Shown: piece by piece, positions 1-64,000 of the stretch
How positions within the stretch are numbered: position 1 is the first letter of the stretch
Layout: every line of letters begins with the position of its first letter
Source of the DNA: Pyrinomonadaceae bacterium
GTDB taxonomy: Bacteria; Acidobacteriota; Blastocatellia; Pyrinomonadales; Pyrinomonadaceae
NCBI GenBank assembly: GCA_014380365.1
Contig: JACMJZ010000032.1
Span: 104,860-168,859 of the forward strand
Reading direction: 5' to 3'
DNA: 64,000 nt
Notes under the pieces: generated by a model
What the model was told of the DNA's origin: nothing
Database searches by the model: none
The model's input: the letters and a program-made list of their open reading frames with translations, nothing else
Position numbers and translations under genes: made by a program

Positions 1-224
1 CTGATGTTCCATTGATAAGTCGATTTCGATTGTTTTGCGGTCAGCGACGCTACGCTCTCAATGCTTGCGGCTTTCGCTCCGGGCAGAGTGGAACCAGCGA
101 CCCCGACCTGCAGTTTGTCCATCACCGGGATCAATGGCAGCAGAGTGAACACAGAAACTACGAGCACAGGAATGACGAGGAAGCGATAGACGAGACGCGG
201 ATTGGATGTGGTATTACGGCGCAT
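1..224 (-). CDS. hypothetical membrane-anchored protein, 5' part only (runs off left edge)
   Basis: ATG at 224..222, then an open frame to position 1: MRRNTTSNPRLVYRFLVIPVLVVSVFTLLPLIPVMDKLQVGVAGS... (basic N-terminus plus one hydrophobic helix). Absent from the ORF track because no stop lies in the window. Confidence 0.35.
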   Translation of the reverse strand, partial: MRRNTTSNPRLVYRFLVIPVLVVSVFTLLPLIPVMDKLQVGVAGSTLPGAKAASIESVASLTAKQSKSTYQWNI

Positions 225-816
225 GTAGGTTTGAATGCAAAGCCGAGCTCTGCTTCCTTTTAGAACCGGCAGGTTTGACCGCGGCTTTTAGCGATCACGT
301 TCGATGTCAATGAATTAGACTTGCGGGCTGGCCACTGCCTTGGAGCGCTTGAGACTCAAGCCAGAATCAGGGCGGATGCTGGCGTTAAGAAGTCATTCAC
401 GTTTCAATTCGGACGAGTTGGCGGTGTCGTCGCGCGGCACTACGCTCTCGCTTTTGGCAAGACCCGTGCCGCCTCGAGATTGACGTTGCGCGACGGTTGA
501 CTCGCTTGATTTTGTTTCGCAACTACTTGTCTGGCACACGTAATGCCCATTTCCAAAGGCAGCCGCACTGGAGACAGAAAAGCGGAAGCTATGAGGTTAT
601 TGTCCCAGGCAAAAAAGTTGGTAAACGAACCCTTTCGCCACATTCGCAGACAATTTCCCGGGTCTCCTTTTCTCGGCAGCTAAACAATGGGAGACAGCAC
701 TTGTATTTCCTGGAACAAATTTCGCATGATTCAGAAAACGAAAGCGCGAGCCAATCACCACCATGAGAATTGGTCCAGGTTGTCCTACGCTTTCAGCTGG
801 CGTTAGTCTCTCCGGA

Positions 817-858
817 AGAAATTACATACTCCCCGTCAGAAATTACATAGCTCTCCCC
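817..858. promoter_or_regulatory. direct repeat AGAAATTACATA x2 (817..828 and 838..849, 21-nt period), each followed by a CTCCCC-like tail
   Basis: Exact 12-nt direct repeat two helical turns apart, about 100 nt upstream of the REC-PAS gene start at 946. Confidence 0.3.
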
Positions 859-945
859 GAGCGCAGGTGCGCGACGCACGCATCAAGCAATCAGAAACCC
901 TCCCCGTAAATTCGCCTGGAGTCATCTACAAATGAGTAAGCAGCC

Positions 946-1758
946 ATGATTAAGATTCTTGTTATCGACCACGCCGGATCCAGTCGCGGGATTCGCAAGG
1001 CGTTACCTGAGACTGGGATTCCCGGTTTCAAAATCAGTTTCGCAACCAGCTATCGAGATATGTTTGAAGGCTTTCGCGGGAAAGCGTACGACGTGTGTGT
1101 GATCGATTCGGCGAGTGGGAATGGTCAAAGGCTTTTCTCTGAGTCTCGCAGCCTTGGCTATGCCGAACCGGTAATCCTCGTGACCTCTAACGATGCGGGT
1201 GAGGCGGTTAACGCGATCCGCAGCGGCGTTGCAGACTGTCTGATCAGGGATGACATGACTGCGAACGGTATCGAGCGTTTAATATGTTCTGTAGTTGAAC
1301 AGGCGAGAGAAGCACATCAACAGAATGAACGCGCGCGCAGGCACCGGGCGCTGCTCGACAGTGCAGACGAAATCATCTTTACCCACGATCTCAAAGGGAA
1401 CCTCACGTCGATGAGTTCATCCGGTGAGCAATTGATTGGATACGCGCAACACGAGTGGCTGAGCTTGCCTGTCTCACAGATCTTCGGCCCGGCGTACCGT
1501 GAGGTTGCTCAGCAGTCGATTCAACAGACGCTCGACGAGCGGCGGCAGAGCTTCTGCAAAATTGAGATTGTGACGAAGCATGGCCAAAGTGTACTTGTTG
1601 AAGCAAGCCTACATTTGGTCTATCAACTGGGAACAGCAGTGGAAATCCAGTGGATTGCCAGGGACTTGACCGCCACCGACCTATCCACTGGCGCGTTTTT
1701 AGGAAACGCGCACGTTCATGAAACTGCCCTAAGTCTCGCGCAAAGCTCTACAGTGTAG
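946..1758 (+). CDS. response-regulator receiver domain fused to a PAS domain
   Basis: N-terminal REC pattern (ILVIDH..., VCVIDSAS phospho-Asp context, ILVTSND). The C-terminal half is PAS-like (ALLDSADEIIFTHDLKGNLTSMSSSGEQLIGY...). Confidence 0.8.
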   Translation: MIKILVIDHAGSSRGIRKALPETGIPGFKISFATSYRDMFEGFRGKAYDVCVIDSASGNGQRLFSESRSLGYAEPVILVTSNDAGEAVNAIRSGVADCLIRDDMTANGIERLICSVVEQAREAHQQNERARRHRALLDSADEIIFTHDLKGNLTSMSSSGEQLIGYAQHEWLSLPVSQIFGPAYREVAQQSIQQTLDERRQSFCKIEIVTKHGQSVLVEASLHLVYQLGTAVEIQWIARDLTATDLSTGAFLGNAHVHETALSLAQSSTV

Positions 1759-1844
1759 GACTGATCTCCCTTCCAACCTTCTCGCTCTGACCGTCAACCC
1801 GCCACCTGCCCGAATCGCGCACTCGCGCGTAGGAATTCCAAATC

Positions 1845-2348
1845 ATGAAATCATCTCTCCTCGCAATCCTATTGTTGTTGCTGATTCCGTTTCCTGCCAT
1901 GCCCGCGAAAAAATTGGATACAGGCACGCGGAAGCCTACCGTCGCCTGCCCGATGGCATACTGGCGATCAGACTCAATAGTGAATGTGCACTTTGTTCGG
2001 GACACGTTTACGCCGGAGCAACGACAGGCGTTATTAGACGCGATGGTATATTCGGAAGAGACTGCCAGGAAAATGGGATTGGCTGTTACGTTCAACTATG
2101 CCGGCGAAACAGACGGACTGATCGACTGTCAGAGCTGTCTAACAGTGACACGTCAGGACACTTACCAAAACCATCGGAGGGGACCTGTTACTTTGAACGC
2201 GTTGCGCCGCAATAATTCGGGCCAACTGATTTCGGCGTGGATCGGAATCGACCGCACGAGAAACACTTCGGTTGGGCTAAGCGGCTTGGTACTCGAAGCG
2301 TTGCGTGGGGTGCGAGGCACGAAGGCGTTATCAATCTGCAAGAAGTGA
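1845..2348 (+). CDS. secreted hypothetical protein
   Basis: Clear Sec signal peptide MKSSLLAILLLLLIPFPAMPA. No family recognised. Confidence 0.55.
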   Translation: MKSSLLAILLLLLIPFPAMPAKKLDTGTRKPTVACPMAYWRSDSIVNVHFVRDTFTPEQRQALLDAMVYSEETARKMGLAVTFNYAGETDGLIDCQSCLTVTRQDTYQNHRRGPVTLNALRRNNSGQLISAWIGIDRTRNTSVGLSGLVLEALRGVRGTKALSICKK

Positions 2349-2352
2349 GTCG

Positions 2353-2586
2353 TTACTTTTCTAAGAGCGTTCTTACGCTGCTTATGATCTTCGCGGAGCG
2401 GGGATACCATAGCCGATTCGAATCGAGCACTTTTTCGCCGTCGATAACGACGCTGAACTCACCCAACCCGCCTCTGAGTTTTATCACTTCAACATCGTCG
2501 TCTTGGTTTAGTTCAGCCGCCACCCGGGCGGCTATGCTTTGCTTGATCGGTCAAACCGGGCAGTAATGGATCTCAACCTTTTTCAT
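2353..2586 (-). CDS. SelW/Rdx-like selenoprotein (77 aa, Sec12 encoded by in-frame TGA at 2551..2553)
   Basis: ATG 2586..2584, MKKVEIHYCPV-U-PIKQSIAARVAAELNQDDDVEVIKLRGGLGEFSVVIDGEKVLDSNRLWYPRSAKIISSVRTLLEK, TAA 2355..2353. CxxU motif, Rdx-family pattern and a downstream SECIS-like hairpin. Confidence 0.8.
2515..2533 (-). promoter_or_regulatory. SECIS-like stem-loop for the SelW-like gene
   Basis: mRNA AGCCGCC-CGGGU-GGCGGCU: 7-bp GC-rich stem with a G-rich 5-nt loop, starting 17 nt after the UGA. Confidence 0.5.
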
Positions 2587-3020
2587 GGAAACAGGTCCTC
2601 CACTTCTTGTTTACTTCTAATCAAAGTACGCCAGTCTGCGAAAGCCGCAGGACGAAACTCACCTTTACGCTCAAAAGCGAAAAGGCGCAACAGTTTTTGG
2701 ACTGTCGCGCCTAATCTGTGTGGTCACTGTCCTCACCCCAGCAACCACGTGATGGAAGGATTCACCAACCATCTAGTTGCGCCTACTATAGCTCGCAACT
2801 CCTCGAATGGCAAACACCGCGTAAGGCTTTTTGAGCAGTCACAAAAGCTGATGTCGAAAAAATCGCCGGTGCAGGGGAACGCCTGGACGGGGGCGGGTCT
2901 CGAGGGCATCGAAAGCCGGTTGTGATGATAGGATGAACCCATCGGCGGCCCGTAGCGTACAGGTAAGATATGGGTGAAAGCGGGGCTTCCCGAGCGTTTT
3001 AACCCTGCGAATCCTGGTGA

Positions 3021-4025
3021 ATGAGGGCCCCTACAGCAATGACTGACTACAAAGAAAAAATTGACGAGTGGCAAAAAACTGCGCGCCGAAAAGCCCGCGA
3101 GCTTGATGAGAAGTTTGCCATATCAGAACTAGTGGACGAAGGCACGCGCGCCGCTGGAGAAGCAGCTAAACGCGGCGCCGAAACTCTTTCCTCTGGAGCT
3201 GAGAAGATTCGAGTAGAAGCGGAACGGCTGGCTGAGAACGCCGAGGTCGGTGACACCGCCCGGCGAGTCGCTGATGAAGCGGTACGTGGCGCGAAAAAGG
3301 CGGGCCAGGTCATACGCGACGCCACGGGTGAAACTGGTCAGAAAGCCACCAGGAAGGCCGGGGAAGTTTTCGACGATGCTAAGGCTTACTACAATCGCGC
3401 TTCCCAGGTTTATGACACCGGCGCAAAAGTAACGCGGGCTTCGAGCGCGGCCACCGCCGGAATTCTGAAGGCCCGCGACTGGATCAAAGAGAATCCGGGA
3501 AAGGCCGCGGCTGTTTCGTTTTCACTGGTCCTCGGCATACACATGGGCGCTGGATTTCCCGGAATCGATGCCGTTTTGCTGGGAGCGCATCCACATTGGT
3601 TAACTCACTCGGCGCTGCCCGTGTTTGGAATTCGCAAGTTAAGCGAAAAATTTGATTCGCACTTACGCAAACAGGAAGAACTGATCGCCGCGGGTCAACT
3701 GGATGAGGCCGAACGCAAACGCGTGGAGTTTCAACGGAACATGACCAAGTATGTAGGCGCGCCGCTGCTGGGAGCGTTTAGCTGCGCGGCCGGCGCGGCC
3801 ATGTTCGCGCAAATACTTCAGCCGGCAAGCGTCGCGGGAGCTCCGGTAAGTTGGGTGTTGGGTGGAAACCCTTTTCTCGGCGGCGTGTGGCTATTTGCCA
3901 ACGGCGTGATTTGTTTCCACGAAGGTTACAAGCTATTCATGATCGCGCTCGCCGATCAGGAGGAAGTCGCCGCGGTGGTGCGCGAGATCAAGGGACTCCT
4001 GCCCGCGGCAGCCGTCTCCCAATGA
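3021..4025 (+). CDS. hypothetical protein: Ala/Glu/Lys-rich helical N-domain plus C-terminal multi-pass membrane domain
   Basis: The first ~170 aa are hydrophilic and repeat-like (AAGEAAKRGAE..., ADEAVRGAKKAGQ...). They are followed by several hydrophobic segments. No family recognised. Confidence 0.6.
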   Translation: MRAPTAMTDYKEKIDEWQKTARRKARELDEKFAISELVDEGTRAAGEAAKRGAETLSSGAEKIRVEAERLAENAEVGDTARRVADEAVRGAKKAGQVIRDATGETGQKATRKAGEVFDDAKAYYNRASQVYDTGAKVTRASSAATAGILKARDWIKENPGKAAAVSFSLVLGIHMGAGFPGIDAVLLGAHPHWLTHSALPVFGIRKLSEKFDSHLRKQEELIAAGQLDEAERKRVEFQRNMTKYVGAPLLGAFSCAAGAAMFAQILQPASVAGAPVSWVLGGNPFLGGVWLFANGVICFHEGYKLFMIALADQEEVAAVVREIKGLLPAAAVSQ

Positions 4026-4029
4026 TTTA

Positions 4030-4105
4030 CCACTAAGACACAAAGACACTAAGGAATCCAAAGTGAAACCCTGGATCTTACCTTAGTGTCTTTGTGTCTT
4101 AGTGG
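4030..4105. repeat. perfect 25-bp inverted repeat (CCACTAAGACACAAAGACACTAAGG / CCTTAGTGTCTTTGTGTCTTAGTGG), 26-nt loop
   Basis: Arms at 4030..4054 and 4081..4105, between convergent genes. Likely a bidirectional terminator or REP-like element. Same word family as 30687..30760. Confidence 0.8.
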
Positions 4106-4112
4106 TCCTGCT

Positions 4113-5129
4113 TTAATTAATCGTAATCGGGAAGGGCACGAAGGAAAGCGCAAAGACGATGAGGGTGATGACGCCGACGACCACGCGTGCGTTGCCTAAA
4201 GGTTCCATCTGCTCCGGCGCTGGATGGCGCACCTTTAACATAACCGCTAGCAGCACCGTGTAAAGAAAACCGCTCGGGCTGCCGTACCAAACATATCCAA
4301 GGACAGACATCACCGCCATGATGATGAAGGCCACTCGCCCAAATAGCTGGTGGAGTCGTTGGCCGAAGACTGAAAACGTTCCGTGCCCGCCATCGAGTTG
4401 ACCCACCGGCATTAGATTGAGGCTCGTAACCAGCAGACCAATCCACGCCGCCATGTAAACCGGATTCGTCAACGCTTCGGCCAGGTTTGCGCCGGTAAAC
4501 TTTGCGATTATGTGGAAAAGCAGCGGGTCGCTAAATATTACTGGACTTTCGTGCTGACGAGCTTCCTGGAGAGTCAGAATCCCTGCGATGGCGAATGGCA
4601 ACAGCGCCACGAACCCCGCCAGCGGTCCTGCCAGACCAATGTCAAATAGCGCGCGGCGCGATGGGATGGGCGATTTCATCTTAATGAACGCGCCAAATGT
4701 TCCCGCCAGGAAAAGTGGTGGGGCAGGAATGAAGAAAGGCAAAGTCGCGCTGACGCCGTAGTAGCGGCAGGCAAGATAGTGACCCATCTCGTGAGCCATG
4801 AGTATTGTCACCAGCGCAACGGAGAAAGTTAATCCTTGAACGAGAATGCCTGGATGGGCAATCGCAAATGAAGCCAAAGCACCAACGATGCGCAGATAGT
4901 AGTCTGGGACATACAGGATATAACTCAGCAAGCCGGACAGAGCGGGTTCCGGCACGTCGATCTCCGGAGCGGCGATTACAATTCCGGCAAACGTCGTCGA
5001 GACAAACGTGACGACGAAAAAGGCAGTGTGTTTGATCCACTCGCGCTGGCTCGGACCTGCGAATTGGTTCCGGCCCGGTACCATGCTTGATCGTCGAGGG
5101 GGTTGAATAACTGGAACTGGCTCTGACAC
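4113..5129 (-). CDS. site-2 protease family (M50) membrane metalloprotease
   Basis: HEMGH (HExxH) inside a hydrophobic segment, a multi-pass membrane profile, and LDGG near the C-terminal part. Confidence 0.85.
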   Translation of the reverse strand: MSEPVPVIQPPRRSSMVPGRNQFAGPSQREWIKHTAFFVVTFVSTTFAGIVIAAPEIDVPEPALSGLLSYILYVPDYYLRIVGALASFAIAHPGILVQGLTFSVALVTILMAHEMGHYLACRYYGVSATLPFFIPAPPLFLAGTFGAFIKMKSPIPSRRALFDIGLAGPLAGFVALLPFAIAGILTLQEARQHESPVIFSDPLLFHIIAKFTGANLAEALTNPVYMAAWIGLLVTSLNLMPVGQLDGGHGTFSVFGQRLHQLFGRVAFIIMAVMSVLGYVWYGSPSGFLYTVLLAVMLKVRHPAPEQMEPLGNARVVVGVITLIVFALSFVPFPITIN

Positions 5130-5219
5130 TCACTACCCTTTTCAAGACTTGAGGCCAGTGTCAGGAAATGAAAGTCCCGACCCTAGCCTCGCAAATTAGT
5201 AACAAGACTGATTTAGATC

Positions 5220-5540
5220 CTAAAGCCCTGAGTCCTCCGCATCGTTGTTTGCTTCTCCACTCACAGCTGAGTCATCGCTTACCTGCAAGTCTTTACCCGG
5301 TTTGAAGCGAATAGTTTTGCCGGACGGAATTGCGACTTCCTCGCCAGTGCGCGGATTGCGGCCCACCCCCCGCTTGCGGGGCTTAACCACAAATACGCCG
5401 AACCCGCGTAGCTCGATCCGTTCACCCCGGGTGAGCGCTTCCTTCATCGAATGGAAAAGGGCATCCACCGCTTGCTCTGCTCGCATCTTTGGAACGCCGG
5501 TCTTCTCCGCCACGCGGTTAATGATGTCCAGTTTGATCAC
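5220..5540 (-). CDS. HU/IHF-family DNA-binding protein with acidic C-terminal tail
   Basis: ELRGFGVFVVKPRKRGVGRNPRTGEEVAIPSGKTIRFKPGK is the classic IHF/HU arm. Confidence 0.9.
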   Translation of the reverse strand: MIKLDIINRVAEKTGVPKMRAEQAVDALFHSMKEALTRGERIELRGFGVFVVKPRKRGVGRNPRTGEEVAIPSGKTIRFKPGKDLQVSDDSAVSGEANNDAEDSGL

Positions 5541-5903
5541 GGCTTAAGCCTCCGTTCGCGTCTCAATGAAAGATTCCAGCTGAGTCGGTGGTGCGGAAGG
5601 GATGATAGAGATGCGTTATGAAGACTGTCAACCGTTGCCGTTGCAATTCTGCGCGCCGATGGGAACTATTAAGTTGTTGATTAAGAGCTGTTAAGAGGAA
5701 ACTGACGGTCGAAGTTTAAATCAAACCGGAACGGGGCACGTTTTCTTCCGACCAACTATACGGACTGATTTCGCTGGAGAGTTAGCTTTGACAAGCAACC
5801 AGTCGAAAGCTAACCTCAAGTTGCAGTTGACTAACGATTATGAGATTGAGCTGGCCCTTGCATAACCGCCCGCGACGGTGCTAACGCCAGGACTTAACAA
5901 GAG

Positions 5904-6605
5904 ATGTTCGGAATAAGAACTCGTCGTCCGCCGCCGTTTGGCGATGTGCACATTGACGACGACAAAGACATCCAAGTTCACCGGCCTGAGCAGGCTTCGC
6001 GCCACGGCCTTTGGTCTGAAGGCCGCCTCCTGCTCCGCGACCTCGTGTTTGCCCTGATGATTGCGGCGCTGGTAGTTGTTTTCATTGTGCAACCAGTGAA
6101 AGTGGAAGGCACTTCCATGCTGCCGCGGCTTCATCACGGGGAGCGAATCTTCGTCAATAAACTAATCTATTACGATGAATACCGTTGGGCACCCAAGATT
6201 GAGCGCGGCGACATAGTGGTTTTTTGGTTTCCTGACGACCCCTCGAAAAGTTACATCAAGCGCGTTATCGGATTGCCGGGAGACACTGTGGAGATGCGCG
6301 AGGGCGTAGTCCGTGTGAACGGAAGCGATCTCGATGAAAAGTACCTTGATCGGAAACTAAGTTCATCGCCGAGAAGCCAACCGCCGGTCTACGTTCGACC
6401 AGGTTATTATTTTGTGATGGGCGACAATCGGGATAATTCCAGCGACTCGCGGGCCTGGGGGTTGGTTCCGAAGAAATACGTCTATGGCAAGGCGCTGTTC
6501 CGTTATTGGCCGTTAGGTGCAGCCAGCATTATCCGCCACGAGGATATTAAGACTGTGGCTGCACCGCCGGCTCAACCAGAGGATCCAGGATACGAAGAAA
6601 GATAG
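5904..6605 (+). CDS. lepB: signal peptidase I
   Basis: GTSMLP (catalytic Ser box), KRVIGLPGD, and GDNRDNSSDSRAWG boxes. Confidence 0.9.
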   Translation: MFGIRTRRPPPFGDVHIDDDKDIQVHRPEQASRHGLWSEGRLLLRDLVFALMIAALVVVFIVQPVKVEGTSMLPRLHHGERIFVNKLIYYDEYRWAPKIERGDIVVFWFPDDPSKSYIKRVIGLPGDTVEMREGVVRVNGSDLDEKYLDRKLSSSPRSQPPVYVRPGYYFVMGDNRDNSSDSRAWGLVPKKYVYGKALFRYWPLGAASIIRHEDIKTVAAPPAQPEDPGYEER

Positions 6606-6633
6606 TTGCTTACGGAAGCTGAGAGTTTTTAAG

Positions 6634-7953
6634 TTGAACGCAATTGATTGGTTACGAATTCTGGGAATGATCTTTTACGCGCCTGCTCGTGGTTTTCGAG
6701 AAGTGCGTGATCGCGCCCCGCTGGCAGCCCTCGGGCTGATGGCGCTGATTAGTCAGGTTTTATACTTTCTGGTCACGCAATGGCTGGCGGGAAATCGAAG
6801 CCTCGGGATCGCCGGTCCAACAGCGGTGATGCGCGTGCTCTTTCAGTCGGCACTTTCTCTGCTTCTTGTTTGCGGAGCATTAGTCCCGATCATCGCTTTT
6901 GTCGCTAATATTTTTGAGCGCAGAGGCCGCTTCGGTCTGCTGCTCCAACAGGAATACGCCTCGTTAGCATCTACCTTTCTGTATGCGTTGACGATTGCAA
7001 ACCTGGTGACAATCCCAGTTGCAATTTTTCTTAATCTTAGCGGAATCCAGGCCGCGTATATTGCCCAAAATCTTCAATCCGCCGCGCAACTTGAATCGTG
7101 GCTCCAGCTGCCGCCTGAGTTTCGCGCGCAATTACGGATTCTTCTCAGTGACCCTCGCTTCGTAGCGGAAGGTTTGTTCCGTACGGTCAAGTTATTTGGC
7201 TTCGCTGTCGGAGCGGTCATGGCGGTGCGCGAGGTATTCCGGATTTCAACCTTAAGAGCGACTGCCATTTCCGTATCAGGATTATCGCTGGCGCTCGTCT
7301 TGTCGCCGGTGTGGGGGCTCTTGCTGAGTCCGATCTTGGCTTCGCCCTTGCTGCTGTTGATTCTCTTTCTGCTCGTGCGCGGCTACATCAGCGGCGTCTT
7401 GCGTTCGCAGCGCGCCCGGGAGTCTTTCAAACAGAATCTGGAAGCGGCAACTCTTAATCCGGCGGATGCCTCGGCGCATTACAACCTGGGGTTAATTCAT
7501 CAACAGCGAAATGAACTGGAGGCTGCGCGTGAACGCTTCGAACGTGCGATTCAAATTGACGAAGATGAGATCGACGCGCATTACCAGTTGGGACGTATCG
7601 CCCGTCAACAAAAACGCTTCGCCGATGCCGTGAAAAACTTTGAGCAGGTCGTCTCGCGCGACCAGACACACGGTCAGCACGAAATCTGGCGCGAAGTCGG
7701 CGCCACCTACATTGAAGCCGGCCAGTTTGAAGACGCGCGCGACGCACTCGAAAGATTCCTGGAGCATCGTCCGTCTGATCCCGAAGCGCTCTACTTGATG
7801 GGGCGCGCGCACGCCGGTCTCGGCCATCGCCGCGAGGCCGCGAGTTCGATGCAAGCATGTATTGAGGCCGTGAAGACAGCGCCGGCTTATAAGTATCGCG
7901 CCGACAAGCGCTGGCTTAACGAAGCCCAGCAGTTCATCAAGAGCAGCCAGTAA
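6634..7953 (+). CDS. Yip1-like multi-pass membrane domain fused to C-terminal TPR repeats
   Basis: The ORF is open from 6517 but overlaps lepB. A TTG at 6634 gives [24 protein letters not shown]. The C-terminus has TPR repeats ([29 protein letters not shown]...). The start is uncertain. Confidence 0.7.
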
Positions 7954-7957
7954 GGAA

Positions 7958-8042
7958 GGTCCAAAGTCCAAAGGCCAAAGTCCAAAGGCCGGTTTAGCTA
8001 CACTGACATTTGACTTTGGACCTTGGACCTTGGACTTTGGAC
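7958..8042. repeat. imperfect hairpin made of CCAAAGT/CCAAAGG words and their complement
   Basis: Left arm GGTCCAAAGTCCAAAGGCCAAAGTCCAAAGGCC (7958..7990). Right arm GACTTTGGACCTTGGACCTTGGACTTTGGAC (8012..8042). It ends 10 nt before the carA ATG. Confidence 0.7.
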
Positions 8043-8051
8043 AATAGAACG

Positions 8052-9164
8052 ATGGCAAATAGAAACCAAAGCTCCGCGCTGCTCGCCCTTGAAGATGGCA
8101 GAGTGTTCCGCGGTCGTTCATGGGCCGCAGAAGGTGAGAACGTCGGCGAGATGGTCTTCAACACGTCGATGACCGGCTATCAGGAGGTTCTTACTGATCC
8201 TTCATACGCCGGCCAGATTGTGTGCATGACCTATCCGCTCATCGGAAACTATGGCGTCAACAGTGACGATGAAGAATCCGATCGCCCCTGGGTGGAAGGA
8301 TTCGTGGTGCGTGAGGCGAGCCGGGTGGCGTCGAATTGGCGTTCCCAGGAAACACTTGATGCTTATTTGAAAAGATGGAACATCGTGGCCCTCGAAGGAA
8401 TTGATACGCGCGCCCTGGTCCGCCACATCCGCGACAAAGGCGCAATGCGCGCCTGCATCTCTACCGTCGATTTAGACGAGGAGAGTTTGATAGAAAAGGC
8501 CCGCCAGTCGCCCTCGATGGAAAACCGTGAACTGGCAACTCTGGTAACCACGAGAGAGCGTTATGAAGTCGCGCCGGAAGGCGACCAGCGATTTCACGTG
8601 GTTTGTTACGACTTCGGCGTCAAGCGAAACTCGCTGCGTGAGCTAGCGCGGCTTGGCTGTCGCGTCACCGTCGTTTCGGCTTCAACTCCGGCGGCTGAAG
8701 TTCTCGCGCTGAATCCCGACGGCATTTTTCTTTCCAATGGCCCGGGCGATCCTGCTTCCATGGATAAAGAAGTGGAAGAGATTCGCCGGATTGTAGAGTC
8801 GCGGATGCCCACCTTCGGGATCTGTTTCGGCCACCAGTTGCTCGGTCGTGCGTTTGGCGGTGAGACGTTCAAGCTTGTCTTTGGGCACCGCGGCGGAAAC
8901 CAGCCGGTGAAAGATCTGCAGCATGGGGGTGTGGAGATCACTTCGCATAATCACGGGTTCGCAGTGTTAGCTGATAGTCTTCCGGATGAGGTTGAGGTAA
9001 CGCACGTCAATCTCAACGATCGCTGCGTCGAGGGCATGCGGCATAAGACACTTCCGATAATCTCGGTCCAGTATCATCCCGAAGCCGCACCCGGCCCACA
9101 CGATGCCGCACACCACTTCCAACGCTTCATCAAACTAATGGAAGGCGTCCCATTGCGGGCGTAA
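8052..9164 (+). CDS. carA: carbamoyl-phosphate synthase small (glutaminase) subunit
   Basis: [27 protein letters not shown] (catalytic Cys), and HNHGFAV...QYHPE. Start taken at ATG 8052 (MANRNQSS), not the 8010 extension inside the hairpin. Confidence 0.95.
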
Positions 9165-9177
9165 GCCTGTTCACCAC

Positions 9178-9330
9178 GCGGCAAGCCGCCGCACAGTGCG
9201 GAAAGCCTATGGCTTTCCGGCCAAGCCATCCAACCCAGTCTTTCCTGAGGCTCAGCCTCAGGAAAAGATTCTTGAATTACCCGATACTCGGTAAGGCAAG
9301 CCTTACCGCACTGTGCGGCGGCAAGCCGCA
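9178..9330. repeat. composite nested-hairpin element (closing stem plus three internal hairpins)
   Basis: 17-bp perfect closing stem, 9185..9201 with 9306..9322 (GCCGCCGCACAGTGCGG). Internal hairpins at 9199..9219, 9241..9265 (10-bp stem) and 9290..9307. Lies between convergent carA and the AI-2E gene. Confidence 0.75.
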
Positions 9331-9386
9331 AGCTCGGCCACGGCGGTAATCGCGGTAAGTGAGGCTGCGGGAACGGGGGCTTCTGT

Positions 9387-10694
9387 TTATTCAGGCATCT
9401 TCAATTCGCCCGTAGTGAGATCGGGTCGCTCGCGGACCATGTCTTCGGGCGTGGTCTCAGCGTCGGGATGGGTAGGGTGTTCATCTTCTGACGGAAACGT
9501 GAGGGTGCCCAATGCACCGGCGACTGCCGGCGTTGCCTCAACTGGCGTCGGTTCCAGGATATCTGCCAGACCTTCGCTGCCGCGATGTTCGAGCCAGTGG
9601 CGATAGCTGACGGTGAGAATCGCGACGACCGGAATCGCCAGAAAAATTCCCGCCACGCCCGCCAACTCGGCGCCCGAAAGCAAGGCGATGATCACGGCCA
9701 GTGGATGCAGATGTATTCCCTGGCCAATCAACCGCGGATAGACCGCATAATCCTGGACAATCCGCAGCACCACGAGAAACACGATCACCATGAGCGCAGA
9801 AAACGGGCCCGCGTGGAGCATGGCCAGAATTGCAGCCACCACCGCAATCATCAGTGGTCCCACCAGCGGCACAAACTCAAACACGCCGGCAATCAGACCC
9901 AGCACCAGCGGGCTCGGCAGCCCCAGCAGCGTGAAGCCAAGAGCGCAAACGATGCCGATGAAAAGGCACGCTGTGAGTTGAGCTCGTATGTAAGCGGCGA
10001 GCGTACTGTTGACGTCCTGAAAGAATTCGTCGCCGCGCCAGCGCCAGCGGCCGCGCGGCAGCATCTGCAAAGCTGAACGACGAAAAGTGTCCACGTCTTT
10101 CAAAAGGAAGAAACTCAAGACAGGAATGATGATCAGCCACGGTATGTAAGCCAGCCATCCCACCATCCCGGTGAGCACGGAGCTGACATTATGACTGACG
10201 CTGTCGATCACTCCGGGGATGGCGCCGTTGATTGCGTCAAGCAGCGGGCCCGGCATTCGATGGGCGCGAAAGTAGCCGACCAGCCCCTGCATTTTTCCGC
10301 CCACCGTATTCCAGTAACTCCGCGCTTGCTCGGTAAACTCCGGAAATTGGTTTCCCAGTCGCGGGGCCAGGAAATAGATCCCAACTACGACCGCTCCGAC
10401 GATGATTATGTAGGAAAGGGCAATCGCGAGGGTGCGGGGAATGGCGAATTGCTTTCCGGCGAGACGAACGGGACGGCGTAGGAATTCAACGAGGGGGGAA
10501 ACGAAGTACGCAAAGAAAATCGACAGTATCAAAAGCAGGATGACGGCGGTGAGCTTGATCAGAATCCAAAGCGTTACTGCGACTACGAGGATGATTAGGA
10601 TAATGCGGAGCACGGCGCGCGTCTGCGGCCAGGTTGCCTCCACGGCGACTTTTGCAGCGGCGCGCGCCGCTTCTTTAGTTTCGTGGTTGTCCAC
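9387..10694 (-). CDS. AI-2E family transporter (PerM/UPF0118)
   Basis: Multi-pass membrane protein with the characteristic GLIAGVFEFVPLVGP segment and an extended hydrophilic C-tail. Confidence 0.8.
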   Translation of the reverse strand: MDNHETKEAARAAAKVAVEATWPQTRAVLRIILIILVVAVTLWILIKLTAVILLLILSIFFAYFVSPLVEFLRRPVRLAGKQFAIPRTLAIALSYIIIVGAVVVGIYFLAPRLGNQFPEFTEQARSYWNTVGGKMQGLVGYFRAHRMPGPLLDAINGAIPGVIDSVSHNVSSVLTGMVGWLAYIPWLIIIPVLSFFLLKDVDTFRRSALQMLPRGRWRWRGDEFFQDVNSTLAAYIRAQLTACLFIGIVCALGFTLLGLPSPLVLGLIAGVFEFVPLVGPLMIAVVAAILAMLHAGPFSALMVIVFLVVLRIVQDYAVYPRLIGQGIHLHPLAVIIALLSGAELAGVAGIFLAIPVVAILTVSYRHWLEHRGSEGLADILEPTPVEATPAVAGALGTLTFPSEDEHPTHPDAETTPEDMVRERPDLTTGELKMPE

Positions 10695-10708
10695 TATTCC
10701 CTGATGAC

Positions 10709-11068
10709 CTAATGGTAAAGTCTGGCGATGATGCGACCGATGGCAATTTGTTCCGTCGGCGTGACCGTTCGAAACTCAACTCCAAACGTATCGGGGGTGG
10801 CATGGTGGACTACTTCGCCGTGCAAAGACAGGGCGTCTTCCTGGCCACAAAGAAGCAGCCCGAGCTTATCGCCAACTCTGACATTCGGGCAGGCGGGAAG
10901 ATTGGAGACGCGCAGGCCACCAAGACTGATATCTGATGGTTCACCCAGGCCGATGGACTCTTCAATACTCTCGTCTTCAATCGCCAGTGTCAGGCGCGTG
11001 CTGACGTGATACCGCGGATACTTTCGTCGTTCGTGTTCGGGCAGCATTAAAGGGGCGCTCATCGTCAC
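10709..11068 (-). CDS. PilZ domain protein
   Basis: RRKYPRY (RxxxR-type) and DISLGGLRV (DxSxxG) c-di-GMP binding motifs. Confidence 0.8.
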   Translation of the reverse strand: MTMSAPLMLPEHERRKYPRYHVSTRLTLAIEDESIEESIGLGEPSDISLGGLRVSNLPACPNVRVGDKLGLLLCGQEDALSLHGEVVHHATPDTFGVEFRTVTPTEQIAIGRIIARLYH

Positions 11069-11080
11069 TGATCCTTTCAG

Positions 11081-11563
11081 TTAGTTAACCGGCTCAAACT
11101 CATCTTCATCATCCTCATCATCGTCGATTACCGGCTTGGGAGCGGTTAAGCGAGGCTTGGCCGGCCCCCAAATCAATCCCTTCCATTCCTCGGTCGCGCC
11201 GAGAAGCTGAAGAGCCGCCAGCGGATGACCGGGGTTGCGCTCAATGCGGAGCACTTCGGCGATGACGTTGAGCTTCTGTCCGTCTTCGCCTTGCACTTCC
11301 AGACGCACACGACTGCCAACATCGGGCAGCAATTTCGGCAGATGCACCAAAGTCCCTTCCGGGCCAACGTCTTCGGTCGTGCCCTCGGACACAACGTGAA
11401 AACCTTCGGGTCCGTCCCATTCCGCGCGCACTTCGAAGGCCACTAAATAACGTGGTCCTGAACGACCTTCTGTTTCTATTTGGCGAGGCATCTCTTCAAA
11501 CTCCTGTCGGGCAAAACCCAAACTTGCTGTGGTCAAAATCTCACGTACTCTCGTCCGACTCAA
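11081..11563 (-). CDS. PilZ-like small protein with poly-acidic C-terminus
   Basis: Degenerate PilZ layout (RSGPRYLV ... EDVGPEGTLV) and a DDDEDDEDE tail. Weaker motifs than its neighbour. Confidence 0.5.
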   Translation of the reverse strand: MSRTRVREILTTASLGFARQEFEEMPRQIETEGRSGPRYLVAFEVRAEWDGPEGFHVVSEGTTEDVGPEGTLVHLPKLLPDVGSRVRLEVQGEDGQKLNVIAEVLRIERNPGHPLAALQLLGATEEWKGLIWGPAKPRLTAPKPVIDDDEDDEDEFEPVN

Positions 11564-11644
11564 AAACCGGTCGGAGGCTAGGCAGTGGGAGTTTATATTG
11601 TTTACCGCGAAACTCGCAGCTATTTTTTGTAGGTGCTTGCTGAG

Positions 11645-11740
11645 GTCAGTACCGCCTGCGGTAGCGGGCGGGTGCCTGTAACGTCAACGACCCACCTGCT
11701 ACCGCAGCTGGACCCACCCGCTATCGCAGGTGGTACTGAC
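11645..11740. repeat. 29-bp inverted repeat of the ACCGCCTGCGGTAGCGGGCGGG family
   Basis: Arms at 11645..11673 and 11712..11740 with 3 transition mismatches, plus a partial third copy in the loop. Same core as 34114..34224. Confidence 0.75.
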
Positions 11741-11753
11741 AAAACCCGCAACC

Positions 11754-13709
11754 CTACCCTTCGTCGCTTCGCAGCTTTTCCAAAACTGAAAAGTCTTCCA
11801 GGGTCGTCACATCGCCGGCGACTGTTCCACTCGTGGCAATCTCGCGCAACAGCCGCCGCATTATTTTTCCCGAACGCGTCTTCGGCAGGGCGTCGGTAAA
11901 TCGTATTTCGTCGGGTCGCGCGAGTGCCCCGATTTCTTTGGTGACGTGCGCGCGCAATTCCTCGTTCAATTGAGGAGAAGCCACGCGCGCACCTTCAAGC
12001 GTTACAAAAGCGACAATTGCCGATCCTTTCAAGTCATGCGGCCGCGCGACGACCGCTGCTTCCGCAACTGCTTCGTGCGACACCAGGGCGCTTTCGACCT
12101 CGGCCGTGCCCAATCGATGCCCGCTGACGTTAATCACATCGTCGATGCGGCCCATGATCCAGAAGTAGCCATCTTTATCGCGCCGGGCGCCGTCGCCGGC
12201 AAAGTAGATGTTTTCAATCTGCGACCAGTATTGTTCCCGGTAACGTTCATCATCGCCCCAGATCGTCCGCAACATTGAAGGCCAGGGACGTTTGATTACG
12301 AGATAACCGCCCTCGTTTGGCCCCACGGGCTGTCCTTCGCGGGTCATTACGTCTGCTTCGATTCCCGGAAAAGGCAGGGTCGCTGAACCGGGTTTAGTGG
12401 GCGTGGCGCCGGGCAGCGGCGAAATCATGATTGCCCCGGTTTCAGTCTGCCACCACGTATCGACAATCGGGCAACGCTCTTTCCCGATCAACCTGTGATA
12501 CCACATCCACGCTTCCGGATTGATTGGCTCGCCGACCGTGCCCAGCAAACGCAGGCTCGAGAGATCATGCTTGAGCGGCCATTGCTCGCCCCACTTGATG
12601 AACGCGCGAATGGCGGTCGGGGCCGTGTAGAGAATATTTACGCGATGCCGCTCGATGATGTCCCAGAAGCGATCCGGCTCAGGATGGTTTGGCGCGCCTT
12701 CGTACATGAGCACCGTGGCGCCGTTTGATAGTGGCCCATAGACGACGTAGCTGTGTCCGGTCACCCAACCGATGTCTGCAGTACACCAATAAATATCTTC
12801 GTCTTTGAAATCGAATATCCATTTGGTAGTCAGATGTGCTTGCAGCAGGTAACCGGCCGTGGTGTGCAGTATGCCTTTTGGTTTTCCTGTCGTCCCGGAA
12901 GTGTAGAGAATGTAGAGCGGGTGTTCGCTGTCTAACTCCCCAGCAGAGCAGTTGGCATCGACGGTGGTCATCAACTCGTGCCACCAATGGTCCCGGCCCG
13001 ACTCCATGTGGATGCGCTCGCCGGTGCGTCGAACAACTATGCAATTCCTGACTGTTGGGGTTTCTTTAAGCGCTTCATCAACCGCCGGCTTTAGTTTCAC
13101 TTCCTTGCCGCGACGCCAACCTCCGTCGGCGGTTACTACCAGCTTGCAGCTCGCATCGTTGATGCGATCAACCAGCGCGCTGCTCGAGAACCCGCCGAAG
13201 ATAACTGAATGGGTCGCGCCCAGACGCGCGCAAGCCAGCATCGCGATCGCCAGCTCCGGAATCAGCGGCATGTAAAGAGCAACGCGATCGCCTTTTTGAA
13301 TCCCGACACGCTTTAGTACGTTGGCGAATTTGCAGACTTCGAAATGCAATTGCTGGTAAGTCAGCGTGCGTTGGTCACCCGGCTCGCCCTCCCAAATGAG
13401 CGCCGCCTTGTTGCGCCGCCAACCGCTCAGGTGTCGATCCAGACAGTTGTACGAGACGTTAGTCTTTCCGCCGACAAACCACTCCGCGTGCGGCGGCTCC
13501 CACTTCAAAACCGTGTCCCATTTCTTGAACCAATGAAGCTCCTCAGCCATCCGCGCCCAGAATCCTTCCGGGTCGACGCTTGCTTCCGCGCGCAAACGCT
13601 CGAGCTCTTCCATAGTTGTGATATGTGCCGACTCGGCGAAAGACGGCGGTGGAGGAAAGACTCGATCTTCGTGTTGCAGCGATTCAATGTTTGTCGTGGT
13701 TGATGACAT
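11754..13709 (-). CDS. acs: acetyl-CoA synthetase (acetate--CoA ligase)
   Basis: Full-length Acs pattern: [18 protein letters not shown], and [14 protein letters not shown]...[15 protein letters not shown]. Start taken at the internal ATG 13709 (MSSTTNIESL). Confidence 0.95.
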
Positions 13710-13823
13710 ATCCCGGATATTACTAGCAAGATCTACGGCATCGTTCGCAGACTTGGTGTACCACAGAACGGCTTGACTCACCAATAACCCTGCTTGCAGT
13801 ATAAGTGAGCGCTGGAGGTAAAT

Positions 13824-14057
13824 ATGAGTCAGACTCTCGATGCGATAATTGATGAAGACGGAGCGGTTCGCCTATTACGGCCGGTTCATTTGTCCGGAGC
13901 TCGCAGGGCCCTCGTTACAATCCTGGACGACCAAGCTGATTGGGAAGGGGATCTCGATGCTGGCTACCGGGAGATGGCGCTGGATGAAGAGCGAGAAACT
14001 GAGGCACTTGAACTGGCTGAAGCAACCATTGGAGACGTGAGCGATGAAACGCGGTGA
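13824..14057 (+). CDS. type II antitoxin (DUF104-like N-terminus, acidic C-terminus)
   Basis: [28 protein letters not shown] resembles AF2212/DUF104 antitoxins. It overlaps the toxin gene by 14 nt. Confidence 0.65.
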
Positions 14058-14364
14058 AGTTTGGTGGGTCGCCTTTGATCCTTCAATAGGCGGTGAGATC
14101 AAGAAGACCAGACCGGCGGTCATCCTCAGCAATGACACTTCAAATAAGTATCTAAATCGTGTGCAAGTTGTGCCCTTAACGAGCAACATCGGCAAGCTTT
14201 ACCCTAGCGAAGCGTTCGTTACCGTTGGCGGCAAGCAAAGTAAGGCGATGGCCGACCAGTTGACCACGGCAAGTAAGCTGCGCCTGTCCAACTTTATCGG
14301 TGCCCTCTCACCGTCGGATCTGTCTGCAGTTGAATTTGCCCTTAGAACACAACTCAGTCTCTAG
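14044..14364 (+). CDS. mazF: MazF/PemK family endoribonuclease toxin
   Basis: [31 protein letters not shown]...VVPLTS is the canonical PemK/MazF signature. Confidence 0.9.
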
Positions 14365-14385
14365 ATTGCTTGAACTCCACAACAA

Positions 14386-15087
14386 ATGAACCTCCACGTC
14401 GGGACCAGCGGCTACAGCTACAAAGAGTGGAAGGGAAGCTTCTACCCGGAGAAAATCCCGGCGAAGGAGATGCTTCGTTACTATGCCGAGCGGTTAAGCA
14501 CGGTAGAGATCAATGCCACCTTCTACCGCATGCCGCAGCAGAGCATGCTGGAAAACTGGAAGGAGCAGGTGCCGGCGACGTTTCGGTTTTCACTCAAAGC
14601 TTCGCAACGCATCACCCACTTCAAAAGACTCAAAGAGACAGACGAGGAAACGAAGTATTTCTTAGAGACGGCATCAGTCTTGGCCGAACAACTGGGTGTC
14701 GTGCTTTTTCAGCTTCCGCCAAACATGAAGAAGGACCTGCCTCGGCTGGAGACTTTTCTCGCGCAACTACCGCCGGTCACGCGAGCCGCTTTCGAGTTTC
14801 GCCATCCCACCTGGTTCGATGATGACGTGCTGGAACTCCTGCGTAGCCAGAACCGTCCGCCGGTCGTTTCGGATACCGACGACATGCCGACCACGCATAT
14901 CGATAAGACGGCTGACTGGGGCTATCTCCGACTTCGCCGCGTCAACTACTCGGAAGAGAATTTGGCGGAGTGGGTCGAACGCATTCGCGTTCAGGGCTGG
15001 AAAGAGACGTTTGTATTCTTCAAGCACGAAGATGAGGGTACTGGCCCGAAGCTGGCGGCACAGTTTCTCAAGCTCGCGGGTAAATAA
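14386..15087 (+). CDS. DUF72 (YecE/UPF0759) family protein
   Basis: MNLHVGTSGYSYKEWKGSFYPEK... is a typical DUF72 N-terminus. Confidence 0.85.
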   Translation: MNLHVGTSGYSYKEWKGSFYPEKIPAKEMLRYYAERLSTVEINATFYRMPQQSMLENWKEQVPATFRFSLKASQRITHFKRLKETDEETKYFLETASVLAEQLGVVLFQLPPNMKKDLPRLETFLAQLPPVTRAAFEFRHPTWFDDDVLELLRSQNRPPVVSDTDDMPTTHIDKTADWGYLRLRRVNYSEENLAEWVERIRVQGWKETFVFFKHEDEGTGPKLAAQFLKLAGK

Positions 15088-15093
15088 AAGAAA

Positions 15094-15114
15094 AAGGGAC
15101 GCGAGGCGTCCCTT
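15094..15114. terminator. short GC hairpin between convergent genes
   Basis: AAGGGACGC-GAG-GCGTCCCTT (9-bp stem) preceded by an A-run. Lies between DUF72 (+) and the metallothionein-like gene (-). Confidence 0.45.
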
Positions 15115-15165
15115 AGTTGCAACCCAACAATGCTTGCGGATGCGTTAGATTAAGACTTCCAGCTC

Positions 15166-15315
15166 TTAGAAATTCCCACTGCAATCGTCATGTCCGCAAT
15201 CGCAATCAAGCTCGATCGTATCCCCAGTACCTTGACACGAAGCGCTGCAGTATTTGCCGTCGTGCGGAGCACAACCGCAAACCGGATTCTTACAGGTTTC
15301 TTTCTCGTCTGCCAT
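15166..15315 (-). CDS. SmtA/BmtA-like bacterial metallothionein (49 aa, 8 Cys, 2 His)
   Basis: MADEKETCKNPVCGCAPHDGKYCSASCQGTGDTIELDCDCGHDDCSGNF. GKYCSASC and CGHDDC resemble SmtA GLYYCSEAC and CGHTGC. A GGAGG lies 4 nt upstream of ATG 15315. Confidence 0.7.
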   Translation of the reverse strand: MADEKETCKNPVCGCAPHDGKYCSASCQGTGDTIELDCDCGHDDCSGNF

Positions 15316-15541
15316 GATGCCTCCTGAACCGTTTCTCTCAAAGTAGGGCGTACAGAGTAGCACATCCTGACGTGCCCTGACTTCTACATTCTTTGACAGA
15401 AGGACGATCCACGAAACCCTCTACTAACTCGAACTAAGAACCCGTTTCGTGTTCCTTCGTGCGATTTCGCGGATTCTTCGCAGGTTTTCCGCAGGCTGCT
15501 ACGGCTCGTCGTCCTCATCGTCCTCCTGCTGCGCAACTGTC

Positions 15542-16003
15542 TCAATCGCTCCCCTTGATTTCAACAACCTGATCACAGCTTTGTTGTTTTCCTCGATGGC
15601 GTGCGCCAGAGCATCTTTCTTTTTGTTGTCGACCGGCGGAATCGCGCAACGGGCAGCTTTGCGTGTTCGGGGACGCGTGGGCGACTGCGCTGGTCACGCT
15701 CAAGGTTGCGGTGAATGCTCCGGCAGCGATGCGTGAGGCGCGGCGACTGATGCGATGGAGCTTCAGTGCAGCTTGCGCCAGCAAAGGCTTTCCGTTTCCA
15801 TCTGAAACATACTGAACGCACAGACGCCCGTTTGAGCGCGCCACGAGACGCTGAACCTGATGGCGTGTCATCTGAGAAAGGTTGTGCACGGAAAGATCGC
15901 AGTGTTCGCAGAAACGGATTTGATCGTTCCCCTTCATTGAGTTCCAATCCACGCTGCAGGGACTGGGAATGGTCAGGGTTTTTAGGAAGAGTTTCGATGG
16001 CAT
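15542..16003 (-). CDS. small Cys3His-motif protein with one TM segment (possibly frameshifted at the 3' end)
   Basis: MPSKLFLKTLTIPSPCSVDWNSMKGNDQIRFCEHCDLSVHNLSQMT... then the hydrophobic IAAGAFTATLSVTSAVA. AAGGAG upstream of ATG 16003. Lies immediately downstream of the A2M gene. Confidence 0.6.
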   Translation of the reverse strand: MPSKLFLKTLTIPSPCSVDWNSMKGNDQIRFCEHCDLSVHNLSQMTRHQVQRLVARSNGRLCVQYVSDGNGKPLLAQAALKLHRISRRASRIAAGAFTATLSVTSAVAHASPNTQSCPLRDSAGRQQKERCSGARHRGKQQSCDQVVEIKGSD

Positions 16004-16128
16004 GGTGGTCTCCTTATCACGTTGCAGTTGATCGGAGAGCCGGGGAGAGAAGCTCTGGCGCGTTCTGCGCCGACTTAGACAGCCGGCCGGGACAGTTGTT
16101 CCGGGCCAATGCCGAGCGGCAAATAAAC

Positions 16129-19100
16129 TCATCTGACCACGAACGTTGCCGGCTCGACCACGACGCGAGCGTCGGGATTGTAGTAGTCATACATAAGGGA
16201 AGGCGCAGTCTTCGCGGTCATCGCCAGGCGCGGACGAAACTTAAAGGCAAACTGGACCCCGCCCGAGCGTGGCCAGAGGTAAACGACCACACGGTCCGGC
16301 AAAACGTCGTAGTGGCTAAGGGCGCCACCAGACGCTTTCATGGCGCTTTCGAGCGAGGCACGGTCGACGTCGGCTCCCGGAGGCAAGCCAATTTCCGCCA
16401 GCATCATTCCATAACGTGAATAGTCAACCCGTTCCGCTTTCACGCTGCACACAATCTCGTCGTTGATCCCGGCTGCCTTCTTGTCGAACGTAGCCGAGAG
16501 GCGCAACGAACTCGCGGCTCCGTTCACAGCAGGGTCCCCGGAAGCAACTGCCGACCAGGGCACGTAGTAGTTTGCTACGAGCTGGGCCGAGGCGAGGCCC
16601 GAGCCAGCGCTGCGACGCAACTCCACATGGTTTGCCCCGGGCTGCAAGAAGCGCGAGATATCGGCACGAACCAACCCGGTGTTCTGCTCGCGCGTGGGGA
16701 GCTGCAAGGAGGTCGCCAGCAGACCGTTGACGATCACCTCAACCGGAGTCCCTTGCGCGGCCGACTGTCGATCAGGCGAGATGTCAGTCGCCAGCAACGT
16801 CGTGAGGGTGTCCAGCACGTTGATCGTTGCCTGTGTCGAATACCAAACTCCGTAGCGGTCTTTCTGTCGCAGCAGGTGCAGCAGGCCACGGCTAACAACC
16901 GGGTCAGCAGACTGTCCGCGCGTCGTTGTCAGATCTGGCTGTGTTTTTGCAAATCGGGCCAGGGCCTGGGTAGCCAGGGCGGTTGTCTCCACCTCTCCGG
17001 CGAGGCCCCAACCATTGAATGGCGTGGCAGTTTCCAGCTTCCAATAGGTCGTGTCGCCTTCGTTACGGGCCAGGGCACGCAATCTTGCGACGGCACGGCT
17101 CGCGCCGGGCCTATCCCCGGCGTCTATCGCTGCCAGCGCATACGACGCGATCAAATGGGGCTCATCGATCGCTTCAATCTTCGGCGACAGATATGACAGC
17201 GCGCGTTTCAACTCGGGTGATGCGGTCCTGGCCGCCGTTGCGCCACCGGTCGACGCTTGGGGCTCAGTCATCGCCAGCACGCGCGCCACAAAGGCGGTTT
17301 GCAACGCAATCCCTCGCAGCTTATCAACTTGCCCTGAATTGTATGCCGACGCGGGCCAACTGCCGTCGGCGTGCTGCTGTTTGACCAGCCATTGGCGCAG
17401 ACCTTTGACCACCTCGGGATCCACTGAGACGAACTCCGCGGCGTCGTGCAGGAACCGCAGTGCATATGCGCTCAACGCGAGATCCGGTTCGCCGTGTCCC
17501 CAGTATGAGAATCCGCCGTTTGTACTGCGGTAATTGAGCAGGCGTTGGTAGCCCGCTCGAGCATAACGCTGCGCTTGCGCGCGTATTGGCGAACCTGTCT
17601 CCGACTGTTTATTGCCTCGCAAGACCAGCAGGCTCGGATAGGTTGATGAAATTGTCTGCTCGCCGCAGCCATAGGGCCGTTTCAGAATCCCTTCAATGCT
17701 CTCGATGACATGCGACATCAAACCGGGATAGATCTTCAATTCTGCCTGGGTCGAACCGGGGATCGCAGAAGCAGGAAGATTAATGTTCAGCATGGCTGTA
17801 TCGCCGAATACCTGGCTGGCAGTTTGCGTTTTTTCTTCGCCGTCCGGATGAACCGTTACCGGCTTTTCAATCGCGTCACTCGCCTCGGATCCGCGCGCTG
17901 TGATGCGTTGCTTGCCGTCCTTCACCGACGCCACGGCCTTCAACTCAAACGTCTGGCGCGAGGCTTCACCGGCGGGAACATCCGCGCGCTGCCGTGCGGG
18001 TCCCAGCAGTGCGAACCAACTCTCCGGTTTAATTTCGAGATCGACCGCCTGACCCCGTTCGAGATAGTTTCGCAAAACGATGGGCAAGGAGATTTGGTCG
18101 CCTTCAGTGAGCACGCGTGGCGGATCGTGTTCTACAAAAAACGGCTGAAAGGCCTTTATCTCAGTTTCCGCCACTCCAAGTTCGCCATCTTCAGTCGAAC
18201 CGATGACCGACATCTTCCAGGTAGTGATGTTGTCGGCGAGCTTAAACTTCAACTGCGCGCGACCGTGCTTATCAGTCTCCAGCGATGGCTGCCAAACGAG
18301 CGTTTCGGGAAAGTACTCGCGCAGCCGCGGGGTGGTCAGTTGCATTGGGTGGGCGATGGAAACGCGTAGGCGGCCTTCCGTAATTGTGGTGGCCACTGAT
18401 GAGGAAGTCATGTTCATAACGTCAGCTGCCGCCGACACGGTAACAGTCTCGCTAACAGTGCCCGGGTAGAGAGTGAAATTGACAGTGGTTACGTTCGAAG
18501 AGCTGACGGGGACTTCCAGAACGGTTACCTTCGTAAAACCCGGGGCCTCGCAGCGCACTTCGTAAAAGCCAACGGGGAGGTTGCGCAAGATGAATCTACC
18601 CTCGTCATCAGTTTTGGTCTCAAAGTTCTGCGACGAGTTCTTTAACGAAGCCGTCACTGCAATCCCCGGCACAACTGCGCCATTAGGGTCCGTGACGACG
18701 CCTTTTATTGCGCCTTTTGACCCTGGAAAGAAGATCCTTTGCGATGGCTGGTTCGCTGGCACACCGCTGCGAGACAGTTCAGCTGTTAGCCGAGAAAACG
18801 TTGCGACGTCAAAATCATCTGCGGTCCCTTCTTTGCCGTCCTCACCGCTGCTTCGCAAGCTAATGAAGCCGACGTGGTGGGTCACGGGTGTAGTTTCCAT
18901 GCGCTCTTTAGGCAGCTGGCCATAGGTGGCAAAGCTCTGAATTACTGTCCGGTCGGCAAGACGCATTTCGGTCTTGTAGGACGCGTAAAAACGATGACCC
19001 CAGGGATCGCGCAACGTGGCCGCTTCGATACCCGAGGTGGCAAATGCCTGCTGCAACTCGCTGTCGTTGCGTGGAAAACTGTGCATTTGTTCAAAGTACT

Positions 19101-22100
19101 CATCAATTGCTTTTTCCATGCGGGCACGCGTTTCGACGAGGTAGTTAACACTCGCAAGCCAGACTGTGACATCGTCGGACGTGGTGTGTGCATCCGCGAA
19201 ACTCTTATCTGGACCGGCACTCCTGACGGTTACGTTGAATAGATGCAGCCTGGTGGTGAAGTTGAGTTGGTAGGGTTGTCCCCACGGATCGCGTAGAGAG
19301 TCAAAATCGATTCCTTCGGCCCGCAATTCGTTTTTGAGCGTCGTGGCATTGCGGATGAAGCCGCCGGTGCGCGCGTGAAAGCGTTTGACCGCACGACTTA
19401 TGGCCTCGCCAGTGAAACGAAAATAAGACCGAGTGATCCGGGCGACGGAGGAATCATCCCCGGTAGTGAAGACTTTGTCCGGGCCGGCGCTAATGATTTC
19501 GAGAACGCTGTCGTCCTGGACTACGGAGAACAATTCCCGGTAAGGCGTGCCCCACGGGTCGCGCAGTTGATCAAAGTCTATTCCGGATTCAAACAGCAGG
19601 CGAAGAAGACTTTCGCGATTCGAGGGATAGGTGCCGGCGTCCGTATATTGAGTCTGAAGAAGGTCGGCAATCGGCTTAATGTGCAGACCTGTCAGGTTGG
19701 CAAAGACCCTTGTGTGATCTGTTTCAAACCCCTCATGGCTAAAGACGGCGCGCTCTACCTGCCGGGCTCCGAGAAGTAACTCGGCGACCAGTTCCATGTC
19801 GTCCGGCAGCGGCTTTGCAGGGTCTAGCCGCTGCAAGTCTTTGCGGGTGATGCCCCCGATCTGGTTGTCATATCCCTGCCACTCGCTGAAACTCCCGGAA
19901 AAACCAAACCGCCCTCCAAACTCCCGCTCGGTTCGTGCCCGCTCCTCGACTGCTTGATCGAAGATAACGATTCCCAGCGCGCTGTCGGCCGGTCGTCCGT
20001 CAGGCGCGAATACGCGAAAGTCCACCGTTGCACTCTCGCCCGGCTTGTAGGCGGGATGATCCAGACGCAACTCGACGTTAAGATCGCGATTCCGTGGGAA
20101 GAGAACCGTGCGAGAGCCGAACGGATGGTAGTAGTCGGAATATTCCGAAGTTCTGGAGTAGACGGAGATGGAAAGTTCATCCTGAAACTCGGGCCGGTAA
20201 GCGAGGGTGAATGTTGCTGCCCCGTCGTGCAGGGAGAGCGTTCGTGATTCGATGATGTGCGACTCGCGCGCGACGTCAACAACCATGTTCATTTCGGGCT
20301 TGCTCGCCGTGACGCTCACCCTGATTGGGTCGCCGCGCCGGTACAGAACTTTATCGGTTTCGACTCGAATCACCGGAACATCGCGATCGTAAAACGATTC
20401 CACGTGATGACCCAGCGACCCAGCGCCATTGCGTGCGGTGAAGGCGAGGGACAAGTTTCGCTCTCCGGATGTGGCCGGCAGTTTGAGTCCCGTGACTTTC
20501 GCGAGGCCATACTTGTTTGTGAGAATGGTCTGGAGAACAGGTGTGGGACTTCCGGGTTTGTCGTCCCCGCGGGCTGATTCGCTGATAGCGACCTCGCAAC
20601 GAGCGGGTGTGCCGTCGGCATAAGACGTTGCCAAATAGTATTGCATTGGGAAGTCCCGCGCCTGCCGGTTATTACCCTCGGTAACGTAAATGTGAATTGC
20701 CTCTTTCGTGAGCCGTAGATCGAAACGTCGCTGCTCTGTTCGGTTGCTCGTAGGATCAGTGAAATAGGCTGCGAACTTCAGATCCTTAAAGCGGGAATAT
20801 TCTTCCTCCGCCAGTTCTTTGTGGGCCTGCCTCAAATCAACGCGCGCCACAAAGCGTCCAGCGTCGTCGGTTTCGCCTTCATACTCTTCGCCCTCATCGA
20901 TGTCCCACTTCTGTTCGCGAAAATTCCATTCGCGCTCATCTTCCAGCACCACGCGCACATGGCCGCGTTTCACCGGTTGGCCGAAAAGATAGTCTGCGCG
21001 CACCTCGACGTCCGCGTTGTGTTGCGGCAGGTAGTAGGTGCGATCCGGTTTTACGTTGACGGCGAAGGTGGGCAGATCGTAACGGCTAATCTTGACGATC
21101 TGAAGTCCTTCGGAATCGCCATAGTTCTCTTCATCCATTTCAACGCGGATCGAGTAGTCGCCAAGGCGCGTATTCTCCGGAATGACCCAGTCGGCGTTGG
21201 CGACGCCAAAACGCGAGGTGACCAGGCTCGCCTCGAAAACGTTTGTATTTTCGGGGTCATTTATCTTCAGGGTAGCTTCGGCATTCGCCGCCGCCCGGTT
21301 AGCGGAATTGAAAACCAGCGCCCGTATGTGGAGCGCTTGTCCGGGTTGATAGATAGGCTTGTCCGTGGTGACCATGATGCGTGTACTGTTGCACACCTCG
21401 ATCTCGTCGCTCATTTCCCTGATGTACCCGCCATGCCGCGCCACTACTTTGAGGTCGCCATCGCCAGGGCGGGTGCTGGCTGGAACGTCAATGCTCACGA
21501 GCGCATAGCCGGAGTCGTCCGTTATTCCGCGGTTGGTGATCTTTGCTGCCGGAGCATCCTCATCAACCTGAAACTCGACGCCAATTTCGACACCCTTAAC
21601 GGGCTTCCGGGTTATGGGATTGAAAGCGCGAACATGCGTGTAGTGGCGAGTGCCCGCTTGCGTCTGGGCAGGAGCGGTCACTTCCAACGCAAAAATGTTT
21701 GGTGTGTCGATCTCCGAGAGTGAAATGACACCACTGACTGCGTCGAGGTTGGTCTTAGTTTCGCGGGATGGATCAATCCGATAGCGTAAGCGGTACCACG
21801 GCAGCGCCGTGTCACCGTCTTTAGTCAAGCTTCTCGCGGACAGCGCCAACGGAACAGTCAACTTGTTCAGGCCGGGTCGGAGCGCAAAATTGCGAACGCC
21901 TGATCCCTGAGCGGCGTCGTCGGGATCCAGGAGTTCCAGCCTTAGATGGACCGACAGCTCCTGGCTTAATGGGTTTACCACCTCCAGAATGACGATCACC
22001 TGATCCTCAATCAGAAACCTGGTGGCGGCCTCGTTAACCCGCAACCCGCTAGTAGCAGTTACCAGTTGGACAAAGAAAACGGCAAGCGAAAGGCCCAGGA

Positions 22101-22125
22101 GAGAGAAAAGCCATCTGCGGCTCAT
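16129..22125 (-). CDS. alpha-2-macroglobulin family thioester protein (1998 aa) with inserted GspG-like repeats and a CarboxypepD_reg domain
   Basis: Signal peptide. Thioester motif PYGCGEQ (CGEQ is aa 1487-1490, nt 17656..17667). MG-domain-like N-terminal half. Three DPWG repeats (aa ~800-1115). GVVTDPNGAVVPGIAVTA...DDEGRFILRNLPVGFYEV. Confidence 0.9.
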   Translation of the reverse strand: MSRRWLFSLLGLSLAVFFVQLVTATSGLRVNEAATRFLIEDQVIVILEVVNPLSQELSVHLRLELLDPDDAAQGSGVRNFALRPGLNKLTVPLALSARSLTKDGDTALPWYRLRYRIDPSRETKTNLDAVSGVISLSEIDTPNIFALEVTAPAQTQAGTRHYTHVRAFNPITRKPVKGVEIGVEFQVDEDAPAAKITNRGITDDSGYALVSIDVPASTRPGDGDLKVVARHGGYIREMSDEIEVCNSTRIMVTTDKPIYQPGQALHIRALVFNSANRAAANAEATLKINDPENTNVFEASLVTSRFGVANADWVIPENTRLGDYSIRVEMDEENYGDSEGLQIVKISRYDLPTFAVNVKPDRTYYLPQHNADVEVRADYLFGQPVKRGHVRVVLEDEREWNFREQKWDIDEGEEYEGETDDAGRFVARVDLRQAHKELAEEEYSRFKDLKFAAYFTDPTSNRTEQRRFDLRLTKEAIHIYVTEGNNRQARDFPMQYYLATSYADGTPARCEVAISESARGDDKPGSPTPVLQTILTNKYGLAKVTGLKLPATSGERNLSLAFTARNGAGSLGHHVESFYDRDVPVIRVETDKVLYRRGDPIRVSVTASKPEMNMVVDVARESHIIESRTLSLHDGAATFTLAYRPEFQDELSISVYSRTSEYSDYYHPFGSRTVLFPRNRDLNVELRLDHPAYKPGESATVDFRVFAPDGRPADSALGIVIFDQAVEERARTEREFGGRFGFSGSFSEWQGYDNQIGGITRKDLQRLDPAKPLPDDMELVAELLLGARQVERAVFSHEGFETDHTRVFANLTGLHIKPIADLLQTQYTDAGTYPSNRESLLRLLFESGIDFDQLRDPWGTPYRELFSVVQDDSVLEIISAGPDKVFTTGDDSSVARITRSYFRFTGEAISRAVKRFHARTGGFIRNATTLKNELRAEGIDFDSLRDPWGQPYQLNFTTRLHLFNVTVRSAGPDKSFADAHTTSDDVTVWLASVNYLVETRARMEKAIDEYFEQMHSFPRNDSELQQAFATSGIEAATLRDPWGHRFYASYKTEMRLADRTVIQSFATYGQLPKERMETTPVTHHVGFISLRSSGEDGKEGTADDFDVATFSRLTAELSRSGVPANQPSQRIFFPGSKGAIKGVVTDPNGAVVPGIAVTASLKNSSQNFETKTDDEGRFILRNLPVGFYEVRCEAPGFTKVTVLEVPVSSSNVTTVNFTLYPGTVSETVTVSAAADVMNMTSSSVATTITEGRLRVSIAHPMQLTTPRLREYFPETLVWQPSLETDKHGRAQLKFKLADNITTWKMSVIGSTEDGELGVAETEIKAFQPFFVEHDPPRVLTEGDQISLPIVLRNYLERGQAVDLEIKPESWFALLGPARQRADVPAGEASRQTFELKAVASVKDGKQRITARGSEASDAIEKPVTVHPDGEEKTQTASQVFGDTAMLNINLPASAIPGSTQAELKIYPGLMSHVIESIEGILKRPYGCGEQTISSTYPSLLVLRGNKQSETGSPIRAQAQRYARAGYQRLLNYRSTNGGFSYWGHGEPDLALSAYALRFLHDAAEFVSVDPEVVKGLRQWLVKQQHADGSWPASAYNSGQVDKLRGIALQTAFVARVLAMTEPQASTGGATAARTASPELKRALSYLSPKIEAIDEPHLIASYALAAIDAGDRPGASRAVARLRALARNEGDTTYWKLETATPFNGWGLAGEVETTALATQALARFAKTQPDLTTTRGQSADPVVSRGLLHLLRQKDRYGVWYSTQATINVLDTLTTLLATDISPDRQSAAQGTPVEVIVNGLLATSLQLPTREQNTGLVRADISRFLQPGANHVELRRSAGSGLASAQLVANYYVPWSAVASGDPAVNGAASSLRLSATFDKKAAGINDEIVCSVKAERVDYSRYGMMLAEIGLPPGADVDRASLESAMKASGGALSHYDVLPDRVVVYLWPRSGGVQFAFKFRPRLAMTAKTAPSLMYDYYNPDARVVVEPATFVVR

Positions 22126-22348
22126 GGCGGCCTCCTAAATTTTTTCGAAACCAAACCACGGCGGGAGACACACTACGACTCGACGAGAAACCAAGGAGTT
22201 TCACCGGCTGTCATTACTGCCAGAATTTGAAGGTAACTTTTGAGCCCGGGGAGAAGCTTTCAGATTTCGAGGGTGTGATGCGAGTGAGTTGCCGCTTGGT
22301 TGTCAGTATCTCGGAAACGAAAACGGAAGTTCGGACGCGGGCCGTGAG

Positions 22349-23254
22349 TCACTGAGTTAGCGCCCCGGCGATCTGAGCGGCGACGCGCGCGTTGTTTTCC
22401 AGCAGGGCGATGTTTGCCTCCAGCGTTGCGCCTTCGCTCATTTGGGCCATGCGCGACAGGAGAAACGGCGTCAGCTCGCGGCCGACGACATGTTGGCTTT
22501 CCGCTTTCCGTAACGCCGCATTTAATACGTTCTCTAAATCTGTCGCCGGAACTTCAAACTGCTCGGGCACCGGGACAGTTACCAATAGGGCGCGATTAAT
22601 TCCCAACGCTTCCTGAGCGCGGAAAACTGCGGCAACCTCCTCTGGCGAATCACAACGAGTATCGACAGGTAAACCGCTCGCGCGTGAATAGAAGGCGGGC
22701 ATCTCGTCGCAGCCGTATCCGACAACCGTGACGCCGTAAGTCTCAAGCCACTCGCGCGTCGCCGGTAGATCCAGAACGATCTTGGCCCCCGAACAAACGA
22801 CTACGATGGGCGTCGATGCGAGGACTGGCAAGTCCGCCGAAAGATCGGGCAAGGCGCCGCGATGAACGCCGCCAATTCCGCCGGTTGCGAATACCTTGAT
22901 CCCCGCGCGCTGGGCGATCCAGCTGGTTGAGGCAACGGTCGTCGCGCCGTTCCACTGCTGCGCGATCGCAATCGGAAGATCGCGGATACTGATCTTCCTG
23001 ATGTCGGCACCCTCGGCGACAAATCGGATTTGATCTTCGCTTAGTCCAACCGAAAGCTGGCCTGCGAGCACGGCGATCGTCGCGGGAAGGGCGCCGGCTT
23101 CTCTGACAATCTCTTCCAGCCGGCGGGCGGTTTCCAGATTCTGAGGGTGTGGCAGGCCATGCGCGATCACAGTTGATTCAAGCGCGACGATTGGCTTCTT
23201 TGTCTCCAGAGCTGATGAAACTTCAGAGCTAAGATTAAGAAGTAGTTTATCCAT
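22349..23254 (-). CDS. psuG: pseudouridine-5'-phosphate glycosidase
   Basis: VALESTVIAHGLPHPQN and GGIGGVHRG motifs of the IndA/PsuG family. Confidence 0.9.
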   Translation of the reverse strand: MDKLLLNLSSEVSSALETKKPIVALESTVIAHGLPHPQNLETARRLEEIVREAGALPATIAVLAGQLSVGLSEDQIRFVAEGADIRKISIRDLPIAIAQQWNGATTVASTSWIAQRAGIKVFATGGIGGVHRGALPDLSADLPVLASTPIVVVCSGAKIVLDLPATREWLETYGVTVVGYGCDEMPAFYSRASGLPVDTRCDSPEEVAAVFRAQEALGINRALLVTVPVPEQFEVPATDLENVLNAALRKAESQHVVGRELTPFLLSRMAQMSEGATLEANIALLENNARVAAQIAGALTQ

Positions 23255-23278
23255 TGTGGGTCAATCTAAATCAACGCT

Positions 23279-23407
23279 GGCGGGGGCAAGCCCCCTTCCT
23301 GACTTTCGAGATTATTCGACCCATGTCTTGGCCTGAGATCAAAGCTTGAAGAAAAGTAATTGCGACTCAGAAAGTCTCTAAGGTCAGGAAGGCGGGCTGG
23401 CCCCCGC
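23279..23407. repeat. MITE-like element, ~25-bp terminal inverted repeats GCGGGGGCAAGCCCCCTTCCTGAC
   Basis: Arms at 23279..23303 and 23383..23407 with a ~80-nt spacer. Same family as 33223..33357 and 40807..40881. The right arm contains the stop codon of the histidine kinase. Confidence 0.75.
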
Positions 23408-26400
23408 TCCTTTCAGTTGCAGCGTGAACACATTGGAGCCACTCTTCAGTTTGTCCCAGGAAATCTCCGCATCAATCAGACTCGCACGCGCGAGCATGTT
23501 TGCCAACCCGCGCCCGCTGCTTTTCTGGTTGGGATCAAGAGCGCGACCGTTGTCTTCGATCGTCAGGATGAAATTGGGCGCAGCGTGTACTTCCATCCTC
23601 ACGTGCGTGGCGCCGGCATGCCGGCAAATGTTACTCACCGACTCCTGCACAATGCGATAAATCTGCATTTGCACATTTCCCGGCAGTCGCGCGTGTTCCT
23701 CCAGATGTTCGTCGCAAACAAATTCGTACTCAAACCGCTGATCGGCCGGCGCATCCTGGACCGCATGGGAAAGCGCAAACTCCAGGGCCGCCGCGAACCC
23801 AACATTTTGAAGCACCGACGGACTCAGGTCTTCACAAATGCGCCGCACCTCCTGCGAGATTGATTCGATCTCACTGCGCAATGCGGCGGGGCCTGGTTGG
23901 GCATTGCGTTGCTGGCCACGTCGTTCACCCTCCCCGGGGTCACCGCTTGTTGGAAGCTGATCTGTTAGAAGTTGCAAGTGGCGCAGGTCGGCCAAAGTTT
24001 GATCGTGCAGGTCGCGCGCGATCCGGCGTCGCTCGCGTTCCGCTTCATTAGCGAGGTTGAGTCGCGCATCCGCCAGTTCGCGGTTCGCATCAACAAGCGC
24101 GGCGCTGGTGCGCGCAATCCGGCGCCTTTCGAGAATCGCCCAGATCAAGGCAAGCAGCGCCAGAGCCAGGAGAATGGCGAGCGCGGTTGAGGTCCATGGA
24201 AACGGCGACTTCGCAATAGCCAACTCAAACGACAACGGCTCCGAGGAAAGCAGATCCTTGCTGAACGCGCGCGCGGTGACTCGATACTTGCCCGCCGCTA
24301 GTCCTTCCATCGCAAACTGCGACTCGCGCGAGAGCCTCTGCTTGATGACCTTGCCGTTTCCGTCGAGCAGCGCAAACGAGTACTGAAACTGCTCCGGGAA
24401 AGTGCGACTGCTGATCGCCGCGACGTCCAGAAGCAAACTGTTTTGCGGATACTCGAGGCTGAGTCCTGACGCCAGTTCGCTGGGAGAATGCACGCGCTTG
24501 CTAATGACCCGAGTCGCATACAACGTGGGTGTTGTTCGGCCGGACTGGTAGCGCGCGATGCCGCGGCCCGTGCCGATGAGCACAGACTCGCTACCGTCCG
24601 GTTGAGACTCGGGACGAACTGCGAAGACGTTCTGCGAGGGCAGGCCCTGCTCGACGTCGAGTTGGGAAACCACCGGGCCAGCCTGATCGTCGAGCCTGAT
24701 CTTCAACAGCCCGTTTCCCGTGGTGGCGCACCACATCTCATTTCGTTTTGTTTCGGCATCGCGCGCGAGTGAACGCGCTTCGATTCCCGCTGCGGTCAGA
24801 ATGCACTCGCTGTCGGCCTTGCATAAATAGACGCCGCGATTCGTGGCGAACCACAACGTGTCGTCGAGCGTGCTCAGAATCGAGCGCACAGTGCTGCCTT
24901 TGAGTTTGGCGAAAGCCGGATCCTGCTTCACCTCGTTACCATCAAACGAGAGGACTCCGTCAGAGGCGGAGCCAACTAAGAGCCTGCGGTCGCCGTCGGC
25001 AAAAAGACTGATCACATCGCGTGGGACAGCGAGGTTTGCGCTCCAAAGATTCTGGAGCCGGCTCTCCTCAAGTCGCTCAACACCGCGCCCGTAGCTGGCG
25101 ACGTAAACCGATCCGCGAAATTGAGTGATGGCCCGGATGCTGCCGACCGCATCCGCATTACCGGAGCCGGCCTCAACTCTGTTGAAGCTGAGAGATTCGA
25201 GCTTCGTGTCCCTGGAAGGTCTTGTTCCCACATAGAAACCGCTGGCTGACCCGACGAGCAGACGTCCCTGATTGTCTTCGGCGATCGAATAAACGATATT
25301 CCGCGCGAGCCCGCCCACAGGGTTCCACTCAGACGATGAGGCGTCGTGAACGAAGAGCCCGCGGTTGGTTCCAGCCAACAGATGGCCCTCGGACGTTTGG
25401 TAAAACGTGCGCACGAAATTGCTTTCGGCCAGGTCGCCGATGGTCTCCACCCTGACCGCGTTTGGATCGAAACGACAGACTCCCCGGTCAGTTCCAAACC
25501 AAATCACGTCTTCGCGGTCCTGGAAAATCGTGTAGACGTGATCCGAACGCAAACCTCCTGCGGTGCCGTCAAACGTGTAACGCTGGACCTTCTTCCCTTC
25601 GGAGAAACGAAAGACGCCGCGTCCGTCAGTGGCAACCCAGACATCTTTTCCAATCGACTTAATACTCGTTACTGTCCCGGTCGGTGTTTCGTTGCGGACA
25701 AGTTTTTCCACTTCCCACCCCGTCAGAAGTGCCGGTTCCTCTTTCTTCACGCGCAGGCCGACCCAAAGTTTGCCGCTCGGATCCGCTTCCATCGAACGCA
25801 CAAAGAAACTTGTGGGCCGGGTTTCAATCTCGCGCGCCTGCCCGTCTGCAATCGCCAGCACGCCCCGACTGAACGAGCCGGCGAAGAGCGTATGGTTGAG
25901 CATCATCAAGCTCGTCAGTTGCAGTGCGCCCGGATTGTCGCGGTCGGCGCTTTGAAGTTGTTGAGTCAGCAGGGGCTCGGTCCGCCGTGATCCATCCGCC
26001 TGAATCCGGCAGTCGAAAATGTTTCCCTGCTCGGTAGCCAGCAGCGCACGACCGCTTTCAGGCGTGAGAATAGCAGCGATGGGGTGGCCGTTGATTTCCG
26101 TTATGGCTTCGAAACGGCCATCAACCATGCGTGCCGCGCCTGTTTCCGTGCCAATCCACAACGAGCCGTCCGCATCGCTTTGCAACGCCAGTACTCGGCC
26201 TGGCGCCAGACCGTTGATAGAGATGGTCTGAGTCCTGCGCCCGTCAAACTTTGCCAAACCCGCTTCCGTTCCAAACCACATCGCACCCTCCGGCCCCTGT
26301 GCGATCGCGTGCACCCGATCGGAAGGCAGGCCGTGAAAAAGTGTGACCGCGCCCCACTGGTGGAGCCCCGTAACGGGCGTCGGAGAAGGAGAAGGAGACG

Positions 26401-26593
26401 GCGATGGTGATGGTGAAGGACTTGGTGAAGGACTAGGGGAGGATCCAGGCTGAACCTCTTGAGATGAGGCAGGTGCCGGCGGTAGTAACGCGAGGGAGAA
26501 GGCAGTAAGCAGTAGGCAGAAGGCCGAAGGCAGGAAGAACTTGAAACGCAAAGGGCGCGAAGCAAGACGCAGAGAACGCGAAGCGATCCGCAT
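23384..26593 (-). CDS. sensor histidine kinase: periplasmic beta-propeller repeats plus Y_Y_Y-like region, TM, HisKA_3 and HATPase
   Basis: Repeated WFGT/WIGT/WVAT propeller motifs. H-box RRRIARDLHDQTLADL. ATPase IEDNGRAL...GRGLANM. Signal peptide and (SP)10 linker. Start taken at ATG 26593 (MRIASRSL). Confidence 0.85.
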   Translation of the reverse strand: MRIASRSLRLASRPLRFKFFLPSAFCLLLTAFSLALLPPAPASSQEVQPGSSPSPSPSPSPSPSPSPSPSPTPVTGLHQWGAVTLFHGLPSDRVHAIAQGPEGAMWFGTEAGLAKFDGRRTQTISINGLAPGRVLALQSDADGSLWIGTETGAARMVDGRFEAITEINGHPIAAILTPESGRALLATEQGNIFDCRIQADGSRRTEPLLTQQLQSADRDNPGALQLTSLMMLNHTLFAGSFSRGVLAIADGQAREIETRPTSFFVRSMEADPSGKLWVGLRVKKEEPALLTGWEVEKLVRNETPTGTVTSIKSIGKDVWVATDGRGVFRFSEGKKVQRYTFDGTAGGLRSDHVYTIFQDREDVIWFGTDRGVCRFDPNAVRVETIGDLAESNFVRTFYQTSEGHLLAGTNRGLFVHDASSSEWNPVGGLARNIVYSIAEDNQGRLLVGSASGFYVGTRPSRDTKLESLSFNRVEAGSGNADAVGSIRAITQFRGSVYVASYGRGVERLEESRLQNLWSANLAVPRDVISLFADGDRRLLVGSASDGVLSFDGNEVKQDPAFAKLKGSTVRSILSTLDDTLWFATNRGVYLCKADSECILTAAGIEARSLARDAETKRNEMWCATTGNGLLKIRLDDQAGPVVSQLDVEQGLPSQNVFAVRPESQPDGSESVLIGTGRGIARYQSGRTTPTLYATRVISKRVHSPSELASGLSLEYPQNSLLLDVAAISSRTFPEQFQYSFALLDGNGKVIKQRLSRESQFAMEGLAAGKYRVTARAFSKDLLSSEPLSFELAIAKSPFPWTSTALAILLALALLALIWAILERRRIARTSAALVDANRELADARLNLANEAERERRRIARDLHDQTLADLRHLQLLTDQLPTSGDPGEGERRGQQRNAQPGPAALRSEIESISQEVRRICEDLSPSVLQNVGFAAALEFALSHAVQDAPADQRFEYEFVCDEHLEEHARLPGNVQMQIYRIVQESVSNICRHAGATHVRMEVHAAPNFILTIEDNGRALDPNQKSSGRGLANMLARASLIDAEISWDKLKSGSNVFTLQLKGAGASPPS

Positions 26594-26655
26594 CAATTGG
26601 CGGGCAATTATTCCTTGCGACCTTTGCGGAAAGCTTTGCGTACTTTGCGGTGTGT
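26544..26655. repeat. imperfect hairpin of CGCAAAG-type words spanning the kinase start codon
   Basis: 26544..26592 carries GAAACGCAAAGGGCGCGAAGCAAGACGCAGAGAACGCGAAGCG. 26614..26655 carries CCTTGCGACCTTTGCGGAAAGCTTTGCGTACTTTGCGG. ATG 26593 lies in the loop. Same words as 54054..54127. Confidence 0.55.
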
Positions 26656-26657
26656 TT

Positions 26658-27431
26658 CTATTTCTTCCGTTGATTCGCACTCTTCTGTTCGTCTAAGAAG
26701 CGTTTCCCATCGCGCTCAAGCCAGGCTTCGAGTTCCTGGGCTGCCTTTTCCAGTTCGTCGTTGTTGAGTAGTCCACGTCGGAGCGCTTCAAAGAAGGCGC
26801 GCGTGCGTACATTGTAGGCGAGCTTTTCGTAAGCTTCGTGCGGCGTACCCTCCGCCGTTGAGGTGAAAAGCTTTTCGTAGAGCGTCGCCAGGCGGCTCTC
26901 CACGCCGCGCAGACTCAGCGAGCACTTCCGCGCAATCGCCCAGTTTGAAAGACCGAGCGCGAGATAGTAAAGCGCTTCTGATTCAAATTCAGTCAAGAGC
27001 GGCCGTTTGAACGAATCTTTGAACGCCGGATCGATCATGTCGGCGCCGTCTTCGAGTACCGCAGCTACGAAGCGGAGGAAACGCGACTCGGGATTGTTCT
27101 TGTGAATGAACCCGTAGGCCGGCGGCGGATCGACTGACTTAACAATCTTGCGGATCTCGTTGATATAAATTTCGTGTGGAAACTGCGTCCAGAAGATGAT
27201 GCGCGCGGAAGGGAAGTCGCGCCAGATAGCGCGCGCGGCTTTCACACCGGAAAGTTTGGGCATCTGGATGTCGAGGATGCAGAGCTCGGGCCGGTGCTCC
27301 AACGCCAGCTTGACCGTCTCCTCGCCGTCCGCTGCTTCCACGATGGGCAGGTGCGATGAAAACTCTTTGTCCAGAATCTCGCGCAGGTAGTGGCGCTGGG
27401 CCACGTTGTCTTCGGCAATTAGTATCGACAT
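26658..27431 (-). CDS. NarL/LuxR-type response regulator
   Basis: REC domain (MSILIAEDN..., ELCILDIQMPKLSG) and a GerE-type HTH (LTEFESEALYYLALGLSNWAIARKCSLSLRGVESRLATLYEKL). Lies directly upstream of the kinase. Confidence 0.85.
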   Translation of the reverse strand: MSILIAEDNVAQRHYLREILDKEFSSHLPIVEAADGEETVKLALEHRPELCILDIQMPKLSGVKAARAIWRDFPSARIIFWTQFPHEIYINEIRKIVKSVDPPPAYGFIHKNNPESRFLRFVAAVLEDGADMIDPAFKDSFKRPLLTEFESEALYYLALGLSNWAIARKCSLSLRGVESRLATLYEKLFTSTAEGTPHEAYEKLAYNVRTRAFFEALRRGLLNNDELEKAAQELEAWLERDGKRFLDEQKSANQRKK

Positions 27432-27574
27432 TGTGGCGATGATAGCCTGAAACGTCCCGCGCATAAACGTGGCATGCCACAGTTGCAATGACGGATCTGG
27501 CCACTGTGCGAGGATGCGACGGTTTGCTGGCAATCGGCTGTGCCACCCGATGTGCGGAAGGTCTCTTGGTAGCG

Positions 27575-27784
27575 TCAGCCATGATCGGTGTTCTCATCAA
27601 GGGCGAACATCTCTTCCACTGGCTTACCGAAGAGTTTCCCGAGCTTGATTGCGAGAGGCAGGCTGGGGTCGTACTTTTCCGTCTCGATTGCGTTTATGGC
27701 TTGCCGCGAAACGCCGACGCGCTGTGCAAGTTCCTCCTGCGTCCAGTTTTGTTCAGCCCGCAACACCTTCAAACGGTTCTTCAT
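27575..27784 (-). CDS. XRE-family HTH transcriptional regulator (69 aa)
   Basis: MKNRLKVLRAEQNWTQEELAQRVGVSRQAINAIETEKYDPSLPLAIKLGKLFGKPVEEMF. Confidence 0.85.
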   Translation of the reverse strand: MKNRLKVLRAEQNWTQEELAQRVGVSRQAINAIETEKYDPSLPLAIKLGKLFGKPVEEMFALDENTDHG

Positions 27785-27823
27785 TGTTCCGTCCCTCGTT
27801 CCCAACTGTTCGTTAGGGCGTTT

Positions 27824-28222
27824 TTATCGATACTTAAGCCAAGCTGCTGCGAAGCCGATGGCATACGGAATCAACAACACCAACGGCAGGTCGCGAGGAT
27901 CCCTGCCTGCCAGGAGCCCTTCAGCGCGGAAGTACCCAATCGCCCAAGCCGTTACCAGAGAGAGGGGGAAGGCAATCGCCAGGGCGTAGAGCTGGATCTG
28001 ACGTTGATATTCGTCCATATTGGCGAGCATGCGCGTGTAAAGGAAAATGAATGAGGCAAATCCTAATCCCATCAACGAGGTGACCAGCAGCCGGATGGGA
28101 TGTCCCGGAGGGTAAGAGCCGCGAAGCAGAACGTGAACGACGACGAGGCCGACGGTTAGACCGCAGAAAACAAGCACAGCGGTGGAACCCTTTGACGGCT
28201 TTTCTACTTCTTTATTGGTCAT
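27824..28222 (-). CDS. four-TM membrane protein co-transcribed with the XRE regulator
   Basis: Start at the internal ATG (MTNKEVEKPSKG). Four hydrophobic helices. The small-XRE-plus-membrane-partner arrangement is common. Confidence 0.6.
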   Translation of the reverse strand: MTNKEVEKPSKGSTAVLVFCGLTVGLVVVHVLLRGSYPPGHPIRLLVTSLMGLGFASFIFLYTRMLANMDEYQRQIQLYALAIAFPLSLVTAWAIGYFRAEGLLAGRDPRDLPLVLLIPYAIGFAAAWLKYR

Positions 28223-28276
28223 TTCATCACTCCTTCCATTTGTATAGCCTTTCTTCTTGAATTTCGAGCTGGAGGG

Positions 28277-28313
28277 AGAGTAAAGCATTCCTTCCTAAAT
28301 GTCAAGTATACTT
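28277..28313 (-). promoter_or_regulatory. sigma70-like promoter with overlapping palindrome
   Basis: Minus strand: TTGACA (28305..28300), a 17-nt spacer, TACTCT (28282..28277). The perfect palindrome AAGTATACTT (28304..28313) overlaps the -35 and is a possible XRE operator. Confidence 0.3.
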
Positions 28314-28560
28314 TACATAAAGATCATAAAGATCATTAGGGACGCGGTGGCTTTCTGAGGGGCGGGATAAACTACTCAGCATCGGGATGGAGGCGAGGGG
28401 CGGGTGGAAGGGGTCCAGGAGGGAGGAAGGACCTTGAGAAGACAGAGAAAATACGCGCGTCGCTGCCCTAGGTGACCCAGTAGATGGCAGGAGACGGACA
28501 CGGTTTTTCCACGGGTAAGCGACGGGATTCACCTGCCGGGGGCTTGCAGAGCCTGGTGCG

Positions 28561-29070
28561 CTACGGCTGGCTCGTCTCGTAGATCAGCACGCGTTTGCGC
28601 CCACCCCGGCCAATGAGGTAACCGCCCAGTGCGCCGACGCCTGCGCCAACTACCGTCAAGCCCGCGGTCACTGCATGGTCGATCTTCTCAAAGCCGCTGT
28701 TGTTACTTCCGCCCGCCGCGCCCAACGCAGCGCCGGCTCCTGCTCCCACTCCGAGACCAATTAGGGTCGCTTTCGTGGCCGATTTTTTTGTGACCTGGTG
28801 AACGCTGCGAACGTCCTCTCGCTTTACCTCGACAGGTTGGTTTTTGACAGAGAGCGACAGCGCAGAGTCAGAAACACCGCTCAGCTTTCCATCAACTGTC
28901 TTTCCGTTCTTGAGTGTTACGACCAGCTTGCTTCCTGATTCAACTGCAGTGAGCCGAGACCAGTCACCGGTTGGCGCGCTCGCAGTCTGGGCAAACAACG
29001 TAACAGGAGTGAGCAAAAGGGATGCAATCAGAACCATGCTTATCGTGAGTCTTCTGCTTCCAATACACAT
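28561..29070 (-). CDS. secreted protein with C-terminal glycine-zipper segment
   Basis: Signal peptide (ISMVLIASLLLTPVTLFAQTA). C-terminal LIGLGVGAGAGAALGAAGG...GLTVVGAGVGALGGYLIG. Confidence 0.6.
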   Translation of the reverse strand: MCIGSRRLTISMVLIASLLLTPVTLFAQTASAPTGDWSRLTAVESGSKLVVTLKNGKTVDGKLSGVSDSALSLSVKNQPVEVKREDVRSVHQVTKKSATKATLIGLGVGAGAGAALGAAGGSNNSGFEKIDHAVTAGLTVVGAGVGALGGYLIGRGGRKRVLIYETSQP

Positions 29071-29376
29071 AAGATTCTCCTTTGTGAACGGGCATGCAAC
29101 GTGGGGGCAAGTATCCTCGCCGTGAGTATGGAAGAGATTCTTACATTCCGTTTCAAACAGGATTGTAATAGTTGTGTATTCCTTCTGAAGTTGCGCGCAA
29201 CTCTACCTAAGATTGTAGGGGCGTCCCTCTGTGGGCGCTCCGAATCGGGCGGAATCCAGGGACGCCGTAAAGAATTAGGGTTCTACTCAACAGGAGGGCA
29301 ACCTTGACGAGCGTCGAACTTATTTGCACTATGGCGCTGCATTAACCCACGACATTTCCAGCCGGAAGGTATCGCG

Positions 29377-30660
29377 ATGCATCTGCAAAGAGTCCTGTAC
29401 ACAGTAGCCATTGGTCTGTTTTGCCTGTTCACCGTTAACGTCGCCGCCCAGCAACCTTCGGCTTCAGGCGGGCCACGCGACGAGAAACTCTGGCAGAAAG
29501 CCCTCCAGATTCATCGCAAAGCAGTCGTCATCGATACGCACAACGATGTGACCACCCCGATGACAAACGACGACTACGATCTCAGCGGCGCACCTCCAGT
29601 GCCTTACCGCACCAGCATCGAGCGCATGAAGCAAGGGGGTGTAACAGGACTATTCTTTTCGCTCTATATCCGGCCCTGGTATGTCGCCCATGGTGGATCG
29701 ACCCGCCGCACGCTCGACATGATCGACTCGGTCTATCGAGCGGTTGAGCGCCATCCGAGCGACTTGATGTTGGCCACTTCAACGCCCGACATTCGCCGCG
29801 CGAAGAAGCAAAAGAAGATTGCGGCGTTGATGGGCATCGAGGGCGGCCATGCGATTGAGAACTCGTTGGCGACGTTACGCGTGTTTCACCGGCTGGGAGT
29901 GCGGTACATGACACTGACGTGGAACAACACTAACGATTGGGCTGACGCCGGGCGTGGCGAGAAGAAGCATCATGGTCTCTCGGCATTTGGTGAAGAGGTT
30001 GTCCGGGAGATGAATCGTTTGGGAATGCTGGTGGACGTCAGCCATGTTTCTGACGAGACCATGAGCGATGCGCTCGACGTTTCGAAAGCGCCGATCATCG
30101 CTTCGCATTCATCGGCTCGCGCGCTTAGCAACGTGCCGCGAAATATTCCAGACGACTTGTTGCGACGCATCGCAAAGAATGGCGGCGTGGTGCAGGTAAA
30201 CTTCTACAGTGTCTTCGTCGACGCCGCGACCGTTACGCCGCAAAACAACGAACGCAATCGCCGCCTGAAAGCACAACAAGACGCGCTCGACGAGAAATAT
30301 AAAAACGACCCTGAGCGATTGGCGGAGGAAAGCGACAAACTTGACGCATCAAGTCCCCTTCCGCCGCTCCCGATTTCGAAGTTGATTGATCACATCGATC
30401 ATATCGTGAAGGTAGCTGGCGTCGATCATGTCGGCCTTGGTCCGGACTTTGACGGCGCTGTCGATATGCCTGAAGGCGCCCAGGACGTTTCGATGTTGCC
30501 CAATATCACCTATGAACTCCTCAAACGCGGCTACAGCGAGAAAGACATTCGCAAAGTGCTGGGTGAGAATTTTCTGCGAGCGTTTGCCGAAGCCGAGCGA
30601 GTTAGTAAAAGTTTGAGCAAGACGATCAGCGCTGACGGGAGTCTGAAAAGAATCAAGTGA
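29377..30660 (+). CDS. membrane dipeptidase (peptidase M19)
   Basis: Signal peptide, VIDTHNDV, MGIEGGHAIENSLATLRVFHRLGVRYMTLTWNNTNDWAD, and VDVSHVSD. Confidence 0.9.
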   Translation: MHLQRVLYTVAIGLFCLFTVNVAAQQPSASGGPRDEKLWQKALQIHRKAVVIDTHNDVTTPMTNDDYDLSGAPPVPYRTSIERMKQGGVTGLFFSLYIRPWYVAHGGSTRRTLDMIDSVYRAVERHPSDLMLATSTPDIRRAKKQKKIAALMGIEGGHAIENSLATLRVFHRLGVRYMTLTWNNTNDWADAGRGEKKHHGLSAFGEEVVREMNRLGMLVDVSHVSDETMSDALDVSKAPIIASHSSARALSNVPRNIPDDLLRRIAKNGGVVQVNFYSVFVDAATVTPQNNERNRRLKAQQDALDEKYKNDPERLAEESDKLDASSPLPPLPISKLIDHIDHIVKVAGVDHVGLGPDFDGAVDMPEGAQDVSMLPNITYELLKRGYSEKDIRKVLGENFLRAFAEAERVSKSLSKTISADGSLKRIK

Positions 30661-30686
30661 GAATTGGCAGGTTACAGACAGGACAA

Positions 30687-30760
30687 ACCACAAAGACACA
30701 AAGACACGAAGGTTTAGTTAAGACTGTATGCTTGTCTTTGTGCCTTCGTGTCTTTGTGGT
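30687..30760. repeat. imperfect hairpin of CACAAAGACAC words
   Basis: ACCACAAAGACACAAAGACACGAAGG (30687..30712) against CTTGTCTTTGTGCCTTCGTGTCTTTGTGGT (30731..30760). Same word family as 4030..4105. Confidence 0.7.
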
Positions 30761-30794
30761 AAATGCTGGCCGCTAATGTTCCCCGCGGAGCTCG

Positions 30795-31064
30795 TTATTC
30801 GCCTTGTGTCGGATCGGGCCTTCGATCGGATCCCTGATTCGACTGGCTATCATCCCGATTTTGTCCCTCGCCTCCAGAATATCCTCCCGGATTTTCCTGG
30901 CTTTGGCCGGAACCCTGTATGCCGCCGCCCTGACCGGCAGTCTCACTCGGAGAGTTTGCCGACCTGTCCTGGCCCTGAGCTCCGGCGTTCGCGGCCGCGC
31001 CCATCGCCTTTCCCTGGTCCTGTTCATTTTGTTGATTCTGATTCGTCGATTTCTCGTCTGGCAT
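30795..31064 (-). CDS. small Gln/Gly/Asn/Ser-rich intrinsically disordered protein
   Basis: MPDEKSTNQNQQNEQDQGKAMGAAANAGAQGQDRSANSPSETAGQGGG... A GGAGGG lies 4 nt upstream of ATG 31064. Confidence 0.5.
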   Translation of the reverse strand: MPDEKSTNQNQQNEQDQGKAMGAAANAGAQGQDRSANSPSETAGQGGGIQGSGQSQENPGGYSGGEGQNRDDSQSNQGSDRRPDPTQGE

Positions 31065-31232
31065 AAACACCCTCCTGATTGATGAAGTTTCCGGCCAAAC
31101 TGAATTGCCGATTTAGTGGGGCTTGAACTATCAACGGCTGTGCCACTCGCTTCTCGGGAGAATTCGGCGTTACCACGTCGCGAAAGTGATTGTGAGACAT
31201 ACACGCCGTGAAAAAATCAATACACAGCTCAA

Positions 31233-32459
31233 GTGATCGTGCCGCGCAAGGATAGGTCCGCAGCCGCGTGTTACAATTCCTCCACATTGAAGCCGGCCGG
31301 AATCTATATTCACATACCGTTTTGCCGCTCGCGTTGTTCTTACTGCGACTTCGCCACCGGAATGTACAGCGCACCGCTGGCGGAGCGTTATGTTTCAGGC
31401 GTGGCGCGCGAGATCCACTCATGGCTCGAAACGAAAGAAGCAGCGGCCTCAGATAACGTTGATCTTGAGCCGGACAGGATCAAGGTCGACACTATTTATT
31501 TTGGCGGCGGTACGCCATCCCTGCTTTCTCCCGCGCAGTTAAGAACTTTACTCACCGCGGTGCGGAGTCGTTTTAACGTCGGCCACGACGTTGAGATCAC
31601 TATGGAGATGAATCCGGGCACGGTGACTCCGGAAACGCTTTTGAGCTTTCGCGAGCTGGGTGTAAACCGCGCGAGCTTTGGCGCCCAGACATTTGACGAT
31701 GCCGAACTCGCACGCCTCGGCCGTTCCCACACTGCTGCCGACACGCGCCGGACTTTTAGTCAGCTTCGCGATGCCGGCTTCGAAAATGTCAGCTTCGACC
31801 TGATTGCCGGGTTGCCGGGCCAGTCTCTCGACGGCTGGCAGCGAAATCTAGACGAAGCGTTCGCGTTGCGGCCTGAACACCTTTCGTTCTACCTGCTGGA
31901 GGTGCATCAGGGAACGCCGCTGGCCGAACACATAAGTCGCGGTTTGCAACCCAAGGCTGATGAAGATCTGGCGGCGGAGATGTACGAAGTAATGCTCGAG
32001 CGAGCCGGCGACGCGGGCTACCGGCACTACGAGATTTCAAATCTGAGTTTGCCTGGATTTGAATCGCGGCATAACACTAAGTACTGGACAGGTGCGCCTT
32101 ACTTTGGTTTTGGGTGTTCCGCTCATTCCTACGATGGTGCGTTTCGGCGGTGGGCCAACGAGCGGGATATCGTTCGTTATCTTGAATTGATCGAGACTGA
32201 TCATTCGGCAGTCGTGGATGACACTAAACTGACTGACAGCGACCGTCAGGCCGAAGCGGTCTTTCTCGGGCTGAGGATGATGCAGGGCTTAAGCCTGAGT
32301 GGCTACCAGCGGCTTTTCGGTATTGACCTGAGCGCGGAACATGAAAACGATCTGGCGAGTTTTCGCGAGGCTGGCTTGATCGAATGCAACGGCGACCGGC
32401 TCAAGCTCACGCGTGCCGGCGCGTTGCTTTCCAACGAAGTGTTCGCGGCCTTTGTATAG
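31233..32459 (+). CDS. hemW: radical SAM heme chaperone HemW (HemN-like)
   Basis: GIYIHIPFCRSRCSYCDF (CxxxCxxC) with the HemN C-terminal domain pattern. The start is ambiguous (GTG 31233 or TTG 31287). Confidence 0.85.
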   Translation: MIVPRKDRSAAACYNSSTLKPAGIYIHIPFCRSRCSYCDFATGMYSAPLAERYVSGVAREIHSWLETKEAAASDNVDLEPDRIKVDTIYFGGGTPSLLSPAQLRTLLTAVRSRFNVGHDVEITMEMNPGTVTPETLLSFRELGVNRASFGAQTFDDAELARLGRSHTAADTRRTFSQLRDAGFENVSFDLIAGLPGQSLDGWQRNLDEAFALRPEHLSFYLLEVHQGTPLAEHISRGLQPKADEDLAAEMYEVMLERAGDAGYRHYEISNLSLPGFESRHNTKYWTGAPYFGFGCSAHSYDGAFRRWANERDIVRYLELIETDHSAVVDDTKLTDSDRQAEAVFLGLRMMQGLSLSGYQRLFGIDLSAEHENDLASFREAGLIECNGDRLKLTRAGALLSNEVFAAFV

Positions 32460-32467
32460 AGTCAAGC

Positions 32468-32535
32468 AGTTCAGAGTTCAAACTTTAGTTTGCTCGGTTT
32501 CGCCAAAAGACAAGCTCAAGCTTGAACTCTGAACT
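32468..32535. repeat. 14-bp perfect inverted repeat AGTTCAGAGTTCAA
   Basis: 32468..32481 pairs with 32522..32535. Lies just upstream of the cmk start. Related words (ACTCTGAACT) occur at 45171..45230. Confidence 0.65.
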
Positions 32536-32558
32536 ACTTGAACGAGCCCTACACCAGG

Positions 32559-33245
32559 ATGAATAAGAATCTGATCATTGCTATCGACGGCCCATCCGGC
32601 GCCGGCAAGTCAACCCTGGGCCGCATGCTGGCACGGGCACTTAATCTTCTCTACATTGATACAGGTTCAATGTATCGCGCTGTGGCGCTGGCGGTGATGG
32701 AGTCGAGCCTGAGCGCAAAGGATGATGTGGCGGTAGGCGCTCTGGCTGGTCGTGTCGATATCGACCTCGAGGGCGACCCTGATTCTTTGAGGGTGACTCT
32801 GGAGGGTCGCGATGTCAGCGACGAGATTCGTTCCGAAGAAGTTACTGAGATGTCGTCAATTATCTCAACTATTCCCGCCGTGCGACGTGCAATGGTTGAG
32901 CGGCAACGCGAACTGGGACAGCGTGGCGCGGTGCTAAACGGGCGTGACATCGGCACGGTTGTGTTTCCCGATGCCCACGTGAAGTTTTTTCTCACCGCGT
33001 TGCCCAATGAGCGCGCGGAAAGACGTTTTCATGAGGACCGGACTCAGAATCCGAACGTGGATTTTGAGGAGACGTTTGCAGATATGAAGGAACGCGATCG
33101 GCGTGACTCCACGCGCGCGGATTCGCCGCTGAAGAGCGCGGACGATGCGATCCTTGTCGACTCGACCGGGTTATCGATCGATGAAGTGTTTGAAACGATG
33201 ATGTCGGTCGTCCAGGGGAAGAGCGGGGTCAGGCCCCCTTCCTGA
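32559..33245 (+). CDS. cmk: cytidylate kinase
   Basis: IIAIDGPSGAGKSTLGRMLARALNLLYIDTGSMYRAVAL. The last 6-8 codons and the TGA lie inside the repeat arm 33223..33246. Confidence 0.9.
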   Translation: MNKNLIIAIDGPSGAGKSTLGRMLARALNLLYIDTGSMYRAVALAVMESSLSAKDDVAVGALAGRVDIDLEGDPDSLRVTLEGRDVSDEIRSEEVTEMSSIISTIPAVRRAMVERQRELGQRGAVLNGRDIGTVVFPDAHVKFFLTALPNERAERRFHEDRTQNPNVDFEETFADMKERDRRDSTRADSPLKSADDAILVDSTGLSIDEVFETMMSVVQGKSGVRPPS

Positions 33246-33357
33246 CTGCGAGATTCTCCTACACGAATCTGAGAGCTCGGCTTGAAAGACGTTCAAGCTA
33301 GAATGGAAGAGGAGCGTTACATCATCTCGAAGGTTAGGAAGGCGGGCTTGCCCCCGC
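33223..33357. repeat. MITE-like element, same family as 23279..23407
   Basis: Arms GCGGGGTCAGGCCCCCTTCCTGAC (33223..33246) and GTTAGGAAGGCGGGCTTGCCCCCGC (33333..33357). The ~86-nt spacer begins TGCGAGATT, like the other copy (TTCGAGATT). Confidence 0.75.
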
Positions 33358-33508
33358 TCTTAAACTTATGAAACTCACTAATTTTTCATTTAAACGCGAG
33401 CCAGCGTGGATCTTGTTGTTTTCGCTTGGGCCGGCAGCCCTTGGACTTCTGATCGTCTTGATTGTTTGGTTCATGCGATAGAACAAATCCGCAATTCGAA
33501 ATTCACGT

Positions 33509-34102
33509 ATGTTTACCGGAATCATCGAAGAACTCGGTCGCGTCAGAAGCGTGGAAGCGCTGGGCGAGAACGCGCGCATCGTGATCGCAGCGCACACGGT
33601 GACTGAAGACACAAAGCACGGCGACTCGATCGCAGTGAACGGAGTTTGCCTGACGGCCCTCGATGTCCAGCCGGATTCGTTTGCCGCGGATGTCTCGCGC
33701 GAGACACTGGAGCGTTCCACGATCGGGAAACTACGACCCGGCGCGGCGGTAAATCTCGAGCGAGCTGTGACACCGCTAACTCGTCTCGGCGGACACATCG
33801 TGCAGGGCCATGTAGATGCGCGTGGGAAGTTTCTCAGTGCGACGGATCTCAATGGCTCATGGACGGTGCGCATCGCTTACCCGTCGGAGATTGCGCGTTA
33901 TCTTGTCTTCAAAGGATCCGTCTCGGTTGAGGGAATCAGCCTCACGATCGCAGCTTTGCATGAAGATCATTTCGAAATCGCCGTCATCCCCAAGACCTGG
34001 GAAGTTACAAACTTTTCCCATTTGCAGGCCGGAGATGACGTGAATCTCGAAGTCGATGTGATTGCGAAATACGTCGAACGAATCCTTCAGTTTTCCAAGT
34101 GA
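33509..34102 (+). CDS. ribE: riboflavin synthase
   Basis: [12 protein letters not shown]... with the two-lobed lumazine-binding repeat ([12 protein letters not shown] / [11 protein letters not shown]). Confidence 0.95.
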
Positions 34103-34113
34103 TTACATAACAA

Positions 34114-34224
34114 GTTAGAACCGCCTGCGGTAGCGGGCGGGCCTGAGTTAACCACTCACTGACCTAAAGTCACTAAACGTTTCAACCGACTGATTGCCCG
34201 CCCGCTACCGCAGGCGGTTCTGAC
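34114..34224. repeat. 29-bp near-perfect inverted repeat, ACCGCCTGCGGTAGCGGGCGGG family
   Basis: Arms at 34114..34142 and 34196..34224 (1 mismatch) with a 53-nt loop. Lies between ribE and ribBA. Confidence 0.8.
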
Positions 34225-34340
34225 AAGGCCGCCTAAGCCTGCCGCATAGTCGCCAAAATTCAAGCCTCCATGCAAAGTCACAGGTTTTTGGGTTAACATG
34301 GCCTTTGGAATTTCAGATCTCAGATTCAAGATTTAAGAAG

Positions 34341-35540
34341 ATGACATTTGCCACTATTGAAGGCGCCGTCGCAGACATACGCGAAGGGCGCATGATCATC
34401 ATCATCGACGACGAAGATCGCGAGAACGAAGGCGATCTGGTATGCGCCGCGGAGAAGACCACGCCTGAGATTATTAACTTCATGGCCCGCCACGCGCGCG
34501 GCCTAATTTGTCTGCCGTTGACCGAAGAACGCTGCGATGAGTTGCACCTCACTACTCAAGTGGCTGACAACACGTCATTCCTCGGCACCGCGTTCACAGT
34601 TTCCATCGACGCACGCAAGGGCGTGACTACCGGAATCTCTGCTGCCGATCGCGCGACTACAATTCTGGCGGCGGTGGATCCCCATACTCGTCCGCAGGAC
34701 ATCGCCCGGCCCGGTCACATCTTTCCCCTGCGGGCTAAAAATGGCGGCGTGCTGGTGCGCCCCGGCCAGACCGAAGCCAGCGTGGACATAGCACGCATTG
34801 CCGGACTTTACCCGGCGGGCGTCATCTGCGAAATCATGAATGAAGATGGAACGATGGCGCGTCTTCCTGAGTTGAAAGAATTTGCCAGGCTGCACAACCT
34901 GAAAATGGTCACCGTTGCTGATCTCGTCAGATACCGCATTAGTAAAGAGACTCTGATCAAGCGGGCGGTGGAGACGGACCTGCCTACTGTCTATGGCCGA
35001 TTCCGCGCGGTTGCTTATGAAAACATCATCAACGGCGATGTCCACCTCGCCATGGTGATGGGCAACGTCGCCACGGAAGATCCGGTGCTGGTGCGCGTGC
35101 ACACTGAGAACGTCACCTGCGACATGTTTGGTTCGCTTATTGACGACACGGGATTTCAGCTGCACACGGCGCTGGAGAAAATCGCCGCCGCCGGACAGGG
35201 CGTCGTGCTTTACCTGCGCCAGCGCGAACACAGTCTCGATCTCGTGAATCAGCTCAGAACGTACGCGTTGATGCAGGAGCAAAGTGTCAGCAAGCGCGAG
35301 GCGAGTCTGGAAACGGGTTATGGGTTGGTGCGCGACTATGGCGTGGGTGCGCAAATCCTTCATGACCTGGGACTACGTCGTATACTATTGTTGACGAATC
35401 ATCCCCCGAAAGTCGCAGCCCTCGAAGGTTTCGCACTTGAGGTGGTCGACAATGTGGCCCTGGGCCAGCCGGCACATCTCAAGGATTCATTGGCAGAACG
35501 AAAGCAACCGTTGCCCGAAGAGAAAGCGCAACGGAGCTGA
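34341..35540 (+). CDS. ribBA: bifunctional 3,4-dihydroxy-2-butanone-4-phosphate synthase / GTP cyclohydrolase II
   Basis: [15 protein letters not shown] (RibB) and the GTP cyclohydrolase II half ([15 protein letters not shown]...). Start taken at ATG 34341. Confidence 0.95.
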
Positions 35541-35606
35541 AGATTAGTTCTATAGTGGCTCGCGAGGCTCTTGAGAATTTTCCCTCTCCCATCTTGAAGT
35601 ACGGTA

Positions 35607-35720
35607 GGACAGACACTCTTGTCTGTCCCGAAGATTGATTGGACAGGATTAACAAGACTCACAAGATTGGAAAAACCATTAAACTGGTTCCCTTATCTTG
35701 TTCATCTTGTTAATCCTGTC
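35607..35720. repeat. two hairpins of GGACAG words
   Basis: GGACAGAC-ACTCTT-GTCTGTCC (35607..35628). A 16-bp perfect stem GACAGGATTAACAAGA (35642..35657) pairs with 35705..35720. Confidence 0.7.
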
Positions 35721-35788
35721 AAATCGTTCCAAGAAACGACAGGCAGGAATGCGAGTCGTACTAAACCACCTTCGCCGGCTCTAGTGTT

Positions 35789-38700
35789 ATGAGTGTAGAC
35801 GATCGCGACAACGGTCCCGGGAAAGACTCGTCCCCATCCGGAAGTTCACCGAATAATTCGGCGAACGATCAGGAGATTGCTGAGGCCCTGCAGTCCAAGA
35901 CTGACGAGCCACTGCCGCCGGTTGCCGAAGTCATTGCCGAGCGCGACGCCCAAAGCAAACATCCCGTAACTCCGCAGGGCCGCCGCCGTCGTTATCTGAA
36001 TCAACGCAACCTCGTAATCGCGACAATCTTCGGCGCCGTTGGCATCGTAGCCTTAATCCTGCTGATCTTTCTGGCGTACAAACTCGGCTACACGGATCGC
36101 TACGTGGCGGGCCAGATCAAAGAGACGTTTGCGAAGTATGGCATTCGCGCGGAGATCAAAGAGTTTCATGCCGGCTTCCCACCGCAAACTGTCGAGATGT
36201 CAGGACTGGAACTTTTCGACGCTCAGACAGGAGAGAAGCTCGGGAAAATTGATCGACTGTCGGCGACTGTACGCATCGAGGATCTCTACGCTTTCAATCT
36301 GCAACGAAACATCAATCTCAAAGAACTCAAGATCGAGGGACTCGAAGCATGGGTCACATTTGATGCGCAGGGCAACTCAAACTTTCGCAACATCCGCATT
36401 CCCGCGCCCGAGCCCAACAAGAACATCCTATTCGCCTACTCCACCGCCTTCGTCCAAATAAAGAATGGTGTCATTCACTATGGCGATGCGCGTCATGAAA
36501 TTTCGGGCGAAGCTCGCAATCTCAACGCCACTGTCCAACCCGACGATCCCTCCGCGCCGGCTGCCAGCTGGATGAACACCGTAGTCCTCGGGCTCTCAAA
36601 TTCCACCTTCACTTACGACGGTCGCGCCGTTGACAACATCGGAGTCGAAGCTCGCGGACGCATAAATCAGACGCGCGCCGAGATCCAGTCGCTCGTGATC
36701 AAGTCGCCGCTGGCCGAAGCGCAGCTGAATGGGACGATGGACGACTGGCGCGCGCTTCGTTATCAGATGAACATCACTTCTTCCGTCGATCTTACGCAGC
36801 TCTCCGACCTGCTGCAGGCGGGCACGACCCTGCGTGGGGCCGGAAATTTTGCGGGCACGGTTACCGGCGAAGGCGATAATTACAAGGTTGACGGCAGCAT
36901 CAAGTCAGACGCGCTGGCGGCTGACGGCCTGCGCCTGCAAGGCCTGAATGTTACTGCCCGTGGCACGGGCCAAGGCAAGAGCTACGATCTGAACGGCAGC
37001 GCAGTGGCGGCTTTGCTCACGGCCGGCGACTTCCAACTCAACAACGTGCAACTTGTTGGCGGCGTGATGGGCACCGGCTCGGATTTTAGCTGGATCGGTG
37101 ACTTGCGCGCAGCCGCCGAGCGAAGTTACGGGACGACCATCACGAATTTGATACTGCAGGAGGCGCGGGCCGAGATGAACGACGGCGTGCTGACGGCTTC
37201 GTCGAGTCAATTTACGGCCGGCAGTCTGGCTAGTTCCGGCGCACGGGTTAACGGCATCACCGCTTCGGATTTACGTCTGCGCAGCGAAGGGGATTCCGCC
37301 ACGGCGTCGGTTTCCAAAGTGAAGGCGGGGACAATCGTCGGCTCCGGGGCGACGGTTAAAGGTGTCACGGCAAACAACGTGGACATCGCCAGCCGGGGTG
37401 GCGTGACGAGCGTAGTTGTAAAGGACGTGCAGGTTGGCGGAGCGAATGCCGCTGGAGCCGAGATTGGCAGCATCAGCATCGCGGGGGTACGGCTGTCCGT
37501 TCGTGGCGGACGGATGGAAGGGTCAACTGCGGACATCAATGCCGGCACAGTGAAACTTGCCGACGGCCAGGTGGAAAACGTGAAGCTGGCAAAGCCAGTC
37601 TTTGTCGTTGAGCCATCTGGCAGGTATCGAGCCAGCGCCGATTTGAGTCTCGGTGGGGGCATGCTGGGCCAGATGAACATGGGCCAGGCCAGCGCGAAGG
37701 TAGTAGTTACCAACACCGAGCTGCAACTCAACAACTTCGACGCCGACATCTTTCGCGGCAAGGCAAATGGCAACGCGAGAATAGCAATTGCCCGCGGCGG
37801 CACGTCACGCATCGCCGCCACCTTTGCCGACGTGGACGTTTCCGGACCGTTCACCGCCTTTGCCGGCGCTGCTGTCCCGCTTGCGGGCCGCGCGAGCGGC
37901 AGGATTGACCTGGCGTTTCCCGGCACCAATTTCCACCAGGCGACTGGAACACTGAATACCACCTTCACCGGACAGGACATCGGAGTGGACGGACGCGTGC
38001 CACTGTCAGGCGAGGTGGCAGTACGCGCCGATAAGGGTTTATTCAATATTGAAAAGGTTGATCTGCAAACCGCCGCGACCAAACTCAGGGCGACGGGACA
38101 GTTTTCCTTCACCGCTGATTCAAATCTTCAGGTCGACCTGAATTCCACCGACGCGGCGGAGTTGCAGGCGGTCTTGATCTCTTCGGGCCTGCTGCCGGAT
38201 GTGGAAGAGCAGATGCGCAGCTATGGGATTGACCTCGGCGGGCAGTTGGCTTTCAACGGGAGTCTAAAAGGAAAACTGACTTCGCCGGATATCGACGGGC
38301 GCGTCTCGCTGAGCACTCTCCTAATTAATGGAAAGGACCTTGGCGCCTTGTCCGCATCGCTCCGGATGACGGCGGCAGAGATGCGCATCGACGATGGACG
38401 CCTGACGGAAAGTGACGGCGGCGGGATGCAGTTTACGCTTGACGCCCCGCGCACCGGCGAAAACAACATCACGCTTAACGCCACGCTCGACCGCGTCAAC
38501 GCGGGCAACCTGCTCGCAGCGCTCCCGCTCAACAAGAACACCCGGGAACAGTTTGGCGACACTGTGGCTGATGCATCTGGTCAAATAAAGATAACTGGAA
38601 TTCCCGGCGCGATGAGCGGCAGCGCTGATTTGGCATTTGGTCCGGGCCGCCTCGCCGGCGAACCGCTCGAGGGCCTGGTCGCGCGCGCTACGTTCAGCGG

Positions 38701-40762
38701 ATCGAAAGTCAGCATCGAAAATATCGATGCGAAGCTGGCGGCGGGTCACATCGTTGCAAGCGGTGCATACGACACGACTACGAAAGCGTTTGAGATGAAG
38801 GGCCGAGCGGAAGGCGTTCAACTCAGCCGTCTCTTCGCGCTTACCGGTCAGCAGGGCGCCACGGTGTCAGGCATAGCAAACTTCAATGCTCAGATATCGG
38901 GAAGCTCATCCGCGTTGGACTTCTCCGGTTACCAGATCACGTTCGACGGCGAAGGAAACAACGTAGTCATCAACGGCCGCCCGGCAGGCACTCTTGCCCT
39001 GGTGGGTCGGACAGAAAACCAGCGACTCAACGTGACGCTGACAACCGGCCTTTTGGGAACGCCACAATCAATCACAGCGCAGGTTAATCTCGGCAGCGAG
39101 AAACTGGAAGCTAACGTCGAAACCACGCTCAACAATGCCGACCTCACGTCTCTGCTGAAAATGGTTTTGCCGCAGACCCCGGTAAAACTTTCGGGCCTTG
39201 CCACGGGCACGCTGAAGTTAAGCGGGAATCTGCTCGACGAAGACGGTTACCCTTCCGCCGGAGGTTTAAGCGGAGTTGCAAACTTCACCCAGCTCAGTTT
39301 CAGAGTTGAAGATGTTCAGCTCAACGCATCGTCGCCGCTAGTCGTGCGTTTTTCGCCGCGCGAAGTAGCTTTTGATCAGACCCGGTTCACGGGCCCTGGA
39401 ACAAATATCGTTCTCGGCGGCACGCTCGCCGTGGGTCCGGAAGGTCGGCAGAGCATGACGGCCGACGGACAGTTGAACCTCAGAGTGTTGAATGGACTGT
39501 CGCCCGATGTGTTCATGTCCGGGACGGCAGAGGTCGGCGTGCGGGTCACGGGCAGCTACGAACGGCCGCGACTAAACGGCAGCGCTTCCGTCGCCGGAGG
39601 TTCCGTCTCGGCACTGCTGGACAATGAACGGTGGACTGTCTCGAATTTAAGAGCGCTCGTCAGGTTCACTTCCAACCAGGCGCAGATTGATTCATTGACG
39701 GGGACGATGGGGGGCGGCCGGCTCTCCGCAACCGGAGGCGCGCTGCTCGATGGTTTCACCGTGTCGCGGTTCTTATTCAACATCCATGGCGATGACGTGT
39801 CGGTGACGATCCCGGAGAACTTCCGCTCGACGATTGACGCGGATATTGAGCTTAAGGGAACCGCTCGCGAGCAACTGGTTGGTGGGGTGATTAATGTGCG
39901 CCGTACTGAATACACCGAGGACATCGAGCTGGCCGATCTGATTAATACCCGGCGCGAAGAGTCGATTGAAGAGGGTGGCGACCTGGAGTTGACGCGAGCG
40001 ACGCTGTACAGCAACCTGCGAATTGAAGGTCGCAACGCGCTGGTGGTGAGAAACAATCTTGCCGATCTGGTTGGCTCCTTCTCGCTGCAGCTCAACGGGC
40101 CCGTAAAAGAACCCGTGATCTCCGGAAGGATTACGGCCACCAGCGGCACTCTGAATTTCCGGAACGATCGTTATCAGATAACCCGCGCTCTGATGGACTT
40201 GCCGGCGCAGCGCGATGCCGATCCGATAATCAACATTCAGGGCGAGTCGCAGATACGTGGCTACCGCGTGACCGTCGGACTGAGTGGTCCTCTTTCGCAG
40301 CCACAGGCGATAGTGAGTTCGGAGCCGTCGCTCCCGCAGGCGGATGTCGTTTCGTTGATCACGACCGGCCAGCTCTCGACCGGCGACACCAGCACCTCTG
40401 TCCTTTCACAATCCGGTTTGGGAACAGCGACCAGTCTGCTAACCGACGCCCTTATCAACGCCCCGGCACAACGCGCTACCAGCAGACTCTTCGGGTTGAG
40501 CCGTTTTGAGATAACTCCGGTAATCGGTGGACGGGGAACGTCGCCGTCGGCTCGCCTGACGCTGGGGAAGAGAATTAACAAAGACCTTACGTTTACTTAT
40601 TCGACCAATGTGACGTCTGATCCCAATCAGATTTTGGCTGTCGAGTATCGAGTGTCAGACAGGCTGTTTTTCATTGCGCAGTACGAACAAGTCTCTACGC
40701 AGAGATTAACTGCGCGCAGCGATAATTTTAGTTTTGAGATTAGGTTCAGAAAACGATTCTAA
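35789..40762 (+). CDS. tamB: TamB/AsmA-like translocation and assembly module protein (1657 aa)
   Basis: N-terminal TM anchor, long beta-rich repetitive body, and a C-terminal TamB/DUF490-like segment (INIQGESQIRGYRVTVGLSGPLSQPQAIVSSEPSLPQADVVSLITTGQ). Confidence 0.8.
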   Translation: MSVDDRDNGPGKDSSPSGSSPNNSANDQEIAEALQSKTDEPLPPVAEVIAERDAQSKHPVTPQGRRRRYLNQRNLVIATIFGAVGIVALILLIFLAYKLGYTDRYVAGQIKETFAKYGIRAEIKEFHAGFPPQTVEMSGLELFDAQTGEKLGKIDRLSATVRIEDLYAFNLQRNINLKELKIEGLEAWVTFDAQGNSNFRNIRIPAPEPNKNILFAYSTAFVQIKNGVIHYGDARHEISGEARNLNATVQPDDPSAPAASWMNTVVLGLSNSTFTYDGRAVDNIGVEARGRINQTRAEIQSLVIKSPLAEAQLNGTMDDWRALRYQMNITSSVDLTQLSDLLQAGTTLRGAGNFAGTVTGEGDNYKVDGSIKSDALAADGLRLQGLNVTARGTGQGKSYDLNGSAVAALLTAGDFQLNNVQLVGGVMGTGSDFSWIGDLRAAAERSYGTTITNLILQEARAEMNDGVLTASSSQFTAGSLASSGARVNGITASDLRLRSEGDSATASVSKVKAGTIVGSGATVKGVTANNVDIASRGGVTSVVVKDVQVGGANAAGAEIGSISIAGVRLSVRGGRMEGSTADINAGTVKLADGQVENVKLAKPVFVVEPSGRYRASADLSLGGGMLGQMNMGQASAKVVVTNTELQLNNFDADIFRGKANGNARIAIARGGTSRIAATFADVDVSGPFTAFAGAAVPLAGRASGRIDLAFPGTNFHQATGTLNTTFTGQDIGVDGRVPLSGEVAVRADKGLFNIEKVDLQTAATKLRATGQFSFTADSNLQVDLNSTDAAELQAVLISSGLLPDVEEQMRSYGIDLGGQLAFNGSLKGKLTSPDIDGRVSLSTLLINGKDLGALSASLRMTAAEMRIDDGRLTESDGGGMQFTLDAPRTGENNITLNATLDRVNAGNLLAALPLNKNTREQFGDTVADASGQIKITGIPGAMSGSADLAFGPGRLAGEPLEGLVARATFSGSKVSIENIDAKLAAGHIVASGAYDTTTKAFEMKGRAEGVQLSRLFALTGQQGATVSGIANFNAQISGSSSALDFSGYQITFDGEGNNVVINGRPAGTLALVGRTENQRLNVTLTTGLLGTPQSITAQVNLGSEKLEANVETTLNNADLTSLLKMVLPQTPVKLSGLATGTLKLSGNLLDEDGYPSAGGLSGVANFTQLSFRVEDVQLNASSPLVVRFSPREVAFDQTRFTGPGTNIVLGGTLAVGPEGRQSMTADGQLNLRVLNGLSPDVFMSGTAEVGVRVTGSYERPRLNGSASVAGGSVSALLDNERWTVSNLRALVRFTSNQAQIDSLTGTMGGGRLSATGGALLDGFTVSRFLFNIHGDDVSVTIPENFRSTIDADIELKGTAREQLVGGVINVRRTEYTEDIELADLINTRREESIEEGGDLELTRATLYSNLRIEGRNALVVRNNLADLVGSFSLQLNGPVKEPVISGRITATSGTLNFRNDRYQITRALMDLPAQRDADPIINIQGESQIRGYRVTVGLSGPLSQPQAIVSSEPSLPQADVVSLITTGQLSTGDTSTSVLSQSGLGTATSLLTDALINAPAQRATSRLFGLSRFEITPVIGGRGTSPSARLTLGKRINKDLTFTYSTNVTSDPNQILAVEYRVSDRLFFIAQYEQVSTQRLTARSDNFSFEIRFRKRF

Positions 40763-40764
40763 CA

Positions 40765-43700
40765 ATGGGTGGATCTGCATCAGGGATGAACGCTGTGGAA
40801 TCTCATGGTAAGGAAGGTGGGCTTGCCCCCGCTGGACTTGAGCGCCACTCAAGCAGCGGGGGTAAACCACCCTTCCTAACCTGTAAATTTGCGGCAGTTG
40901 CGGGTTTCCATGGAAGTGGCTCCCAGCAACGCTCCAGCGCTTTCTCGTTCGCGGTTCTCATTTCAATCCTGCTTGTTGCGTTTGTCAGCGCAGAGGCGGC
41001 TTCGACTTTTGAGGAGTATGAGGGGCGACTGATCCGATCGATCGAAATAACTTTTGAGGGCTCTCCAGCTGACCCGGGAGCGCAAGCAGAGTTTCTTTCG
41101 CTGCTTGCGATTGTTCCCAACACAGAATTTTCGGCGGTCGGTGTCCGCGATTCTCTCCAGGCCCTGTTTGTGTCAGAGCGGGTGGCGAATGCGCGAGTGG
41201 AAGTGTTTGAAGAAGGCGCGCCCAAAACGGGACCGCTCCGCCTGCGCTTTGTTATTACGCGGCAAGTGCAGATTGGGGACATCAGGCTCGATCTGGTTGC
41301 TCCCACCGGCACGCCGGTTTCCGAGGACGAGCTGCGCGCTCGCTTGAATTTGACCCAACCCGGCGCTCGACTTTCCCACCAGGTAATTCTGCGCAACTCC
41401 GACGAGCTCCAGGTCTATTTGCGAGACCGCGGTTACTTCAACGCGACGATTGAGACGGCGGAACAACTGGATCCCAGCGGCACGCGCGCCACTGTGACTT
41501 ACAAGATTGTTCCCGGCGAACAATCGCGTGTGGCGGCCTTCAATATCGACATCACCGGGTTTGACGTAAATACGGTTCGGCCGTCGCTGGCGCTGCAACC
41601 CAACGCGCCTTTCACCCGCGAAGCGCTCGGCCAGGACACCAATCGCATTCGCCAGGCTGTAATCGAGCAGGGAAATCTTTCACCGTTGCTCAACGAGGCG
41701 AGGGTGGAACGCGACCCCGAGAAGAACCAGATAACGATAACTCTCAAAGGCGTCGTGGGCCCGAAGGTCAATGTCATCGTCAAAGACTTCCCGCTTAGCG
41801 AGAAGACACAACGCGAGCTTTTGCCGGTCAAACGCGAAGGCAACATCGATATCTCTGCGATAGTCGAAGGCTCGCGCCGGCTGCGAAACAAATTTCAGGA
41901 GGATGGCTATTTCTTTGCTGAGGTATCTGCTGTGTGCACCGTCACACCGCCCACACCCGAGTTTGGCGAGAACGGCACGTCCGCGACTTGCGAGACTCTA
42001 AATCCTGAAACCCTGACTGGTCGTAACGTTGAGATCCGCTACGAGATCGAACCCGGCCGTCGCCTCAAGCTGACTGACATTCGTATCACCGGCACAAACA
42101 AACTGACGTTTGATGACGTCGCCGCCGATCTGAGAACTCAGAAAGCCAGCGCGATAGGCTTGATTCCGTTCCTCGGATACGGACGCGGCTACACCAGCCT
42201 CACGCTCCTGGAACAGGACCGGCGCACGATCGACTCTTACATGCGAGATATTGGTTACCGCCGCGTCCAGACAAAAGTGCTGCAGGGTGTTTCGGTCGAC
42301 GGTGAAAGCGTGATCATCACCTTTGAAGTAAACGAAGGACCGCTGACTCGAATTGCCGGTGCTGAAGTTCGCGGCAACAAAATCTATACCGACCAACGAC
42401 TGCGGGATCAGTTGAAGACTGTTATCGGCGCGCCTTTTTCCCGATCCCAGGCCCGAGCCGACGGCGACCGCGTGCTGGCGCTCTATTCACGCGAAGGTTA
42501 CCTCAACGCGCAGATTGATTTTTCCATCGTCGAGCTGCCGAAGCGTGGTGACGAAGAGCAGGTCAAGCTGCTTTACACGATCGCAAACGAAGGCGACAAG
42601 GTCTACGTCAATCACATCATCGTTAATGGCGTTACCGGCAGCGATAAGGCGATGCGGACCAAGCGCGCGGCGATCCTGCGCGTGATTCCGCTGGCCGAGG
42701 GCGACGTCTTGCGCGCCGACAGAATCGCCGAAAGCGAGCGCGAACTCTATCTCACAGACGCCTACCGCCAGGTGATAATTCGCACCGAGGCCGCCGGCGA
42801 AACCATTTCCGGCTTCAAGCGCCGCGATTTGATTATAGACGTCGAGGAAAAAAAGCCGCGCGTGATGGACTACGGCGGAGGATTTTCAACTGATACCGGA
42901 GCGCTCGGGTTGTTGGAGATCAGCAACGTCAACTTGCGGAATAAGCTGCGACATGGCGCCATGCGACTCAGGGCCAGCCGCCAGCAGCAACGCGTTCGAT
43001 TGGAATATTTGGATCCGCGATTCGCCCGGTATGGCGAAAGGCAGTTCGCGCCGCTGGGGCTGTCGCTGGAATACTCGCGCGATTCCACGGTGACGCGATT
43101 TTTCCGTTCCGCAATTGACCGCGGCACGATGGGCATCGTGCAACGGCTGGACGAGGAAGGCAATGCGCTGGACGAGTTTGGCCTGCGAGTCAATGAGCCG
43201 ACCATCAATCGCTTCACGGCCACGATCGAGACGCAACGAGTGCTCAATTCCAAAACGCGATCGATTCTGTTCGCTCGTTATAGTTATGAAGACGTGCGCC
43301 TGTTCAATCTCCAGAGTTTGCTGGTGAGACCGATCCTCGAGCCCGATCGCGCAGTCCGTCTCTCCCGGTTTGGAGTCTCATTCGTTCGCGACACACGCCA
43401 GCGATGCGAGCGAGGTTTGCTCGGCGCCGTCAGCACGAGAGACGAATCGGAAACCGGCGCGCCCGGCGAAGTCTGCCGCTACAATCAGCTCGACGCCACG
43501 CGAGGCGATTTCTTCAACATTGATTATGCGGTCGCTTTGCGCCAGCTGGGCGGAAACATTTCCTTCAACAGGATGCAGGCCACCTACCGTCGTTATTACA
43601 AACTCGGCGGTCTGCGCGGTACGGTGCTGGCCGGAAACGCGACCCTCGGTCTGGCCAACGTTTTCAGCCCGCGCGATCGCAACGGCAATGGTTTGGATGA

Positions 43701-44262
43701 AATTGATCTAACCCTGCCGATTAGCGAAAGGTTCTCGTCCGGCGGCTCCACCACCCTGCGCGGATTTGATTTCGAACAGGCTGGCCCGCGGCAGGTAATA
43801 ATTCCGGCAGGGCCGTTTATCGATCAGAATAAGGAACCGGTGATCTTGAATCCCTTCACCGTTCCCGTCGGCGGCAATGCGTTGGCGATAATTAACCTGG
43901 AGGCGCGCATTCCAGTTTCCAAATCGCTGCAAGCAGTTCCTTTCTATGATGGCGGCAACGTGTTTCGGCGGGTGGGCGATTTGTTTGGTAAGAAAGACCC
44001 GGCGGTTGTGCCGCCGGGAGATGTCCTGGCCGCCATAAACGCCGCAAACCTGCGCGCCGCTTGGACGAATACGGTAGGGCTGGGGTTCAGAATTCAGACG
44101 CCCTTCGGCGGCGCCCTCGCCGTGGACTATGGGTTTCTGCTGAATCCGCCGGAGTTTCTGATTCCTCAGCGCGGCCCAGGCGGAATAGCCTACGACGGGA
44201 CGCCCGCCATTTATCGACTGAAGCGAACCCAGCTACACTTTAGATTCACGCAAACATTCTAG
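40765..44262 (+). CDS. bamA: Omp85/BamA-family outer-membrane protein assembly factor (POTRA repeats plus beta-barrel)
   Basis: POTRA-like repeats (IRSIEITFEG..., GDIRLD..., VAAFNIDITG..., LTDIRITGTNKLT..., IAGAEVRGNKIYT...). C-terminal barrel ending RFTQTF. No ATG, GTG or TTG lies in-frame between the repeat element and the signal-peptide core. Confidence 0.8.
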   Translation: MGGSASGMNAVESHGKEGGLAPAGLERHSSSGGKPPFLTCKFAAVAGFHGSGSQQRSSAFSFAVLISILLVAFVSAEAASTFEEYEGRLIRSIEITFEGSPADPGAQAEFLSLLAIVPNTEFSAVGVRDSLQALFVSERVANARVEVFEEGAPKTGPLRLRFVITRQVQIGDIRLDLVAPTGTPVSEDELRARLNLTQPGARLSHQVILRNSDELQVYLRDRGYFNATIETAEQLDPSGTRATVTYKIVPGEQSRVAAFNIDITGFDVNTVRPSLALQPNAPFTREALGQDTNRIRQAVIEQGNLSPLLNEARVERDPEKNQITITLKGVVGPKVNVIVKDFPLSEKTQRELLPVKREGNIDISAIVEGSRRLRNKFQEDGYFFAEVSAVCTVTPPTPEFGENGTSATCETLNPETLTGRNVEIRYEIEPGRRLKLTDIRITGTNKLTFDDVAADLRTQKASAIGLIPFLGYGRGYTSLTLLEQDRRTIDSYMRDIGYRRVQTKVLQGVSVDGESVIITFEVNEGPLTRIAGAEVRGNKIYTDQRLRDQLKTVIGAPFSRSQARADGDRVLALYSREGYLNAQIDFSIVELPKRGDEEQVKLLYTIANEGDKVYVNHIIVNGVTGSDKAMRTKRAAILRVIPLAEGDVLRADRIAESERELYLTDAYRQVIIRTEAAGETISGFKRRDLIIDVEEKKPRVMDYGGGFSTDTGALGLLEISNVNLRNKLRHGAMRLRASRQQQRVRLEYLDPRFARYGERQFAPLGLSLEYSRDSTVTRFFRSAIDRGTMGIVQRLDEEGNALDEFGLRVNEPTINRFTATIETQRVLNSKTRSILFARYSYEDVRLFNLQSLLVRPILEPDRAVRLSRFGVSFVRDTRQRCERGLLGAVSTRDESETGAPGEVCRYNQLDATRGDFFNIDYAVALRQLGGNISFNRMQATYRRYYKLGGLRGTVLAGNATLGLANVFSPRDRNGNGLDEIDLTLPISERFSSGGSTTLRGFDFEQAGPRQVIIPAGPFIDQNKEPVILNPFTVPVGGNALAIINLEARIPVSKSLQAVPFYDGGNVFRRVGDLFGKKDPAVVPPGDVLAAINAANLRAAWTNTVGLGFRIQTPFGGALAVDYGFLLNPPEFLIPQRGPGGIAYDGTPAIYRLKRTQLHFRFTQTF
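40807..40881. repeat. compact copy of the GGAAGG(C/T)GGGCTTGCCCCCGC element inside the bamA-like 5' coding region
   Basis: GGTAAGGAAGGTGGGCTTGCCCCCGCTG (40807..40834) against CAGCGGGGGTAAACCACCCTTCCTAACC (40854..40881). The loop is itself a hairpin, CTTGAG-CGCCAC-TCAAG. Confidence 0.75.
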
Positions 44263-44263
44263 A

Positions 44264-44435
44264 GAGCAGAAGGCAGTAGGCAGAAGGCACTAGGCAGAAG
44301 GCAAAACGCAGAAGGCAAAACGCAGAAGGCAGAGTGCAGATATGATGTGGTTACCTAAAACGCGAAGCTCCTTAGGCAGATTGTTTCGTTCGATCCTGCG
44401 TTCTGCTTACTGCCTTCTGGCTTCTGCCTTCTGCC
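44264..44435. repeat. long imperfect hairpin of GCAGAAGGCA words enclosing the start codon of the SurA-like gene
   Basis: The left arm 44264..44339 holds about 7 tandem 9-11-nt units. The right arm 44396..44435 (CTGCGTTCTGCTTACTGCCTTCTGGCTTCTGCCTTCTGCC) lies in the coding region. ATG 44342 is in the loop. Confidence 0.7.
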
Positions 44436-45088
44436 TTTTACTGCTCACTGCCCACTGCTCACTACCCACTGCTTCCGCCCAGCAGGTGGTCGACAAGATG
44501 GTGGCCACCGTGAACGCCGGCACCCAATCGGGGTGCGACCTTTGCTTAATTACCTATTCTGACCTGCTTTGGCAGCTGGCACTGCAATCAAAAACTTCTT
44601 TGGCCAGCCCAGGTTCAGACGAGCTCAACCGCGCTTTAGAATTGATCATCGATCAGAGACTCATTCTGGAAGAGGCTGAAAAACTGCCTTCCATCGAGCC
44701 GACCGCCGACGAAGTAACGGCCGCCCGCAATCAGTTAGCGCAAACGTTTCCATCGCGCGCGGAATTCCAACTACGCCTACAGCGGGTAGGCCTCACTGCC
44801 GATAAACTCAATCAAATTCTCGAGCAACGCGTCAGAATTGAAAAATATCTCGACTTTCGTTTTCGCAACTTCGTCGTGATCACCCAAACTGAGATCGCCG
44901 ATTATTACAAGGATGTCTACGTCACTCGACTCAAGGCACGCGCGCCCGGCCAAATCGTGCCCACCCTGGAAGACGCGCGCGGCGAAATAGAAAAGGTCCT
45001 CACTGAAGCCAAGATCGAATCTGACATGGATGCTTTTCTCGATAACGCACGCGAGCGCGCGGAGATTGTGATGCTGAGTCCGGTATGA
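44342..45088 (+). CDS. SurA N-terminal-domain-like periplasmic chaperone
   Basis: Signal peptide, then VVDKMVATVN...ELIIDQRLILEEAEKL and DYYKD..., typical of the SurA_N chaperone module. No parvulin domain. Confidence 0.65.
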   Translation: MMWLPKTRSSLGRLFRSILRSAYCLLASAFCLLLLTAHCSLPTASAQQVVDKMVATVNAGTQSGCDLCLITYSDLLWQLALQSKTSLASPGSDELNRALELIIDQRLILEEAEKLPSIEPTADEVTAARNQLAQTFPSRAEFQLRLQRVGLTADKLNQILEQRVRIEKYLDFRFRNFVVITQTEIADYYKDVYVTRLKARAPGQIVPTLEDARGEIEKVLTEAKIESDMDAFLDNARERAEIVMLSPV

Positions 45089-45170
45089 CTACGGATGAGG
45101 TCGACGCACGTGCACGTCCCACAAAGACTACAACGAAAATCAAACTGTCTTGCTTGCATTGGCGACGTTT

Positions 45171-45225
45171 AGAGTACAAGCTTCAGCTTGCGTGTTCTCA
45201 ATCTGCAACCTGAAGGTTGTACTCT
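45171..45225. repeat. 16-bp inverted repeat AGAGTACAAGCTTCAG (1 mismatch)
   Basis: 45171..45186 pairs with 45210..45225, upstream of the patatin gene. Confidence 0.6.
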
Positions 45226-45252
45226 GAACTGCCTGACTCCCAATCCGCAGTT

Positions 45253-46119
45253 ATGTCCCATCGCTCCACTGACAAGAGTCCTCGAATTGGCCTGGCGCTT
45301 TCCGGAGGCGCGGCCCGCGGCATCGCCCACGTTGGCGTTCTGAAAGCGCTGGCCGAGTATGAAATCCCGATCAGTTGCGTGGCGGGAACCTCAGCGGGGT
45401 CGATTGTCGCGGGCGCGCTGGCGTCGGGCATGCCGCTGGCCGACATCGAAGCGATGTCCAAAACAATGCGTTGGCGCGACCTCGGGCGCATGACCATGTC
45501 GCGTCTGGGTGTGCAGGTTAACGATCGTTTGGAAAATTATCTGCGGGAGCGCCTGCCGGTAACTCGATTTGAAGATTTACCTATTCCGCTGGCGGTGGTC
45601 GCAACGGATCTCAAGTCGGGAACCGCAGTTGTCATGCGCGACGAGGGCGACGTTCCTTTTGCAATCAGGGCGAGTTGCGCAATTCCCGGTTGGTACGTTC
45701 CCGTCACCGATAGCGAGGGGCGACAGCTAGTCGATGGCGGTTTGGTGGCAGGTCTACCCACGGCGATGGTGCGGGCGCTGGACGCCGAGCTGGTGATCGC
45801 GGTTGACGTAAACGCGGAAGGCGCAACTTTCATCGGACCGACTCACTCCGTAATCAGCGTGCTGCTGCAGTCGATGTTGGTGGTGCAACGGACCGCCGGC
45901 ATGGCTCACCTCGAGTTGGCAGACTGTGTGATCATCCCCCGCGTTGGACACATCCGCTGGGACGAAATCTCCCGGGGCGAAGAGTTCATGGCCGCGGGTT
46001 ATGAGGCGGCAGTTGAAAGCATGCCAAAGATTCAGTCTTTGATTGAATCCATGACCAGGGCGCGGCCAAAGTGGTATCAAGTCCGACGCAAACGCGACCG
46101 TACGCCGCGCATCGCCTAA
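45253..46119 (+). CDS. patatin-like phospholipase
   Basis: GLALSGGAARG (oxyanion), GTSAGS (GxSxG) and VDGG (catalytic Asp). Start taken at ATG 45253. Confidence 0.9.
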   Translation: MSHRSTDKSPRIGLALSGGAARGIAHVGVLKALAEYEIPISCVAGTSAGSIVAGALASGMPLADIEAMSKTMRWRDLGRMTMSRLGVQVNDRLENYLRERLPVTRFEDLPIPLAVVATDLKSGTAVVMRDEGDVPFAIRASCAIPGWYVPVTDSEGRQLVDGGLVAGLPTAMVRALDAELVIAVDVNAEGATFIGPTHSVISVLLQSMLVVQRTAGMAHLELADCVIIPRVGHIRWDEISRGEEFMAAGYEAAVESMPKIQSLIESMTRARPKWYQVRRKRDRTPRIA

Positions 46120-46347
46120 CAAACATCTCACTTCCGCTTGCGCGCATCCTTGGCGGCACAGCCGAAAGCGGTGGCTCAACTCTAGAATTCCTCATCGATT
46201 AGCACTGTAATAAAGCATTCAGAAAAACGGAGAGCACTGAAGGGTAGCGAGCGGGCTGGCTGCGCCGTAAGACCTTGTCCGCAGAAGTGTGTTTGCCTGG
46301 GTGCTCCCTAACAGGATAAGAAGTTTTGTTTCATCGTCTGTCTCTTC

Positions 46348-48954
46348 ATGCCCATTGAAGTCACATCTTTACCCAGGCAGGCTGGAATTCGCAGCCTGCG
46401 CAAGTTCCTCCGACGGGTGCTGGCCCGCGCTCTACACCCCCTGGCCTACTCTTTCAGACACGCCGTCCCGTTGAGTAAACGGCAACTCCTCCTTCGCTCA
46501 GTTCCAGGCCTGCTGGCGATAGCCCTCGTAGCGGGGGGCGACACGTTGCTGCGCTCGTATAAGTATTACTCACGAATCATCGATGCTCGCCTGGCTTCGG
46601 GATACCTGACCAGCCGCCCTGGGCTCTATGCGGCGCCGCGCACGATTCAGGTCGGCCAAAATATTTCACGCTCGCGGTTGATCGACGCGTTACTGCGCGC
46701 GGGCTATGCGGAGTCTGTAACCGGCCTTACGAATCCTGTTGCCCATCCTATTGCCAATATCGTCTGGAACGGCAGCTTCAGCCAAACAGAGGCAGCCATC
46801 GAAATTTGTCCAGCGCGGAGAAGCAAACGGCCCGCGGTCATTCGCGCAACCTTTGGCGGCGCCGAGAACCAGAACACAATCTCGGAATTGACCGGCGACG
46901 ATTTGCCGCTCGACTCATTCACCCTCGAGCCCGAAGTTCTCTCCAACGATCTTTCCTACAAAACCGGAAAACGCGAGACCGTGCGCTACTCCGATCTCCC
47001 CCCGGTTCTTGTCCAGGCAATCCTGTCGATCGAAGATCGCAGATTCTTCCAACACTCGGGTTTAGACCCTATGGGAATTGGCCGCGCCCTGTTGCGTAAT
47101 GCCGGCGATGAACGCGTGGGCCAGGGCGGTTCAACGATAACCCAGCAGCTGGTGAAGAACACTTACCTGACTCCGGAGAGAACGCTGCGACGCAAGTATG
47201 CCGAGGCCATGCTGGCCTTTGCGCTCGAGCGACGGCTCACGAAACAGGATATTTTTGCGCTTTATTGCAACGAGGTTTATCTCGGGCAACGCGACGCGGT
47301 TGCTGCACGCGGCGTGCGAGAGGCAGCGCACATTTACTTTGGCAAGGAACTGAAAGACCTCTCGCTCGGCGAAGCTGCAACACTCGCGGGAATGATTCAG
47401 GGCCCGGTGCGCTATTCTCCTGTGCGTCATCCGGAAGCAGCGCAGCAGCGTCGAAACCTCGTGCTCAAGTCGATGGTCCGCGACGGTTGGATCGATGCCG
47501 CGCAATCGGCCGAGCTCTTGCCGGAACGTGTGGTTGTTTCCCCCGCGTCCGTCTCAAACAATTCGCTGGCGCCTTTCTTCGTCGACTACGTCGATCGAAC
47601 GATGGAGACACTGGGGGAGACCGTGGGGCGGTCGCATTCGGAGTCGACGGATGTCTCAGCTGCCAGCCAGCGAGTTTACACAACCATCGATCTCGATCTG
47701 CAGCGACTGGCCGAGAGTGCGATTAAGAAGCAACTTGTCCGCCTCGACGCTGTGTACAAAAGTCGAAACGTAAAGCCGCAGGCAGCTCTCGTTGCCCTCG
47801 ATCCGCGAACAGGAAACGTAGTGGCGATGGTGGGAGGGCGCGATTATGCCCGCTCCCAACTCAACCGCGTGACCGACGCGCGTCGCCAGCCGGGTTCAAC
47901 GTTCAAGCCTTTCGTCTATGCGGCCGCTCTCGAAGATGGCATGTCGCCGGTGCAACAGTTCGCCGATGCGCCGCGCGAATTCGTCTATGACCGAAACAAG
48001 ATCTACCGTCCGGCAAACTTTGGTGGCGGCTATTCCATGCGCGACGTGACCATGCGCGATGGCCTGGTGCGATCTTTGAATACCGTCACTGTAGATGTGG
48101 CGATGCAGACGGGTTTGGCCCGTATCGCCAACCTCGCTGCGCAGTTCGGCCTGCCAAGGCCGGAGCGCTACCCATCGCTGGCGCTTGGCACTGAAGAAGT
48201 AACGCCTTTGCAGCTCGCGGTCGCTTACGCAGCGTTCGTCAACGGCGGCCGGCGTGTTCAACCAAAGGTGATTGCCGCGTTTGGCGAGCCGCTGGCGGCT
48301 GCCTCAATGAGCGAAGAAACAAATAATGAAACAGAGCAGGTTATCAGCCCGACGACCGCCTATATGGTGACCAACATGCTGTCGGCGGTTGTCGATCATG
48401 GAACTGCGCGCGCAGCACGTGGTGCGGTGAAGGGAACTGCCATAGCCGGCAAGACTGGCACCTCGCGCGACGGTTGGTTTGTGGGATACACCCAGAATTT
48501 AGTTTGTGTGGTTTGGATCGGCTTCGACGACAACCAGCAACTCGGTCTTACTGGCGCGGCAGCCGCTCTGCCTGCGTGGACGGATTTCATGAGCGCCGCG
48601 ATTGAGTTGCGACCTGAACTCGGTGGCAGAAACTTTGAATGTCCGGAAGGAATAAACTTCGTGGAAATAGATGCTGATACTGGTCAACGCTCAACTCTTA
48701 CTTGCCCTCATCGCGAACTGATTGCCGTTACCCCGCGACTCCTGCCCAACCTGGAGTGCTTCGAGCATGGCGCCTTCCCGGAGCTGAAGGAACTGGCTCC
48801 AGAGAACCCGCGAGAGACTGAGAATCAAACCGTCCTGGCCCAGCACGCACGTGCTCCATTCAGACTCGTTCGCCCGAGCGACTCCGCCGCCGCCGCCACC
48901 CGAGTCGATGTTGACGCGCGCGGACGTCGAACTCTGGTGAATGCGCTGCGGTAG
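46348..48954 (+). CDS. class A penicillin-binding protein (PBP1A family: transglycosylase plus transpeptidase)
   Basis: SIEDRRFFQHSG, GGSTITQQLVKN, RKYAEAMLAFALE (GT51), then STFKP and KTGTS (transpeptidase). Confidence 0.9.
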   Translation: MPIEVTSLPRQAGIRSLRKFLRRVLARALHPLAYSFRHAVPLSKRQLLLRSVPGLLAIALVAGGDTLLRSYKYYSRIIDARLASGYLTSRPGLYAAPRTIQVGQNISRSRLIDALLRAGYAESVTGLTNPVAHPIANIVWNGSFSQTEAAIEICPARRSKRPAVIRATFGGAENQNTISELTGDDLPLDSFTLEPEVLSNDLSYKTGKRETVRYSDLPPVLVQAILSIEDRRFFQHSGLDPMGIGRALLRNAGDERVGQGGSTITQQLVKNTYLTPERTLRRKYAEAMLAFALERRLTKQDIFALYCNEVYLGQRDAVAARGVREAAHIYFGKELKDLSLGEAATLAGMIQGPVRYSPVRHPEAAQQRRNLVLKSMVRDGWIDAAQSAELLPERVVVSPASVSNNSLAPFFVDYVDRTMETLGETVGRSHSESTDVSAASQRVYTTIDLDLQRLAESAIKKQLVRLDAVYKSRNVKPQAALVALDPRTGNVVAMVGGRDYARSQLNRVTDARRQPGSTFKPFVYAAALEDGMSPVQQFADAPREFVYDRNKIYRPANFGGGYSMRDVTMRDGLVRSLNTVTVDVAMQTGLARIANLAAQFGLPRPERYPSLALGTEEVTPLQLAVAYAAFVNGGRRVQPKVIAAFGEPLAAASMSEETNNETEQVISPTTAYMVTNMLSAVVDHGTARAARGAVKGTAIAGKTGTSRDGWFVGYTQNLVCVVWIGFDDNQQLGLTGAAAALPAWTDFMSAAIELRPELGGRNFECPEGINFVEIDADTGQRSTLTCPHRELIAVTPRLLPNLECFEHGAFPELKELAPENPRETENQTVLAQHARAPFRLVRPSDSAAAATRVDVDARGRRTLVNALR

Positions 48955-49443
48955 CTCTACATCATTTTCAACGTAGCCAACGCAATGTTTCTTCGTTGTC
49001 TAGCAGCGCTTGCGAATGCTGATAAATTCGATCCCCATGTGCCGCTCGCTCTGCGAAATCCACTTCGGAAGCGGTAAGAAATCTCCTCAATCAATAATCA
49101 ATGTCTTTTCCTCCGGAGAAGATATCAGCGCTGGTAGCTCATCCTCCGTCTCGCACTCTGATGGATCTTTGCTTGGGTAATCAGAGACCCGTTCTAACCC
49201 GATGCCGCAACATGTGAATCCCCGTAAATTTTTCGCGATTTATGGATCATGGTGCCGAAAGCGATGCCAGGACTCCACCATGCCCAACTTTTTCGAAAGA
49301 TGCGGCCCGGTCAAGCCCCAGAAACGCGCAAAATTCGGCATCTAGATACCAAATATGTGAGTAATATCAAGTTTGACATGGCTCATTAGTTCGTGTATTG
49401 ATGTCTCGTCTGTTTGTACTTTCTTTCTGGGGCGGAGGGCATT

Positions 49444-50031
49444 ATGAATCACGAAGCCAAAATGAGCCGAAGCAAGAAATCAAGTTTCCAAATGGACGAG
49501 AAGGATGAAGCAATACTTCACTGCCTTGAGCAGACCCCAAAAATACTTCTGAAGAATATTCCAAATGCATTGGTAGCCAGCGGCGGACCTGCCATACCGT
49601 ACACAACTGTGCAGAAGCGAGTAAAGAAGCTCACTGCGAGAAGAATAATTGACCGGCATGTCTCGATAAACTGGGTGGAAGCTGGCTACCTGGTTAGATA
49701 CCGCGTCGGCGTTCTCATAGATCCTACAGCACTCCGCGACAGCGCTATCACGGGAGACAAATATGATTCTCAGCCAAAACTAGCCAATTACATTATGAGG
49801 GATCTTGCGCAGGGTGTTCGGTTCAAGAATAGGCTCGTGGTCGATGACGTCTATATTCTGCTAGGCGGGAGTGTTGACTTGGCAATAGATTTCTACGCTA
49901 GGGACGATAAGACCGCTACCCAATTCATAATAGATGCGTTGAGAAATCTTCCAGGCATCCGGGACACGGTCTCAGCTAAATTGGCTTATTCCACGAAACA
50001 TAGCTGGCTGAGTAAGAACGGAGATGAATAG
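49444..50031 (+). CDS. Lrp/AsnC-like transcriptional regulator
   Basis: MDEKDEAILHCLEQ...TTVQKRVKKLTARRII (HTH_AsnC pattern) and a C-terminal RAM-like half (VYILLGGSVDLAIDFYARDDKTATQFIIDALRNLPGIRDT). A GGAGGG lies 4 nt upstream of ATG 49444. AT-rich gene. Confidence 0.55.
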   Translation: MNHEAKMSRSKKSSFQMDEKDEAILHCLEQTPKILLKNIPNALVASGGPAIPYTTVQKRVKKLTARRIIDRHVSINWVEAGYLVRYRVGVLIDPTALRDSAITGDKYDSQPKLANYIMRDLAQGVRFKNRLVVDDVYILLGGSVDLAIDFYARDDKTATQFIIDALRNLPGIRDTVSAKLAYSTKHSWLSKNGDE

Positions 50032-50159
50032 TTCAAAAGTGTATGCGAATCCCACGCTTCATCAAACGGCTTAACCGTCCGAGTTTTAATATGCGAATCC
50101 GGCAGGTTGGCCACAGTTAAGCAACCCAATTAAGCCAAAGGCTTAGAAAGAGAGACAAC

Positions 50160-50486
50160 ATGAGAAAACTAAGATTGTTAACAATGTCTGTGTTCCTGGG
50201 ATTGAGTGCGTTGATGGTATGCGCAAATCAAACCCTCGGGACCAATCTGAACGCGTGCGAGAGGGGCAACAACATCCTCAACGCTAGCGTGGTCAACAAC
50301 TCCATGAACGTAAACACAGCGAATAGCAACTCCGCGAACGCGAACGGAGACAACAACACCTCCATGAACGTAAACGGAGCGAATAGCAACTCCGCGAACG
50401 CGAACGGAGACAACAACACCTCCATGAACGCCAACGGGAGCATTAGCAACTTCTTGAACGCTAATAGGGAGAACAACAACTCCTGA
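50160..50486 (+). CDS. secreted Asn-rich tandem-repeat protein (108 aa)
   Basis: Signal peptide MRKLRLLTMSVFLGLSALMVCA, then NTSMNVNGANSNSANANGDN repeats. The frame is maintained through a 60-nt tandem repeat. Confidence 0.5.
   Translation: MRKLRLLTMSVFLGLSALMVCANQTLGTNLNACERGNNILNASVVNNSMNVNTANSNSANANGDNNTSMNVNGANSNSANANGDNNTSMNANGSISNFLNANRENNNS
50301..50480 (+). repeat. 60-nt tandem repeat x3 (copies 1 and 2 are 58/60 identical, copy 3 diverged)
   Basis: Copies at 50301..50360, 50361..50420 and 50421..50480. TCCATGAACGTAAAC(ACA/GGA)GCGAATAGCAACTCCGCGAACGCGAACGGAGACAACAACACC. Confidence 0.9.
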
Positions 50487-50677
50487 AGGCGAACGAGATC
50501 AGGACCTGAACCAGTAATTCGCCAGAAGCCTGTGCGTCCTTGCTCATTAGGTTTCGGGCCAATGTGACGGCAAAACACGGAGGTCTTAATGACAATCAAC
50601 CGAGAGATACCAAGGGCGATATATCTTCCGAAATATTGCGACAGTATCTCCCCCAACAAGACGAGGAGGGCTTTCAA

Positions 50678-50776
50678 ATGGACCCATTTGATTTGCTACA
50701 CGCCCTCGTTGCGGCACTTGTGGTAGAGATTCTGCTAGTGCTCAGAGGTTACGTGCGGAACCGAAAGGATCAATAG
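50678..50776 (+). CDS. 32-aa hydrophobic peptide (candidate small membrane toxin)
   Basis: GAGGAGGG lies 7 nt upstream of the ATG. MDPFDLLHALVAALVVEILLVLRGYVRNRKDQ. A terminator hairpin starts 9 nt after the stop. Confidence 0.35.
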   Translation: MDPFDLLHALVAALVVEILLVLRGYVRNRKDQ

Positions 50777-50784
50777 TTCCGGGA

Positions 50785-50813
50785 AAAGGGGCAGTTATCT
50801 GCCTCTTTTCTAT
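50785..50813 (+). terminator. intrinsic terminator-like hairpin
   Basis: AAAGGGGCAG-TTAT-CTGCCTCTTT, then TCTATT. Confidence 0.5.
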
Positions 50814-50886
50814 TGAAAAGCTCGGAACATGAGAAGAGCGCGTAATGTGATTAGACCAGAACGAAACTGTACGACCCCCCCTATAT

Positions 50887-50926
50887 CAAAAGGCCACCGC
50901 AACGCTAAGTCACAGTGGCCTTTTTT
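50887..50926. terminator. bidirectional intrinsic terminator-like hairpin
   Basis: CAAAAGGCCAC-(17-nt loop)-GTGGCCTTTTTT. There is a T6 tract on the plus strand and T4 on the minus strand. Confidence 0.5.
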
Positions 50927-50962
50927 GATAATCAGCCCCCAAGGGGCGATATATCTTCCTAC
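50887..50962 (-). ncRNA. hypothetical ~75-nt sRNA (promoter, 5' antisense box, terminator)
   Basis: Minus strand: TTGACA (50997..50992), 17 nt, TAAATA (50974..50969). The predicted 5' end carries GGAAGATATATCGCCCCTTGG, complementary to 50610..50629. It ends at hairpin 50887..50926. Confidence 0.25.
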
Positions 50963-51033
50963 CAAAGGTATTTACACGAGTCGTCGATACATGTCAATGC
51001 CATATTCCCTTCGGTCCAGTCAGTTGAATCTAA

Positions 51034-51414
51034 TCAAACTCGCTCGAGCACTACATGCACAATTGCGTGTTCGCTGGTGTGGGACATCGACAGGTGGGCG
51101 GCGGTGGCGCCCGACGAGATAAACAATTCCTGCACGCGACCGTGAAAGTTCAATACCGGCGCACCGCTCTCCAGTAAACTGACCTCAACGTCCTGCCAAC
51201 TAATTCCACCGCGCCAGCCAGTTTGAAAAGCTTTTAGCGTCGCTTCTTTGGCGGCGAAGCGCGCGGCATAATGCTGGGCCGCCGTTGCGCCGCGACTTTC
51301 GCAATACGCACGCTCGGCAGCTGTGAACACGCGCTGGGCGAAACGAGGAGTGCGCAGGAGCACTTCGCGAATTCGCGCTACTTCGATAATGTCAATACCA
51401 ATGGAAACGATCAT
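51034..51414 (-). CDS. acpS: holo-[acyl-carrier-protein] synthase
   Basis: MIVSIGIDIIEVARI...FAAKEATLKA...HLSMSHTSEHA. Confidence 0.9.
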   Translation of the reverse strand: MIVSIGIDIIEVARIREVLLRTPRFAQRVFTAAERAYCESRGATAAQHYAARFAAKEATLKAFQTGWRGGISWQDVEVSLLESGAPVLNFHGRVQELFISSGATAAHLSMSHTSEHAIVHVVLERV

Positions 51415-52291
51415 AGGTGATAACGAACTAGAGAGTGCTGGTTTTTACTGGCGCACGGTTGACGGCGTAACCGCCCTCGTTTGCGCGCCGCTTGAACAAG
51501 CCGGTTTCACTAACGGATTTTCAACTCGCGGCGGCGGCACGAGCCCCATGCCCGAGAACGCGCTCAACCTCGCCGGTTTCCACGAAGATGCGGCGGAAAA
51601 CATTCTGGAGAATCGCCGCCGCTTTCTCAAGCTTTTTCCGGGCGAGTGGGCGCTGGCCGGGTGTTGGCAGATGCATGGCGTTGACGTTCGCGCTGTGAAG
51701 GATCGCGACGATGCCAAGCCCGCTGAAGACGGGACAGGTGAAACAATCTATTGTGATGCGATCGTCAGCAACGCTCCTCACGTTCTGGCCGGTGTGAAGA
51801 CTGCGGATTGCGTGCCGCTGTTGATTGGCGACCAGCGTACGGGTGCGTTTGCAGCGGTGCATGCTGGTTGGCGTGGCACGTTTGCCGGAGTTGTTTTCTA
51901 CGCGCTGGAGCGGATGGGCCACGAATACGGCGCGCGACCGGAAGATGTAACGGTTGCTATTGGTCCGGCGGCGGCCGCGTGTTGCTACGAAGTGGGTGGC
52001 GAAGTGATTGAAGGATTCAAAGAGCGTTTTGCTGACGCTGATAGCCTTTTAACTCCGACACGCGACGGCCACGCCTGCATCGATCTGCTTAAGGCCAATC
52101 GCGATCAGTTGATCTCATCCGGCGTAGATCCTAAACGGATCTACACAGCTCCGCTCTGCACGATGTGTCGCACGGATCTGTTTTTTTCCTATCGACGCGA
52201 GAAGAAGACGCTGGGGAAGGTTGGGCGGCTGATGTCAGTTGTCGGACGGACGACCGATGACGGCCGACCCGCGTCCGAAGACATTGAATAG
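51401..52291 (+). CDS. pgeF: peptidoglycan editing factor PgeF (YfiH/DUF152 laccase-domain protein)
   Basis: FSTRGGGTS...NLAG, TADCVPLL, AVHAGWRGT and CTMC...FFSYRR. The start is uncertain; ATG 51401 overlaps the divergent acpS start by 14 nt. Confidence 0.85.
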   Translation: METIIGDNELESAGFYWRTVDGVTALVCAPLEQAGFTNGFSTRGGGTSPMPENALNLAGFHEDAAENILENRRRFLKLFPGEWALAGCWQMHGVDVRAVKDRDDAKPAEDGTGETIYCDAIVSNAPHVLAGVKTADCVPLLIGDQRTGAFAAVHAGWRGTFAGVVFYALERMGHEYGARPEDVTVAIGPAAAACCYEVGGEVIEGFKERFADADSLLTPTRDGHACIDLLKANRDQLISSGVDPKRIYTAPLCTMCRTDLFFSYRREKKTLGKVGRLMSVVGRTTDDGRPASEDIE

Positions 52292-52351
52292 ACTTTTGAC
52301 GATCTGGGGATCACCTATCGTCCGTCGGCGGTCATCGGTCGCCGGTCGTAG

Positions 52352-52861
52352 TCATTCAATTTTCAGCCACAACTTTTCTTCTTTAGTCTGCGGCGGAAAA
52401 CAAACCTCATCGTCGCAGCTTTGATATCTCACTTTTGCTTTTATCTCCGCCGTACCGGTGGCAAAGTTTCGCGGCACCATTACGCTGAAGCGCATCGTCA
52501 CCCGTCCCTCGTATACCGCGACTCTGTTCCTGGAAAACTTCAGGTTGCGCAATAGTGCACGCGGATAAGTCACCGGCCCCACCCGCAGACCGTTCGGCGC
52601 TTCAACCTGAAGTTGGGTGGCAATCAGAAACCTCTCCAGAGGTTTATTCGAATGAACGTGGAACCCGCGTGGAATTTCCATCACCACCGTTGCCTGCGCG
52701 GTTCGCCCACGGCCGACCTTAGCCGGTGTAAAATTTCCCTTGATGGATATGTTTGGCTGGGCGTTTGCCGTCGCCGCCGAATAGAAACCGCCGGAGAAAA
52801 GTGTGAAGACCGCTAATAGAAGAAAGCGTTTTGCTGAATGGTTGAATCTTGATGGCTGCAT
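52352..52861 (-). CDS. DsbD N-terminal-domain-like periplasmic thiol-disulfide protein
   Basis: Signal peptide. HVHSNKP and YQSCDDEVCFPP motifs typical of the DsbD alpha domain. GAGGA upstream of ATG 52861. Confidence 0.7.
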   Translation of the reverse strand: MQPSRFNHSAKRFLLLAVFTLFSGGFYSAATANAQPNISIKGNFTPAKVGRGRTAQATVVMEIPRGFHVHSNKPLERFLIATQLQVEAPNGLRVGPVTYPRALLRNLKFSRNRVAVYEGRVTMRFSVMVPRNFATGTAEIKAKVRYQSCDDEVCFPPQTKEEKLWLKIE

Positions 52862-52880
52862 CGGTTCCTCGATTATTTGT

Positions 52881-53987
52881 TTAGTTAACCTGGGCCAGAA
52901 CTGAATTGATGTTTGGCGGCGGTGGATTAGTATCCCGCCGGGCGGCAAGTTGGCCGCAGGCGGCAAAGATGTCGCGGCCCCGCGGCCTGCGGACGAAACT
53001 GCGCACGCCCTTCGACTCAAGGACTGACTGAAACTGCGTCACCCTTTCAGCGGGCGACGGCTGATAGGGCAGCGGGTCCGCCGGGTTATGGGGAATCAAA
53101 TTCACTTTCGCGTGGAGAGCATGGCGGTTGAGCAGGTTGGCGAGTTGCCGCGCATGCTCATCTGAGTCGTTGATGCCATCGAGCAGGACATACTCAACCG
53201 TAAATCGCTCGCCCGTTTTTAGTGTCTTCTCAAACTCCTTACACGCGCCGAGTAATTCCTCGAGCGGCCATTTCTTGTTGATGGGCATTAGCTCGTTGCG
53301 CTGTTCATTGGTTGGCGCGCCCATCGAGATCGCCAGGTGCGGGCGGTCGGGAATCGTCGCCAGCTCGAGAATGCGAGGCACAACTCCGGCCGTTGAAATC
53401 GTCACCCGATTGGGGACGATGAATAACCCTTGTGGGTCAGCCATAACTCGCAACGCTTTGATGAGTTCATCGAAGTTAAGAAACGGTTCGCCCGCACCCA
53501 TGCCGACGAGGTTGGTGCCCCGGGGCGGCTTCACCCCAACACCGTAGGCGTCGTTGAGCGCGATGATTATCTGTTCCACGATTTCGCCGGCGGTTAACGA
53601 ACGAAGCAAACCCAATTGGGCCGTAAGGCAAAAAGTGCACTGGAGTGGGCAGCCGGATTGGGACGAAAAACAGATTGTGTCGCGATGTTCTTCGGGAATG
53701 AAAACCGTCTCGACGGGAAGATTGTCGTGCGTCTTCATCAAAAAGCGACGTGTTCCGTCGTCAGAGATGTAACGCGATTCAACCGTGAGCGTCGCAGCAG
53801 AGGCCGTTTCGTTTAGCCGCGTTCGCAGGTGCTTAGGGAGATCTGACATTTCATCAAACGATCGCAATCTTCGCTGGTGTAACCCGCCGAAGACCTGGCG
53901 TGCGCGATAGGCAGGTTCACCCATTCCTTCCATGAAGGAGACCACGCCTGACTGGCTCAAACCCATTAGCTGAACGCGACTTTCCAT
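52881..53987 (-). CDS. rlmN: 23S rRNA/tRNA (adenine-C2)-methyltransferase RlmN (radical SAM)
   Basis: YRARQVFGGLHQ..., SSQSGCPLQCTFCLT (CxxxCxxC), GMGEPFLN and AACGQL. Start taken at ATG 53987. Confidence 0.9.
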   Translation of the reverse strand: MESRVQLMGLSQSGVVSFMEGMGEPAYRARQVFGGLHQRRLRSFDEMSDLPKHLRTRLNETASAATLTVESRYISDDGTRRFLMKTHDNLPVETVFIPEEHRDTICFSSQSGCPLQCTFCLTAQLGLLRSLTAGEIVEQIIIALNDAYGVGVKPPRGTNLVGMGAGEPFLNFDELIKALRVMADPQGLFIVPNRVTISTAGVVPRILELATIPDRPHLAISMGAPTNEQRNELMPINKKWPLEELLGACKEFEKTLKTGERFTVEYVLLDGINDSDEHARQLANLLNRHALHAKVNLIPHNPADPLPYQPSPAERVTQFQSVLESKGVRSFVRRPRGRDIFAACGQLAARRDTNPPPPNINSVLAQVN

Positions 53988-54053
53988 TTTCACGATTCTA
54001 ACATTCGCCCTCGCGCACGCCGAATGTGCCTTCGAGTCGTACTGATGCAATTT

Positions 54054-54127
54054 GGCTTTGCGGTCTTTGCGCGCTTTGCGGTTTCGCAGTTTGTTTTACC
54101 GCAAAGGACGCCAAGAACGCGCAAAGA
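54054..54127. repeat. hairpin of CTTTGCG/CGCAAAG words
   Basis: TCTTTGCGCG (54064..54073) pairs with CGCGCAAAGA (54118..54127). CTTTGCGG (54074..54081) pairs with CCGCAAAG (54099..54106). Lies upstream of rlmN. Confidence 0.65.
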
Positions 54128-54258
54128 AAGACAGATTCAATCCAGCGAATCCTGAGTCCTGCTATGAAATCACGCGCAGGATGCGCGAGCCACGTGAAAA
54201 AGGGTGAGTGGATCAGTTCGTGATCCATTCACCCTTTGGTTAGTTGTTCCTGGCTGAT

Positions 54259-55917
54259 TTAGGGCACTACGGAGAACTTCGCCGAAGGAACCAGAGACTG
54301 GCCTGAGACGCGATCGCGTAAACGAATCGCTAACTCGTAATCGCCGGGAACCAGACCTTTCGTATCGATCAAGCGGGCCAGGGTCAAACGCTGTCCTGAG
54401 TCGCTGAGGCCGCGCCAATCTTCAAGTTGCTTCCCGAGTTCTTTGCCGTCTTTCGTTAATACATACTCGGCATCAACCGCAGGCCGCAGCGTCGTTTGAT
54501 CGATGCCGGCATTGTAAACCTGCATGTAGACGCCAACCGGTTGACCGCGACGATAGACTCCGGAAACGTTTGGGATCACCTTTGATTGGCCGATGACAAA
54601 TTGACCCACCGCTGGTTGATCGACGAGGCTTTCCAACTTCGCCGCAAGGACTAACGTAGACGTCGAAAGTTTTTGCGGATCATACTTGGGGACGGTGAAG
54701 CCGATGTGCTTCACTCCAGTAGCTCCGGAAGCTACATCGCGAACAATCACGTCAACTTTGTAGGTCCCAGGTGTCAGGGCAACCGCTTTCTGGTAAGCAG
54801 ACTTGCGGTCCTTAGCGTCAGTAAGTTCCGTTTGGGTAGCGGTAGTGATAACTGGATCTTCAAAGGTCCCCGCCCGACGCCCCGCTACGGATGTTATCCT
54901 TCCGAAGATATTGATGCGGGCCTGTTGGAGGCCACCGCTATCCTGAAACACCAGGTCCTTGTTGTCAGTTTGAATGGTCAGTGCGGTGATGACGCGCTCG
55001 TCTGACTGGCGAAAGAAATCTACGCGAATATCGAAGTTAAGCGGGTTGTCTTCGATGACGCCGGTGTTTACCGCAGAGGCGAGATCGTTAAACTTGACCT
55101 GCGGAGGACGACCGAGATCGGCCAGCATTTGCAGTCGCGAAAAGGGACTGTCTTGCTCACGCTGGTATTGGTTGTTTCCGACGCCGCCAAGCCCGGAAAT
55201 TCTATCGCCCTTATTGGATAACCCGAGTTGTTCCGAGAGAGTCAGACCGGCGCCCGGAATCATCAGGAGTGCATCTTTCTCGTTAGGGTTGCGCGCGATT
55301 CTATATTCGCCGCTGCCGGTTGGATCTACAAACTCAATCTCGATACCGGAACCCACACCGGGGAGATGGCGATAAAACCATATTTCAAAGGGAAAGGTTG
55401 AGGTGTTGCCGCCGCCTTCGTATGAGGGACGTTCGTAGCTGCCGCCCATCGGGTGGGTCTCCCGCTCGTGAGGCTTGCCATACATAATCCAGATACGCCC
55501 GCGGTCAGACTTCCAGCCAGGAATACCGGACGCAAAATGCTCATTCGCGTAGGCGATGCGTTCGTAGTATTCCTCTTTGAATTCGTTCTCGTCAGTATCG
55601 GGATCAGGGTCGCGACGCCGCCAGAATTCACCAATAAACTGCTCCCGCTCGTCATCAGTAGCCAGTTTCTTGAAAGCTTTCTTCTCCTCGTCGGAGATGA
55701 TGTAAGTCACGTCCTTATCCAGCCAATCCTTATAGGCCTTCTTAAGTTCGGGTTTCACATTCCGTGGCTTATCCGTGGGGTCCTGTGTTTGCCGGCGGTC
55801 CTGGGCGAACCCAGGCAGGGCGGAGCCAGCAACGAGGCCACCTAAAAGCAGGGCGAAAATCGGCCCTCGAAGAGAATATCTCAAATACGACATAGCTAAA
55901 CTCCTGCTAACTTGCAT
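54259..55917 (-). CDS. GWxTD domain-containing secreted protein
   Basis: Signal peptide. FIGEFWRRRDPDPDTDENEFKEEYYERIAYANEHF...GWKSDRGRIWIMYGKP is the GWxTD domain signature. Confidence 0.85.
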   Translation of the reverse strand: MQVSRSLAMSYLRYSLRGPIFALLLGGLVAGSALPGFAQDRRQTQDPTDKPRNVKPELKKAYKDWLDKDVTYIISDEEKKAFKKLATDDEREQFIGEFWRRRDPDPDTDENEFKEEYYERIAYANEHFASGIPGWKSDRGRIWIMYGKPHERETHPMGGSYERPSYEGGGNTSTFPFEIWFYRHLPGVGSGIEIEFVDPTGSGEYRIARNPNEKDALLMIPGAGLTLSEQLGLSNKGDRISGLGGVGNNQYQREQDSPFSRLQMLADLGRPPQVKFNDLASAVNTGVIEDNPLNFDIRVDFFRQSDERVITALTIQTDNKDLVFQDSGGLQQARINIFGRITSVAGRRAGTFEDPVITTATQTELTDAKDRKSAYQKAVALTPGTYKVDVIVRDVASGATGVKHIGFTVPKYDPQKLSTSTLVLAAKLESLVDQPAVGQFVIGQSKVIPNVSGVYRRGQPVGVYMQVYNAGIDQTTLRPAVDAEYVLTKDGKELGKQLEDWRGLSDSGQRLTLARLIDTKGLVPGDYELAIRLRDRVSGQSLVPSAKFSVVP

Positions 55918-56072
55918 GCAACTAAAAAAGGTTCGATCGGGACAAATCAGGGCGCGTCACGCGGGACTCAGGATTCTAAGGTTTCAGCAGATCACAGTCA
56001 AGATGCGGAAAATGCGACCATCCGTTGCTTTCGGGCGGTTGAAATTCCTTATAAGCATTCCAGATAAAGCGA

Positions 56073-57152
56073 TTATCCGTTCTGGTCAACTGCCCGTCGC
56101 GGACGGTTGAATATCCACGCCACCAGTATCGACAACATGTAAAGAACAATCATTGGGGTGGCAAACAACACCATGTTTGGAATGTCGTTCGTTGGCGAAA
56201 GTACGGCGGCAGAAATCAATATGACGATTAGGGCGGTCTTCCAAATCTTGATCAGAAATCGAGCGGTAACCAACCCTATCCGGGCGAGGACATACGTTAT
56301 TGCCGGCATTTGAAATACTATTCCCATGCCCAGCATCACTACGATAATCAAATCAAAGTAGTCGTTGGCTTTCAGTAATAGCCGGAAGTCCTGTCCTAAC
56401 CCGAGGAGGTACTTCGCTGCTGGAGGAAAAATTATTTTGTACGCGAACATCGCGCCCAGCACAAACGAGATAGAGGAGAGCGCGATAAAGGGTGTGACAT
56501 AGCCGCGCTCGTGCGGGTATAGGCCCGGCGAAACGAAAGCCCAGATTTGCCATAACAGAAACGGAACGGACAAGCAGAGCGCGGCATAGAGCGACACTTT
56601 GACGTACAGAGAAAACGGTTCGGTAGCGCTGGTGACGATTAACTTGTCATTGATCCCGGAATAGGCTTCAGGTAGCGCCGCAAAATCTATGGGAAGTCGC
56701 ACCCCTTTGGGAATGACTGTGTTGCCCGCGTAAAGCGGCTCATCGGTAAAAAGCCCGAGCTGGCCGTTTACATCTTTCGCGGCCCTCGCCATCACGGACG
56801 ACCCAACCGGAATCAGGCTCGTACCAAACTTCGTCTCTTCCGGGAAGATATAGCGCCCGGTGTCGTTTTCGCGAATTGAACCCAACGGCAAAATCTGTTC
56901 GTTGCCGGTTAATCCCTTGAATGGCACTTCGCGCCTCTGGGCCTCCGCCAGAGCGTGCTCGACGGGCACAGCAAGAAACGCATAGATACGACCCGAAACA
57001 AACCAGCAAAAAGTGGCCGCGAGAAACACAAACAACAGCGAACGGATCAGACGACTCCGCAGTTCGTCCAGGTGTTCGAGGAAAGACATCTGGCCGCCCA
57101 GGTCTTCTTCCTTACCCTTGCCGGCGGTGAGTGCTCTTAGAATCGTTGACAT
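56073..57152 (-). CDS. tatC: twin-arginine translocase subunit TatC with a ~100-aa insertion in the first periplasmic loop
   Basis: MSFLEHLDELRSRLIRS, PFSLYVKVSLY..., WAFVSPGLYPHERG, and a six-TM layout. Confidence 0.9.
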   Translation of the reverse strand: MSTILRALTAGKGKEEDLGGQMSFLEHLDELRSRLIRSLLFVFLAATFCWFVSGRIYAFLAVPVEHALAEAQRREVPFKGLTGNEQILPLGSIRENDTGRYIFPEETKFGTSLIPVGSSVMARAAKDVNGQLGLFTDEPLYAGNTVIPKGVRLPIDFAALPEAYSGINDKLIVTSATEPFSLYVKVSLYAALCLSVPFLLWQIWAFVSPGLYPHERGYVTPFIALSSISFVLGAMFAYKIIFPPAAKYLLGLGQDFRLLLKANDYFDLIIVVMLGMGIVFQMPAITYVLARIGLVTARFLIKIWKTALIVILISAAVLSPTNDIPNMVLFATPMIVLYMLSILVAWIFNRPRRAVDQNG

Positions 57153-57181
57153 TTAATGTGCTGGAAGCGGTGCCGGCGGTG

Positions 57182-57610
57182 TCATAACCAATCGCGCTTG
57201 CGCGAGGGTTCTGCGGGGTCAATCACCTCGTTCATGCCGGTAACAGAACTCAGATCAGTCTCGTTAGACGACGGAAGTGCGGCCAAATCGACAGGTTGGC
57301 GGGGTATCACTCGATCCGCGGCTACAGCTTCGACGGTCGGCGGTAGTAAAGTCTGGCTGCTGTCGTCCCATAGGTTGCTTTCCTGATGCGGCTTTGGCGA
57401 CTCGGAATTCTGTGTGCCAACCTCTTCGAGCGTCACCTCCCGGTCCCAGGTACGTTTGAAATCCTCTGAAGCGCGCCGAAACTCCGCCAGATGTTTCCCC
57501 ATCGAACGGCTCAGCTGCGGCAGCTTGCGTGGACCGAAAAAGACCAGCGCCATCACGAGGATGAAAACCAGTTCGGTACTGCCCAGCGACTCGAGAATCA
57601 ATAAAACCAC
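57182..57610 (-). CDS. tatA: TatA/TatB-family Sec-independent translocase component
   Basis: STELVFILVMALVFFGPRKLPQLSRSMGKHLAEFRRA. Confidence 0.85.
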   Translation of the reverse strand: MVLLILESLGSTELVFILVMALVFFGPRKLPQLSRSMGKHLAEFRRASEDFKRTWDREVTLEEVGTQNSESPKPHQESNLWDDSSQTLLPPTVEAVAADRVIPRQPVDLAALPSSNETDLSSVTGMNEVIDPAEPSRKRDWL

Positions 57611-57717
57611 TTGCTCAGGATACCTCTCGGCTTAATCGTTCGGGAAGATGCTTCCAGAGTTAGGGATTGTAACCTGTGGCCAGATAAACCAGAAGGACAC
57701 CTATAAAGGACACCTAT

Positions 57718-57925
57718 AGCTGGGAGCGCAGGCATCCTGCCTGCAATGAGCGCGCAGCGCGAATAACTCTGAGATCGTTGCCACATTTCACGTTATCCGC
57801 TCCATTCGTTCGCCAAACTTGACACGTTCCATGACCCTCGTAGAACCTTAATCCAACGGGCCGATCTTGAAACTCGGAGGATGAGACTAACGCGAGTTGA
57901 AGCAGACATGTCTGCGCTCCCAGCT
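57718..57925. repeat. inverted-repeat pair AGCTGGGAGCGCAG(G)CA..TG.CTGC flanking the ligase upstream region
   Basis: 14-bp perfect arms at 57718..57731 and 57912..57925. Each abuts a small palindrome (GCAGGCATCCTGCCTGC, GCAGACATGTCTGC). The interior has TTGACA (57819..57824), 16 nt, then TAGAAC. Confidence 0.6.
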
Positions 57926-57941
57926 GCAGCAAACTTTTTCT

Positions 57942-59627
57942 ATGGCAGTTCCCACTAACCAAGACACGGCCATCCCGTCAATTCCTGCTTCTCTTCAACA
58001 CTTAGCCGAGGTGGCGGAACAAGTCGCGGCCACCACCAAGAAACTTGAAAAGGCAGCGCTCGTTGGCGCATATCTCAAACAACTCAACAATGCTGACCTG
58101 GGACGCGCGGCTCGTTACTTCGCCGGCCATCAATTCGCTTCGCATGACTCCCGAACGACGAACGTTGGCGGCGCAATCATTAACGCCGCGCTGAGCGAGG
58201 CCACCGGATTGACCAACGAGGATCTTCAGCCGATCTATGTACGCCTCGGAGATGCAGGAGAAGCCGCCTTCGAAGCGGTCAAAGCAGCGGGACATTTTTC
58301 AGAACAATCAATCAGTCTGGCAGACATCGAATCGCTGATCGCCCGCCTCAGTGAAACCCGCGCGAATAAGGATAAGACCCGGTTGTTAGTCATCGTGTTG
58401 AGCCGCGCCACGCCGCTCGAGGCGAAGTACCTCATCAAACTACTGGTGGGAGATTTACGGATTGGGCTGCGCGAGAGCCTGGTTGAAGATGCAGTCGCCC
58501 GAGCTTTCGGCCAGCAGTTGTCCGCAGTAGCCCAGGTGAACATGCTGCTTGGCGACATTGGTGAGACGGCCGTGCGTGCCCGGGCAAACGACCTGGCAAA
58601 CGTCGAGATGCGTTTGTTTCACCCGATCAAGTTTATGTTGGCAACTCCCGCCGCGGACCTTGCAGATGTCGCACGCACTATGCCCGACGAGTTTTTTGTC
58701 GAGGATAAGTTCGACGGCATTCGCGCCCAGGTGCATGCGAAGGATGGTCGCGTGGCCATTTATTCGCGAACGATGGATGAGATCACGCATCGGTTTCCCG
58801 AGCTTATTGCCCCACTCCAACAGCTCCCGAACGATGCGGTTATCGATGGGGAAATCGTGCCGGCGCGCGGCGAGAAGATTCTGCCCTTCAGCGATCTGCA
58901 AAAGCGCCTGGGCCGAAAGACCATTGGCGACGATCTGTTGCGCGACGTTCCCGTCATTCTGGTGGCTTACGATCTGCTGTACGCGGACGGACACGTCTTG
59001 ACTGACGAATCGCTCGAGAGTCGCCGCCAGCTTATGGAGCAGATGATCCCGCGCGAGGGCACGATTAGACTGTCACTCGCCAAACGATTTTGCGAGGTTG
59101 CCGCTCTGGATGACGAATTCGACGCCGCGCGCGCCCGCGGCAACGAAGGTCTGATGATCAAGAGCCCGGCGTCTTTTTATAAGCCCGGAAAGCGCGGACG
59201 CGAGTGGTTGAAGGTGAAGCGGGCGATCGCGACGCTCGACGTGGTGGTCACGGCGGTTGAAGTTGGTCACGGAAAGCGTAGGAAGTTGCTGTCAGACTAC
59301 ACGTTTGCTGTGCGCCGTTCAGCCGACGACGAGGAATTGTTGAATATCGGCAAGGCATATTCCGGGTTGACTGACGTGGAGTTGACTGAAATGACTGAGT
59401 GGTTCACAAACCACACAATTCAGGAGTTTGCGCATGGAAGGGTTCGTTTGGTGGAACCGGCGATCGTGATTGAAGTCACCTTCGATCGTGTTCAGGAATC
59501 CAAAAGGCACAAGAGCGGCTATGCCCTGCGCTTTCCCAGAATCCTCCGCCTGCGGCCGGACAAGAAACCCGACGAGATCGACACACTGGAAACCGTCCGA
59601 AAACTGGTGGAAGCGAATACGAACTAA
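57942..59627 (+). CDS. ATP-dependent DNA ligase (Lig1-like, with N-terminal DNA-binding domain)
   Basis: Adenylation motif I EDKFDGIRAQ, then EGLMIKS and EWLKVK motifs and an OB-fold C-terminus. Start taken at ATG 57942. Confidence 0.9.
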   Translation: MAVPTNQDTAIPSIPASLQHLAEVAEQVAATTKKLEKAALVGAYLKQLNNADLGRAARYFAGHQFASHDSRTTNVGGAIINAALSEATGLTNEDLQPIYVRLGDAGEAAFEAVKAAGHFSEQSISLADIESLIARLSETRANKDKTRLLVIVLSRATPLEAKYLIKLLVGDLRIGLRESLVEDAVARAFGQQLSAVAQVNMLLGDIGETAVRARANDLANVEMRLFHPIKFMLATPAADLADVARTMPDEFFVEDKFDGIRAQVHAKDGRVAIYSRTMDEITHRFPELIAPLQQLPNDAVIDGEIVPARGEKILPFSDLQKRLGRKTIGDDLLRDVPVILVAYDLLYADGHVLTDESLESRRQLMEQMIPREGTIRLSLAKRFCEVAALDDEFDAARARGNEGLMIKSPASFYKPGKRGREWLKVKRAIATLDVVVTAVEVGHGKRRKLLSDYTFAVRRSADDEELLNIGKAYSGLTDVELTEMTEWFTNHTIQEFAHGRVRLVEPAIVIEVTFDRVQESKRHKSGYALRFPRILRLRPDKKPDEIDTLETVRKLVEANTN

Positions 59628-59633
59628 TAGCAT

Positions 59634-59733
59634 CCACAGATTACGCCGATTACACAGATTAAAAACAGAGTTGCCATTAGAGTTTTTATGACTGCCGTCG
59701 GTTTGGAATCTGCGTAATCGGCGTAATCTGCGG
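59634..59733. repeat. 27-bp inverted repeat of GATTACGCC/GATTACACA words (2 mismatches)
   Basis: CCACAGATTACGCCGATTACACAGATT (59634..59660) against AATCTGCGTAATCGGCGTAATCTGCGG (59707..59733). Confidence 0.75.
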
Positions 59734-59815
59734 ATATACATTTTCACCGGCGTTTGTGCTCTAAGCGTATCTTCAATATCATGCGACCCCAGGCGCGGTG
59801 CCCCCAATACAACTT

Positions 59816-61402
59816 ATGAACACTACGAAGACACTCTCGATTTTTACGTTCCTGCTTCTGATTGCGACAACAATGTCCGCCCAGTCTCCCAGAAGGAGAG
59901 GCGGCGTCCGAACGCCTGGTGCGAAGCCCCCAGCTACTCAGCCAGCGAAGCCAGCAGCGCAACCAGCAGCGATACCCGCAGTCACACCCAGGCCCGCATC
60001 CGTGGCGGCGCCAAAGGCCCCGGTCCTGCTGGCGGTTGTGAATGGCCAAAACATCACGACGGCGGATATTGATCCAAGGGTGCGGGAGCTAGTGGAGACT
60101 CTGGACGCGAGAATCGCAGGGGCGCGCAACCAAATCCTGGAGATGGAAATCAACACCTTGCTACTCGCCAGCGAAGCGAACAGGCGAAAGCTAACTCCCC
60201 AACAGTTTTACGATCTCGAGGTCACCAGAAAGATTACTGACCCTCCGGCTGCGGAAGTCGACAAGTTCATCGAGGACAATCGCGAAGAACTCAAGCAAGT
60301 CGATCCGGCGGCGGCGCGCAAACAGGTCGTTGAGTATTTACGTGGCGAACGCGAGGCGGCTATTTCCGCAGCGTTAGTTAAACGTCTTCGCGCCTCAACT
60401 TCGGTGGTCAAGGGCGCTCTCCCCAGTGCTTCGGATTTACCGGCGTCAGCGGTCATGGCAACAATCGGAGGACGCGCCATCACCGCGGGGACCATAAATG
60501 AACGACTCAAGCCCATTGCCTACGACATGCGGGTGAATGCCTACCGTCCGCAACGACAGGCGCTGGATCAGACAATCGACGACATGCTTTTGATCGCGGA
60601 GGCTAACCGGCGTAGCGTCGGGCCCGAGCAAATTATACGCACGGAAATCAGCGATAAAGTGCGCCCGCCCACCGAACAGGAGATAGCCAAGTTTTTCACT
60701 GACAACAAAGCGAGCATGAAGGGCGACCTTGCTTCAGTGCGTGATCAGATTGCGCAGTTCCTACAGGATCAGAATCAGGTTCGACTGGAGGAGGAGCTCT
60801 CCCTGCGGCTGCGCAAAGGCGCGAATATTCGAATACTCCTCTCCGAACCGACACCTCCAGCCCAGGCGGTAAGCGTCGACGACGATCCTGTACGCGGACC
60901 TGCAAGCGCAGCGGTCACCGTCGTCGAGTTTACGGACTTCCAATGTCCTTCGTGCGCCGCCATGCATCCGGTTTTGGAGGAAGTGCTGAAGTCGTACGGC
61001 GCGAAGGTGAGATTTGTCGTGCGGGATTTCCCGCTTGCCATGCACCCTCAGGCGCGGAAAGCGGCGGAGGCCGCGAATGCCGCACATGCTCAGGGCAAGT
61101 TCTTCGAGTATGCCGCGCTGCTTTTCAAACGCCAGAATGCGCTCGATGTTCCTTCACTGAAAAAGTATGCGACGGAACTGGGCCTGGATCGCGTTCGCTT
61201 TGACGCAGCGCTCGATGGGGGAAAGTTTGCCGATGAAGTGCGACATGACGTCGCGCAGGGCGAGTTGTATGGCGTTGGCGCAACGCCCACGATCTTTGTC
61301 AATGGAGTCATGCTCACCGAGTTGACTAGCGAAGGATTGCGAGCCGCGATCGACCGCGCACTCGCAACGCCCAATTCAGCGCCCAAAGTTTCCGCGAAGT
61401 AA
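59816..61402 (+). CDS. exported SurA_N-like chaperone domains fused to a DsbA-family thioredoxin domain
   Basis: Signal peptide MNTTKTLSIFTFLLLIATTMSA. Two SurA-N-like segments. C-terminal VVEFTDFQCPSCAAMHP (CxxC) with the DsbA pattern. Confidence 0.8.
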   Translation: MNTTKTLSIFTFLLLIATTMSAQSPRRRGGVRTPGAKPPATQPAKPAAQPAAIPAVTPRPASVAAPKAPVLLAVVNGQNITTADIDPRVRELVETLDARIAGARNQILEMEINTLLLASEANRRKLTPQQFYDLEVTRKITDPPAAEVDKFIEDNREELKQVDPAAARKQVVEYLRGEREAAISAALVKRLRASTSVVKGALPSASDLPASAVMATIGGRAITAGTINERLKPIAYDMRVNAYRPQRQALDQTIDDMLLIAEANRRSVGPEQIIRTEISDKVRPPTEQEIAKFFTDNKASMKGDLASVRDQIAQFLQDQNQVRLEEELSLRLRKGANIRILLSEPTPPAQAVSVDDDPVRGPASAAVTVVEFTDFQCPSCAAMHPVLEEVLKSYGAKVRFVVRDFPLAMHPQARKAAEAANAAHAQGKFFEYAALLFKRQNALDVPSLKKYATELGLDRVRFDAALDGGKFADEVRHDVAQGELYGVGATPTIFVNGVMLTELTSEGLRAAIDRALATPNSAPKVSAK

Positions 61403-61410
61403 ACCTTTCT

Positions 61411-61995
61411 TCAGTTCGCTTTTTTTCGGGTCAAAATATTACACGCCTCAACCACGCTGGTGGGATCGATAGCCGAGTTTCCTTCGTCGATGTGACGAAT
61501 GATCCCCTCTTTATCGATCACAAAAGTTGCCCGGTTGCCGAACCCCTGCTCTTCGTTGAAGATTCCGTAGTCCTTAACCACGGTGCGTTTGAAGTCACTT
61601 AGTAGCGGAAAGGTGACGCCAATCTGCTTGGCAAACTCGCGGTTAGCGGGAACGCTGTCAACACTGAGTCCAAATACCTGCGTGTCAGTTGCTTCGAATT
61701 TGGCAATACCAGCCTGGTACGCCTGCATTTCCTTCGTTCAACCACCGGTGAACGCCAGCACGTATGCGGCGATCACGACATTCTTCTGACCTTTGAAGTC
61801 GCTCAACTTGTACGTCTTGCCGTCCGTTGCGCGCAGCGTAAAGTCCGGCGCCGGCTGGCCAACCTGCAGGTGCGTCTTCGGCGCCGCCGGCCGAGGCGCG
61901 GGGCTTGCGGCCGGTGACGGCGCGGGCGCTTGCGCAAATGCCGACACGGCAAGAGACGCCAGCAAGACCACCAACGTTAAGGATCTCTTAATCAT
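61411..61995 (-). CDS. exported peroxiredoxin-like (AhpC/TSA-redoxin) selenoprotein, Sec86 encoded by TGA 61738..61740
   Basis: Two same-frame ORFs join through the TGA: ...[42 protein letters not shown]...FPLLSDF...[20 protein letters not shown] lies 7 nt upstream of ATG 61995. Signal peptide present. Confidence 0.8.
61702..61723 (-). promoter_or_regulatory. SECIS-like stem-loop for the Prx-like gene
   Basis: mRNA GGCG-UACCA-GGC-UGGUA-U-UGCC: 9 bp with one bulged U and a G-rich apical loop, starting 14 nt after the UGA. Confidence 0.4.
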
Positions 61996-62149
61996 TCCGA
62001 ATCTCCTCTCAACAGCTTCCGACAAACTTATGGCAAAAAGCTACTTTACAAACGCTTGTCGCAGGATAAACGCTAGCGCGCGGTGGAGCAAGGTCTAGTA
62101 CAATTCGATAGTATCCTGAACTTGAATTGATCGAATTCGAAGCCTGGAC

Positions 62150-62230
62150 CGGGGCACTAGCCCGACCGTCAGGGAGGGCTCTGATCGAGGCATGAGCGGA
62201 GCCCTCCCTGACGGTCGGGCTAATGCCCCG
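62150..62230. repeat. 32-bp inverted repeat (1 mismatch) with a 17-nt loop
   Basis: CGGGGCACTAGCCCGACCGTCAGGGAGGGCTC (62150..62181) against GAGCCCTCCCTGACGGTCGGGCTAATGCCCCG (62199..62230). Lies between the divergent Prx-like and ubiB-like genes. Confidence 0.8.
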
Positions 62231-62273
62231 CTCCGGTAACATGTCTACGCCAGCGCCAAAAGGAAACCCGTAA

Positions 62274-63947
62274 ATGCTCTCGCTGAAAACCGAACGCCTT
62301 AAAAGATACAAAGACGTCGCAGTCCTGCTCGCAAAGTATGGGCGCAGCGATCTGGTCAAACAGGCGGGTCTGGAAGAAAGTCTCGAATTGGACGAACAAG
62401 CGCTCGCGGAAACCCGGCCGGAGGCGGAAGAGCTCGCTGCCGATCTCGAGAAACTCGGGCCCGCGTTCATCAAGCTGGGTCAGCTCCTTTCGACGCGCGC
62501 CGACTTGCTGCCAGCGCCGTACCTTGAAGCCCTCTCGCGTTTGCAGGACAGAGTCGAGCCTTTCACCTACGAGGAAGTGGACAAGATCGTGGCCAGCGAG
62601 ATCGGCGTCAGAATTTCCAAGGCTTTCGCCGACTTCGATCCGGAACCTCTTGCCGCGGCTTCGCTGGCGCAAGTGCACCTCGCGCACATGCGCGACGGAC
62701 GCGCAGTTGTAGTCAAAGTGCAGCGGCCAGGCATTCGTGAGCAGATCATCGAGGACCTGGAATCACTGAACGACATTGCCGAGTTTCTGGATACGCATAC
62801 GGAGATGGGACGGCGTTATGAGTTTGGCAACATGCTGCTGGGGTTTCGCCGAAGTCTGTTGCGTGAGCTGGACTTCAAAGTAGAAGCAAACAATCTCGTC
62901 ACGCTGGCCGAGAACCTGCGCGAGTTTGAGAAGATAATTATTCCCCAACCCATCGACGATTTCACCACCTCGCGCGTGCTCACGATGGACTACATCCCGG
63001 GTAAGAAGATTACCGACTTGAGTCCGCTGCGCTTGATGGACCTCGATGGCGGCGGCCTGGCCCGCGAACTGTTTCGCGCTTATCTAAAGCAGATACTCAT
63101 CGATGGTTTTGTTCACGCCGACCCGCATCCGGGCAATGTATTCCTGACCGACGACGATTTGATTGCGATATTGGATCTGGGGATGGTTACGCGTCTCATG
63201 CCCGGTCTCCAGGACAACCTTTTGCGATTGCTGTTGGCGATCAGCGAAGGAAAGGGTGACGAAGCGGCGGACATCACAATCAGAATGGGCGAGCCGAAGC
63301 CTGGGTTTATGAAGTCGGAATTTACCCATCGAGTTGGCGAGCTGGTTGCCGAGCACTCAGGCGCGAGCGTTGCGCGACTCAATTCCGGCCAGGTTGTGCT
63401 GGAGATTACGAAGATTTCCGCTGACTGCTGGTTTCGACTGCCGCAGGAATTCACGATGGTTGCAAAGGCCCTGCTGAATCTCGACCGCGTGGTCTACACG
63501 CTCGATCCAAACTTTGAACCGACGGCGGTGATTCGCCAACGGGCCACGGAAATACTGCAACGCAATTTGTTGAAGACCATCAATCCAGTGAACTTGATCG
63601 GCGGAGTGGTGGAGTTGAAAGAGTTTGTCGAGAAACTGCCAGGCCGCATCAACAACATTCTGGACACGGTGGGGAACAATGAGTTGAAGGTGAACGTGGA
63701 CGCCATCGACGAAAAGCTGCTGGTGGAAGGATTTCAGAAAGTCGCGAACCGCATCACCCTCGGCCTCATCCTCGCGGCGTTGATTGTGGGCGCGGCGATG
63801 TTGATGCGGGTTGAGACTTCCTTCCGCATCCTCGGGTACCCGGGTTTGCCAATGATCTTCTTTCTCATCGCAGCCCTCGGCGGCCTGGGGCTCGTCATCA
63901 ACATCATCCACAGCGACGTGAAGGCGCGCAAGAAACCAAACCAATAA
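62274..63947 (+). CDS. ubiB: ABC1/UbiB-family atypical kinase
   Basis: FIKLGQLLSTRADLLP, ASLAQVHLA, VVKVQRPG, HADPHPGNV and two C-terminal TM helices. Confidence 0.85.
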   Translation: MLSLKTERLKRYKDVAVLLAKYGRSDLVKQAGLEESLELDEQALAETRPEAEELAADLEKLGPAFIKLGQLLSTRADLLPAPYLEALSRLQDRVEPFTYEEVDKIVASEIGVRISKAFADFDPEPLAAASLAQVHLAHMRDGRAVVVKVQRPGIREQIIEDLESLNDIAEFLDTHTEMGRRYEFGNMLLGFRRSLLRELDFKVEANNLVTLAENLREFEKIIIPQPIDDFTTSRVLTMDYIPGKKITDLSPLRLMDLDGGGLARELFRAYLKQILIDGFVHADPHPGNVFLTDDDLIAILDLGMVTRLMPGLQDNLLRLLLAISEGKGDEAADITIRMGEPKPGFMKSEFTHRVGELVAEHSGASVARLNSGQVVLEITKISADCWFRLPQEFTMVAKALLNLDRVVYTLDPNFEPTAVIRQRATEILQRNLLKTINPVNLIGGVVELKEFVEKLPGRINNILDTVGNNELKVNVDAIDEKLLVEGFQKVANRITLGLILAALIVGAAMLMRVETSFRILGYPGLPMIFFLIAALGGLGLVINIIHSDVKARKKPNQ

Positions 63948-64000
63948 CAATCAATCAAATAATCACGCGCGTTTCGTGTCCATCTTCAGGAACCTCTTAT

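What the first reader, a model, noticed from the sequence alone, without database searches (positions are those of the whole stretch)
40765..40990. Hairpin element embedded in-frame in the 5' coding region of the BamA-like gene
The only canonical in-frame starts are ATG 40765, ATG 40786 and GTG 40795. All lie upstream of a compact copy of the GGAAGG.GGGCTTGCCCCCGC element (40807..40881, 28-nt arms, and a loop that is itself a hairpin). No ATG, GTG or TTG lies in-frame between the element and the signal-peptide core (FSFAVLISILLVAFVSAEA). The element therefore appears to be translated as HGKEGGLAPAGLERHSSSGGKPPFLT. This gives a ~60-aa n-region before the hydrophobic core, which is very unusual for an Omp85 protein. 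The ATG is 2 nt after the tamB stop. A strong hairpin just after the start could gate translation of an essential assembly factor.
Basis: partly seen in the sequence, partly recalled or inferred. Interest (0 to 1): 0.6.

Follow-up and report, generated by a model that had tools for sequence, protein, structure and literature searches.

The report
Translated REP hairpin in Omp85 leader
A selfish palindromic repeat (a REP element) sits in-frame in a disposable, translated leader ahead of the export signal of an outer-membrane Omp85 gene in a soil acidobacterium; this is a tolerated insertion of a known kind, with no evidence that it acts as a switch.

Summary
A very stable hairpin (-53 kcal/mol, z -6.6) lies at 40805-40884. 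It sits inside the only open frame of the TamB-linked Omp85 gene, and every canonical start codon lies upstream of it.

The hairpin is an inverted doublet of a REP family. That family has 89 units at 59 loci in this genome and occurs in 42 of 61 sampled genomes of the genus (Pyrinomonadaceae). In relatives, inverted copies of the unit flank a Y1/RAYT-type transposase gene in 12 of 12 loci.

The element is almost certainly translated. Across 41 orthologous tamB-omp85 junctions (5,246 nt) the Omp85 frame has no stop after its first start codon, while each of the other two frames has 66. That start lies 0-20 nt from the tamB stop, and the leader ranges from about 0 to 135 residues.

The long N-terminal extension is therefore a lineage trait, not a product of the element. 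The same insertion, in the same frame, occurs in seven other species of one clade. It is intact in some, decayed in others, and missing in sister species.

Hairpin structure is not conserved, so a role in "gating" translation is unsupported. The gene is a BamA paralogue; the canonical BamA lies elsewhere in the genome.

The parts
35789..40762 (+). TamB-family gene (1657 aa); its TAA stop is at 40760-40762
   Evidence: ORF list. Pfam TamB PF04357 at 6e-36, plus AsmA and DUF748.
40765..40767 (+). Most likely start codon of the Omp85 gene: an ATG 2 nt after the tamB stop, suggesting translational coupling
   Evidence: An ATG lies 0-3 nt after the tamB stop in 21 of 41 orthologues. The first in-frame start lies -4 to +20 nt from the stop in 37 of 41. 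It is the only canonical start ahead of the hydrophobic core in the element-bearing orthologue L056, and in L044/L060 and L043 apart from one TTG inside the core. It is unpaired in the centroid fold.
40786..40797 (+). Alternative in-frame starts: ATG 40786 and GTG 40795. The public gene call uses GTG 40795.
   Evidence: the 1155-aa product from GTG 40795 is the sequence held in the protein collection. These two starts are shared only with L052. GTG 40795 lies about 10 nt before the stem and pairs in the extended fold.
40799..40835 (+). Left REP unit (U): CTCATGGTAAGGAAGGTGGGCTTGCCCCCGCTG. Its core matches the family 21-mer with 0 mismatches.
40836..40854 (+). Loop of the doublet, itself a small hairpin (CTTGAG-CGCCA-CTCAAG). 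It is homologous among the orthologous copies.
40855..40886 (+). Right REP unit (U', reverse-complement orientation, of the 'TAAACC' subtype): GCGGGGGTAAACCACCCTTCCTAACCTG. Read as GGKPPFLT.
   Evidence: AAACCACCCTTC is invariant in 7 orthologues, including third codon positions.
40765..40938 (+). Translated, sequence-unconstrained leader (residues 1-58) ahead of the signal-peptide core. The REP doublet encodes roughly residues 13-40.
   Evidence: Frame test; translation.
40939..40998 (+). Hydrophobic core and c-region of the signal peptide (AFSFAVLISILLVAFVSAEA). Cleavage is predicted after AEA.
   Evidence: Read from the sequence and aligned with orthologue signal peptides. The cleavage site is inferred from the AxA rule, not tested.
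40765..44262 (+). Omp85-family gene (1165 aa; POTRA repeats plus an Omp85 barrel). It is a BamA paralogue partnered with TamB.

Best explanation
The hairpin is an inverted doublet of a REP (repetitive extragenic palindrome) family native to this Pyrinomonadaceae genus. In relatives the family's units flank a RAYT-type Y1 transposase gene.

One doublet landed in the stretch between the tamB stop and the hydrophobic core of the next gene's signal peptide, probably once, in the ancestor of a 19-member clade. In this genus that stretch is not intergenic. The Omp85 gene starts at a codon placed right at the tamB stop (here ATG 40765), and ribosomes read through a leader of variable length and unconstrained sequence. 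The only visible requirement on that leader is an open frame.

The doublet happens to be open in exactly one frame, and it sits in that frame. It is therefore translated as about 28 residues (SHGKEGGLAPAGLERHSSSGGKPPFLTC). These lie on the cytoplasmic side of the signal peptide and are discarded when signal peptidase cuts after AEA.

Shown: the repeat family, the RAYT association in relatives, the open-frame constraint, the shared insertion, and the lack of structure conservation.

Inferred: actual translation, cleavage of the leader, a single ancestral insertion, and neutrality of the hairpin.
For: Family:
- 89 units at 59 loci in this genome, and 0-239 units in 42 of 61 genus genomes, with reversed-pattern controls near zero.
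- The arrangements are 25 U'-spacer-U doublets, 5 U-loop-U' doublets and 29 singletons.
- All 12 fetched loci of one Y1 transposase group carry U upstream and U' downstream of the gene.

Translation:
- In 41 distinct junctions (5,246 nt), frame 0 has 13 stops, all within 25 nt of the tamB stop and before the first start. Frames +1 and +2 have 66 each.
- The same element occupies the same frame in L052, L044/L060, L055, L056, L058 and L043/L046, with a remnant in L057. These come from independent assemblies. In several of them the post-tamB ATG is the only start.
- The +1-frame ATG at 40910 is not conserved.
- Among the 59 loci in this genome, this is the only one with no start codon downstream of the element.

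Passenger status:
- The junction is significantly structured only in L001, L040 and L006 of 24 tested.
- Element folding energies range from -59 down to -20 kcal/mol.
- The element is absent in L039, L053 and L042, which sit inside the bearing subclades.
- Arm conservation above the neutral rate is a property of the whole family. A control REP doublet at the cmk 3' end also persists at its orthologous site in 9 of 29 other species.
Against:
- The arms are far more conserved than neutral sites. The right arm is 88% identical across pairs whose 4-fold sites are 44% identical, and synonymous positions of AAACCACCCTTC are invariant. Selection on the nucleic acid at this site is therefore not excluded.
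- The left arm here matches the family consensus perfectly. That calls for recent gene conversion or re-insertion, neither of which I demonstrated.
- No cognate RAYT was found in this genome, which is 95% complete.
- A 58-residue n-region, up to about 135 in L040, is long for Sec export. No signal-peptide predictor was available.
Confidence: 0.75

Rival explanations
1. The hairpin is a selected cis-regulator. Sitting about 40 nt after the coupled start, it slows or limits ribosomes coming from tamB, or alters mRNA decay. Either effect would set the Omp85:TamB ratio.
For: - The structure is very stable.
- The arms are conserved far above the synonymous rate, at nucleotide rather than amino-acid level.
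- Other orthologues carry different palindromes in the same leader: L040 has a second REP family (z -7.5) and L038 has a small hairpin.
Against: - Most orthologous leaders are unstructured.
- The left arm is deleted or decayed in L043, L058 and L055, while the right arm stays intact. That is not the pattern of a maintained stem.
- The element is absent from sister species.
- Equal persistence at a control intergenic site suggests a family-wide property, not site-specific selection.
- The start codon is unpaired in the centroid fold.
Confidence: 0.14
2. The element is really intergenic. The assembly lacks one base, for example in the CCC run at about 40922. The true start would then be ATG 40910, giving an ordinary signal peptide, MEVAPQQRSSAFSFAVLISILLVAFVSAEA.
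For: - ATG 40910 and GTG 40916 lie in frame +1, and one added base would join them to the signal peptide (read).
- The genome is a 34-contig MAG, possibly assembled from long reads.
- About 10% of random 56-codon stretches are open by chance.
Against: - The ATG is not conserved in the closest element-bearing orthologues: L044 reads TTTCCGAAGAAGCGG, and the +1-frame ATG of L052 runs into a stop.
- Seven independent assemblies keep frame 0 open through the element.
- The genus-wide frame test gives 0 against 66 and 66 stops.
Confidence: 0.05
3. Translation starts at a rare codon (CTG, ATT or ATC) near the hydrophobic core, and the open upstream frame is coincidental.
For: ATT, ATC and CTG codons exist at 40954-40968, inside the core.
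Against: - These codons lie within the h-region and would leave too short a signal peptide with no positive n-region.
- The open-frame constraint across 41 orthologues is not coincidental.
Confidence: 0.03
4. The insertion has crippled the gene, which is now a decaying pseudogene.
For: None beyond the unusual 5' end.
Against: The 1165-codon frame is intact, the protein is 70-84% identical to its orthologues along its full length, and the same insertion persists in seven other species with intact genes.
Confidence: 0.02

Closest known systems
REP / REPIN elements with RAYT (REP-associated tyrosine transposase), as described in Pseudomonas and Enterobacteria (PMC3116915, PMC3337134)
   Same: A short GC-rich palindromic unit in high copy. 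It occurs as singletons and inverted doublets that fold as hairpins and is almost always extragenic. A Y1/HUH transposase gene is flanked by inverted units in relatives. Copies persist at orthologous sites over long divergence.
   Different: It occurs in a different phylum (Acidobacteriota, Pyrinomonadaceae) and has an unrelated unit sequence. No cognate RAYT was found in this genome. This copy is intragenic and translated, which REPs by definition usually are not.
Rickettsia palindromic elements (RPEs) and intragenic ERIC/BOX elements, which are in-frame palindromic repeats inside protein-coding genes (review PMC10969869, citing Ogata et al. 2000)
   Same: A selfish palindromic repeat inserted in-frame in an ORF. 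It is translated as extra residues, tolerated by the host protein, and absent from some orthologues.
   Different: There is no sequence relationship. Here the insertion lies in a leader that is removed with the signal peptide, not in the mature protein. Only 1 of 59 loci is intragenic, whereas nearly half of RPE copies from some families are.
Extended signal peptides, such as the ESPR of autotransporters and two-partner secretion proteins (from my own knowledge)
   Same: An outer-membrane or secreted protein whose signal peptide carries a long N-terminal extension ahead of a normal n-h-c signal.
   Different: The ESPR is a conserved motif of about 25 residues. Here the extension varies from 0 to about 135 residues with no conserved sequence, and the Pfam scan reported no such domain.
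REP-mediated control of translation in E. coli, where REPs within about 15 nt of a stop codon stall terminating ribosomes (Liang, Rudd & Deutscher 2015; recalled from my own knowledge, not read here)
   Same: A REP hairpin close to a gene junction that ribosomes must deal with.
   Different: Here the stem starts about 40 nt after the tamB stop and lies inside the next gene's reading frame. No effect has been shown.

Membership tests
REP/REPIN-RAYT system | Short palindromic unit in many copies, overwhelmingly extragenic | tested here: met
   There are 89 units at 59 loci. The spanning-frame analysis places all but this one outside coding sequence or upstream of a nearby start.
REP/REPIN-RAYT system | Inverted doublets (REPINs) able to form hairpins | tested here: met
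   There are 25 U'-spacer-U doublets (mostly about 110 nt apart) and 5 U-loop-U' doublets. This copy folds at -53 kcal/mol.
REP/REPIN-RAYT system | A Y1 (HUH) transposase gene flanked by inverted units of the same family | tested here: inconclusive
   Met in relatives: 12 of 12 loci (L102-L113) have U upstream and U' downstream of a gene of about 190 aa that hits Y1_Tnp and carries HFH and YIHANPV motifs. Not met in this genome: no homologue at E<=1e-20, and none of its 7 Y1_Tnp loci carries the unit. The assembly is 95% complete.
REP/REPIN-RAYT system | Demonstrated mobilisation by the RAYT | not testable with these tools
   This needs an experiment or population data.
In-frame intragenic palindromic repeats (RPE-like; a functional analogy, not a sequence family) | A dispersed palindromic repeat inside an ORF, in-frame with no stop, with orthologues that lack it | tested here: met
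BamA (NCBIfam TIGR03303 equivalog) | Score above the curated cut-off | tested here: not met
   The score is 237.7 bits against a cut-off of 297.15. The paralogue at G000:C5:341639-344758 scores 407.3. POTRA and Omp85 domains are present, so this is an Omp85-family BamA paralogue.
TamA / TamL | Score above the curated cut-off | tested here: not met
   TamA scores 54 against 625, and TamL scores 66 against 400. Only the gene order after tamB resembles the TAM module.
Intrinsic terminator | GC-rich stem followed by a U-tract | tested here: not met
   The scan found no terminator-like site in 40500-41200. The stem is followed by CUGUAAAUUUGCGG.
Any Rfam RNA family | Covariance-model match at or above the gathering score | tested here: not met
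   There is only a chance hairpin match: a miRNA precursor model at 23 bits against 64, E 0.08.

The most novel reading that the evidence does not exclude
In this genus the tamB-omp85 junction may be a 'translated spacer'. It would be kept only as an open frame, so that ribosomes finishing tamB are handed to the Omp85 signal peptide. On this reading, REP hairpins captured there (two different families in different species) act as adjustable brakes that tune how much Omp85 is made per TamB, which would make a selfish repeat a translational rheostat inside a coding sequence.
Probability: 0.1. Interest if true: 0.65.

Novelty: new member of a known kind. Interest (0 to 1): 0.35.

Why it matters
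The finding has three practical consequences:
1. **Annotation.** Omp85 genes of this clade should start at the codon abutting the tamB stop, here ATG 40765. The public call uses GTG 40795. The first 60 or so residues are leader, not mature protein.
2. **REP biology.** A REP/RAYT-type system is documented in Acidobacteria. A REP can persist for a long time inside a translated region if that region is a cleaved, unconstrained leader.
3. **A possible model.** The junction is a natural case of strict translational coupling through a hypervariable leader of 0 to about 135 residues. That could be used to study how long n-regions and strong mRNA hairpins affect Sec export and coupled translation.

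None of this overturns current understanding.

Tried and rejected
- **Downstream canonical or rare start.** There is none in frame before residue 138 of the ORF, and the rare codons lie inside the h-region.
- **Terminator, promoter or known RNA family at the hairpin.** Nothing was found.
- **Conserved structure in the junction.** Rejected: 21 of 24 spacers tested have z above -2.
- **Formal covariation test.** The MAFFT alignment of the 7 orthologous copies misplaces the left arms of the 121-nt forms, so I did not run pair counts on it. By eye the right arm is near-invariant while the left arm decays.
- **Cognate RAYT in this genome.** Its seven Y1_Tnp loci carry other palindromes, not this unit, and the relatives' RAYT has no orthologue here.
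- **RAYT presence against unit count across 61 genomes.** The relationship is suggestive but untidy. Several MAGs rich in units lack a detected RAYT, and a few genomes with a RAYT have no units. I make no statistical claim.
- **Empty-site reconstruction.** Leaders of element-free sister species (L039, L053) are too diverged to define exact insertion boundaries or target duplications.
- **Earlier scan notes by sequence.** No look-alike was found.

Full report
**1. What is in the sequence**

The TamB-family ORF (35789-40762; Pfam TamB, AsmA and DUF748) ends with TAA at 40760-40762. Two bases later, ATG 40765 opens a 1165-codon frame with POTRA repeats and an Omp85 barrel.

The in-frame canonical starts are ATG 40765, ATG 40786 and GTG 40795. 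The next one is 98 codons beyond the element, inside the mature protein.

RNA 40795-40895 folds at -53.1 kcal/mol, against -32.5 +/- 3.1 for dinucleotide shuffles (z -6.6). It has a long imperfect stem and a loop that is itself a hairpin.

Similarity to other copies of the repeat runs from about 40799 to 40886. In the right arm, frame +2 has TAA at 40863 and frame +1 has TAA at 40877, so only the gene's own frame is open through the element.

**2. What the element is**

The 21-mer GGAAGGNGGGCTTGCCCCCGC occurs 69 times in this genome at up to 2 mismatches, and the reversed control pattern occurs 0 times. At up to 3 mismatches there are 89 units at 59 loci.

The unit (U) is about 35 nt: CTCnnGGTnnGGAAGGnGGGCTTGCCCCCGCTCT. 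It appears in three arrangements:
- 29 singletons;
- 25 U'-spacer-U doublets, mostly about 110 nt apart;
- 5 U-loop-U' doublets, of which this copy is one.

The family is present in 42 of 61 sampled genomes of the genus, at 0 to 239 units per genome. Record titles of orthologous contigs place the genus in Pyrinomonadaceae (Acidobacteriota, Blastocatellia).

In relatives, a Y1/HUH transposase of about 190 aa is flanked by U upstream and U' downstream in all 12 loci fetched. It gives a weak Pfam Y1_Tnp hit and carries HFH and YIHANPV motifs. A transposase gene flanked by inverted units is the hallmark of REP/REPIN-RAYT systems (PMC3116915, PMC3337134).

This genome has seven Y1_Tnp hits, but they are flanked by other palindrome families. 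No orthologue of the relatives' RAYT was found here, although the assembly is 95% complete.

There is no Rfam match, terminator or promoter at the site.

**3. Is it translated?**

I collected orthologous tamB-omp85 junctions from species-representative genomes, metagenome contigs and named MAGs.

In 41 non-identical junctions (5,246 nt between the tamB stop and the hydrophobic core), the Omp85 frame has 13 stops. All 13 lie within 25 nt of the tamB stop and before the first in-frame start. The other two frames have 66 stops each (first pass).

The first in-frame start lies -4 to +20 nt from the tamB stop in 37 of 41 junctions. In 21 of them it is an ATG 0-3 nt after the stop, giving 'MG...'. 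The distance from that start to the conserved YEGR motif ranges from 31 to 164 codons.

The whole junction is therefore kept open and is read from a start coupled to tamB termination. A leader of 0 to about 135 residues ahead of the signal peptide is a trait of the genus. Orthologues without the element have leaders as long as or longer than this one (L005, L039, L040).

Seven other species carry the same element at the same place, in the same orientation and in the same frame:
- L052 is the closest look-alike (MIRSASGMNSVVSGGKEGGFAPS...SRGKPPFPTC);
- L044, which is identical to L060;
- L055, which is decayed;
- L056;
- L058;
- L043, which is identical to L046 and has a degenerate left arm;
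- L057, which keeps only a left-arm remnant.

In L056 the post-tamB ATG is the only canonical start ahead of the mature protein. L044/L060 and L043 add only a single TTG inside the hydrophobic core.

These assemblies are independent of one another, which argues against the main rival. That rival is a missing base in this MAG that would bring the +1-frame ATG 40910 into phase and give MEVAPQQRSS..., an ordinary signal peptide. ATG 40910 is not conserved: L044 reads TTTCCGAAGAAGCGG there, and the +1-frame ATG in L052 runs into a stop.

The public gene call starts at GTG 40795 and also includes the element. Comparative evidence favours ATG 40765.

Among the 59 loci of the family in this genome, this is the only one with no start codon shortly downstream.

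**4. History**

In a 40-row tree of the Omp85 protein, all eight element-bearing rows fall inside one 19-row clade with 100/100 support. They split into two subclades and are interspersed with rows that lack the element (L039, L053, L042 and others). At least 5 changes are needed.

The orthologous copies share loop sequence (CTTGAgCGcC..TCAAG). The other four U-loop-U' copies in this genome have unrelated loops. This favours one old insertion followed by decay and loss.

The arms are much better conserved than neutral sites. The right arm averages 88% pairwise identity, where 4-fold degenerate sites of the adjacent coding region average 44%. AAACCACCCTTC is invariant, third codon positions included, so the constraint acts at nucleotide level and not on the peptide. 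The left arm in this genome matches the family consensus perfectly.

As a control I examined another copy, the REP doublet at the cmk 3' end (window 33223-33357). It also persists at its orthologous site in 9 of 29 other species, with arms within 0-4 mismatches. Persistence close to the consensus is therefore a property of the family. It could arise from gene conversion among copies, re-insertion, or family-level selection. It is not evidence for a role specific to the omp85 site. I have not determined which of these processes operates.

**5. Does the hairpin do anything here?**

Structure is not a conserved feature of the junction. Only L001 (z -3.4), L040 (z -7.5, which carries a different REP family) and L006 (z -2.6) stand out among 24 spacers.

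Among the orthologous copies, folding energy falls from -59 to -20 kcal/mol. In L043 and L058 the GGAAGG part of the left arm is gone while the right arm is intact. That is not how a maintained stem evolves.

The stem begins about 40 nt after ATG 40765, outside an initiating ribosome's footprint, and that codon is unpaired in the centroid fold.

I therefore rate a 'gate' on translation as possible but unsupported, at about 0.14.

**6. Identity of the gene**

The protein scores below the BamA equivalog cut-off (237.7 against 297.15) and far below the TamA and TamL cut-offs. A second Omp85 gene at G000:C5:341639-344758 passes the BamA cut-off at 407 bits. The gene in this finding is a TamB-partnered BamA paralogue, so 'essential assembly factor' is not established.

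**7. Comparison and verdict**

The closest mechanistic family is REP/REPIN-RAYT. Membership is met for unit, doublets and extragenic habit. It is met in relatives only for the RAYT association.

The closest analogy for the intragenic state is the in-frame palindromic elements of Rickettsia (RPEs) and intragenic ERIC/BOX elements (PMC10969869). What differs here is the landing place: a translated but disposable leader ahead of a signal peptide.

This is a new member of a known kind. The conserved coupled start and the hypervariable translated leader are the more notable by-products.

Noticed in passing
L040:2078-2500 (metagenome orthologue Ga0136617_10001561); L033 = G000:C8:98997-102254: The L040 Omp85 leader is about 135 residues longer and contains an inverted pair of a different REP family (CCCAGGGTGGAGCGAAGCGGAACCCTGGG), still in an open frame. 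The same unit flanks a Y1_Tnp gene in this genome at G000:C8:100497-100754, about 4 kb upstream of the window start.
   Followed up: partly
G000:C20:528798-529139 (L031), G000:C20:403064-403408 (L032), G000:C8:100497-100754 (L033): This genome holds at least three other Y1 transposase genes. Each is flanked by its own palindromic repeat family, and L031 is followed by a tandem array of them. Several REP-RAYT-like systems therefore coexist in this genome.
   Followed up: partly
G000:C5:341639-344758 (outside the window): This is the canonical BamA (TIGR03303, 407 bits against a cut-off of 297), with an ordinary short signal peptide. The window's gene is a paralogue.
   Followed up: yes
window 33223-33357: The REP doublet at the 3' end of cmk is retained at the orthologous position in 9 of 29 other species of the genus (cmk 79-83% identical). 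The arms stay within 0-4 mismatches of the consensus, showing long persistence of REP loci in this family.
   Followed up: partly
window 40795: The public gene call for this protein (1155 aa) starts at GTG 40795. Comparative evidence favours ATG 40765, which abuts the tamB stop.
   Followed up: yes
window 40910-41030: An ATG and a GTG in frame +1 (40910, 40916) would, with one extra base, give a textbook signal peptide. This frame ends at a TGA near 41030. The ATG is not conserved in relatives, but a read-level check is still worth doing.
   Followed up: partly
window 40810-40820 and 40866-40876: The REP core GGAAGGTGG resembles a Shine-Dalgarno sequence with one extra A, and its complement CCACCCTTCC resembles the anti-SD. 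Many singleton units lie 10-40 nt upstream of gene starts, for example G000:C2:56800 and G000:C8:214849. Whether this matters for translation is unknown.
   Followed up: no
L044 / L056 compared with L001 / L052 / L058 (element region): Two orthologues from different subclades carry a 121-nt form of the element, with a shared extra segment of about 40 nt (GGCACnnCAGCGnGGCTG...). Others carry an 82-nt form. The direction of change (deletion or insertion) and the role of gene conversion are unresolved.
   Followed up: no

Follow-up and report, generated by a model that had tools for sequence, protein, structure and literature searches.

A heptanucleotide-repeat hairpin behind a bamA-like gene of Pyrinomonadaceae encloses the start codon of a SurA-like gene and probably supplies the core of its signal peptide

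In this work, we analyzed the junction between a bamA-like gene and a gene for a SurA-core-like chaperone in a 64,000-nucleotide stretch of DNA from a Pyrinomonadaceae bacterium (here called the window; coordinates in Table 1). The junction is occupied by an inverted pair of heptanucleotide simple-sequence-repeat (SSR) arrays. The pair is real: it is built of 7-nt tandem units, its two arrays are convergent and complementary, it sits just past a stop codon, and it varies between relatives. Taking the explanation as a whole, we consider it probable that this is a post-stop SSR hairpin at the 3′ end of bamA in which the start of the next gene is embedded, the 3′ arm serving as the core of that gene's signal peptide. 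The hairpin would belong to a class of long hairpins that directly follow stop codons in this genome, and the start of the chaperone gene would have become embedded in it at the bamA 3′ end.

Table 1. Features of the chaperone and kinase loci, in positions of the 64-kb window
Feature	Position	Strand	Details
bamA-like gene	40765..44262	+	Pfam POTRA 3e-40, Omp85 8e-29; stop 44260-44262
SurA-core-like chaperone gene (predicted periplasmic)	44342..45088	+	248 aa; parvulin domain absent
5′ purine-rich arm	44266..44339	+	heptamers GCAGAAG / GCAGTAG / GCACTAG / GCAAAAC; 14-nt super-unit
Loop	44340..44395	+	56 nt; ATG 44342, ATG 44345, TTG 44381; basic n-region
3′ pyrimidine-rich arm	44396..44437	+	CTGCGTT, CTGCTTA, CTGCCTT, CTGGCTT, CTGCCTT, CTGCCTT
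Second pyrimidine-rich heptamer array	44438..44473	+	ACTGCTC / ACTGCCC / ACTACCC
Predicted signal peptide, 46 residues	44342..44479	+	cut A44-S45-A46 / Q47-Q48; rule-based and from orthologs
Sensor histidine kinase gene, periplasmic propeller domain	23384..26593	-	Pfam Reg_prop 6e-32, HisKA_3, HATPase_c
Solo pyrimidine-rich array, kinase leader	26493..26536	-	TRF period 7 x 5.9 copies
Weak second word hairpin, kinase leader	26559..26658	-	CGCAAAG x4 (26658-26625) / CTTTGCG-type (26592-26559)

On its predicted fold, the product of the downstream gene is SurA-core-like, and the likeness of the mature protein to SurA would make it periplasmic. Its AlphaFold model (pLDDT 81) found SurA in the BAM-SurA complex as the best PDB match in Foldseek (8pzv_F; E = 6e-4, TM 0.61/0.69), with further matches to the SurA structures 1m5y and 2pv3. 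By sequence alone the resemblance is weak, with Pfam SurA_N_3 failing the cut-off at E = 0.008, and the 202 residues of the mature protein gave no match to the parvulin PPIase domain; they are predicted to be all helical save for a small sheet, resembling a domain-deleted SurA core. The upstream bamA-like product ends in ...HFRFTQTF, and the same tail and stop precede the hairpin at orthologous loci.

The 5′ arm had been described as about seven tandem units. The array stands, but the count does not: counted in 14-nt units there are some 5.4, which corresponds to roughly 10 heptamers; TRF reports period 7 with 9.7 copies (44266-44333) and period 14 with 5.7 copies (44261-44340). This arm begins 3 nt past the bamA stop and is untranslated, with an in-frame TAG inside it. 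Positions 44396-44434 are the inverse of the left array, and TRF gives period 7/14 for this right arm as well as for the kinase array discussed below. The best inverted repeats have arms of 38 to 47 nt, complementarity of 81 to 87%, and a spacing of 56 to 93 nt, and a direct-repeat family (D1) together with inverted repeats I1-I13 covers the 5′ arm. The word GCAGAAGGCA (at most one mismatch) occurs 15 times in the window versus 4.8 ± 2.2 times in shuffles, at the chaperone and kinase loci in every case except one. For the second array, TRF gives 44440-44473 with period 14 and 95% matches. It has no upstream partner in the window; its word is a hairpin former in many orthologs (CAGTGAG/CTCACTG in loci L124, L125, L131, L134, and others).

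Folded as RNA, positions 44255-44480 reach -95.4 kcal/mol versus -69.0 ± 4.6 kcal/mol for shuffled sequences (z = -5.7; 0 of 200 shuffles as good). REP sequences of E. coli classically stabilize the upstream mRNA. Like the other post-stop hairpins of this genome, the one described here would most likely act as a 3′-end stabilizer or attenuator of bamA mRNA. A terminator role would be a guess, since the stem has no T-run after it and a consensus scan for intrinsic terminators returned no site at 44266-44440; a loop of 56 to 93 nt and a mere TTTT after the arm do not fit an intrinsic terminator either. Whether as a side effect or as an added function, the stem may also occlude the initiation region of the chaperone gene until it opens. 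The folding model predicts such sequestration: the probability that ATG 44342 is unpaired rises from 0.12 to 0.86 when the left arm is removed.

The placement of the chaperone start codon in the loop holds. Reading in frame from the stop within the left arm, the first start codon reached is ATG 44342, directly at the end of that arm; the other two possible starts likewise lie in the loop. Between 44381 and 44499 there is no ATG, GTG, or TTG, which means that a signal peptide could not be made without the arm. The n-region read from the loop carries the basic residues K6, R8, R13, R16, and R20. The 3′ arm translates as LRSAYCLLASAFCL (residues 19-32), with which the hydrophobic core begins; the second array translates as LLLTAHCSLPTA, which makes up the other half of the core and the beginning of the c-region. 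Under rule-based Sec signal peptidase I criteria the predicted core spans A22-L41. The preliminary description was thus correct in that the right arm is coding and hydrophobic, but the peptide it assigned to that arm, SAYCLLASAFCLLLLTA, comprises residues 21-37 (44402-44452) and overshoots the arm into the second array.

Export and cleavage of the chaperone are predicted from these rules and from its orthologs. At the cleavage site of 120 orthologs, the -1 residue is small in every case (A in 87, G in 31, and S in 2), and the -3 residue is A or V in 112 (A in 81, V in 31, another residue in 8); for the most hydrophobic 12-residue window, the median hydropathy is 2.35. The motif A/V-x-A/G / QQ is conserved throughout, which argues that the 3′ arm is translated as a hydrophobic core. 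Orthologs that lack the hairpin carry short conventional signal peptides in this position, ending at the same AQQ/QQ, in line with the earlier reading of the right arm as the core of a cleavable signal peptide.

The genetic code offers a simple rationale for why such an arm should make a usable core. Because 7 is not a multiple of 3, translation passes through the three frames of a heptamer array one after another, and the array yields the identical 7-residue repeat whatever the entry frame. Repeats translated from pyrimidine-rich words are free of stops, uncharged, and hydrophobic (LPSAFCL from CTGCCTT and LLTAHCS from CTGCTCA), whereas those from the complementary purine-rich words are basic and hydrophilic (KAEGRRQ from AAGGCAG) or contain stops. 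Signal peptides tolerate nearly any sequence with a basic n-region and a hydrophobic core. Arm polarity and the code together thus make a purine-5′/pyrimidine-3′ hairpin in front of an exported protein a ready-made n-region and hydrophobic core.

Comparison of orthologous loci gives the hairpin a history. Upstream DNA was long enough for comparison at 72 orthologous loci, and at about 50 of them, in Pyrinomonadaceae, a purine-rich 5′ arm and a pyrimidine-rich 3′ arm form a hairpin. Counted from the conserved mature start AQQVVDKM, the 3′ arm occupies positions -80 to -7 nt; the 5′ arm begins a median of about 6 nt past the bamA stop (44 orthologs), and the loops, mostly 60 to 160 nt long, hold an in-frame start. 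The words differ by locus, with six types (GCAGAAG, CAGTGAG, GGGGAAA, GGCAGAC, GCAGGAG, and GAGCAAA), and arm lengths differ too. Variant units are nonetheless mirrored across the arms, as with CGGTGAG and CTCACCG in L124 and L125 and in 33 of 33 pairs in L131. Arm complementarity in the orthologs is 0.87, versus 0.76 when the unit order is shuffled (p <= 0.05 in 16 of 35 hairpins). Basal and deeper-branching orthologs have no hairpin; a conventional signal peptide of 21 to 25 aa, such as MKKLLPFTLVAFTLIAAAPLSA/QQ, abuts the bamA stop, and only 65 to 79 nt separate that stop from the mature start. In one Pyrinomonadaceae clade, about 120 nt of hairpin were gained, and the layout has since persisted through the turnover of words, with the arms changing together.

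Such persistence could mean that the hairpin is a selected regulatory leader, that is, a translational gate or processing site coupling chaperone synthesis to bamA expression or to stem-melting conditions, its use as signal-peptide code being secondary. We regard this as possible and hold it only tentatively; it overlaps our preferred explanation and does not exclude it. The start-in-loop hairpin is present in 55 of about 57 clade members despite the fast turnover of words, whereas the kinase array discussed below decays in a close relative (L202), and both the mirrored units and the predicted pairing of the ATG only when the left arm is present point the same way. However, where the two arms of a hairpin mismatch (46 ortholog hairpins compared), there is no G.U wobble bias of the kind expected from selection at the RNA level (39 G.U-compatible versus 48 A/C-type, sense strand), and the repeated arms permit many pairing registers. 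The covariation could be explained by arm-to-arm templated correction at the DNA level, and concerted arm evolution of this sort, through template switching, would need no selection. Nor does the hairpin match an Rfam family: the whole window gave 0 matches at the gathering threshold, and those at E <= 1 in the hairpin region were all to plant miRNA precursors and other generic hairpins of that sort, and were judged to be chance.

The opposite position, that the arrays are a neutral by-product expanding by slippage at any site that tolerates them, with signal-peptide codons among such sites, and that the hairpin is functionless, strikes us as unlikely. It would account for the fact that most arrays of the word are non-coding (112 of 157) and phylogenetically scattered among the matches listed, and for the degeneracy of the arrays, whose longest perfect run in the ortholog coding arms has a median of 13 nt and a maximum of 31 nt. 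It also sits well with the lack of an RNA-type mismatch bias and with the arms of this window, which are no more complementary than their word composition predicts (0.87 versus 0.83 for same-word inverse arrays in any unit order; p = 0.34). Against it stand the hairpin form, the position 1 to 10 nt past the bamA stop, and the start-in-loop layout, all kept in about 50 orthologs, as well as the mirroring of variant units in 16 of the 35 hairpins. Slippage also leaves unexplained why arm polarity is almost always purine 5′ and pyrimidine 3′ (37 to 0 and 31 to 4) and why divergent gene pairs in the window have no word hairpin between them.

A bolder, and in our view doubtful, proposal is that purine-5′/pyrimidine-3′ heptamer hairpins are a selected, self-renewing module of the Acidobacteriota that acts as a 3′ hairpin of the upstream mRNA, as a translation gate, and as a complete signal peptide, and that offers a general route for the birth or replacement of signal peptides, with a polarity that makes accidental translation harmless or even useful. 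In such a three-job module the purine arm would become the basic n-region and the pyrimidine arm the hydrophobic core, as may be the case for a cytochrome c lipoprotein of locus L119, in which the entire hairpin is translated (MSKSEGQKAEGRKQKAERGRARAVFCCLLLSAFCLLLSGC).

The repeat family is not confined to this junction. A sensor histidine kinase with a periplasmic propeller, which needs an N-terminal signal sequence or membrane anchor, has in its leader a solo array of the same word family as the chaperone arm; as first proposed, it encodes FFLPSAFCLLLTAFSLA, a hydrophobic core. No inverse partner lies near it. The 16-mer reported as shared by the two loci, CTGCTTACTGCCTTCT, is indeed exact at 44403-44418 (+) and 26497-26512 (-), with 0 expected by chance, and it reflects a common word family rather than a common copy. 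The kinase leader also contains a second word hairpin that the preliminary description had not mentioned, with ATG 26593 at the junction of loop and 3′ arm. It is weak, in that its 34-nt arms are 74% complementary and 13 of 200 shuffles fold equally well (z = -1.8), and it is degenerate in the syntenic relative L202; its CTTTGCG-type arm encodes an Arg-rich n-region, ASRSLRLASRPLRF.

Further word hairpins occur in the window at 4029, 7956, 30687, 35637, 54060, and 59632, most of them beginning 2 to 30 nt past a stop codon. Each has its own 7- to 9-nt word, and they have no common full-length consensus. In other genomes, the pattern GCAGAAGGCA-N4-GCAGAAGGCA was found at 120 loci at least, versus about 1 expected by chance; among the matches listed, 50 loci are cyanobacterial and 33 acidobacterial, the others including PVC-group bacteria, Bacteroidota, and Chloroflexota. 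Many Y-sense N-terminal candidates at these loci were spurious, being wrong-strand ORFs or arrays before cytoplasmic genes (PNPase, phosphopentomutase), and only Pfam-supported ones were retained.

Is the use of the word in signal peptides more than coincidence? Two further unrelated exported proteins, both encoded at locus L119 of a related genome, show that it is: the cytochrome c lipoprotein mentioned above and a SCO1/SenC protein with the leader MRGAFCLLLSAFCLLPSAFCFA/QG. The initial proposal that the repeat codes for signal peptides in unrelated proteins is thereby extended. Leaders were counted by a word-peptide signature in place of an amino-acid period-7 score, which was too insensitive because the arrays are degenerate. 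Word-type leaders were found in 102 of 119 SurA-like homologs, a figure that is post hoc and not independent, since the signature was derived from SurA-like leaders; for the kinase homologs (17 of 53) and for an exported M19 dipeptidase family taken as control (0 of 116) the comparison is fair. Given the empty control, use of the word in leaders is specific to certain loci, not general. Of the roughly 9 exported proteins encoded in the window, 7 have ordinary signal peptides. A search of the 48-residue leader against 1.84 billion representative proteins returned 12 matches, all spurious ORFs through long arrays, and was uninformative for counting.

The sharing of words between loci might instead be due to copies of a mobile miniature element (a MITE, REPIN, or REP-like sequence) inserted at both genes, and the preliminary description had spoken of a dispersed repeat. 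In the sense of a mobile element that term does not hold; the sequence is a heptanucleotide SSR whose word is found across phyla (Cyanobacteria, Acidobacteriota, and others). The palindromic form, the adjoining stop codons, the 16-mer identical at two loci, and the precedent of enterobacterial repeat units (PMC2759123) all recall such elements. Even so, we judge insertion to be very improbable: the two loci have only a 7-nt word family in common, one being a hairpin and the other a solo array; every hairpin of the window uses a different word, and the same word recurs in unrelated phyla; and among orthologs unit number and word vary continuously at a fixed position. No near-identical full-length copies with defined ends occur in the 64-kb window, and neither terminal repeats nor target duplications were seen. 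Slightly less credible again is an opa-like contingency locus, in which gain or loss of one 7-nt unit would shift the frame and switch the chaperone or kinase on or off. A unit that is not a multiple of three, in an array within the 5′ coding region as for CTCTT in opa (PMC3960869), would permit this. However, all 72 orthologous loci are in frame with a start codon (consensus assemblies would hide rare variants), the arrays are imperfect, with a longest perfect period-7 run of 17 nt in the coding arm here and the short runs noted above in orthologs, and both genes serve housekeeping roles in the envelope of a bacterium that lives free in soil; we therefore set phase variation aside.

The least credible alternative, which we nevertheless considered seriously, is that the repeats are untranslated and the real start is ATG 44499, the invariant Met of DKMVATV, which has a Shine-Dalgarno-like AGGTGG 8 nt upstream and is used by one public gene call (P0029); the orthologs dispose of it, as hairpin-free members have canonical signal peptides before the same AQQVVDKM, the preceding residues obey the (-3,-1) cleavage rule, AQQVVDK varies conservatively at the protein level (V/I, Q/E/T), and the predicted fold is that of periplasmic SurA in a gene preceded by bamA.

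If the post-stop hairpin with an embedded start and a translated 3′ arm is what we believe it to be, it illustrates a sequence-level route by which export signals may originate or be replaced, in that a common intergenic repeat already reads as hydrophobic, stop-free, and independent of frame, and its complement encodes a basic peptide. An RNA or DNA hairpin and a protein-sorting signal would have occupied the same bases over a long evolutionary span, so that about 50 natural variants are available for weighing one constraint against the other. In Pyrinomonadaceae the BamA-SurA-like gene pair may, moreover, be under post-transcriptional control. There are consequences for annotation as well: many public ortholog calls begin in or upstream of the purine arm (e.g., MQKAEGRRQKAEG...) and are probably over-extended, and long arrays yield spurious "proteins" in databases. 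The hairpins also bring to light a nearly absolute polarity, the purine arm coming first.

Heptamer repeats have been recorded in bacteria before, and Mazel et al. reportedly described the STRR heptamers of cyanobacteria in 1990. The closest parallel is with the heptamers GGGAATC of Xanthomonas and GGGGA(C/T)T of Nostoc described by Rehm et al. in 2015 (PMC4692102), who reported 70 to 75 Xanthomonas repeat pairs in "convergent orientation," capable of forming stem-loops; the repeats were described as non-coding, with G-quadruplex formation as the proposed function. Like them, the arrays studied here consist of imperfect 7-nt tandem units, are mostly intergenic, and vary in copy number and sequence between close relatives; the inverted geometry is that of the Xanthomonas pairs, and GCAGAAG itself is abundant in Cyanobacteria. 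Heptamer-repeat hairpins, known from Xanthomonas and Cyanobacteria, are thus extended to the Acidobacteriota. What is new relative to the known heptamer SSRs is that the 3′ arm is translated as the core of a signal peptide and the start codon lies in the loop, in a layout conserved over a family-level clade; translation of an arm is not mentioned for the Xanthomonas and Nostoc heptamers (PMC4692102).

A second parallel is provided by the TAACTGA heptamer repeats of Beggiatoaceae, Cyanobacteria, and Bacteroidetes, which in the reverse orientation are translatable as the 7-residue repeat LSVISYQ and for which MacGregor in 2015 proposed a role in translational regulation (PMC4679880). They too lie directly 5′ of start codons. 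However, they are nearly all direct repeats, with one inverted case, and comprise a single word where we find many; the term signal peptide is absent from that paper (PMC4679880). The REP, BIME, and REPIN palindromes are abundant post-stop hairpins of co-directional or convergent intergenic regions (e.g., PMC3116915), and the hairpins described here are likewise placed just past stop codons; REPs, however, form a conserved sequence family mobilized by RAYT transposases, whereas here each hairpin has its own 7- to 9-nt word.

Two systems in which repeats enter coding sequence deserve comparison as well. In enterobacteria, Delihas (2007) reported repeat units (RU-1/ERIC and RU-2) inside genes, including one in a predicted signal peptide (PMC2759123). 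These are mobile elements of about 100 to 170 bp with a fixed sequence, seen as isolated cases and not conserved across orthologs. The repeat described here, in contrast, is a simple-sequence repeat inherited through about 50 orthologs, and its hydrophobicity is explicit from the genetic code. The opa genes of Neisseria have CTCTT coding repeats in the region of the leader peptide (PMC3960869), and the resemblance is plain: in both cases the 5′ coding region contains a pyrimidine-rich repeat whose unit length is not divisible by three, and this repeat codes for the hydrophobic stretch of a signal peptide. In opa, the repeats form long, perfect, phase-variable tracts in genes for surface antigens and have no inverse partner or hairpin, whereas the arrays of the Pyrinomonadaceae are degenerate, in frame at every orthologous locus, and part of housekeeping genes.

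Comparison of the SurA-like gene (44342..45088) with its homologs indicates that the pyrimidine-rich right arm of the hairpin downstream of bamA is translated as part of a signal peptide. The open reading frame is closed upstream by a TAG within the purine-rich left arm, and ahead of the protein's conserved part it offers just three potential starts (ATG 44342, ATG 44345, and TTG 44381), all of them in the loop. There are more than 4700 homologs, the closest being from Pyrinomonadaceae and Blastocatellia metagenomes. Their conserved body begins at AQQVVDKMVATVNAG; upstream of this point the sequences are unalignable, yet nearly all are made of 7-residue repeats encoded by tandem heptamer words. 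The deepest-branching orthologs are without the hairpin; here, the bamA stop lies just 65-79 nt before the mature start, and the leaders are ordinary short signal peptides (e.g., MKKLLPFTLVAFTLIAAAPLSA before QQ in ortholog locus L188). In a set of 120 homologs, 87 have A directly before QQ, 31 have G, and 2 have S; at position -3, 112 carry either A (81) or V (31), and position -2 is free, a pattern that obeys the signal-peptidase I rule at the predicted cleavage site. Modeled with AlphaFold (pLDDT 81), the mature part matches the core of SurA, both as seen in BAM-SurA complexes (8pzv_F, E = 6e-4, TM 0.61/0.69) and in SurA crystal structures. Sequence similarity to SurA is weak (Pfam SurA_N_3, E = 0.008), and the protein has no parvulin domain. 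Given the ortholog leaders, the cleavage-site pattern, and the structural model, we regard the protein as a predicted periplasmic chaperone that must be exported, and the only leader available to it includes the right arm, as the preliminary description had proposed.

That description also allowed for a true start downstream of the repeats, which would leave them untranslated. The candidate is ATG 44499, whose methionine is invariant and which has AGGTGG upstream of it. However, a start at this position is difficult to reconcile with hairpin-free orthologs that carry ordinary signal peptides before the mature start, or with a signal-peptidase I pattern maintained across the 120 homologs, and we reject it on this comparative evidence. 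Many public gene calls for SurA-like orthologs (P0034, P0039, P0046, P0060, P0115, and others) place the start within the purine arm or farther upstream (MQKAEGRRQKAEG..., SGQWAVKSGQWAV...); these models are probably over-extended. Databases also contain long heptamer arrays called as "proteins" of (LLPTAYC)n and similar repeats (P0121-P0132).

The left arm begins three bases after the stop codon of the bamA-like gene (1165 aa, Pfam POTRA and Omp85; stop ending at 44262) and continues into ATG 44342. Its units are GCAGAAG GCAGTAG GCAGAAG GCACTAG GCAGAAG GCAAAAC GCAGAAG GCAAAAC GCAGAAG GCAGAGT GCAGAT, read by Tandem Repeats Finder as 9.7 copies of period 7 or 5.7 copies of period 14. A repeat finder returned 13 alternative arm pairings, the best with 38-47-nt arms that are 81-87% complementary; such multiplicity is expected, since arms made of repeats have more than one pairing register. 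Folding of the 226-nt region gives -95.4 kcal/mol, versus -69.0 +/- 4.6 in dinucleotide shuffles (z = -5.7). A second heptamer array follows the right arm (see the table), and no upstream partner was found for it. Apart from small corrections, the sequence at 44264-44470 is as first described, and the identical 16-mer said to link this locus to the kinase leader is exact at both places. A 10-mer of the word is enriched threefold in the window, with all occurrences but one at these two sites. Another long hairpin, this one without word structure, separates the stop of the SurA-like gene (45088) from the patatin-like gene; in this cluster, each gene is thus divided from the next by a hairpin. 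The bamA open reading frame as listed also contains a hairpin within its 5' end; the true start is probably downstream of this, near the hydrophobic segment SSAFSFAVLISILLVAFVSAEA.

Repeat and hairpin features of the window
Feature	Coordinates	Word or sequence	Remark
Word hairpin	4029-4106	CACTAAGA/CACAAAGA	
Word hairpin	7956-8042	GTCCAAAG	
Word hairpin	30687-30760	CACAAAGA	
Word hairpin	35637-35725		
Word hairpin	54060-54120	CTTTGCG	
Word hairpin	59632-59735	CACAGATTA	
Right arm	44396-44437		inverse pyrimidine-rich array
Second heptamer array	44438-44473	ACTGCTC/ACTGCCC	directly after right arm
Hairpin in bamA 5' end	40807-40881	GGTAAGGAAGGTGGGCTTGCCCCCGCTG and complement	
Hairpin after SurA-like gene	45167-45229		25-nt arms, 88% complementary
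Hairpin	62146-62234	GGACCGGGGCACTAGCCCGACCGTCAGGGAGGGCTC and complement	36-nt arms
Dispersed palindromic element, copies	11645-11740; 34117-34221	CCGCCTGCGGTAGCGGGCGGG	
Tandem repeat	50294-50495		60-nt unit (two 30-nt half-units), 3.4 copies, 85% identity
(Ser-Pro)n linker	26382-26434 (-)	SPSPSPSP...	low complexity

Why such an arm should be hydrophobic follows from its period. Since seven is not a multiple of three, translation of a heptamer array passes through all three frames successively and yields the same 7-residue repeat from any entry frame. No word with six or seven pyrimidines gives a stop, and mean hydropathy for such words is approximately +0.9 to +1.05; CTGCCTT gives LPSAFCL (+1.76), CTGCTCA gives LLTAHCS, CCCCTTT gives PLSPFPF, and CTTTTGC gives LLPFAFC. 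Complementary words encode basic, hydrophilic repeats (AAGGCAG, KAEGRRQ, net +2; GCAAAAG, AKGKRQK, net +4), and other purine-rich complements contain stops. Read as protein, a purine-then-pyrimidine hairpin therefore places a charged stretch ahead of a hydrophobic one. The finding is real, and its coding aspect is explained.

The same word family also serves as leader coding sequence in the sensor histidine kinase (periplasmic propeller, HisKA_3, and HATPase_c), where a solo array encodes FFLPSAFCLLLTAFSLA, as originally noted. The kinase start, ATG 26593, lies at the junction of the loop and 3' arm of a second, weak word hairpin (CGCAAAG/CTTTGCG), whose 3' arm encodes the Arg-rich n-region; in a syntenic relative (L202, 89% identity), both the array and this hairpin are more degenerate. 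Word peptides occur in 17 of 53 kinase-homolog leaders, some of which seem to derive their n-region from translation of the purine arm (e.g., MKAKVKRQKAKVRAAVFTFAFCLLPFAFSISSAQ). The low-complexity linker directly after the kinase leader has a counterpart in the homologs, which keep a Pro/Ser/Thr-rich linker before an invariant LHQWGAVT motif. The translation of the 36-nt-arm hairpin (PSLTVGLLPR...) recurs within the N-terminal leaders of many kinase homologs, so that leader peptides draw on a second type of repeat as well.

Use of the repeat in two unrelated exported proteins, as initially claimed, can be extended to L119, a Pyrinomonadaceae locus with two further same-word hairpins ahead of exported proteins. 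In its cytochrome c lipoprotein the ATG overlaps the upstream stop and the entire hairpin is translated, with the lipobox at the end (...GQKAEGRKQKAERGRARAVFCCLLLSAFCLLLSGC); its SCO1/SenC protein has the leader MRGAFCLLLSAFCLLPSAFCFA before QG. The claim does not generalize, as word-type leaders are absent from all 116 homologs of a control, the exported M19 dipeptidase of the window. Ordinary signal peptides are found in 7 of about 9 exported window proteins. For cytoplasmic genes preceded by a hairpin, translation starts past the 3' arm, as with ATG 8052 after the GTCCAAAG hairpin and with the PNPase and phosphopentomutase genes in loci of the genome scan below. In view of the control family and the ordinary signal peptides, recruitment of the repeat as leader sequence is real, opportunistic, and specific to certain loci.

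We fetched 80 orthologous loci, 72 of which had enough upstream sequence; about 50 of these have a hairpin at the same place. Its 5' arm starts a median of approximately 6 nt past the bamA stop (...FRFTQTF*), its 3' arm lies at -80 to -7 nt relative to the mature start, and its loop, mostly 60-160 nt, holds an in-frame start and n-region. The words vary by locus (GCAGAAG, CAGTGAG, GGGGAAA, GGCAGAC, GCAGGAG, GAGCAAA), and word types are interleaved among close relatives on the mature-protein tree, and therefore turn over fast. By this comparison the hairpin was gained and then kept, persisting in 55 of about 57 clade members, and its two arms change together: in L131 all 33 arm pairs match, two variant units being mirrored in their order, and CGGTGAG in one arm of L124 and L125 faces CTCACCG in the other. 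Complementarity averaged 0.76 once unit order was shuffled, compared with 0.87 as observed, and significance was reached individually by 16 of 35 hairpins; the test is somewhat biased, since the observed register is the chosen best. This co-variation may reflect selection on an RNA stem or arm-to-arm templated correction in DNA; both readings fit, because the effect was not significant for the window's own hairpin (0.87 versus 0.83, p = 0.34) and G.U-compatible arm mismatches showed no excess on the sense strand (39 versus 48). Phase variation is unlikely, as the arrays are degenerate and 72/72 loci are in frame.

By position, the hairpin belongs with the genome's other post-stop-codon hairpins. 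This location suggests, by analogy with REP elements, that it could act as a 3'-end stabilizer or attenuator of bamA mRNA; no U-run follows it, and a terminator scan finds nothing there. Partition-function folding gives the ATG an unpaired probability of 0.12 in the full transcript versus 0.86 without the 5' arm, making the predicted sequestration of the SurA-like initiation region plausible.

The repeat is a heptanucleotide simple-sequence repeat, a class already described in Cyanobacteria and Xanthomonas, and not the dispersed element first suggested. The window holds several long hairpins that are each built on a separate tandem word of 7-9 nt. Most begin 2-30 nt past a stop codon, none within the window lies between divergent genes, and in all six other hairpins but the CTTTGCG one the purine arm is 5'. 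Scanning 185,579 species genomes for GCAGAAGGCA-N4-GCAGAAGGCA gave at least 120 loci, against approximately one match expected by chance; the matches listed comprise 50 in Cyanobacteria, 33 in Acidobacteriota, and 37 in others (Verrucomicrobiota/PVC, Bacteroidota, Planctomycetota, Chloroflexota, and others). The differing words and the spread over many phyla argue against a dispersed mobile element. Most arrays among the matches listed are noncoding (112/157). Arms of the same word that face an inverse partner no more than 300 nt away are ordered with purines 5' and pyrimidines 3' (among the matches listed, 21 to 0 for GCAGAAG and 37 to 0 when every word hairpin of the pattern loci is counted; 31 to 4 in ortholog loci), a nearly absolute polarity that reads identically on both DNA strands. 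Separately, the dispersed palindromic CCGCCTGCGGTAGCGGGCGGG element, with five window matches against 0.01 expected, resembles a REP-type family and is not one of the word hairpins. The 60-nt tandem repeat coincides only with a doubtful minus-strand open reading frame (50228..50677).

In the literature searched, we found no description of a heptamer-repeat hairpin arm as signal-peptide coding sequence, of such a hairpin conserved throughout a bacterial family while its arms co-vary, or of arm polarity in Acidobacteriota. The components are already known. Heptamer repeats occur at gene starts, translatable in reverse orientation (PMC4679880), and the opa CTCTT repeat is a pyrimidine-rich coding repeat within a leader peptide (PMC3960869). 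Xanthomonas has 70-75 inverted heptamer pairs, with the G-rich strand at most 50 bp past stop codons and under-representation between divergent genes (Rehm et al., PMC4692102), and the window hairpins share this same geometry.

Follow-up and report, generated by a model that had tools for sequence, protein, structure and literature searches.

The 64-kb window, by which we mean the whole stretch of DNA analysed, carries on its minus strand a peroxiredoxin coding sequence of 194 codons (61411..61995), in which codon 86 is an in-frame UGA (61738..61740) that we read as selenocysteine (Sec) within the string F-T-G-G-U-T-K-E. The coding sequence, assigned by translation, by its match to Pfam PF00578 and by its match to AhpE of Mycobacterium tuberculosis (MtAhpE), starts at an ATG (61995..61993), has a Shine-Dalgarno-like GAGGAG 7 nt 5' of it on the same strand (62003..62008), and ends at a terminal TGA (61411..61413). 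The initial annotation had described two minus-strand ORFs in the same frame (61738..62025 and 61411..61728), parted by the TGA and the codons ACG AAG GAA, and had joined them into one translation across the TGA with this start and this upstream motif; the joined translation was reproduced, and both the start and the motif are present in the sequence. Public gene callers break the gene into two ORFs at this point. A scan for promoters and terminators found no promoter-like site and one terminator-like site, which lies within the coding sequence and is not above chance expectation.

The gene converges on a plus-strand gene (59798..61402), described here only as context, that by Pfam encodes an exported fusion of a SurA_N-like and a DsbA/Thioredoxin_4 domain with a CPSC motif. 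As had been noted before, the end of this ORF is 8 nt from the stop codon of the peroxiredoxin gene; since the two genes are convergent, they are not co-transcribed. The second selenoprotein that had been proposed for the same 64 kb is also present: a SelW/Rdx-like gene on the minus strand (2353..2586) with a CPVU motif, an in-frame TGA (2551..2553) and its own SECIS-like hairpin with a G-rich loop.

Fold, active site and predicted export

The joined sequence gave a full-length match to the AhpC-TSA family (PF00578, residues 45-169, model positions 1-124 of 124, E = 4.6e-38), with a score of 130.4 bits against a gathering cut-off of 26. The matched domain spans the UGA, which bears out the earlier suggestion that neither half is a complete thioredoxin fold, and the AF2 model agrees with this. 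The model (pLDDT 88.8) was built for a Cys paralogue (P0002) that is 77% identical to the window protein and is used as a stand-in for it. MtAhpE is the closest relation both by sequence, being the best solved relative in the PDB (E = 2.6e-28), and by structure, as the top Foldseek match of the model (TM 0.88-0.91, rmsd 1.5-1.7 A, 40% identity), with Sulfolobus Bcp4 and Bcp1 ranking closely behind; hence, we use "AhpE-like" as a description and not as a formal subfamily assignment. The AhpE subfamily is characterized by a 1-Cys mechanism and a cytoplasmic location, and the present protein has a conserved C-terminal Cys and a signal peptide. None of the NCBIfam models reached its own cut-off with this protein, and the PrxU equivalog NF040737 scored 73.8 bits, well below its cut-off of 270.

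Thr83, U86 and Arg155 provide the T-x-x-C/U motif and the catalytic Arg of peroxiredoxins, and all three are invariant in the 44 Sec and 8 Cys forms compared. The Arg155 codon (CGG, 61531..61533, minus strand) lies in the motif N-R-A-T-F-V-I-D, which aligns with ANRGTFVVD of MtAhpE. Two other features had gone unmentioned in the initial annotation, the loss of the active-site Pro and a conserved Cys near the C terminus. The canonical Pro of PxxxTxxC is Val79 in the window protein (GTG, 61759..61761, minus strand); among the Sec forms this site is occupied by Val (38), Ile (3) or Ala (1) in 42 of the 44 and by Pro in the remaining 2, whereas all 8 Cys forms have Pro. Val79 is a departure from the peroxiredoxin motif, not from the fold. 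Cys185 (TGT, 61441..61443, minus strand) is invariant in alignments A1, A3 and A4, is present in 42/44 Sec forms and, in the paralogue model, maps to the C-terminal helix. Judging from this conservation and position, it may be the resolving residue.

The N terminus has the architecture of a signal peptide (61933..61995, minus strand), with a Lys/Arg n-region, a hydrophobic core (highest 12-residue Kyte-Doolittle hydrophobicity of 2.81) and the cleavage motif A-F-A followed by Q. This call is a heuristic that looks for a basic n-region, a hydrophobic core and an AxA site, all of which are found in the window protein. The same architecture was found in 46 of 51 family N-termini, and three members (L023, L030 and L032) have a lipobox. 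In the AF2 model of the paralogue, residues 4-19 form a low-confidence helix detached from the fold. Between the signal peptide and the peroxiredoxin domain there is an Ala/Pro-rich linker (61876..61932, minus strand), seen in alignment A1 as an insertion relative to the homologues and differing in length among them. Both elements had been described in the initial annotation, and the comparison adds that the signal peptide is typical of the whole family. The mature enzyme is therefore predicted, from sequence features, to work in the periplasm or cell envelope.

A selenoprotein in this location could also act mainly as an envelope redox relay or thiol:disulfide oxidoreductase, for instance by passing oxidising equivalents from peroxide to the SurA-DsbA fusion, in the manner of the Prx4-PDI pair of the endoplasmic reticulum (ER). 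The proximity of the fusion gene, with the same pairing in about 12 related loci, favors this idea, as does the loss of the canonical Pro, which suggests a modified active site, and selenoproteins of the AhpC/TSA fold that act as thiol:disulfide oxidoreductases are known (PMC9312934). However, TxxU together with the invariant Thr and Arg is the peroxidatic triad minus Pro, and not a UxxC or CxxC motif. Besides, adjacency to the DsbA fusion is confined to the closest loci, about a dozen in number, and is missing in most family members, which are adjoined by an M48 peptidase, a trypsin-like protease or unrelated genes, and no conserved neighbouring reductant gene was found among the family loci. 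The convergent arrangement with the DsbA fusion is synteny of one lineage and does not reflect a functional link conserved in the family, and a main role as a relay seems decidedly unlikely to us.

The in-frame UGA and the hairpin downstream of it

The initial annotation had placed the UGA at the peroxidatic Cys of the family. In the alignment with Cys homologues, the catalytic Cys falls at the UGA and not elsewhere: the codon is opposite Cys45 of MtAhpE, in LAFTG-x-C, and opposite the Cys of orthologues from Bryobacterales and Archangiaceae, which have TGC or TGT at this site. The TGA is kept in all 129 Sec-form loci examined, with protein identities of 50-94%. This set is composed of 44 genome-species loci found by genome scan, 4 found by exact protein look-up, 80 metagenome loci (80/80 with TGA at the Sec site) and the window. 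The carriers of the Sec form are Pyrinomonadaceae, other Blastocatellia, Chloracidobacterium and Ca. Acidoferrum, and the gene is common in soil Acidobacteria. Codon differences from L001 are mostly synonymous both upstream of the TGA (20 synonymous, 4 non-synonymous) and downstream of it (34 synonymous, 9 non-synonymous), and no further stop was found within 100 codons after the TGA in any of the 45 loci compared. Purifying selection thus acts on both halves of the gene, so that the UGA opposite the homologue Cys is flanked by conserved coding sequence on its two sides.

Beginning 14 nt past the UGA, there is a hairpin of 22 nt on the minus strand (GGCGUACCAGGCUGGUAUUGCC, 61723..61702; MFE of -10.2 kcal/mol), in which the strands GGCG-UACC and GGUA-U-UGCC pair in 8 bp with one bulged U around the apical loop AGGCU (61711..61715). 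A hairpin with a G-rich apical loop had already been reported at this position, and it turns out to be conserved, covarying and in agreement with a published model of the bacterial SECIS element. That model (PMC13188914, Fig. 2) calls for a loop of 3-9 nt with a G in its first two positions, an upper stem of 4-16 bp, a distance of 16-37 nt from UGA to loop and an MFE <= -7.5 kcal/mol. The window hairpin, with its 5-nt loop of pattern N1-G-G-N-N2, its 8-bp stem with one bulge and 22 nt between UGA and loop, falls within all four constraints.

The comparison among family members gives the same picture. The AGGCU loop is invariant among the family hairpins, and across 86 distinct hairpin sequences 93.9% of the cells are base-paired, against 14-70% in slid controls. 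Compensatory double changes occur at 5/8 pairs in these sequences, and the covariation score of 0.166 (0.086 in shuffles) was reached by 0/500 shuffles. Synonymous diversity drops to 0.00-0.09 at codons +7 to +10, over the hairpin. A covariance model gave 45-82 bits for the Sec loci and 14-25 bits for the Cys orthologues, which are without the SECIS hairpin. Since the folding z-score of the window hairpin as a single sequence is only -1.29, the support for a SECIS element comes from cross-sequence comparison and not from energy. No Rfam family matched the hairpin at the gathering threshold or at E <= 10, a result that carries no information, as there is no curated family for bacterial SECIS elements.

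We found none of selA, selB, selC and selD in the 64-kb window: ARAGORN called no tRNA in it, Pfam identified no SelA, SelB or SelD among 29 ORFs, and tblastn of the window with approximate E. coli SelD and SelA queries gave no match. Nor was Sec machinery found in the covered part of the carrier genomes, ~1.8 Mb of sequence flanking the gene. In the related loci no tRNA-Sec was detected by ARAGORN (37 loci, then all loci), and tblastn with E. coli SelD and an Acidobacteria SelA gave no match. A search for homologues of the Solibacter SelA given in the supplement of PMC1794560 returned only Bryobacteraceae-like matches; a search for representative SelA proteins, with cluster look-ups, returned NC10, Terriglobales, Gemmatimonadota and Acidobacteria and no Pyrinomonadaceae; and a search seeded with P0259 returned Terriglobia only. 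None of the proteins returned lay on a carrier contig. These SelA searches fall short of whole carrier genomes and do not demonstrate the absence of Sec machinery. The Sec trait is on record for Acidobacteria (PMC1794560), and our literature search found no link of it to Blastocatellia or Chloracidobacterium, and no link of AhpE to a natural Sec form.

The machinery not being located in the window or in the ~1.8 Mb of flanks would be in line with decoding of the UGA, through reassignment of the codon or a suppressor tRNA, as one of the standard amino acids (Trp, Cys or Gly), and JGI pipelines do put Trp at the site in many homologues. However, the DNA codon behind the "W" of these JGI proteins is TGA, and TGA is not reassigned in the window, because it terminates 9 of 30 window genes that are Pfam-supported or long (13 end in TAA and 8 in TAG). 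The site is that of the catalytic Cys, where only Cys or Sec would be chemically competent, it is followed at the canonical distance by a conserved hairpin with a SelB-type AGGCU loop, and the second gene, of the CxxU type, lies within the same 64-kb window. We regard such read-through as very improbable.

Termination at the UGA would yield an exported N-terminal fragment of 85 residues and, by re-initiation at the ATG at 61728, a C-terminal protein of 105 residues. The window does have this ATG three codons past the TGA, with AAGGA before it, and gene callers predict 106-aa products from the downstream ATG. However, the downstream Met exists in only part of the family, the codon often being CTT, CTC, CTA or TTA, which are unable to initiate. 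Neither product would contain a complete Prx/thioredoxin fold, the C-terminal one would have neither signal peptide nor catalytic residue, and termination would leave both the suppressed synonymous variation and the covariation of the hairpin unexplained, so that we give this outcome hardly any credence. Finally, the TGA could be an artefact of sequencing or assembly, or a mutated TGC/TGT in a recent pseudogene that is dead in the source organism. Errors most commonly show up as a lone in-frame stop in a single assembly, and public callers do split the gene here. However, the comparative data refute this reading, since the TGA is shared by 129 independent loci of 50-94% protein identity, with purifying selection on both halves and no additional stop.

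Considering all of the above, we conclude with a probability of about 0.87 that 61411..61995 on the minus strand is a real, unannotated gene, coding for an exported AhpE-like peroxiredoxin whose peroxidatic residue is a UGA-encoded selenocysteine.

Proposed mechanism and comparison with known peroxiredoxins

In the mechanism that we propose for this selenocysteine-containing peroxiredoxin, the AGGCU-loop hairpin would act as the SECIS element and recruit SelB-GTP-Sec-tRNA(Sec), so that the UGA is read as Sec and not as a stop. The pre-protein would be exported through its Sec-pathway signal peptide and cleaved after AFA, leaving the Pro/Ala linker next to the cleavage site. By homology, Sec86 in the F-T-G-G-U pocket, together with Thr83 and Arg155, would attack hydroperoxides and become a selenenic acid, which Cys185 of the C-terminal helix would most likely resolve to a selenenylsulfide. 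A periplasmic thioredoxin-fold reductant would then reduce the selenenylsulfide; by analogy with PprX of Caulobacter crescentus, this role would fall to a protein of the TlpA/ResA type, itself supplied by DsbD, CcdA or ScsB. It is conceivable, albeit quite unlikely, that the change from Cys to Sec is coupled to the loss of the active-site Pro, which is almost universally conserved elsewhere (VxxxTxxU instead of PxxxTxxC), as a re-tuning of the site for the oxidising envelope of soil Acidobacteria, and that some lineages might pass peroxide-derived oxidising equivalents to the adjacent SurA-DsbA fusion, in a relay that would be the bacterial equivalent of Prx4-PDI oxidative folding in the ER.

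The enzyme class is a known one, of which this is a Cys-to-Sec variant, and the concept is unchanged. The gene is a widespread, mis-annotated addition to the known Sec-peroxiredoxin (TxxU) family. All pipelines examined mis-annotate it, either by splitting it into pieces of about 82 and 106 aa or by inserting a false Trp. Among the best 120 database clusters, 46 are truncated fragments. NCBIfam is without a model for this clade, and therefore one curated model could mend the affected records. The range of Sec-peroxiredoxins is widened to an AhpE-like branch, to a predicted extracytoplasmic location and to Blastocatellia, and the Sec-linked swap of Pro to Val offers a natural experiment on the adaptation of a peroxiredoxin active site to selenium. 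Cultured Blastocatellia are mostly aerobes, and a Sec-peroxiredoxin in this group would fit poorly with the view that selenoproteins are rarely kept by aerobes (PMC13188914).

Sec-peroxiredoxins of the TxxU type form an established family of bacterial selenoproteins (PMC1794560, PMC9312934, PMC13188914), with PrxU of Eubacterium acidaminophilum (PF00578/COG1225) as the prototype (Sohling et al. 2001; NF040737). As in this family, the gene described here has an AhpC/TSA fold, Sec in place of the peroxidatic Cys in T-x-x-U, a SECIS element that lies within the coding sequence immediately 3' of the UGA, and Cys orthologues in sister lineages. In contrast to PrxU-type proteins, which have the motif FTFV-U-PTE and are cytoplasmic enzymes of anaerobes, the present clade has the AhpE-like motif LAFTGG-U-TKE, a signal peptide and Val for the motif Pro, and is found in Pyrinomonadaceae and other Blastocatellia. 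The PrxU-type FTFV-U-PTE motif was seen in L077.

The closest likeness is to M. tuberculosis AhpE (Rv2238c; PDB 1xvw, 4x1u and 5id2), with which the family shares the string LAFTG-x-C/U and the Arg motif NR-x-TFV. However, MtAhpE has Cys, keeps the motif Pro (FFPLAFTGIC) and is without a signal peptide, and it works by a 1-Cys mechanism with mycoredoxin and mycothiol as reductants, whereas the present proteins have the additional conserved C-terminal Cys and are predicted to be exported. In this respect they are similar to PprX of C. crescentus, an envelope peroxiredoxin that carries an N-terminal signal sequence and is reduced through ScsB and TlpA (PMC3322552). PprX illustrates how a TlpA-like thioredoxin, itself supplied by ScsB or DsbD, could act as the reductant, although PprX belongs to the BCP/PrxQ subfamily and has Cys in a canonical PxxxTxxC; no ScsB/TlpA partner was identified adjoining the Sec-peroxiredoxin gene. 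The peroxiredoxin-like selenoproteins with UxxC, UxxU or UGC motifs (PMC9312934) also have the PF00578 fold and Sec, and they are often extracytoplasmic redox proteins, but their Sec lies within those motifs, while the family described here has a lone peroxidatic Sec in TxxU and keeps the catalytic Arg.

A probable recoded UGA at the peroxidatic position

The initial annotation had read two adjacent same-frame ORFs split by a TGA, and this is what the minus strand of 61300..62150 contains: an ORF ending at TGA 61738..61740, then ACG AAG GAA and a second ORF from ATG 61728. Read-through from ATG 61995, which has the proposed Shine-Dalgarno-like GAGGAG 7 nt upstream (62003..62008, minus strand), gives 194 codons of the window minus strand, and the gene (61411..61995) does converge on a DsbA fusion ORF on the plus strand (59798..61402), the end of which is 8 nt from its stop. 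In profile and homology searches, Cys was put in place of the in-frame stop. A search of the joined sequence against AhpC/TSA profiles, one of the checks proposed, returned a match to the whole Pfam AhpC-TSA model (residues 45-169, E = 4.6e-38). The TGA thus falls inside the domain and, as had been claimed, neither half is a complete fold alone. No NCBIfam model reached its cut-off with U read as Cys (PrxU, the curated Sec-peroxiredoxin model, scored 73.8 against a cut-off of 270). The best solved relatives are the Mycobacterium tuberculosis AhpE structures (E = 2.6e-28), and the TGA aligns exactly with the AhpE peroxidatic Cys45 in LAFTG-I-C, in agreement with the claim that UGA replaces the peroxidatic Cys.

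For the structure, an AF2 model of a 77%-identical Cys paralogue (P0002) stood in for the window protein. This model (pLDDT 88.8) superposes on AhpE with a target-normalised TM of 0.88-0.91 and an rmsd of 1.5-1.7 Å, followed by Sulfolobus Bcp4 and Bcp1. Since AhpE is both the best solved sequence relative and the closest superposition of the P0002 model, the predicted protein is best placed as AhpE-like within the Prx superfamily. Thr83, U86, and Arg155 are invariant in Sec and Cys forms (homologues with TGA and with TGC or TGT at the peroxidatic position, respectively) and by homology make up the peroxidatic constellation. Cys185, located in the C-terminal helix of the P0002 model, is shared by 42 of the 44 Sec forms. 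Within the PxxxTxxC/U motif, the Pro has been termed absolutely or highly conserved (PMC3322552, PMC13188914). All 8 Cys orthologues have it, but at this position (61759..61761, minus strand) 42 of the 44 Sec forms have Val (38), Ile (3), or Ala (1); only L045 and L050 depart from this. Loss of the Pro appears to accompany the change from Cys to Sec.

When one genome per GTDB species was scanned, TGA stood at the peroxidatic column in 44 loci (43 by motif scan, plus L026) from Pyrinomonadaceae, other Blastocatellia, Chloracidobacterium, Ca. Acidoferrum/Acidiferrum, and one Dehalococcoidia. Aligning Cys homologues, as had been suggested, showed TGC or TGT (Cys) in this column in orthologues from Bryobacterales/Sulfopaludibacter and Archangiaceae, as well as in one unclassified Acidobacteriota MAG. 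TGA was also present in 80/80 further metagenomic loci. Adding the window and four loci from an exact protein look-up brings the total to 129 loci, with 86 distinct sequences in the 45 nt past the TGA. An error at this codon is rejected by the same TGA at all 129 Sec-form loci. A rough NJ tree groups the Sec forms, except L043 and L050, in one large clade whose sister group is the Bryobacterales Cys forms. L050 (Dehalococcoidia CAZQVD010000085.1, about 8824), which reads FPAAFTGG[TGA]TSQ, is a distant Sec form; it has no signal peptide and a different downstream hairpin (CUCCUCG...CAUCG-UGC-GAUG...CGAGGAG), so an independent conversion from Cys to Sec is probable. The Zixiibacteriota contig QNAG01000003.1 (L077) codes for a different, PrxU/Prx1-type Sec-peroxiredoxin, FYPGDFTFV[TGA]PTE (about 12318), with a Cys paralogue, FTFVCPSE, ~2 kb away (about 10132).

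Fragments of 106-108 aa starting immediately past the TGA make up 46 of the best 120 protein clusters (84-94% identity), and many JGI "full-length" products have Trp at the TGA site, where the DNA behind one of them (L002) reads TGA. Elsewhere, public pipelines split the gene into fragments of ~82 and ~106 aa. The false "full-length" peroxiredoxins with a catalytic-site Trp come from short contigs (P0001, P0003-P0023, and others; L002), where an alternative genetic code was apparently called. In the window organism, TGA serves as an ordinary stop: the stops of 30 window genes are TAA (13), TGA (9), and TAG (8).

Codon differences between the window and its relatives are mainly synonymous on both sides of the TGA (relative to L001, a homologous locus, the 40 codons before it hold 20 synonymous and 4 non-synonymous differences, and the 100 codons after it hold 34 and 9), and none of the 45 compared loci has a stop within 100 codons past it, a pattern indicating that both halves are translated. 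Re-initiation at the ATG chosen by gene callers for the second ORF would also yield a C-terminal half, but this codon is not conserved (it is often CTT, CTC, CTA, or TTA) and therefore cannot be the family's route to it.

The probable SECIS hairpin

The hairpin claimed to begin 14 nt past the UGA is present (GGCGUACCAGGCUGGUAUUGCC, 61702..61723, minus strand) and satisfies every constraint of the published bacterial SECIS model (PMC13188914, Fig. 2): an apical loop of 5 nt, AGGCU (model, 3-9 nt), with its two G residues in the pattern N1-G-G-N-N2, an upper stem of 8 bp around one bulged U (4-16 bp), 22 nt from UGA to loop (16-37 nt), and an MFE of -10.2 kcal/mol (-7.5 kcal/mol or lower). Its single-sequence energy z-score is weak (-1.29), and the case for a SECIS element rests on cross-sequence comparison, not on single-sequence energy. 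In the set of 86 distinct sequences, standard pairs fill 93.9% of the pair cells; sliding the partner by 1-3 columns lowers this to 14-70%. Both sides have changed in 5/8 pairs (two positions with G-C to A-U, and one each with U-A to C-G, A-U to U-A, and U-A to G-C). Covariation scored 0.166 (0.086 +/- 0.006 shuffled), a value reached by 0/500 shuffles, and a 43-sequence set gave the same picture.

Amino-acid changes within the hairpin are also compensated: the window Gly (GGU) for Asp (GAU) is paired with synonymous UAC for UAU, and Ala to Gln (GCG to CAA) is offset on the opposite strand of the stem by synonymous AUC GCC to AUU GCA, giving an unbulged 9-bp stem. Codons +7 to +10 have a synonymous diversity of 0.00-0.09, compared with about 0.4-0.7 elsewhere. 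The fold is not formed in Cys orthologues, which score 14-25 bits with a SECIS covariance model versus 45-82 bits for Sec loci; the window has one match. Model fit, covariation, synonymous-site suppression, and absence from Cys orthologues all support the suggestion that this hairpin with a G-rich loop acts as a SECIS. Codon +1 after the UGA (61735..61737) is almost invariably ACG (synonymous diversity 0.09), suggesting that the 3' context of the recoded stop is under constraint outside the hairpin too.

Proposed export and chemistry

The predicted signal peptide and Ala/Pro linker are seen in the window protein as a basic n-region (MIKR), a hydrophobic core of 14 residues, an A-F-A|Q site, and a Pro/Ala linker of variable length, and the same signal design is shared by 46/51 family N-termini, Sec and Cys forms alike. 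The AF2 model of P0002 shows the signal segment as a helix of low confidence that is separate from the fold. Because the N-terminus has no twin-arginine motif, export would be by the Sec pathway. Exported peroxiredoxins (PprX; PMC3322552) and exported bacterial selenoproteins (SaoB and others; 10.1101/2022.07.06.499078) have precedents. Three Pyrinomonadaceae loci (L023, L030, and L032) have, in place of the AxA signal peptide, lipobox-like LxxC signals (…GLSVCSLSCQ, …SLCGLACQ, and …LALCSLSCQ) with long low-complexity linkers, suggesting lipid-anchored versions of the enzyme.

The selenolate of Sec86 would attack ROOH to give a selenenic acid, Cys185 would most likely form a selenenylsulfide with Sec86, and a periplasmic thioredoxin-fold protein would then reduce the Sec86-Cys185 bond. 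In our reasoning, the ease with which selenenic and seleninic acids are re-reduced may favour Sec in a compartment with scarce reductant and without sulfiredoxin. The neighbourhoods of family loci show no conserved reductant gene beside the peroxiredoxin. The convergent neighbour unusually fuses a SurA-like N-terminal chaperone domain to a DsbA/Thioredoxin_4 domain (CPSC) and has its own signal peptide, and this adjacency is kept in only about 12 closely related loci. A stand-alone DsbD N-terminal domain ORF (PF11412, 8.1e-14) at 52352..53020 (minus strand), 8.4 kb away and adjoining RlmN, GWxTD, and TatC genes, is a possible envelope electron-transfer component, although nothing links it to the peroxiredoxin.

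The Sec trait and known Sec-peroxiredoxins

The SelW-like gene named as a second selenoprotein in the 64 kb holds up as a candidate: a 77-residue SelW/Rdx-like protein (2353..2586, minus strand; TGA 2551..2553) starting MKKVEIHYCPV[U]PIKQ..., with a CxxU motif (C-P-V-U), a Pfam Rdx score just under the cut-off (21.1 versus 22.6 bits), and its own hairpin, AGCCGCC-CGGGU-GGCGGCU, beginning 16-17 nt past the UGA (-14.1 kcal/mol). The phylum Acidobacteria has the Sec trait; three selenoprotein families have been listed for it, and SelA and SelB were provided for Solibacter usitatus (PMC1794560). We found no selA, selB, selC (tRNA-Sec), or selD in the window or about 1.8 Mb of flanking DNA, a result that covers only part of each genome and so is not evidence of absence; the SelA homologue searches tied no SelA to a genome with a Sec-form gene and likewise do not show absence. 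Bryobacteraceae, which have a Cys-form orthologue, encode SelA (named NCBI matches); hence, Cys form and Sec trait coexist there.

Since PrxU, peroxiredoxins with Sec in a TxxU motif have counted as an established family of bacterial selenoproteins (PMC1794560, PMC9312934, PMC13188914), with repeated Cys-to-Sec conversions documented (12 members and 5 conversion events were counted in 2006; PMC1794560). The selenoprotein call is solid, and the protein is not a new system but a new, populous, and systematically mis-annotated TxxU Sec-peroxiredoxin, set apart from the known ones by its AhpE-like sequence, its signal peptide, the Sec-linked Pro-to-Val change, and its occurrence in Blastocatellia.
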